Source: Blastocystis sp. Blastoise (taxonomy: Eukaryota; Protista; Bigyra: Opalinata). From it: a stretch of 64,000 nt of DNA. The DNA lies in assembly GCA_039096225.1 (NCBI GenBank), contig JBBPEB010000015.1:2356001-2420000 (forward strand). Direction: 5' to 3'. A program made the translations under genes and the position numbers. Below the pieces are notes generated by a model. That model saw nothing but the letters and a program-made list of their open reading frames with translations, ran no database searches and had not been told where the DNA came from. Shown piece after piece: positions 1 through 64,000 of this stretch (its first letter is position 1; every line of letters begins with the position of its first letter).

Positions 1-92
1 TAAATGAAAATGTGAACAAGAATAAAACCAAATATAAACAAAGAAACAACCCATATTTATTTTGTTTTTGCTTTTCATTGACAAATATCAAA

Positions 93-4580
<4,488 letters not shown>

Positions 4581-4849
4581 TCTTAGTTATTACATTGTCT
4601 TTATTATTTACTTATATTCAAAGGCCAATTGTGATTTCATTTTATTGTTTTTATTTATCATCAATCTATAACCCTTTTTTTATTAATTCTTTAACTTATC
4701 TAAATGTATTTTCTCGGTTTATGACATGCATTTTCTTATATTGATTGTTTTGTTAAATAAAAAGAAAAATATTGAAAAAACAATGAACATTTTTTTTAGA
4801 AATTTTAAAAATTCAATAATAATTCTTTATACGAATAAACATTTAAAAA

Positions 4850-6626
<1,777 letters not shown>

Positions 6627-6800
6627 AAAAATAATTTTATTTTTTTTTTAATACTTTTTCTATATTTTAGCTTTTGATTATTCATATATATATTATCTTT
6701 TGTTTTATCTATCGTATTATGATTGTTTCATATTATTCTTTATCAGTATTATATATTTTCATAACATATATATATAACTTCTTGAGTCTTTCTTAATGAT

Positions 6801-6831
<31 letters not shown>

Positions 6832-8366
6832 TTGTTACTTTTCATATATGAGTGTTTGAATAGATTCAAATATAGAGATAAAACTTTTTTAAACGAATGC
6901 TAAAATATAAAAAAATGAATGAAACAGTATATATATATTACATATAAACAGTTATATATTATATTCCATTAATGAATAAACATATATACTCATGCTTATC
7001 TATATTATAAAAGCGATATATATGTTTACTAAAATAGATCTATTGTTATTTGTTTTTTAACCCAAAAACATTGAGACAGAGCAGATAAACAAAGAATTTG
7101 AGCAAAACAACATAACTAATAAGTCACTATCATTCTGAATGATAACAAATGACATATATATATAAATATGTACATGCATATTATAATAAGGAGAAACAAG
7201 AACCACAAAATAGATAGTAAAAAGGAAAAGAATATTTCATAATAAAGAAAAAGAGTATATTTAGCAGGTAGTTATGAAAAAGAAAATAAGAAATAAATAT
7301 CAACAACCAATATGAATATATAAAGATAATATAAAAAGAAAAAAGTGATTAAAAAAATAAAGTAATTATTATTACTAGAAATACAGGATATACAAAAAAG
7401 AATAAAAACAATAATATGTTTTAAAAATATATACTTAAAAAAGGTAATACTAAAATAGATAAAATAGATTAAAAAAAAGAATAAATAAAATAGATAAATA
7501 AAATAGATAAAAAAAAACAAAATAGATAAAAAAAAGAATAAATAAAATCGATAAAATAAATAAAATGAAAAGAATTATAGCAATAACATCAAAATGTATG
7601 TATATTAAAAAAATAAATAGAATTTAAAGGAAACAAAAAAAACTTTTTAAAAGTAGAATATATATAGGAATAATTAAATAATTAGAAGAAATACATACAG
7701 ATCTAAGAAGAAGAAGAGAAAAAAAATAGATTTATAAAAATAATGAAAACGATGAATTATTTATATAATGACTGAAATAAGAAACAAGTGAAGTCTAATG
7801 GAAATATTATATATATATGTAAATATATATATAAAGTAATATAAATATATAAGAAGAAAAATAAGGTAATATAAATAAACACAAACATATATATAATTAT
7901 ATACATAATTATAATAAATTAAGAATTACATATAAAACAAATAATCAATTATGTAAAGTATATAAAAGTTAATACAAAAAAAGAGACTAAATACTATAGA
8001 TATACTAAATATATATATATATACTTTACAAATAATGTTATTCTTAATATGTTTGAAAAAAATATAAAAGTATAAAATAACTACAAAGAAAAATGGAAAA
8101 AAGTATACATTAACTCTTAACAATAAAATATTATATGTATATATATAAAGAAAATGAAGGTATATATAAGAAAAGAAACGTCCTAAGAAAACATTTAAAT
8201 AGAATATATATATATAGAATAGTAGCATGTACATAACAAGTTCATTTTTAACATGGACACAACACAATTATGAATGATATATATATATATAGTATAATAG
8301 CAAATTAGATTGAAAAGAGATTCATATATATATATATATATATGAGTATGGCGCATAGAATAGTAT

Positions 8367-10726
<2,360 letters not shown>

Positions 10727-11198
10727 AATAATCTGTTTATTATTTATAAGAAATAATCTTTAAATCGATTGAAAACTACACAAAATTCTTGTGACTCTTT
10801 TTCATTTCTAGCCTTTCATTTTTTTGATTCTCTTGATTTTTTAAATTAATGAAAACAGTACGATTTGTGTTTTTTAAGATTAAAAATTTAAAACTGAACT
10901 TTTTACAATTTGTACATAAAAATATATGGCATATAATATAAAAAGAAATCATTTCAAGAGCTTCTAAAATAAAATAAATCTTTTTTGATATAACATTTGA
11001 TTATCATAACAATATTAATTGAAGATATATTAAAGCTGATGACCCGATAAAAAAGGCTTTAAATATATGTTTCAATTACCATAAAAAAAAAACAATAAAA
11101 ATAAAACAAATTATGTTGTTCACGAATATTTTTATTACTATAAACTGAGAAATGCAAACAATAATTATATATATCACATGTTGATATCATAAGAGTTA

Positions 11199-15415
<4,217 letters not shown>

Positions 15416-16113
15416 CTTTATTTTTTCTAAAACAAAAATAATTAATATAATAAAAGATTTTTAACTTTCTTCCTTTTAGTAAACAGTTTATATAAAATAT
15501 TGTTACACAAAAAAAGGTTGTACTTAAAATAAGAATCATGTTAATTTTTGGTTTTTCCCTTAAAAACAAAAAAATAACCAAGGATATTCCTAGAAAGATC
15601 CAGTTAAGAAAGAACTCTAATCGAATAGTTAATTAAAAAAGAAGAGTTGTCGTTTCATTCTATTCATGACATATTATGTCTTTAGAATTCATTAAGCTGG
15701 ATACTGAGTTCTATATGATTCTTTTTGAATATTTATTTTTTCTAAATGAAAAGAATGATGTCCAATGTTATTCTCCTATAGTAGTATATTTCATTCATTT
15801 CTATTTATTTGCTTCATCCCTTGAATATCCAATTATTTAAACCATGTTTCTAAAGAAATAATTCAATTCTTAAACGTTAAAGCACCCAATAAGTCGTTTT
15901 CTAACACTCTTCCGTGCTTATTTTTATTAGGTATTGCTATTACATACTCTGTTTACTTTAAAAATGTTACATTGTCTGTTCTTATGATCAAATCTGAATA
16001 ACTTATGTTCAAACTCATTATTTAATTATATCCTATTATTTGGGAAGCAAGAATGCATAGGGTTATCAAAAAAGAAACAAATAATTATACATAAATTTGA
16101 AAAATCCAGCAAA

Positions 16114-18202
16114 TCATTCAATTTCTTTACATAGTAATTCTGGAAAATGAATTGAAGGATATTGTTGTATAATGATATCGACTAATTGCAATCCATCTGA
16201 TGTAATTAAGTTTCCTAAAAAGATTATAATAGTAAATAATGATCATATCAATTTCTCTCTATATATACCCGTAAAATCAAGTAGACGAAGCTTTGGAAGG
16301 CATCCATCTTTGATAAGATTATAAAATAGAAGAAGAACATGGTCTGATAATATATTATCTATTATTAATAATATTACATATACGATATAATAAAATAAAA
16401 TACATTTGATAGAAAAAGAAATTAAATGTTGTAAAGAATCTTTTTGAATATTTGACAGTATATGAATCATCATGGTATCATTTAGATGGAGACCTATAAT
16501 ATTTAGTATTTTATTTATTATGACTTTTATTCTATTTGTTTATTATATTTATTTATTATATTGATTTATTATATTTATTTATATATATAGTATTCATTGA
16601 TTTTTATAGAAAGTAAGCAAGCAATACTTGATAAATTAATAATTTTAAGATTTGATAGATATCCATTTTCAATACATTTTGAAATCTCTTGAACTCCTTG
16701 TAGTCCTATTCTGTTATCTATTGAATATAATAGATAAATATATATTTATATTCTATAATTATATAGAATATACATGAAATATCTAGTTGTTCTAATAGAG
16801 GAATATAATGGTCTTTTATACAATGAAATAGAGTTAAGAATCCATCATCGTTAATGTCACATTCTATAATGAACATAATTCTATATATATAACTATTAGT
16901 TATATACATACGATGAATATCTAGATCTGTAAGATGCATCAATGGCTGGTGACGAAATAATGTTAAAATAACATTAAGACCTTCTGTTTTCAAGGGATTA
17001 CCTTTAGATATGTATATTATATAGAATATAAAATATAGTGTTACGTTATATTATATTCATTATAAGCAAATTCTAAGATTTATAGAAGAAGTAAAATATA
17101 AGATTGATATATATATATATCGATAAAACTCTTGATTCCATATTATTTTGCATATGGTGTTATCCATCATATAATTAGTATTATTATATACAAGATAGAT
17201 TAAAGGAAACAAGATTTGAAGGGAATGAACTCTCAAAACTAGTTATAAGATCAGCACAACACAAACTATCAATTTTATTGTCTAGGTAATAAAGAGTTAA
17301 AATAACTATAATAATAATCATAAATATTATAACTATAATAATCATAATAATCATAATAATCATAATAATTATAATAATCATAATAATCATAATAATCATA
17401 ATAAAAAGAGTGAAAAAGGAAACAATACTTATATTTAAGGAATGAAAACCTATGTAAAATATATATATTACTCTCCAAGTTAATTGTTAATATATCATGT
17501 GATAAATAGGTTAATAAAGACGCCAAATAGTTCATATTATCAAAACGTATATTACAGCCTATATATATATTTATATATATAATGCATTACAATTTCCTTT
17601 ATGTGATTAGTATTTACGAGAAAAAGCTATATTTTTAATATTTGTTTGTCCAGATTCATGTAAATAGAGTAAAATATTTTCAAGTATTGAATTTATATCT
17701 AAAATATCTATATAATAAATATAATTAAGTTCATAGTATATCTATATATACTCACATATACCAAAGCAATAGAAGGACAAAAATAGAAATTCTGAATAGG
17801 CGTAAAAAAACTTTTACGATATATTACGATGCCACTAGTTCTGCAAATGAATTCATAAAACATTTTTCCACAAGAATAGAGATAACAACTATTCCACAGT
17901 TCAGAATCAGTGATTCCATAAAAAGTCATATCATTCCATAGGGTCACTAATTCGTAATAATTTAATTTGTTTATATTAAATTCATTATTTTCAACGATAT
18001 CCTTTATAAATTCGAAACAAGAATCACTACGATTAAGTACTAATTCGTTATGTGTTGTTAATACATCCATATGATTGATATAGAAGAAGAATAAAGACTC
18101 AGGATATTTCTCTATAGCACTGATATTTAAAGTATACCTATTATTAGTTTGAGGGAAATATATCTTCAATGAATTCTTGACAATTTGATTTTTGTAAGTC
18201 AT
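16114..18202 (-). CDS. BTB/POZ-like (KCTD-type) N-terminus plus leucine-rich-repeat protein
   Basis: YTLNISAIEKYPESLF...LNRSDSCFEFI...FYGI, followed by exons each with LxxLDxSxNxI-type repeats; TGA at 16114. Confidence 0.7.
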
Positions 18203-18573
18203 CAATATAAATTTATATGTATTAAATATAAAATAGTGTTTACTTTATAAACAACTTATTTTTAAAATCTTATTCAAAAAAATTGATACATAATTAAATT
18301 GCGTTTTTCTTTAAAAAGATAATTTTGGTATTTATGAACGAAATTATACATATTCAGTATGATAGAATTCAGATAGAATACTGAAATACAATAAATTCAT
18401 ATTTTAATTGATACACGCAAATTGATTCGAATCGTGTGTTGTCTCAAGAATTGGGCTTTTAAATTGTATAAATGTGTTCTCCATTCGAACCATAATTTTC
18501 ATTATTGGAAAACAAATTAATCAAATCAAACCAAAACAAATAAGACACTATGGACATTTTTTCAGGTTTCTGT

Positions 18574-18778
18574 CAAAAGGTCCAACGACTTTTTTGTTTT
18601 GGTTTCCCCAGTGGTGAGCAGTGAAAATTTTTAAATATGTAGCTGACAAAAGGTTATTTGATTTTTCTGTTTGGTTTCCCCAGTGGTGGAGCAGTGAAAA
18701 AATTTTAAAGGGTAGCTGACAAAAGGTCCAACGACTTTTTTGCTTTGGTTTCCCCAGTGGTGAGCAGTGAAATTTTTT
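18574..18778. repeat. Three-copy 73-bp tandem repeat with conserved core GGTTTCCCCAGTGGTG(G)AGCAGTGAAA
   Basis: CAAAAGG unit starts at 18574, 18647 and 18720; cores at 18601, 18673 and 18747. Confidence 0.9.
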
Positions 18779-19079
18779 GTCAGAGTTTCAGTGATTTTAT
18801 AAAATCGAAAAGCAGTGCAAAAGTATGACGCACCTTAAAACAATAATTGGCGAATAAAAATGGTTTTAAATATTCTCTATTTTTTCATTTATTGGCTTTT
18901 TTTATTCTTTTTGTGGTGTAATAATAAACGATATAACAAAACAAACAAATTAAATATTATCAAATAATCATAAAAACAAATAATAGAAAACAATAATAAT
19001 AAATATATAAAAAAAAGATAATAAAACATATAATAAATAATATAATAAAATATATATAATATTTAATTTATAATATTTC

Positions 19080-19708
19080 AACCAGGACAGTTTCAGTCTT
19101 TAATTTGCATTTAAGCCTAACCAACCTATATAAAGAGATGATATTAGTTAAGTATTACTAATAATAATATATATATAACATTTTAAAATAATAATAAAAT
19201 AAAAAATATATACCTTTTCTAATCATTACAAGACAGGCAAGGAATCAAAGACAAAGAACCATCCTATAAAAGATATATGATAAATAGTATAATGAATAAA
19301 ACAATATAATTAAATATATATATATACTTTTTATAAACCATTCTCCAATTGGCCAACAACGACAGCAACAGAACTTATGGAAACCTATATAAAGATAGAG
19401 TGAGTTGTAGAATATAATAATATATGATATAATAAAATAATATAGAATAATAAAATATAAATATATACATTACTCCTATATAAATATAAAGTGGGGTTAG
19501 TTATATAATATGTAATAGATAATATAGATATATATGTACCTTTTATTCATGTTGATTCCCTTCATTCTAGACCCAAGCAGCATAACTATAAAAATAATTA
19601 GAAAAAGAAATATATATATATATACCTATAAGAGAACCATAACCACACACAAGAAGGAGCAGAACACTTAAGGAGACCAGGAATAGCCACAGCAAGAAGC
19701 AGAGACAG
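19080..19708 (-). ncRNA. Candidate spliced non-coding (or micropeptide/pseudogene) transcript
   Basis: GC-richer islands bounded by TAG| and |GTAT splice signals (e.g. 19626-19708, 19540-19585, ~19328-19384, ~19213-19263), separated by typical AT-rich introns; no long spliced ORF. Confidence 0.4.
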
Positions 19709-21619
19709 CTACTATAGAAAATGAATGAATAGAGTAGAAAAAATAAAATATAAAGAAACAGCAAACACCTACCATCATAATAGTATCATATGATATGAAA
19801 TAAAGTAATAATTTAATAATACATCATTATAATGATATAAGATATAATAAAATAAATATGTGATAAGTCATGTAGGATTTTGTTTTGTTATAAAAGGGTG
19901 TAATAGGAATTTAGAAGATATAGCTGAAATAATGAAAATAAACATGAATAATCTCATATCTACTAAATATAGAGAATCTTCATCATAAATAAAATGAATG
20001 GTTAAGAATAAAAGAGAAAGAGAAATTTTATTTCTATGAGGAAAATGGATATTGTTATTGTTATTTTCAATTTATCCTAATTATTATTAATACTATAAAA
20101 AATGTTTTATTTTAAAGAATTATATATTTATTTATCATTATAATGTTTTATAATTAGTTTAGACGACAGAAGAGTCATTTTTATAGTTAATTATCAAAAT
20201 TATTCTTAGTATCACTTTGTAAGTATAACTTATTTTTTAAATAAACCTAGGCTATAATACAGACTTATAGAGAAGACCCTGAGACTTCTAATCCCAAAAC
20301 AAAAGTGATTCATATAATTCAGAATGATTGTCTGAATCTTCATTTAGAGTATTAATTTGAGTCACATACTTTCAATAAAATGATTAAATAAAGAGAAAGA
20401 TGATAAAAAAGGTCTAGAGTCAAAATTGTTATGAAATATCAACTTTTTAATCTATTTGTGTAGATTTTCAATTATTTTAATATCATAATATGACTGAAAA
20501 GAAACAAAAAACATTTTAAAGTCAATTAAGTCAACAATTGTAATCAAGTAAAAGTCTTTTAAAACCTCTTCATAAACTCAAAACGTATAGAGTGAGTGTT
20601 TTCCAGTTAAAATAATGTTTATTGTTACAATAATATCAAAAACAAATCAAATTATTATTTTATAATTACTCAAGAACAACTTTTTCTATCAACTAAGGAC
20701 TCATAGCTATCAAATATGCATATGAATAAGCAAAAATAATATTTTGTATATTTTTAATTGAAAAGTCAGAATCGTGTTGATAGTTTACTATAAAACAAAT
20801 GCAAAAATCACTTTTTTATCAAAAAAATGTTTAATCTCATTAATCGTTATATTCATGATTTATTCATTGTCTACTTACCGTGTTTAATCATCTTCAGTGA
20901 TTTTTAGTGAAACTAAAATTATTTCAAATATATATTTTATTTTCAATAATAACAGAAACGTCTCATATTGCATATTTAGTGTCTAAATGAAGTTTAAACA
21001 TGACAGTGATATCAATTAATCAAAAATTATAAAATATAAAGAATCTCCATTTTTATGACTTGTCTTAAATCATGTTAAGAGTAAATGAATGAATAGTTTC
21101 ATTAGTCATCTGTATGATTTTAGTATTATTTTCAAAATATTTTGTTTTTTAACAAGAATAAATTCTTAATTTATTGTTTATCAAGTCAAAAATGTATTTA
21201 AATGATTTTTTTCTACTGTACAAGGATACACTGATCATATGAAAAAAAAATTGCACAGAATCTTTTGATAATCTATTTTTGAAAAATGAGAATTATTTTT
21301 TGGAACTAAACTAATATTTTACGTATAAACATTATAAAATCTCCTGAACAATCTTTTGAGAAGATTCTGTGTTCGACAATACACTTAATTAAGTAATTGA
21401 TAATTGTTGGAATATTTTTGTATTGAATAAACTGTTTTGAATGTTTCTATGAATCATCTATATACAACTAATACATTTAATGATTAAATAAATACACATA
21501 TAAAGAAAAAAATAGTAATTAACATAATTGATCTTCACCTCTCTGAATATATATTTTTTGAAAATCTTATACAATATGAATATTAAAACCTATATATACA
21601 TAAAATAGTTATATAAACG

Positions 21620-21688
21620 ACCTTAAGACAGGAATTGAACCTGTTTTCAATCATAAATTGATTGAAACTTACCAATTTAAGCTTAAGG
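21620..21688 (-). ncRNA. tRNA-like cloverleaf (non-decoding tRNA mimic)
   Basis: Minus strand: CCTTAAG CTTA-AATTGG-TAAG TTTCAATC-AATTTAT-GATTGAAA ACAGG-TTCAATT-CCTGT CTTAAGG T. Stems of 7+4+8+5 bp are all Watson-Crick; D-loop GG and T-loop/B-box GGTTCAATTCC present; no 8-9 linker, no variable loop, no U33. Confidence 0.75.
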
Positions 21689-21959
21689 ATAATATAGAGG
21701 AAAAGTAATATAAAGGGATATATAATAATACGAAAATAAGTATGAAAAAAAATATATGTATAAGAGAAAACGATGCTAAATATAGGAGGGAAAAATGAAA
21801 AGAGAATAAATAGAGAAAAATATAAAGTTAATGAGATAGGGATAATTAATGAAATTAATAAAAAAGAATTAAAATAATAATATAGAGAAAAAAAAATATA
21901 AATATAGAGATCTATAAGTAAGGTATTGAAGAGAAGATTAGAGGAGAAATGGGAAAAGC

Positions 21960-22348
21960 ATGAGGAAGAAGAAGAAGAAGAAGAAGAAGATGATGATGAT
22001 GATGATGATGATGAAGAAGAAGAAGAATATGTAGAAGATGATGATGATGATGAAGAAGAAGAAAAAGAAGAATATGTAAAAGAAGAAGAAGATGAAGAAG
22101 AATATGTAGAAGAAGAAGAAGAATATGTAGAAGAAGAAGAAGAATATGTAGAAGAAGAAGAAGAAGAAGAAGAAGAAGAAGAAGAAGAATATGTAGAAGA
22201 ATATGTAGAAGATGATGAAGATGAAGAAGATGAAGAAGAAGAAGAAGAAGAAGAATATGTAGGAGAATATGTAGAAGATGATGATGATGAAGAAGAAGAA
22301 GAAGAAGGAGAATATGTAGAAGATGATGATGAAGAAGAAGAAGAAGAA

Positions 22349-22381
<33 letters not shown>

Positions 22382-22560
22382 GAAGAAGAATATGTAGAAG
22401 ATGATGATGAAGAAGAAGAAGGAAATAATTATAACCAGAAGAAGATGGAGAATAAATAGAATAATAAGAAGATGCTTGTGAAGAAGAGATAAGGAAGAAG
22501 AAGAAGAAGAAGAAGAAGAAGATGAAGAAGATGAGAAGAAGAAGATGAAGAAGATAATAT
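21960..22560 (+). repeat. Compound (GAA)n/(GAT)n microsatellite punctuated by GAATATGTA
   Basis: Directly visible triplet runs; they produce spurious poly-E/D, poly-F/I and poly-L/H ORFs. Confidence 0.9.
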
Positions 22561-23640
22561 TGAGATGTATATGAAAAAAATAAGAGATAACAGAATAATA
22601 TATAGAAAATGTAGAATAAAAATAATAAGATGAATAAGAAGAAGATAATGAAATGCAGATGAAGATGAAGAAAACGAAAAAGGAGATAAGAAAGAAGAAT
22701 AAGAAGAAGGAAATGAATAAATACAAGAAGAAGATGAAGAATAAATAGATTAAAAAGAAGAACAAGAAGATGAAGGTGAAGAGCTAAGAAAGAAGGTGAA
22801 GAAGAATAGAAAGAAGGTAAAAAATAAAAAGAAAAGTAAGATGAGAATGAAGAAGATGAACAAGAAGAGAAAGAAGAATGAACAAGAAACATATATTGAG
22901 ATGCAGAAAAATAAAAATAAATAAAATAAATAGATCGATAGATAGATAGATAGATATATAGATAGACAGAAGGAGATAGAGATGGAAATATAGAAAGAGA
23001 AATACAAAGATAAAAATAGATAGATAGATAGATAGATGAATAGAAAGAAAGAAGAAAAGAGAGACATAAAGAAGAAATTAGATAGAAAGAGATAGAATTC
23101 TATATAGAATGAGAGATATACAAAAGAAATCAAATGAAATAGAGAATAAGATAAAAATAGATACAAGAATAAAGATAAAAAGAGAAATAGAGGAGTAGGG
23201 AAGGTGTATAAAAAAGAAAGAATATAAAGATAGGTAGAGAGGAATTGAGAAGGATAGAGAAGGAGGAGGAAAACAGATAGAATTGGAAGACGAAGAAAAG
23301 AAGATGAGACGAAGAAGGGAGAAAAAAGGAGCAGGAAGTGAATATCAAGAAAGATAAATTTATATAGAAAAAAATTAGAAAGAAAAATACATACAAAGAA
23401 AACGATAGGGAATGATAGAGAGAATTATAATTTGAATGACATAGAGAGAAGGAGAGACAAAGCAAGATAAAGAAGTATAATAGAAAAAACAAAGAAGAAA
23501 AAAAGAAGAATAAAAAAAGAAAAGATAGAACAATAGTATATGAGAGAAGAAAGAGACAGAAAGAAAACGGGAAATAGGGTAGAGACATAGAAGGTAATAA
23601 AATATATAGAAGGGGAGAGGGGATTGAGATAAATAAATAA

Positions 23641-23753
<113 letters not shown>

Positions 23754-25764
23754 GATAGAAGAATACCGAAAGATATAGAGAAGGAGATAAATATTAATAA
23801 AAAGGAAAATATGGATAGAGAGGAGATAGAATCAAACAGAGAAGGAGAAGTAGATAAAAGTTGAGAGAAGGAGAAGTAGATTAAAATAAAAACAAATAGC
23901 AAGAGTTAAAAGGAAGAAGGGAAGAATATAGAATGATTTGAAGAATGAGATGTATATAGAAGTGAATAGAAGGAAATAGAGAAGGAGAAGTAGATAGAAA
24001 AGATTAAAAATAGAAGGAGATAGAAAGATAAGAGAATGATATAGATACAATAGAATGAGATAGAGAAGATAAAGTAGATAGAAATGGATAGAAATAAGAA
24101 AAATAAATAGGATAAGAGAGAAAGAGAGATAAAAGGATATAAAAGGATATAGAAGGAGAGAAAGCGGATTGAGATGTAGTAAGATGGAAGGATGTAGATG
24201 GAGATAGAGAAGTAGATAGAAGATGATGGAGAATAAAGAGGAGATAGAAGAGGAGATAGAAGGAGAAAAAGAAGAAGAGGAAGTAAATTAAGTTAGAAGG
24301 AGATATAATAAGATAGAGAAGTAGATATACGTAGATATAAGGAAATATACGAAGATATAAGTAGATAAGAGAAAATAGAAGGAAATAGAGAATGAGATTG
24401 AGACACATAAATGAGGTAGAATGAGATAGATAAGGATAGAGAAATATGAAGAGAAATATAGGAATACAGAGAGATAGAATGATGTTGAAAGAGAAAGAAA
24501 AGGAAAGACTGAAGATTGAGACAGAAGGAGTAGCTGAGATAAAAGGAAGATAGAGAAGGAAATTGAAAGATGAAGGAAGAAGGAGAGAAGATGAAAGAAG
24601 AAGAATATAGAAGAAGATAGAGAATGAGATAATAGGGATAGAAAGAGAAAAATAGGAAAAAAGATGGTTAGAAGAAAATAGAAAAGGAGAAAGAAGGAGA
24701 GATAGAAGGAGAAATAGAAGGATATAAAAGAGATTAAGAAAGAAGTTAGAGACAAGAAGATATAGATATATAGAAAGAAATAAAAGGATTAAATAGAAGA
24801 TTAAGATAGAAGAAAAGAGACAAAATAGAAGTAGATATAACAATATAGAGAATGAAAGGATAGAAATAAAAATAGAAAATAGATAACTAGAACATAAGAA
24901 TATATAATAATAGAGAGAAGGAGAGAGAGAAGAAAAAGTAGATATAAAGTGGAAAAGGAGACATAGAAGGAAATATAAAAGGAAACAAGAAGGTAGAAAG
25001 AGACATATAAGATAAAATAGACAGGGACAGAGAGAAATAAATGGAAAAAGAATAAGGATAAAGATGGATACGAGAATAGAGAGGGAGAGAAGGAAGATTG
25101 AGATAGAATTATACAGAAAGAGGAGAGAAGGAAGATAAAGAAGGAAAATAGGGCAGTAAAAAAAAAGGGAATCAGAAGGAGGAGAGAAGAAGTATGAGAA
25201 GAATAGAAAGAAGGAAGAGGAGGAAGGCAAATAATAGAAGAGAACTATATATATAATAAATAGTGATATAAATATAAATAAGAAGATGAAGATCTGAAAA
25301 AAGCAAAGAATTATATGGAGAAGAAGAAGAAGAAGAGGAAGAGGAAGAAAAGGAGGGTATACACTAATACATGTCGAGGAAAAAGAAGTATAGAATAAGG
25401 AGAAGAGGATAACAGGATAAAAGAAAAAGACATAACGAAATACAATGTAAATAGAATAGTGATTAAGAAAGAGTAATGAAAGAGTGATATAAAAGGGAAG
25501 CGAAGATAAGAGAGAGGTATAATTAAAAAAAAGAAAAATAAAGGAATTTAGATAGAAGAAAAAATAAAAGAAAAATGAAGATCTGAGGAAGATAATGAAT
25601 CAAAGGGAGAGACAAGGATATAGGCTGGAGACAAGGCATAGGAAGAAGTAATAAAGAAAGAAGATGAAGAAATAAGGAGATAAAAGTGTAGAAGGAAGAA
25701 AATGAAGAAGAGAGAAGAAGGAATCATTTTGTGTAAGAAGAAGAAATAAAGAAGAACTAGATAA

Positions 25765-25795
<31 letters not shown>

Positions 25796-27452
25796 ACATA
25801 CCTAATAGAAAAAAATGAATTTGGTGATGTTGAGTCATAGGGAAAGATAACCAACAGAAACAGTAGAAAACAACCTAAATAAATAAATAATAATAAATAA
25901 AAATATAAAAATAATGAAAATAAATAATAAAATGAATTAGAATTCTAATTCAAGAAAAAAAAAAGAAAGTTAATAATAGATAGAATGAATATACGATAAG
26001 TATTTTATCATATAATATTACAGCAATATAAAAAATAAAAAGATAAGAGATAATTATAAAAATAAATAAATACATATATACTTTGAAAACAGTTTGACAT
26101 CATAGACGTTGTTGACATGGACTGAAGAGGACTCTTATAACCACGGACGAGCAGGAACCTATACATGCTAGAGAATGGGAGAATGTTAATATGGGTAAAG
26201 AATAAAAAATAGCAATATACATACAAGGGAACAGTCTGAAGTTAAAATGAGCTTCTATTTTTAAAAATAAAGGCAAATAAAAATAGAATAAAAATAAAAA
26301 AAATATGTAACAAATGAAATATTTTCTAAGTCAATAGGCTCAATAGCGTATGGGTGTCTTCAGGTCTTAAAAGAAAAATCATTTTTGCGGGAATATCAAG
26401 AAATTCAAAAAAGTATATTTTCCCTCCTTTTTTCGCTGTCACTTTTTTTTAATATTTTTGACTTTATAGTATTAAAATCGATTCTTACAGGCATGTATAG
26501 ACACTTTATACCACTTTTGAAACTAAAAATCAAATATTCAAAAATGAGTGAAAAATCACAACAAGCAAGAAAAACAATTTTGTAAGCTGAGTATGTTGTG
26601 TATAAGTATGTCTAACAACAGAGATGATAAAAACGCACAACTCCTCTTGGTTTAGGACATAATTATGAATTCTCTTAAAAAAGCTATTTTAAACCTTAAA
26701 ACGATACCCTGAACTATAAATCAAGTCCTGAATGATATTCTAAAGTCATATTTTTAAAAACAGGTTTATTGACGATAATCAATAAACAAAAACAAGAGCT
26801 TCTGTTTTACTTTTCTTTTTTGAATTTTTAATTGTTTTGACTTTCTAGGGTAGTTGGCTAAAAGAATGCTGTCGTCTTTAGGCTAAAAAATTATGAATAA
26901 AAAAGTCAAGTCATTTTATTGTTTTTTCCTTGGGAAATCAAAAAGAAGAAATTTTTAGGTGTGTGTTGATTTAGGCTGTATAATGGTTTATATTGTAAAA
27001 GGACTTGACGAGAATGATTGAAATGATAATATATCACTCAGAGAATACACAAATTTTAAAAACTTCTCACTCATGTAATCCATTCCTGAATTATAGACTT
27101 CAGAGAAAAAATTAAAGTCTTTTTGGTTTTAAACAGTCATTTTAAATCATAAAACACTGTAAAATAGTCAATATTTAGAATGTCTATGATTATATAAATA
27201 AACAATATATTTTGTAGAGTTATTTTTAAGTTTTTCTCGTCAAAAAGAGAGAAACTTGACAAGTTGGCGGACACTCTTTTCTCGAGTTTAGGCCAACGTA
27301 TTTTTGATTAAAAAATCCCAGTCATTTTGTTGTTTCTCTTACGGGAAATAGGGTCAAAAAAACACAAAATGTCCATAGTGGATAATAAAATGAAAAACAA
27401 CAACATAAAAAAGATAATTATATTGAATAGATTGATTATCTTATAAACTGAA

Positions 27453-27549
27453 TTATTCATTAATCTTTTTGGCATCCTAAATATAGTATGATTACTATAA
27501 TAAGAAGTATAAATAAAGCAAAGAAACAAAATAACCAAAAATAAAATAG

Positions 27550-27600
<51 letters not shown>

Positions 27601-28173
27601 AGAATCACCTTCTTTGGATCTCTTCATTGAGGCACGTGCTTTGGGTCCCCAATTTGGTTCCGGATTGTCCGGATAACGTGCCACTTCAAAAGTAGGAACA
27701 TTCACACCTTCAGTGTCAAAGTTAAACTATAAGTTTATAAGTACAATAAGTATAATAAGTATAATAATAAGTATAATAATATACAAATATAATGAATATA
27801 ATGAAATAATAGCAACGATATTAATGATATTTATATAATTTAATATATAAATATAATAATAATAATAATATATATATATACGTCTTGTTGTGATTTCTTG
27901 GTAAGTATTTTCTTGGCAGGACTATGTTCAGGTAGTTTATTAATATCCAGAGGGTGTTTTTCCTGCCAATTACGGAATAAATCAAATATAACAGAAGAAG
28001 GAGCTGTTGTTTTTATAGCTAGAGGATCGGTATGAGATTGAGACACTTGATATCCAGCGTGAATCAGGCCCGACTGAATCTAGATGAAATAAAATGTATA
28101 TAAATAGATAAGTTTATATAATAATAATTAAAGAATAATGACATTATAAATGTTTATAATAATAAGAGAATAA

Positions 28174-28212
<39 letters not shown>

Positions 28213-29614
28213 TTCAATCATTTTAGGTGAATTCATGTGAAGTGTATTACACATGGAATGAAGAGAATAGAAGAGAGGGACATCATGAAGTTCAGATCGC
28301 TCCTATTATATATATATATATATAACTTTATAAACATTAATATAATCAACACAATAATAAATAAAAGTTGATGTATATAATTTTACAAATAATAATAACA
28401 TATATATACAGCATAGAGAAGTCCAAGAAGACGCTTTTGGGTAGGAATAACGCCTTCAGGAGTGGCTTTTACCCTATCAATACAGTTATCTAGCCATTTT
28501 TCGGAATATAAAGGTCCATTCCAAACAGGACCGGCCATCTATATATATATATATATATATATATAACGATTTGTATATTATATCCTCTGTTAAATAAATA
28601 AAACTATGTATTATATATAGATTAAAAGAGTTAATAATAATAAACATATATAATAATAATAATACATACAATCCAAGAGGATCCACATTGGTCGCATTTC
28701 AAAGGAGTGCTATTCGTATTGCATATATACTTATCTCCTACTTGTTTCCCTAAGGGTTGAAGATAATAATTGTCACAAGCAGCACAAGAATATACAATAG
28801 ATGACTTAAAAGCTATATATATGTAATAAATAAATATATATATATATACCTGTTTTCTTGACTTCTTGTTTGCTATCAAAACTATACATATTATAATCAG
28901 AAAGAATAAATAATATAATAAAAATATATGTATATAATACAACATATAGACTATACTATAATATATTACAGTTTACACTATAAATCATAATATATACACG
29001 CGAACAAACATTCGTATATAGAAATCAATTTGAAAAGCTGCTAAGACTTCTATATATCTTCCATATTTAGCAGCCACGTTATTTATATATCCTAAAGCGA
29101 TTCGAAGAGCTAATTCATGACAAAAAGGAGTCTTTGGACAATTTGCACCATACTTACTAAAAGATACCTATATATATATATATATATATACATTATTAGT
29201 AATACTTATATATAATAGTATACTAAAAGACTATAAATAACATCTATATATATACTTCAGGATGATTACCACAGAGAACAGCAAGATCTGTGCACGTGAC
29301 AAGCATGAGACCTCCATTTTTAATGGCTTGAACAGCACTATCAATAAAGATACTACAGGATCCGTACGGATCTAAATCGATGACGTCAAACTGCGTCATT
29401 GAAGGACGATTCTCATACATATATAATGTTGCATCTCTATATAGTAATACTTGCAATAATATATATATTCATTAACATATAAATGTTATTGAAAACAAGA
29501 TAAATTGTAGTATAATAAACTTTATTATAATTATAAAAAATTATAAATATAAATAATAATAAACATAATAATAACTCAATAATATATCACCATACACAAA
29601 AATAATATATATAA

Positions 29615-29646
<32 letters not shown>

Positions 29647-30290
29647 CGCCTGGTTAGGAACAACTCTTCCTTCAGGGATCTTATTATATTCGACATTTCT
29701 CTTAATACTCTTTACCGCCGCATCAGCTATATCATTAGCAATAATGCGCTTAACACCGTGAATTTCTTTCCAATAACGAATACTACGTAAACCAGAAGCA
29801 CTTAAAGCTTCTAATATATACATACCATCCTCAGCCATTATAGGATCATCTTTATATAATATAATATATATATATATATATAAGAAACAAAAATATAATA
29901 TAAATATATAAATACTCTTTTCAGTGAAATACTCAACTTGTTTCTTCTTTAGATTCTCATAACGTTGAGGTTTTGCAGCTTTTAATTCATCAGCCTCTTT
30001 TTTTAATAACTCACCAAACATATTAATGGATAATATGGATAAATCACGATTCAATACTTGAACCTATAAATCAGTAATTTATAATTGTCTTGTTATTAAT
30101 TAGGACAATTCAAATATATATTAATAGTATGAGAATCATATCTAATTCTATATTTACAGGATTATAGAAGACATCGTTGTTTTCAGGAAAAATAATAGTA
30201 GCCTTCCCCTCAGTAATTGTTTTATAACCTTCTGGAATTTCTGTATATCAATAACTATAACGTATAACTGAAATAATTACCTGAATTCAT
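27453..30290 (-). CDS. TRM1: tRNA (guanine26-N2)-dimethyltransferase, multi-exon
   Basis: ITEGKA...VFYNP|VQVLNRDLS, ILEALSASGLRSIRY, FDVIDLDPYG, GGLMLVTCTDLAVLCG, CxxC...CDQCG, VSQSHTDPLAIKT, NPEPNWGPK. Confidence 0.95.
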
Positions 30291-31852
30291 CTGTTTCTGT
30301 AATTATCTCAGTTTTCAAGCAATAAGATCAAGAAGTCTATCTTGAATTTAAAATGTAAATTGATTTAAACACATACTTGATAAAACAGTTCAATATTTCC
30401 TGCTTAAATGTAAGAAAATATATTGTTTTTTAAACGTTATTTTTCCATAAAACTTTCACTGAAATGACCTGGGTTTAAAAAATAATCACTTTTTTAAACT
30501 AGTTTTCTTTTTCATTATTGATTCGTATTCATGATGATTCACTCCTTTGTTTTTCTTTATAAACTATATACAAATATTCGTAGTCATATGTTCATATTTA
30601 AAATAATGTTTTTAGCAGTAATTTGTGATTTGTTTCTTCTTTTTTTATAACAAAACGATTTTCTTCGTCTTATGTTGTTTACAGAGTATTTTGATATCCT
30701 GGTGTATAATATTTACTTAAGGTAAAGCATATTTGAATTCAATTCTTCACTCTTCATATTCTTTTATGCCATTTTTTTATGTAAAATATTATTTGCTAAT
30801 AGAATTTACATTAGAGAGTCAGTACAAATCTAATCAATGCGTTCCCAGAGATTTTTAAATTAGTATTTAGAAGTATTTATGTTTGTAAAATATGGAAAAG
30901 CTGTCACAACAATTTGTGACGTGCTTTAAGTTCAAGGAGAAAAGCCTCAAATAAGGAAAAGAAAAATTTACTCATAGTATCTCTATAAATATTTAATTAC
31001 TGAATAATAAAAACAACAATTGTCTTTTACGCCTATTTGAAAATCATTATTGATTAACAAATGAAAAAAGACCTTTTTTAATAGTTTGTGTGTAAGAAGC
31101 ATTTAAAAAGATATAGAAAGGCATGAAGTATTCATAAAATACTCTATTACATAGTATATATGATTATATTCATAATAATATATATCAGCAATTCTTTTTT
31201 TAATCCCCAAAAAGCACTTATTAAAATCTAATAAACGTTTTAATTGATATCATAATAATTAGAAATCACTTTCTAGATAGTCACAAAAATAATTTGAAAA
31301 GTAAATTGATATTGTAATTGTTCATCACTTGAATCATTTCTATTTTGTTTTATTTCTTTTATTTTTTATATTTCTTAAAACTACTCTTTATGTCTTCTAT
31401 TCATTCAATAAATAAAATAGAAGATATCTTGAATAAGACAAATCCTTTTAAAGAAATGGATTTCAGTCATTTTTAAAAGTTCCAAAAGATACTAGAAGAA
31501 GACCGTAACTAAGTACAAAAACAAAAAAGCAATCCTCTTCTAGAATATATGCAGTTGGGAAAAGAATAAATTATTTGAAATCAAATAAACGTTATTACTT
31601 CTGTTTCTAAACTGTATAAAAATTTTAAGAAAAACGCATCAAAAGAAAAAAATCCAACAAAAATATGAGTTTTTCTCGATTATTTCAGAAATTCATGTTC
31701 TTTTCGAATTCTATTGGGGATAAAGTGCTGAACAATTTTATCTTCTATACAGTTTATCATTTCTTTTTAAATAATGTCAATTTCGTCATAAATTATTTAT
31801 ATTAATATATAATTATTAAATTACTTTTTTGTATTACTAAGAGAACATTAAG

Positions 31853-33008
31853 ATGAGCTATCAAAATACCATTTTCGAATTAATTAACCAAGCTAGAGGC
31901 GAATTTTCTTTCAAACGATATGATAATTGCATTCTAGCTTACAATTCAGCTTTGAATTTTGCTGATTCCATTTTACCCGTATTATCGGATTCTGAGAGAG
32001 ATGAATTAGAAAAGATGAGAAATGAATGTATGAATGAACGTGATTATGTTTTAAAGAACATGAATGAAAAAATACTTGAAAGTTACCCTTCTGTTCTACC
32101 TTCTTCTGTTTTTGTTTCTTCAGAAAAGGATAATCATTCTGAATTAAATCAACCATTTCCATCTACTCATGAATCTTCAGAATCTATTCATTCTTCTGAA
32201 TCTAATGGAAATCAAGAGAAACCAAATGATGATTTAGGTATATTTATATATTTAATTATATATAATTTATTTATATATAACTTTTTAAATATAGAAAAGA
32301 ACATTAAATCTGCTATAAGTTCTTTCCAAGGTTTTTTATCTAATGCCGTATATTGTTAATATATACTATTTATACTATAAATACATATATATATAGGCAG
32401 AGAAAACAATAGAAATGATCAACGAAACTAATAAACAATATCAACAAAAGAAACAGAATGAAACTACTACTGCTTCTTCTCCTTCTAATAATGTTGACAG
32501 TAATAATACTACTAATGTTAATAACAATAATGATAATAATAATTCTGATACTATGAATGATACTAAAGATAAAGAATCAAAGATTATTGATGCTCAAACT
32601 GCTTTTTCAAATTATTTAAAACAAATTTCAGAAGTTGATAATAAATATCAATTAACTGATAATTTCTGTAAATTAGCTGCTTCTGCTTTTCATGCATCAG
32701 CTGATTTCTTTTCTGAATCTCTCAAATTTATTAGTAATGAAATAGATAAGAATGTTGAAAAGAAGAAGAATAATCTGAATTCTTCTGAAAACAACCAAAA
32801 AACTGATGAAAAAGAATCTCAATCTCCTAAAGATACTCATCCTATTTATTCTTCTCCTTTAGAGTATCCTCAACAACAATCAACTACTCAGAATAACTCT
32901 TCTCCTTCTACTTTTAACAATAGTACTATTCTTTGTCCTCAATCGAATCCTGATTCTATGCCAAATACTTATAATAATGACAAACAATCTCAAGAGAATA
33001 AACAATAA
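31853..33008 (+). CDS. Hypothetical protein with MIT-like N-terminal helical bundle (3 exons)
   Basis: IFELINQARGEFSFKRYDNCILAYNSAL resembles MIT/TPR helices; two short GT-AG introns join the ORF-track pieces. Confidence 0.6.
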
Positions 33009-33459
33009 TTCTCTAGTTTATTTATAAAATTTATATTTATATTTATATTTTTTTCTTTGAAATAACGCAATCATTTGTGAATAGTTTCTAATAATCATCA
33101 TATAAAGAACGTTTAGTTATTCGATTATTTTCGTTAATAGTTTATCAAAGAAAAAAATATGTTAAAAAAAACCAAAATGAAATCAATTTAGAATATATAG
33201 TTTTTATGATTCAAAAAATGATTCATAGATTCTTTTTAAAATAAAGAAATAAGTATTGAATCTTAGCATATCTTTTGAATCAAAACAAATATACATTATC
33301 ATTTACATATTCTACAAAGAAATTAAGTATGATATTCATAAAATACAACATATTAAATAATAATATCTAAGTCAATAGAAAATCTAAATGAGAAAGTAAT
33401 GACCTTTAACGAAACTAATAATAAATGAAACATTATTTTAATTCTTTGGATTACATTTT

Positions 33460-36400
33460 TTAGGATTCATTCATGGCTTCCTTTGTAGATAAACACATTG
33501 ATTCTTCAAAAGAATCATTAGATGTCTCTTCTTGATCTGTTATATAATTTCTAGATACTATTTGAGAATAATTAGTATCTTCTTGATTCTCTATACTATT
33601 TCGTTTTTCTTCTTGTACAGTATATTTTTTGTTATTATCGTTAACTTGATGATTATCATGATCAGAAATCATTTTATTTGACTGAGCACATAAGTCTTCA
33701 TCAATATCTACATAATTACTATTATTTGAAGATGTAGAAGAATCAGAACACACAATAGTATTAGAACACTCTAATTTCGATATATTTGGCTCATTTTCAT
33801 GATCTTCTTTCTCATCATTAGTATCTATTCTATCTATTTCTCTATTATTACTATTATTACTTGATTCAATCATCTCATCGCTACTATCTTGTTTCTCTGA
33901 GTGAATTATAGGAATACTTATATCTTTCTTATTATTTCCTTCCTTATTACTATTATTATTATTTACAGAATCAGATAAACTATTTACAGAATCAGATAAA
34001 CTATTTATAGAATCAGATAAACTATTTACAGAGATAGGATCTCTTTTGTTATTTATACAATTCTCTTTATCATGATCATTTGATATATCACTACTAGCAT
34101 TATCTTCAACAGAACATTCTTTAGAATTCAATACATTATTTGTCAGTTTATATTTCAATACTAAATCTTCTAATTCACGATTTCTGAGAATTTGCATATC
34201 TAATTGTTCTTTGCATTGATCATATTTCATTCCTATATTATTCATCGCTTCTACACTCATATCATATTTATCGTCCATTTCTTGAGCAAGAATTGTATAT
34301 TCTTCTTTATTATTATTTAAGGATATATTCAAATCTTGTATTGTATCTTGTAAACGATCAATTAAAATAACTTTCTGTTCATTATTATCCATAACTCGTT
34401 TATTCTCATTAATTAATTCATTCTGAATTATAGTAGAAAGAGATAATTGCTTACCGAGTTCCTGTTTTTCTTCTTCTAACACTTTATTCTGCTTTAAAAG
34501 TGTTTGTTTCTCAAGAATAATCGATTCATTTAAAGAATTCAGTTGTTGTAAGGAATGACTCAACCGTTTCTCTTTCTCTTGAATATCATTATATTTATCT
34601 GATATTTCATTATATTTCTCTTCTTTCTCATAAAAGAGTTGTTTATAATGATCTATAGAAACATCTTTCTCTTTTATTTGATTCTCTAAAAGGGATATCG
34701 TAGAATTACATTCAAGAAGCTGTTTTTGACTATTTTTACACTCTTCACGAATATTGATTAATAAGATTTCTAGTGATTTCTCTTTCTCTATATTCCGACG
34801 AAGAGACTCAAAGAGAGTAGATAAATTGGTAGTATTGTTATTATTGTTATTATTTTCATTATTGTTATTATTTTCATTATTATTTTCATTATTATTTTCA
34901 TTATTATTTTCATTATTATTTTCATTCTCATATTTTTCATTATTATTATCTTTATTATTATCTTCATTATTATCTTGATTATTATCTTCATTATTATCTT
35001 GATTATTATCTTGATTATTATCTTCAACATCGCTCTTCACATTACATAAATCATATTGTGACTTCATTTGATTGTTCATAGTTTCTATCACTTCTAATTG
35101 TTTATATAACTCTTCATATACTTCTGTTTTCCTTTCTAAATCATGCTGTAACTGATTATTATTAACTTGTAATATTTCAACTTCTTTTGCTTTTCTCTCT
35201 AAATCATTCTTTATGACAACTAGACTATTATTATATTCATCTAGTATATCTTTATGTTTATCAACAGCTATAAAATGACTCTCTAACGATTCACGAAGAT
35301 CTATTATTATTTGTTTATTCTTATTAGTCTCTTCATTTATTATCATTATTTGATCTTTCTGATCTTCTATTACTTTAGTTAAATCATTTATTTTATTTAA
35401 TAGATCTACTTTCTCATCTTTCATGATCTCCAATTGTTCCTGACTATTATTATCTCTTATATAAATCTCTTCTTTCTGTATTCTTAAATCACTCAACTGT
35501 TTTTCATAGAATAAAGTTTTTTGATCATATTCTTGAACCTTCTTCTCATAATCACTTATTATTTGATTATGCTTATAGAGAGTATCATTCAATTTCTGTT
35601 TCTCTTCTTCTAAATCTGATAATTTCTGTTTTAATTCAATTATATCATTTGTTAATCTCTTATTGAGTTCTATATATATAGATCTCTGTTGTGGTTCCTT
35701 TGTTAATTCTGAAGATAATTCAGTAAATGATAATTCTGAATGTATTTCTTGTGAAGAATCAAGAGGAGGAGGAGAAGAAGGAGATCTATTCTGATTATTC
35801 ATTGATATTGATTTTATATGAGAGATTAGTGATGAACTAGTAGTTGTTATTATTGAAATATCATCATCTTTTGATATAGAAATAGTATTATTAGATATAT
35901 TATTAGATACATTATTAGATACATTATTAGATATATTATTAGATACATTATTAGATACATTATTAGATATATTATTATTAGATATATTATTATTAGATAT
36001 ATTATTATTAGATATATTATTATTAGATATATTATTATTAGATATATTATTATTAGATACATTATTATTAGATATATTATTAGTAGATACATTATTTATA
36101 CTTGAAATACTTTTATTATTCATTTCTTCAGTTACTATAACATTCGTATTTATACTACTTATATTATCTATATTCAAACTATTACAATTATTATCTTCAA
36201 ATTGATCAGTCTCTTTTATTTCATATTGTTCAGTATCATTATCATTTTCTTTATGACTACAACTCACATTATCATCTGCATTTCTATTATTTATACATTC
36301 ACTCTCATATTTATCTCCATGATCCTCTTTATATATTTCTATATCATTCTTATCATTCTTACTAACCATATCTATAAATATGTTCTCGTTACTCAATATA

Positions 36401-39400
36401 CTATTTTCATTTCTATTCTTCTGAAGTTCAGTTTCTAATAAATGAATTTCACTTCTTAAGGATTCAATAAGAACGGATTTACTATGAATATCATCCTTAT
36501 ACTCTTTCACTTGTTTCTCATAATCTTTATTCAATATCATTTTCTCTTCAATATCACTTTTCTCTTTCTTTATTAACTCGTATTGTTTCTTTAATACTTC
36601 AAATGATTCTTCTCTATCAGTGTATTTCTTTATATATTCATCTCTCTTTTCTTCTACATTTTTCTGATTATTCTCTTTTTGTTTAATTAAATCACATAAC
36701 ATATTATTCTTATTTTGAAGAGATACTATTTCTTCCTTTTTCACATTGATTTCATTATTCATTTGAATCACAGTAGTACTCAACTCATTTCTTAATAGTT
36801 CCTTCTCATTCAATTTTACTTGTAAATTCTTTATTTGATTTATATATTGTTCTTTATTCTCATTCAATCTATTTTCTAATTCTGTATACGTAGATATCAT
36901 TTCCTCATTCTCTTTCTTAAGTATTTGTAATTCATTCTTCAACTTATCATTCTCTTCAATCACAGAATCATTAATACTTTTATTCTGTAAATGAGTTTTC
37001 TTAAATATTTCAATATTTGAAATTAATTGCTGATTTTCTTCTTCTAATTCTTTTTGTTTTTTCTCTTGTTCTATAATACTAGCTTTCTCATTAGATAATT
37101 GATTACTTATATTGACTAGCTCTTTATATTGATTAGTAATTAACTGAAGTTTTTCATTTTGATTCTTATTATCTATTTCTAAAGATTGAGTATACTTTTG
37201 AAACTCAATACATCTAGCTTGAAGATTCTCTGTAGTTATTTCATGCTGTTGTAATTGCTCCCATAAATCGTTTATTTTTATATCTTTCTTCTTAGAACTA
37301 TCTATATATTTATTTAATAATTCAGATTGAGATTCATATTCATTTCGAAGTTGAATATATAAATGCTTATAATACTTTTTATTTTCTTTTACTTTTTCAG
37401 AAGATAAATCTACTGTTGTATTTCTATTTTCATTACCATAAGAAATATTCTGTTGTTTAGTACTTAAATCATTATAATTGTCTTGATTTAATGGAATATT
37501 ACGTGTAGAGAAAGAAGAAGATTGAGAAGAAGAAGGTTGAGAAGAAGAAGAAATATATGAATCTGCATATAAAGTAGGATATCCATTATTATATACTGAA
37601 GAAGATGTTTGGGATAATGATGACGAAGGTGTTGTCATATTATTCGTTGAATAATGATATCTTGGAGTTATTTGTTTTATATTATTATTTATTAATGTAG
37701 ATTTTGAGACTGGTTGAGATCTAGAATTTATATTATTATTATTATTATCATTAGTATTAAATGATGAAGAGACATTTGTATTATTTTGAATAGATGCTGC
37801 AATAGATGGAGAAGAAAAAGATCGAACAGAATTCATATCATTATTGTTGATCGATTTATTCTTCTTTTTATATGTAGTTTCATTCTTATTAGAATGGTTT
37901 ATGTTGTCATTTGAATATATAGAATCATTATTATTTGGAGTGTTGATACCATTTTGATTATTATTATTATAATTTAGTGAGAAGAGAGGAAGAGAATTAG
38001 ATGTTGTATACTATAGATAAAAATATAATATAGAATAATTTATTAAATATAATAATAAAGATACATTATTCATATTGTTTTTATATTGTTCTCTAGAATT
38101 AGTATTAGTTTGAGAGATACATGAAGATGAAGAAGAAGATGATGGTGATGGATCATCAAATATTGAATTAATAGTTGTGGTAGTAGTTGATAATAAAGAT
38201 GATTTCTGTGTAGAGGATGATGTTGGTTTCTGATGAGTGTTATGTATATCAATAATAGATAAAGGATCTATAAGTGTAGTTGGAGGAGGAGGAGGAGGAG
38301 AGGAAGAATAAGTAGAAATATTATTATATGTATTTAAAGATATATTTGAAGAAAGATTCTTTCTTAATGATAATGGAATAGAACTTATAGACATTGAAGA
38401 TTGATTATTAACTATAGAAGGAGAAGGAGATACATTCATAGATAAAAATTCTTTTGAATTATTCTTCTTCTTTTCTAGTTCTATTTTATTCTTTGATATA
38501 GTATTTTCATTCATTTCAATCACATCTACAGTTCCAAAAGATACTCTCTTTTGACTTGGTTTTCTTGTATTCATTAATGTTGGTGATAAAGGAAGAATAG
38601 ATGATGGAATACTCACTGATAGTGATTGAGATAGAATAGTTGATTCAAGAGACTGAGAGAGAGTTGATGATAATGATGAATTAGTAGTATTAGAAGAAGA
38701 AGAAGAAGAAGAAGAAGAAGAAGAATTCTTTGAGTGAATAGGTAATGGAGAGAAAGAGAGAGGAGGAGGAAGAGAAGAAGGAAGAGATGAAGTTGATAAA
38801 GAAAGAGATTGTGATGATTGCTTAGAGAGAGAAAGTGTAGAATCTTGAGATGATATATTAGTGATATTTGTTTGATTATTACTTGAAATGAATTGTTTCT
38901 GTTGATTTAATAATAATAGATTCGAAATATCCATAGGTAAAGAATTACTTTGACTATTTTCTGAATTTTGCTGATTATTTTGAATTGTAGATTCAGAAGA
39001 TAATGAATTTCTAGTTAAAGAAGGAGAAGACAATGTTGAATTTATTGAATTGTCAAATAAGATTTCATATTGCTATAAAAATGAAATAGGAAATATAATA
39101 GATATTATATATATACATATAAGAATCCAGAAGACGTCATAAAATAAATAATATTATCAATATAATTGATAGAAATAATCATTTCATTGTTTTGAAATAA
39201 ATTGGAAAAGATTATCTTACTATTCTTAAAATCAAATATCTATATATAGAATAAGATAAATGTGTAAATAGATAAACATAAAATAATCATAAAATAATAT
39301 ATAAATATAAAAAAAAAATTAAAAAAGGCAATTTAGATATTAAAAGTATTATTTAAAAAGAATATATAGATAAAAAATTATATTTTTAAAAGAAAAATAG

Positions 39401-40513
39401 ATATAAAAAAATATTATAAAAAAGAATAAATAGATATAAAATAATCATAGAGACTACCTTAAAAGCAGTTTGGTCTTCTATATATGCAAGATATCCGTGA
39501 ATAAGACAAGCATTAGTGATTGATGATTCAATTGAAGATATTAAAATAGATAGACATTCACAATTATATATGCATTTATATGTATTCACATCATATACTT
39601 GAAAATGATTCTCATTTGTCACTAGAATAAGAAGGAGTTCTGAACTAATTATATAATGAATACCTTCATTTATATGAAGAACTACTGATAAATCATTATA
39701 TTCTTTGTTTATTGTCTATATATACATATTAATAATAATTATTATTAGATCTCTATTAAAATAAATATATATATTTATATATATACATATTAATTTAATG
39801 ATTATTATTAGATCTCTATTAAAATAAATATATATACATATATAATTCCAGAAGAAGTATATAGAATAAGAGAAGATAATGTTTGTTTAGAAGAGTTTTG
39901 ATTGATTGAAAGAATCCTTTGAATACGATAATGTTCAATAGAAAATGAAAATATAATTTGATCCGTAACACAATTCAATCCCTATATATATATAATAATA
40001 GTAAATGTATTAATATATAGATATAATAAAGTATTGTATATACTGTTAACCTAGAATAATTTTCATTTAATATCCGTATATTATTCTCATAGAATATTGA
40101 TGTGCATTTGGGATATATCTCTTTGAGAAGTCGAACAGAAAAGTTGTTTTTATAAGAAATGACCTAAACAACATATTAGTATTTATTAATTTAAAAATAT
40201 TAATTTTATATTAGGAATTAATTTATATACCAGTATTTGCCCATTTCCTAGAAGAAACGAAGATTCATTTTCATTTATACAAAAACTTTTTATTGATTGA
40301 TTGCAATCATAAGAAAAAAGTACAGAAAGATCACTTACTTGTGTAAACTATAAAGTAATTGATTAAATTGTATACTGAATAAGCAATTCAAGATATAAAT
40401 ACCTTTATAATTGAATGATCTCCAACACAAACCAAGTAATTCGCTACTTGTTGAGTTTCTAAGGAAACATCATAAAAAAATTGATTCTTTTTTATTTCTT
40501 TCCACGTAGTCAT
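33460..40513 (-). CDS. Large hypothetical protein: multi-exon beta-rich N-terminus, Ser/Pro-rich linker with KRVSF, long coiled coil
   Basis: 1458-aa and 340-aa ORF pieces plus small upstream exons starting MTTWKEIKK (ATG 40513); E/K/Q/L heptad-rich C-terminal part. Confidence 0.7.
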
Positions 40514-41282
40514 GGTGTTCTAATAATAAATAAATAAACACTAAATAGAACAGATATCGTCTTTTGATAAAAGAGATTTCATAGATCAAAAACATGGAGA
40601 TTATTTTTTATTGGATATTTTACACATGCAGAAAAAGACAATAAATCCGTATTTTTGTTATCTACTTATTGTCATTTATTACATTCATTAAAATGACTTT
40701 TATAAGCATAGAAATACTGATGAAAGCAAGTACAAAATACTGGAGGAGAATTATCATAACGCAGAAAGAAAAAAAACATTTTTATCAATAATGAAGAGAA
40801 TATATTATTTTACTTATTGAGCAGATTTGGAAGATTCTACACAGTATAATCTATTGATTTTTGACATGAAAGGAGAACAATTAAGATAGTATTTGTTGGA
40901 AAATATTTAGAATAGGTATTTTAGTATCTATATCATTCTGTATTTATCAGACATTTCTTTTGGAACTCTAAAAACTATAATAGAACATAAATGAAAATGA
41001 AATATATACATTAAGAAGGTATAATAGCATTTATATTCGTTTTAAGATACTCTTAGAATTACAGGCATATATACTTATCTTTAAAAATAGAGAAGACTCT
41101 CTAGTCGAGGAATAAAAAGAAGAAAAGTCAGTTTCTAAAAAAATGGAAACAGTTTAGAATTGTGATTATTTCTCGTTTTGACAGTGAAAATCGTCGAATT
41201 CTCAATAATAGAATATTCTCCTTCCTGAATATTTTTTTATACACCTTCTATATTTTATTAATTATCATTCTAAATAAGCAAT

Positions 41283-42006
41283 ATGTTTGCTCGTTCCTTA
41301 GCATATCGGTATATAAATAATTGGTTCTTTCTAATAGAAGTGTAGTACCCTTCCTTTAGTGAGTCGATTAGTGTCTCCTTCTGTAAAATGTCTTCAAAGA
41401 GGTTTCGCTACTAAATTTTATGATTCTCCTCTTTTCAAGAGTTTACAGAATGAATTTGAATATTCTGTAGATAATGAAATGGGAAGTATGTTCGTTCATT
41501 ATAATGTAGATTATGTTCTATATTATGAATTATAGGTATTGAAAAGAGTCTTAGCAAGAAAATCAAACAATTTGAAGACTTGTATATCATTTATAAGAGT
41601 TTTATCGATTTTTTTATTTCTATATTTTAATCTCTTTATTATAGAGGTTGGCAATTGGATACTGAAGAAGGCAATACTGAATTTAGTCTCATGAAACCTA
41701 TAGCTGATGATGAACATGTTATGGTTACTATGAGTGCCGATTCTCAACAAGATCTTACTGCCGATGAAGAAGTAAGTTTTTTTTTTATTTATAATTTTTT
41801 TTATTTATTTTTTTTTAAATATTATCGATTCATTATTTTTTTATTATAGACTGGTGATGTATCTTCTCAGCCAATAGAATTCCGTGTTGTTCAAAATATT
41901 GGTGATAATTTCGATGAGACAGCTACTGAAAAGAAAGATGAAGAAAACGAAGAAGATGAAATTCCTCTTCCAGATCTTCAAATGATCTTCCATGTATATA
42001 TATTAG

Positions 42007-42041
<35 letters not shown>

Positions 42042-42052
42042 TTAATTTATTT

Positions 42053-42149
<97 letters not shown>

Positions 42150-42154
42150 TTATT

Positions 42155-42186
<32 letters not shown>

Positions 42187-42455
42187 TTTCAGTATATATA
42201 TATATAATATAATTACAATATAATAATCATTATATATATATAGTGTGTGAATACTCCTGAAGATCCCCTTAAGGTCGTTCATATGGATTGTACTCTCCCT
42301 ATGGACATGGAAACAGAAGATAACATGATGTATCATGGACCTCCATTCAAATCTCTTGACGATAAAGTTCAACAGGAGTAATGCTATACCATTATTCTTA
42401 TTTTGATTATTAATTATTTTTATCTTAGTTATTTTTATATAGATTTTCATTTCTA

Positions 42456-42493
<38 letters not shown>

Positions 42494-42782
42494 TCACAAC
42501 TATAATTCATTTTTTATTATTATTATTTCTTCTATATCTTTTCTACTATATATATATATAGAGTAATGAAACATCTTAAAGATCTTGGTATCGATAAAAA
42601 CTTCACTACATTATGTATATATATTTTATTATCATAATAATAGTAATAAGAATTATATATTCTATTTCTTTTCTATTCATTATATAGTACGTGAATTTGC
42701 TCTTGATAAGGAATTCTTTGAATATATTAACTGGTTAAAGAAAATTGTTGTCGATCCTGAAACCGAAGAAAATCAAAAGTAA
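41283..42782 (+). CDS. MAM33: Mitochondrial acidic glycoprotein, MAM33/p32 family
   Basis: Targeting-like start MFARSLAYR; YHGPPFKSLDDKVQ...LKDLGID...KEFFEYINWLKK matches the family C-terminal pattern. Confidence 0.85.
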
Positions 42783-43008
42783 AATAATTTATATATCTAT
42801 TTAAATCATAATATTATTCATTATTTCCAATGAATTTAAGTTATATTAGTTCCTCAATCTTTTTTTGTTTACATCATTCTTCTTATCTACGCAAGTTAAA
42901 TACTAGAATTGTTTTTTATTCACAGTTATGTTTTTTTTTAATATAAAATACAAAACAATATAGTTTTACACAATTATTTTGGCATATAAAATGAATATAA
43001 CTATAGAA

Positions 43009-43698
43009 TCAAATCTTTGGTTCTGAGTTATTCGCTTCATCTTCTTCTTCTTTTTGTTTCTTTAAATTCTCAATATATATCTTTGATTCTTCATCTAATT
43101 TATTCATCATTTGCTCTATTTCTTCTTGACCTACACATCGTTGCTTCTCTATATCCTCAATAAACGGTATCAATTCTGTAGACTCAATAAAAACACCACA
43201 ATTCTCTAATTTCTTTTGTAAAAATGGATCTTTCACGGTTAAACCCTATTTATAAATTTATTATTTAGTAAAGAAATAATTTTATTATTATAAGCATATA
43301 ATGATATTATGTATAATAGTAATGATTATTATAAATATAATAATATGTTAATAATAAATTTTTTAAAAATAATAATAATAACTACAATAACATGTATATA
43401 ATAATTAAAATAATAATAATAATAATAATAATATTAATATATACATCTTCCATCGAAGATACGATTCCCTCCGTGATCCCTCGGCAAAGTCCCCTACTGT
43501 CAACGACAGGACCCCCACACATGCCTTGAGTCAAATTCTCTTCAGTCTTCGCAAATATTCGGTGATTAGAAGCCGCTAATAATTGACCAGGCACTTTCTA
43601 TATATATATAGAATATATTCTATTTTAGTATATACATAAAGTATAGTATACTATATTATACTATACAATAATAATATACTTCAGTATGAATAATTATA

Positions 43699-43730
<32 letters not shown>

Positions 43731-44389
43731 CTCGTGGTAATAAAATACTAACATCTTCTTGTTTCTCTTCATCATATTTCTCTTTTAAATCATGACCTAA
43801 AAATAATACTTTTTATATAAGTTAATACATATATATAACATAAAAACTAATTAAAATACAATAAAAACTGTTTTTATTTAATATATAATAATGATAATAA
43901 TGATAATAATATATATATATATACTTCTCCTTTTTGAACGGGTTGTTTTGATAATTCTAATGGATTTATACTTATACCCATTTCCTTTAATTCACTTAAT
44001 GCCTGACCCTCTTTATTCAAATGAATCACACACACATCTTTTGAAGGATGAGAATACAACCTATTATCTGCTCCAAGACGCTTTATAATTTGTCCATTCA
44101 TCATATCTCGTAATTCTATTGTAAAAATGACATGATTCTCATGAATTGCCTGTAACCAAGGATATTTATCCGTTGGATAGTAACCAGGAAAAAGATAAGG
44201 AGCTGTCACATGGAATGGTGCAAAGAAATGATAATTTGTCTCCCAATTCTTATCAGCTTTAACTGCAAAGGTTGATCCACGACTCAAAACCTCGAATTTT
44301 TCCATACCTAATTCTGGAACACGAAACCAAGATGTACATGATAAAACTATTTTATTCCAATTCTTATTTATCAAAGATATTGTACTCAT
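43009..44389 (-). CDS. Trypsin/chymotrypsin-fold (PA clan) peptidase-like protein with GMCGGP nucleophile motif
   Basis: RGSTFAV, APFHV (His), HPSKDVCVI (Asp) and LTQGMCGGPVVDSRGLCRGI in the expected order. Confidence 0.75.
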
Positions 44390-44781
44390 TGTGAAAAAAA
44401 AAAATACCTTTTTTTAAAAAAACGTGATTATTCAAATTGTTTGAACACATAATTAATAATAGTTATGATTTAAAAACATAAATGAAAACAAGACAATAAA
44501 TGTATTATTTTTTATGTGTTTTTCTTTATATTTCACATCATAATTAAAAAATAGATTTTGTTTCCTATTAAAATAATTTCATGAATCTATTTTTTTATTG
44601 AATTTAGAAATAAAATACAATGAATCATTCTTATTTCTATCAATGATAAAATAATGAGTTAAGATATTGATAATAATAGTTTTATATTTATTTCTGTTAA
44701 TCTAAGTCGTTCATTGTAAAAGAAAAGCACAATTACAAAACAAAGTTCATATAAACGATAGTTATACTACAATACATTTTA

Positions 44782-45996
44782 TTATAAATAGAGATAACTC
44801 TCAGAGAATTGATCGCAAAAAGCATGAAGGGTAGGATAGTATTTAATAAGATAATCTGAACGAGATAGTGTATTCGTCACTATTTGAATAGATTTTTTAT
44901 AGCATTCAATATTATTAACATGTCTAGGTATATGAGTGACAGATATTTTACCCATATTCACCAACTTAATAGTAATTTGTTTGAAATAATCATCTATTTT
45001 TCGGATATTACTTAATTCCTGTTGATATCCAATTTGATTGTCTCTAGAATTCTCCTTTTCAACAAGTCTCTTATAATAATTAAGCTTTGCCAAGTAAATG
45101 TCTTCTCTTTCTGCCTTTAATAATTCACTTTTTTGCACATCTTTTCTTATGTGAGGTAAGGGACCTTCAAATACTTCAGAAATAGGAAGATCATCTATGG
45201 AGAAATCTCCAAATCTGCACACATGAGACTTTTCCACTTGACTAGTTACAAGTTCAGCTTGTTCTTTAAAAGTTTCATTAAGATTACCTTCATCAACATT
45301 TTCCATCCAACGAATAGAAAATTCATCACCAAGACAAGAGTTAATTGATGTACCATTTACATAAGCGTCTTTACCACAGTAATAAGCCCATGAAGATTCT
45401 TCTCCATTTGCTGCAGTTAAAGCATATGCGTTGACATCAACACTCATTTCATCAAACATAGATCCAGAAAAGCAAGCTTCCATATAATAAACAAGTCTTT
45501 TATACATTTTCTTTTCATGCATTTTATAAATAGTATCTAATAAATCCTTACTATGAAGTTCTTCTAGAGGAAAGCATATTAAGTCATCAGATCCATGATC
45601 AAAGAAACCAAGAAATACCGTATCTTCTTCTGTAGATTTCAATACTTTCTTACCAGTAGATTCATCACCTAACAAGACTTTTAAGTAATTTTCAATGTTA
45701 CAATCAAGTTTAGGATAATCAACAACATACCCTTCGTTGTAATTGATAGAATTTTCACCTGGTTTATTGAAGAGAGTATTTGGAAATGGATTAGAATCTG
45801 ATGAAGCTACATCATTGTAGCTAAGAACAATTATGTTGTTTGGATTATATCCGTTATCAAGGAGAATATGATAAGCATGAGCACTATCCGCTTGATGTCT
45901 GTAATTCCAATAACCAGCTGATCCAACAACAAGAACAGCCCATTTATCAGCATAAACGATGCCTAATAACGTTAACAATAAGAGAAAACAATTCAT
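44782..45996 (-). CDS. LGMN: Legumain / asparaginyl endopeptidase (peptidase C13), intronless
   Basis: Signal peptide, WAVLVVGSAGYWNYRHQAD, catalytic DHG and EACFSGS, CLGDEFS..W, SHVCRFGD; first ATG at 45996. Confidence 0.95.
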   Translation of the reverse strand: MNCFLLLLTLLGIVYADKWAVLVVGSAGYWNYRHQADSAHAYHILLDNGYNPNNIIVLSYNDVASSDSNPFPNTLFNKPGENSINYNEGYVVDYPKLDCNIENYLKVLLGDESTGKKVLKSTEEDTVFLGFFDHGSDDLICFPLEELHSKDLLDTIYKMHEKKMYKRLVYYMEACFSGSMFDEMSVDVNAYALTAANGEESSWAYYCGKDAYVNGTSINSCLGDEFSIRWMENVDEGNLNETFKEQAELVTSQVEKSHVCRFGDFSIDDLPISEVFEGPLPHIRKDVQKSELLKAEREDIYLAKLNYYKRLVEKENSRDNQIGYQQELSNIRKIDDYFKQITIKLVNMGKISVTHIPRHVNNIECYKKSIQIVTNTLSRSDYLIKYYPTLHAFCDQFSESYLYL

Positions 45997-47494
45997 ATTA
46001 AATAACAAACAAAAAAGTATTATTATGTGTACTTTTGTTTTGTATTATTGTATTGTTATATCTTTTCTCTTATTGTTTTTATGTCATGTCTGGTTAGACT
46101 GAATTAGGGTAAAAACAATTGGCTTGATCTTGATGATCACGTATTCGTCACTATTCGTTACAGTCTGTCAGAAAAAACGAAAAACGAAAATAAGATTCTT
46201 TTTTGTTTTCTTCGTCTTTGTACTAGTGTTCTTGATCTCTCTCTTTTTCATATCATACAAACGAATTCATATACATGTTTGCACATAGTTATACAAAAAA
46301 ATAGCATGTATATGTGTTTTCAATACAAAAACTAACAAAGATATAGTTTTTATCACTCATAGTCTCTTAACCACAAATATTTTTCATAAAACACAAATCA
46401 ACGAGAAATGCGATAGGATGATGACAAGTTTAGAACGTTTTTATTGGCGAAACGCTTGACAAACTGCTAGTCATTTTGTTTTCCAATATAACCACCAGTA
46501 TTCTCTATAAGACATATTATTATAAGCACATATTAGCTAAAACCAACTGATCTTTCTAAAGTTGTATTATAGTTTGAAAGTAATTAACAAATAAAAGAGA
46601 GATGGTTGTTGTAACTCATCTTATTGTTTGAAATATGTTAGAGGACTTACAAATTTGTGTTGAATTCAATACACTGAATGCATCAATGAGATAAGATTTT
46701 AAAATAAAAGTAACATTTTACACGACATTCCTCTTTCATCTAAGTAAATAGCTAGCTAACATTAAATCTATATTTTTAATGTATGTGTGATATAAATTCC
46801 ATTCATTTAAACATAAATATAGCCATATAATTAATTTTATAACAATTTTTTTATTTTATCAAATAAAATAAAAATTTCTTATAAAAATTTTACATAAATT
46901 TTCTTGCTTTCAATTTTTTATGAATAAGTTATTTATTAAATCATTTAAAATGTATTTTTGTAAGTAGTTTAGCGTTTGCATACTTTTTATGAGGGATATA
47001 ATACATTTTTTACTCATTATGAAAATAATTAGGTTTCATTTATTTGAAAAAATCAAAGTTTGATATCATAAGATAATGAATATGAAGTAAAAAATAGATA
47101 CCCATAACACACACGTTTTCCATTCAAATATGAAAATTTAATTCGTTTGATTTTTTAGAATAGCTATTGTTAAGTATTCTTGAAAACAATTGATAAGATA
47201 TGAGCCTATTTTACAATCAAAAGAAAGAAATGAGTTGATAAGGATTTGTTCGTAGCGGTTTAAAACTATTTCTGAAGCTCTATGAAAGCATGTTATATTT
47301 GAAAACATCTACTATACTGATTAGAAAGCTCTAAAAGTAATATTCAACAAATACTGAAATTGATTGAAATCTCATTCAGAAATGTTTAAAATGAAAATAG
47401 TAGTTTTTGAGTATCATAATTTATATTCCCGCAAATATTTTTGATAATTATTTGTATTTCCATATATAGATTCATAAAAACAAGAATTTCAGAA

Positions 47495-47567
47495 GCCTCG
47501 ATAGCTCAGTCGGGAGAGCGTATGACTGAAGATCATAAGGTCCCTGGTTCGATCCCGGGTCAAGGCG
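47495..47567 (+). tRNA. trnF: tRNA-Phe (GAA)
   Basis: 73-nt cloverleaf GCCTCGA TA GCTC AGTCGGGA GAGC G TATGA CT GAA GA TCATA AGGTC CCTGG TTCGATC CCGGG TCAAGGC G; A and B boxes intact; anticodon 47528-47530; one C5-A68 mismatch. Confidence 0.95.
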
Positions 47568-47570
47568 TAA

Positions 47571-47592
47571 TTTTATTTTTGTTTATTTTTTT
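47571..47592 (+). terminator. Oligo-T runs after the tRNA (probable Pol III terminator)
   Basis: TTTT, TTTTT and TTTTTTT within 25 nt of the tRNA 3' end. Confidence 0.6.
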
Positions 47593-47599
47593 AGATTCT

Positions 47600-55826
<8,227 letters not shown>

Positions 55827-56194
55827 TTTAAATTAATATGTTATATTAATTTATCTTTTATTGATATCTTATCTATTTAATTTTATTTTATCTTTAATTC
55901 TTTTCTACTATTCATTCTATATTATTTTCAAAATTCATATCTCTATATGTACTCAAAATCAATCATTTTCTTCTTATTTCTTCATTATATTCTTCTATTA
56001 TCAATTCTATTCAAATATCTACGATTTATATGTAATTATCTTTATGTTAAATGAAGTCTTCAATTTTACTAGATTTTATATATATACCTTATATATAGTA
56101 TTAATTATTAATTTTATTCAAAATTTTATGATTGTGTCCCAAAACACAATTAATAGTTGATATTATATTTATATATATATAATCAATTGAAATT

Positions 56195-56902
56195 TTCAAA
56201 TTTAGAATTCTAATAGAATCAAGAAATCAATTTATGTTTTGGAATATATATACTTTTATATATACATTTTCATATAGACGTCCTCTCTAAAATCGATTTT
56301 TCATTACCTTCTAGATGGTCTTATAGGCTCTATTATACCTCAAACATCTTGTATTGAGCTATATTTGGTTTATTTATCATTCAAATTTTGATTCTGAAAA
56401 TTTCATTTTTTATGATATTTTTCACTATTTCAAAATTTTGACTAAGTTACCTAAAAATTAATTTCCTTATTTGTGTTCCAAAACACAATAAAATCCAACT
56501 AGGATATCTATCAACTACAAATAAGTGGTTTTCTTCAAATTTAGAATTCTAATAGAGTCAAGAAATCAATTTATGTTTTGGAATATATATACTTTTATAT
56601 ATACATTTTCATATAGACGTCCTCTCTAAAATCGATTTTTCATTACCTTCTTGATGGTCTTATAGGCTCTATTATACCTCAAACATCTTGTATTGAGCTA
56701 TATTTGGTTTATTTATCATTCAAATTTTGATTCTGAAAATTTCATTTTTTATGATATTTTTCACTATTTCAAAATTTTGACTAAGTTACCTAAAAATTAA
56801 TTTCCATATTTGTGTTCCAAAACACAATAAAATCCAACTAGGATATCTATCAACTACAAATAAGTGGTTTTCTTCAAATTTAGAATTCTAATAGAGTCAA
56901 GA
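56195..56902 (+). repeat. 339-bp tandem duplication (two units plus a short third start) in the element 3' UTR
   Basis: CAAATTTAGAATTCTAATAG at 56197, 56536 and 56875; units nearly identical. Confidence 0.92.
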
Positions 56903-57814
56903 GAGCTACTTTAATGTTTTCATATTATCTCTCCTATTACTAAGTCAAGCCGAAATTAACTTAAAAATATCGAGTTTTCCAAAATTTTAAAATTTCATTA
57001 TATACTACTCCTTCCTCTTCATATTAATATATATTCCAATTTTCGTAAGTCTCTCTACTTTACTACTTATACATCATTTTATACTAAAATTTTCAACATA
57101 CTTCTCATTATTATTGAGTTTTCTCAGTATTCAAAGAGCACATGATTGTGTTCCTTGGCAATAATATTGTTCATTACTTCTACTACTACATTTCTTATTA
57201 AATAAATATTCTCATATTTCTTATTTTTCATCTTCATTTTTATACTTTTATCAAAATCATGATTCTCATTTCTTATCATATACTCTATATTCTATTAACT
57301 GATTCTCTCTTAAATATTTTTCATCCAAAACTTATTTTTTTCTCATATGATGAATTATTTCATCTCATTATTAAATCCATCTTTTTTATTCTATTTTGAT
57401 CTCTCTTTCTCTCTATTATCACAAATTTATATAATTCAATAATTTTTAAATATATATACATATATATATATATATATAGATTTCTCTCCTCTATATATAT
57501 ATATATAAACCATATTTTATTTTTCTTTTATATATTTATTTTATAATTTTATTTAATTTAAAATAGGACATATTTTAATATCATATTAATTAATTTTAAT
57601 AATAAAATAAAAATATTTTTTTATAATATTTTTTTATATAATATATTACTATGCCTTATATTTATATATATATACATATATATAAATATAATATTATGAC
57701 CTTTGTTTTATTAATAATATAAGATTTCTTTAATTTTATTATTATAAATTTTATATTATCTAAAGATATATATATATATAGATATTTTATCATATATATA
57801 GTTAGGAACTATAT

Positions 57815-57958
57815 AGATCAAAAACTCCTACCTATCCTGTCCTATAGGCAAAAAATTAAAAAACTAAAACTTTTTTTATATAATTCTTGTTTTTGACGTC
57901 CCTCTTTGGATGTCTTTTTCTCCATGATGACATGGAGTTTTTGTTTAGTTTTTGATCT
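57815..57958 (+). other. Predicted structured RNA domain near the element 3' end
   Basis: 12-bp stem AGATCAAAAACT (57815-57826)/AGTTTTTGATCT (57947-57958) enclosing hairpins GACGTCC/GGATGTC (57895-57914) and CTCCATG/CATGGAG (57920-57937). Confidence 0.6.
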
Positions 57959-58051
57959 TAAAATAAAGTTGACTTTCTCAATTTTATTATTATTTTATTT
58001 TTATTTGTGTTTCTCTGTTCCTTATCTTTCTTTTCTCTTGTTTAAATTAAT

Positions 58052-58074
58052 TGGTTCGATCCCGGGTCAAGGCG
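58052..58074 (+). repeat. Duplicated 3' fragment of tRNA-Phe (positions 51-73, includes the B box) at the element-element junction
   Basis: TGGTTCGATCCCGGGTCAAGGCG identical to 47545-47567; identity continues 13 nt further (TAATTTTATTTTT). Confidence 0.95.

Positions 58075-64000
<5,926 letters not shown>

Follow-up and report, generated by a model that had tools for sequence, protein, structure and literature searches.

A non-decoding, tRNA-shaped fold carried inside a CACTA-type transposon of Blastocystis sp. Blastoise

The window analysed here, a stretch of 64,000 nucleotides of Blastocystis sp. Blastoise DNA, holds on its minus strand a tRNA-shaped, non-decoding fold whose helices adjoin without linkers, and comparison with its relatives in the same genome supports selection for that shape. 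Its sequence speaks against both a decaying pseudogene and an organellar tRNA insert. It sits within an 8,835-bp element that we read as a non-autonomous CACTA-type DNA transposon. We tentatively interpret the cloverleaf, a fixed cargo of this transposon, as a mascRNA-type tRNA mimic that would act as RNA and be processed from the element transcript, a reading to which we assign a probability of roughly 0.4.

The cloverleaf, designated variant V1, was delineated by direct reading, by RNAfold and with a covariance model, and has the following parts.

21620–21688, minus strand: linker-less tRNA-like cloverleaf, variant V1, 69 nt (68 nt plus the discriminator T)
21682–21688, minus strand: 5′ strand of the acceptor stem, CCTTAAG, paired with 21621–21627
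21668–21681, minus strand: D arm, with a 4-bp stem (CTTA/TAAG) and a 6-nt loop (AATTGG)
21645–21667, minus strand: third (anticodon-equivalent) arm, TTTCAATCA / loop ATTTA / TGATTGAAA, with a 9-bp stem and a 5-nt loop
21628–21644, minus strand: T arm, with a 5-bp stem (ACAGG/CCTGT) and the loop TTCAATT
21631–21641, minus strand: perfect box B / T-loop consensus GGTTCAATTCC, inside the T arm
21621–21627, minus strand: 3′ strand of the acceptor stem, CTTAAGG
21620, minus strand: discriminator T

All 25 of the 25 pairs are Watson-Crick, and direct reading places no nucleotides between the helices. The D loop carries a GG at its 3′ end, at the position of tRNA G18 and G19. Five nucleotides form the third loop, or 7 if the last pair opens, in which case position 33 is an A and not a U; the arm thus has no U33 and no usable anticodon. 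The minimum-energy structure returned by RNAfold is exactly this cloverleaf, at −19.5 kcal/mol, compared with −8.6 ± 2.75 kcal/mol for 200 dinucleotide shuffles, none of which folded as well (0/200; z = −3.96). The complementary strand folds equally well because all of the pairs are Watson-Crick. The 200 nt upstream of the cloverleaf are G-poor and near-unstructured (−1.2 kcal/mol, z +0.29), and the 150 nt downstream are unstructured. The original prediction, which had described a minus-strand cloverleaf with only Watson-Crick pairs and no linkers, was therefore correct in every detail. Direct reading of the loop ATTTA likewise upheld the absence of U33 that it had reported, and the 12-bp acceptor/T stack and elbow elements that it had described as retained are present, with a T loop of the form TTCRANN, its G-C closing pair and the D-loop GG. 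It had further anticipated low scores from tRNA detectors: ARAGORN did not call the cloverleaf, its sole call in the window being a tRNA-Phe at 47495–47567, and the Rfam tRNA family (RF00005) scored it below the gathering score and gave no match at E ≤ 10 in a 701-nt search. Rfam yielded chance-level matches only and no other family at the cloverleaf, the best weak match to the 701-nt region being an antisense plastid tRNA-shaped model (E 0.62). Scored with the covariance model R1, the window cloverleaf reached 102 bits.

Homology among copies spans kilobases on either side of the cloverleaf at 99.9% identity and stops sharply at 18545/6 and at 27380. The element between these limits is annotated as follows.

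18546–27380, no strand: host element, 8,835 bp, with no convincing open reading frame, read as a non-autonomous CACTA-type DNA transposon
18546–18560, plus strand: left terminal inverted repeat CACTATGGACATTTT, 15 bp
18556–18778, plus strand: three tandem 73-bp subterminal repeats beside the left end, found by repeat search
21602–21605, minus strand: T4 run at +15 to +18 past the cloverleaf, the nearest T run, with no T5 or longer within 50 nt
from 21689, minus strand: G-poor, pyrimidine-rich low-complexity tract of ~4 kb, directly 5′ of the cloverleaf
27366–27380, minus strand: right terminal inverted repeat, 15 bp, an inverted copy of the left one

The cloverleaf lies 3.07 kb inside the 8,835-bp element. 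An 81-nt cloverleaf query matched 36 places in the organism's own assembly (33,340,088 bases in 34 contigs, ~23% G+C), 11 of them at 100% identity, and a T-arm pattern specific to V1 occurred at exactly 36 genome sites, all at one internal position of the element family. The element is present in about 30 to 36 near-identical copies with the cloverleaf in each. Matches to the terminal repeats number 61 in the genome and resolve into ~30 pairs spaced 8.4–8.8 kb apart, including the pair at C4:2374546-2383380 that corresponds to 18546–27380 of the window. The one copy for which both flanks were read is bordered left and right by GA, which may be a 2-bp target duplication but is a single observation with a chance probability of about 1 in 16. 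Six-frame translation of the 8,835-bp element gave low-complexity frames only, with nothing protein-like and no transposase, and an Rfam search over the element at E ≤ 0.1 matched no family. The plus strand at 22001–26000 has a GC skew of +0.79 to +0.85 and an AT skew of +0.55, and the G-poor low-complexity tract ending at the cloverleaf also occurs in other transposon contexts. Three other conserved blocks of the element fold no better than shuffles. A few other blocks are as conserved as the cloverleaf between sub-versions of the element, but those do not fold.

A match to Transposase_21 (PF02992; 30.8 bits) at C23:375036-375410 belongs to an open frame of 744 aa, which falls between paired copies of these terminal repeats 15.5 kb apart (C23:362896-378401). 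By coordinates only, this frame has the same orientation to the element ends as the window cloverleaf, and the 15.5-kb element is, again by coordinates, a probable autonomous relative of the window element. The V1 T-arm pattern has 0 sites within it, and a DNA search with the right arm of the window element did not return it among the 40 candidates scored. The features shared with CACTA/En-Spm (CMC) transposons are the terminal inverted repeats that start with CACTA, the subterminal repeats and the Transposase_21 frame of the same-ended 15.5-kb element; the window copy differs in lacking a transposase and in its cargo, which consists of the 4-kb pyrimidine tract and the tRNA mimic. An interpretation of the cloverleaf as a tRNA-derived SINE was ruled out, as there are no solo V1 copies, no tail and no target duplication of its own, and the copies share kilobases of flank. 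A 17-nt match at window positions 42268–42284 to the acceptor 3′ strand and trailer was discarded as chance.

The cloverleaf belongs to a larger family within the genome. A covariance model built from two sub-versions of the element retrieved at least 150 genome sites at E ≤ 0.01, and a T-arm pattern anchored on GGTTCAATTCC with free flanks retrieved 273 sites compared with 0 for the reversed control, placing the cloverleaf pattern beyond chance. About 20 of the 273 sites are real tRNA genes and ~250 are cloverleaves of one architecture, comprising at least nine variants. The acceptor pairs of these variants include CCTTAAG/CTTAAGG in the window copy and CCTTAAA/TTTAAGG, CCTTAGA/TCTAAGG, TCTTATA/TATAAGA, CTTTATG/CATGAAG (with one U.G), ACTCAAG/CTTGAGT and ACTTAAG/CTTAAGT elsewhere, so that double changes, as read by hand, are found in 5 of the 7 acceptor pairs. 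The D stem occurs as CTTA/TAAG, CTCT/AGAG and CTGA/TCAG, with pairs 3 and 4 covarying, and the first T pair is A-T in the window copy and T-A elsewhere. The third stem occurs as TTTCAATCA, TTACAATCA, TAACAATCA, AAACAATC, TAGCAATC, TAATAGTTC and TAATAGC, each with its complement; third loops are short and variable across the family, and some variants combine a very different stem sequence with equal stem length. Up to about half of the stem positions differ in diverged variants, with pairing kept.

Two parts of the sequence hold nearly constant against this variation. All listed variants keep the GG with which the D loop ends, and the 15-nt T-arm core CAGGTTCAATTCCTG is constant in the listed cloverleaves save for a few low-copy ones (CCTAA for CCTGA, CCTGG, and one with a shortened 3′ strand). 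Mismatches are seen in low-copy variants, one with two C.A pairs in the acceptor stem and another with a degenerate third stem. On the tRNA-sense strand, a hand count gave G.U wobbles in about 11 sequence types and C.A mismatches in about 5, a weak strand signal. Between V1 and the sub-version V1b, the 25 pairs differ by one compensatory pair (A-U to U-A in the third stem) and one mismatch; the cloverleaf is 93% identical, compared with 53–56% for the 70 nt upstream and 78–85% for the downstream kilobase. The covariation across variants is a pair-by-pair reading by hand of the printed matches rather than a formal covariation statistic, and because many copies are recent the independent events are far fewer than the copy number. 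The compensatory stem changes, together with the invariant T arm and D-loop GG, support the conclusion that the cloverleaf is a non-decoding fold selected for its tRNA shape. The original prediction had proposed a selected tRNA mimic like mascRNA or menRNA, had called for a search of related genomes and the organellar genome for homologues with covariation, had implied a single host gene and had counted a dispersed repeat against its reading. Within the same genome there are ~250 cloverleaves, whose variants show paired changes as read by hand, and both the selection on shape, seen in compensatory changes and a conservation peak, and the likeness in anatomy stand. The lone host gene does not: 36 V1 copies occupy one fixed site of a CACTA-ended transposon in a family of ~250 members, and the cloverleaf is a transposon-borne repeat.

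None of the real tRNAs compared is a close source for the cloverleaf. In alignment with them, GG and GGTTC.A..CC are invariant. The best-scoring real tRNA among those containing GGTTCAATTCC is Gly(TCC), at 34 bits, so that a recent nuclear tRNA pseudogene is not supported. An AT-rich His-Ile-Cys-Ala cluster of organellar tRNAs lies on contigs C9 and C12 and has, by alignment, only universal tRNA positions in common with the cloverleaf; its tRNAs scored 17–20 bits with model R1, compared with 102 for the cloverleaf, and the organellar insertion that the original prediction had named as an alternative was accordingly rejected. Compared with a canonical nuclear tRNA, the cloverleaf has the same 7-bp acceptor stem, 5-bp T stem, T loop TTCAATT with its G-C closing pair and D-loop GG, but it lacks nucleotides 8, 9 and 26, the variable loop and U33, carries 5 nt in the loop of its 9-bp third stem, and is not followed by a T5 or longer terminator by +9. 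Outside the genome, exact patterns gave 0 matches in viral contigs and 0 in prokaryotic genome contigs, and a specific exact pattern gave 0 in metagenome contigs; as these sets include no other Blastocystis genome, the lack of matches carries little weight. A looser pattern gave 3 matches in metagenome contigs, of which 2 are ordinary tRNA genes and the third, without an ARAGORN call, scored 19.6 bits and has junction linkers.

The closest likeness in design is to mascRNA and menRNA. Their crystal structures show a tRNA-like acceptor stem and T stem-loop with a smaller D stem-loop, a junction from which the eight single-stranded linker residues of tRNA are absent, and an anticodon-equivalent arm whose stem is extended and whose loop is compact; a conserved pair of guanosines in the D loop forms with the T loop the elbow that is read by RNase P and RNase Z (PMC11693755). 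Like them, the cloverleaf does not decode, has no junction linkers and combines a tRNA-like acceptor/T arm with an elongated third stem, a compact third loop and the pair of D-loop G's; the family variants keep these features too. mascRNA and menRNA are about 58–61 nt long with a reduced D arm, whereas the Blastocystis cloverleaf has 68–69 nt, a full 4-bp D stem and a 6-nt loop. They also come from a single syntenic host locus, whereas the cloverleaf is a multi-copy transposon cargo in a protist and has no sequence or synteny relation to vertebrate MALAT1 or NEAT1; T runs of the Pol III type lie downstream of several cloverleaf variants. The 200 nt upstream of the cloverleaf showed neither an A-rich tract nor the U-rich motifs of a MALAT1-type triple helix, so that a 3′ end made there by RNase P would be unprotected, unlike that of MALAT1. 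From this comparison the cloverleaf is mascRNA-like in design and not a member of the mascRNA family, and the resemblance looks like convergence.

In the reading that we favour, the element would be transcribed on the cloverleaf strand, which is the transposase strand of the probable autonomous relative, and the transcript would cross the unstructured, G-poor tract of 4 kb. Next, the module of 68 nt would fold on its own into an L, with a 12-bp acceptor/T stack and the D-loop GG docked on the T loop. A cut by RNase P at the 5′ side of the module would create the 3′ end of a long RNA, and a cut by RNase Z after the discriminator would release a free tRNA-like RNA of ~68 nt, possibly CCA-tailed, and the element might benefit. 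Several observations agree with this scheme: the fold is real and isolated (z = −3.96) amid unstructured neighbours, its shape is kept by paired changes across variants and by one compensatory pair between element sub-versions, and it remains 93% identical between sub-versions while its flanks are less so. The anatomy equals the published description of mascRNA and menRNA (PMC11693755). In several transposon contexts the cloverleaf starts just where the G-poor tract stops, the cloverleaf shares its relative strand with the Transposase_21 frame of the C23 element, and the window copy lacks the T5 or longer terminator present in 14 of 14 real tRNA genes. The excess of G.U over C.A on the tRNA-sense strand, a weak signal from a hand count, points the same way.

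Other observations sit less easily with a processing module. It has no upstream A-rich/U-rich triple-helix element to protect the 3′ end, a non-autonomous DNA transposon moves without needing a transcript, and the acceptor/T minihelix is enough for RNase P and RNase Z, which leaves the conserved long third arm unexplained. The supporting covariation was read by hand and reflects far fewer independent events than copies, and the T5–T10 runs at +5 to +13 in sister variants, with the perfect box B, point to Pol III. As to the precursor, Pol II read-through from an element promoter would be a route with somewhat less than even odds, and the module's own Pol III promoter one with odds further below even; T8 runs within the upstream tract would stop Pol III and thus favour read-through from the element promoter. 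Under either route, and in both this reading and that of a Pol III gene, the RNA would be shaped for handling by RNase P and RNase Z.

The main competitor is a self-contained Pol III gene, in which a degenerate box A and box B would attract TFIIIC and Pol III, transcription would stop at a T run to give a short precursor, and trimming by RNase P and RNase Z would leave a stable tRNA-shaped small RNA that does not decode. The upstream tract would be irrelevant, and the transposon would be merely the carrier or would benefit, either from the RNA or from being occupied by TFIIIC/Pol III. tRNA-derived Pol III units are common in mobile elements, SINEs being an example, and provide a precedent. The sequence GGTTCAATTCC at 21631–21641 is a perfect match to the Pol III box B GGTTCGANNCC, is constant in the listed cloverleaves and recurs as the same 11-mer in real tRNA-Gly and tRNA-Asp genes of the genome. 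However, an RNA elbow needs a conserved T loop in any case, and box B is therefore not independent evidence. The sequence AGCTTAAATTGG fits the 3′ half of box A (TRGCNNAGTGG) and resembles the common box-A region AGCTCAGTTGG plus one base, with an A-to-B spacing of ~42 nt by direct reading (expected, about 30–60 nt), but the 5′ half of box A is unmatched. Real nuclear tRNA genes (Phe, 3 Gly, 8 Asp and 2 SeC) have a T5 or longer run by +9 in 14 of 14 cases and by +5 in 13 of 14, against a background of 5.3% for T5 or longer within 10 nt, 7.6% within 15 nt and 21.5% for T4 or longer within 20 nt. The window copy has only a T4 at +15 and its sister sub-version of 24 copies has no T4 or longer until +54; the normal tRNA-gene terminator of the genome is missing at the window element. 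Among the other variants, runs of T5–T7 at +5 in V3, T6–T7 at +11 to +12 in V4, T10 at +10 in V5 and T5–T6 at +12 to +13 in several V2 sub-lineages put downstream T runs far above background for the variants with printed flank, which do not include V7 and V8. These T runs, the perfect box B and the half-matched box A suggest that the family may descend from, or may partly still consist of, Pol III units. A Pol III gene would also give no reason for the G-poor tract to stop at the cloverleaf in several contexts. We regard it as a serious possibility that is nevertheless doubtful for the window copy, where the processing module stands slightly ahead. It is unlikely that the module acts purely as DNA, as a box-B site bound by TFIIIC (an extra-TFIIIC site or tDNA barrier) that shapes chromatin with an incidental RNA fold. 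Barrier activity of tDNA through TFIIIC is established in yeasts, and a near-constant 15-nt T-arm core amid otherwise variable sequence would suit such a site, but compensatory changes preserve four helices that TFIIIC binding does not need, and the conserved D-loop GG fits an RNA elbow.

Two further explanations were weighed. A tRNA gene or pseudogene captured once by the transposon could look perfect simply because its copies are young, and indeed 11 copies show no differences (100% identity) and the element as a whole 99.9% identity from copy to copy, so that the perfection of the window copy alone says little. Such a neutral relic is nonetheless improbable, since diverged variants still pair after changes at as many as about half of the stem positions, conservation between sub-versions peaks locally at the cloverleaf while its flanks are 53–85% identical, no real tRNA compared is close (34 bits for Gly(TCC) and 17–20 for organellar tRNAs, against 102), and the linkers and anticodon loop are cleanly gone rather than eroded. 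Least probable is a DNA cruciform or single-strand DNA cloverleaf that would serve transposition as a recognition or pausing structure, for a transposase or in a rolling-circle process. The equally good folding of both strands would be in keeping with a cruciform, but 3 kb separate the module from the closer terminus of its cut-and-paste CACTA host, the asymmetric, tRNA-specific TTCAATT loop and GG would be meaningless in it, and wobble pairs favour one strand, albeit as a weak bias.

Other tRNA-shaped modules provide partial parallels. SINE heads and the vtRNAs of murid gammaherpesvirus 68 are non-decoding tRNA-shaped modules with an intact box B in selfish elements, and the vtRNAs are cut by tRNA-processing enzymes. 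The cloverleaf differs from SINE heads in its fixed internal transposon site and in stems kept by covariation, which is usually not so in SINE heads, and from the vtRNA-miRNA units in having no downstream hairpins. In organellar tRNA punctuation, including t-elements, tRNA shapes mark RNase P and RNase Z cutting sites within long transcripts. Another transposon family of the Blastocystis genome has two mimics that bracket ~4.2 kb, and this arrangement and the tRNA shape offer a possible parallel to t-elements, although the cloverleaf is nuclear, transposon-borne and not derived from the organellar tRNAs compared.

The Blastocystis genome paper makes no mention of tRNAs or Helitrons and describes no such RNA family (PMC12129017), and in the literature searched no such element is described for Blastocystis or for DNA transposons. 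It is possible, though on balance we doubt it, that the DNA transposons of this stramenopile gut protist independently evolved, or share, a mascRNA-type mimic that hands non-coding transcripts to tRNA-processing enzymes. If true, nuclear transposon RNAs would be punctuated by RNase P and RNase Z with release of a tRNA-shaped small RNA, the first such system outside the vertebrate MALAT1 and NEAT1 loci and the first on mobile DNA. The case is directly testable, as the strain is in culture and RNA-seq data are published (PMC12129017), and the natural variants provide a ready-made series of compensatory mutations. Should the cloverleaf be merely a transposon-carried Pol III small-RNA gene, it would still represent a new family of non-decoding tRNA-like RNA. 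A covarying, linker-less mimic in several hundred protist transposon copies would mean that this RNA design arose more than once, and it would show that mobile DNA is able to exploit tRNA processing or Pol III.

A pattern scan of the Blastocystis genome assembly (G000) revealed that two further variants of the tRNA-like cloverleaf, V2 and V3, are paired on the same strand with a spacing of 4.15-4.34 kb. These pairs were located on contigs C1, C3, C5, C6, C7, C8 and C10, and in all 12 pairs seen V2 lies 5' of V3 in the sense direction. These same-strand pairs therefore indicate one transposon family with two mimics flanking ~4.2 kb. A T5-T7 run is positioned at +5 after V3, while V2 mostly lacks such a run. 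This bracketing arrangement resembles tRNA punctuation.

V2 acceptor stem: TCTTATA..TATAAGA
V3 acceptor stem: CTTTATG..CATGAAG
C3:436452/440633, V2/V3 pair
C6:12709/16930, V2/V3 pair

A 744-aa open frame with a Transposase_21 match is located within a 15.5-kb pair of the 15-bp terminal inverted repeat CACTATGGACATTTT at C23:362896-378401, and this element is probably an autonomous relative of the non-autonomous 8.8-kb element that carries the V1 cloverleaf. A V1-specific pattern scan of G000 found no V1-type cloverleaf within C23:362896-378401. Three other Transposase_21 frames, each of 758 aa, are present in the assembly.

C5:500192, Transposase_21 frame
C19:220920, Transposase_21 frame
C23:205345, Transposase_21 frame

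Two CACTATGGACATTTT pairs exhibit unusual spacing: one of 4.4 kb at C22:28677-33114, which may be a deletion derivative, and one of 22 kb at C24:351410-373427, which may reflect nested insertions. A V4-type cloverleaf (C22:33427-33498) lies 313 bp beyond the 4.4-kb pair. Within the 8.8-kb element itself, the sole long open frame (183 aa, window 21908-22456, plus strand) runs along the transposon's purine-rich strand, which pairs with the pyrimidine tract, and consists of Glu/Asp runs and repeated EEYVEE units; it is probably low-complexity noise.

The tRNA-Phe(GAA) gene in the window (47495-47567, plus strand), which served solely as a terminator control, is directly followed by two very long open frames, one of 2034 aa and one of 747 aa. 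Elsewhere in G000, tRNA-Asp(GTC) genes are arrayed ~400 bp apart in both orientations, with a 3-kb stretch of C3 holding at least six of them. One AT-rich His-Ile-Cys-Ala tRNA cluster occurs on two contigs in opposite orientations and is probably the organelle genome in duplicate or its inverted repeat. ARAGORN additionally called two tRNA-SeC(TCA) genes of 87 nt, each followed by T5-T6.

Window 47441-55826, plus strand, region of tRNA-Phe(GAA) and very long open frames
C3:1118208-1121219 (L048) and neighbours, tRNA-Asp(GTC) array
C14:755126-758137 (L060), tRNA-Asp(GTC) array
C9 near 13.9 kb (L057), His-Ile-Cys-Ala cluster
C12 near 5.1 kb (L058), His-Ile-Cys-Ala cluster
L055:1438-1524 (C5 near 69.9 kb), plus strand, tRNA-SeC(TCA)
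L059:1489-1575 (C14 near 273 kb), minus strand, tRNA-SeC(TCA)

The tRNA-SeC(TCA) genes hint at selenocysteine decoding in this protist.
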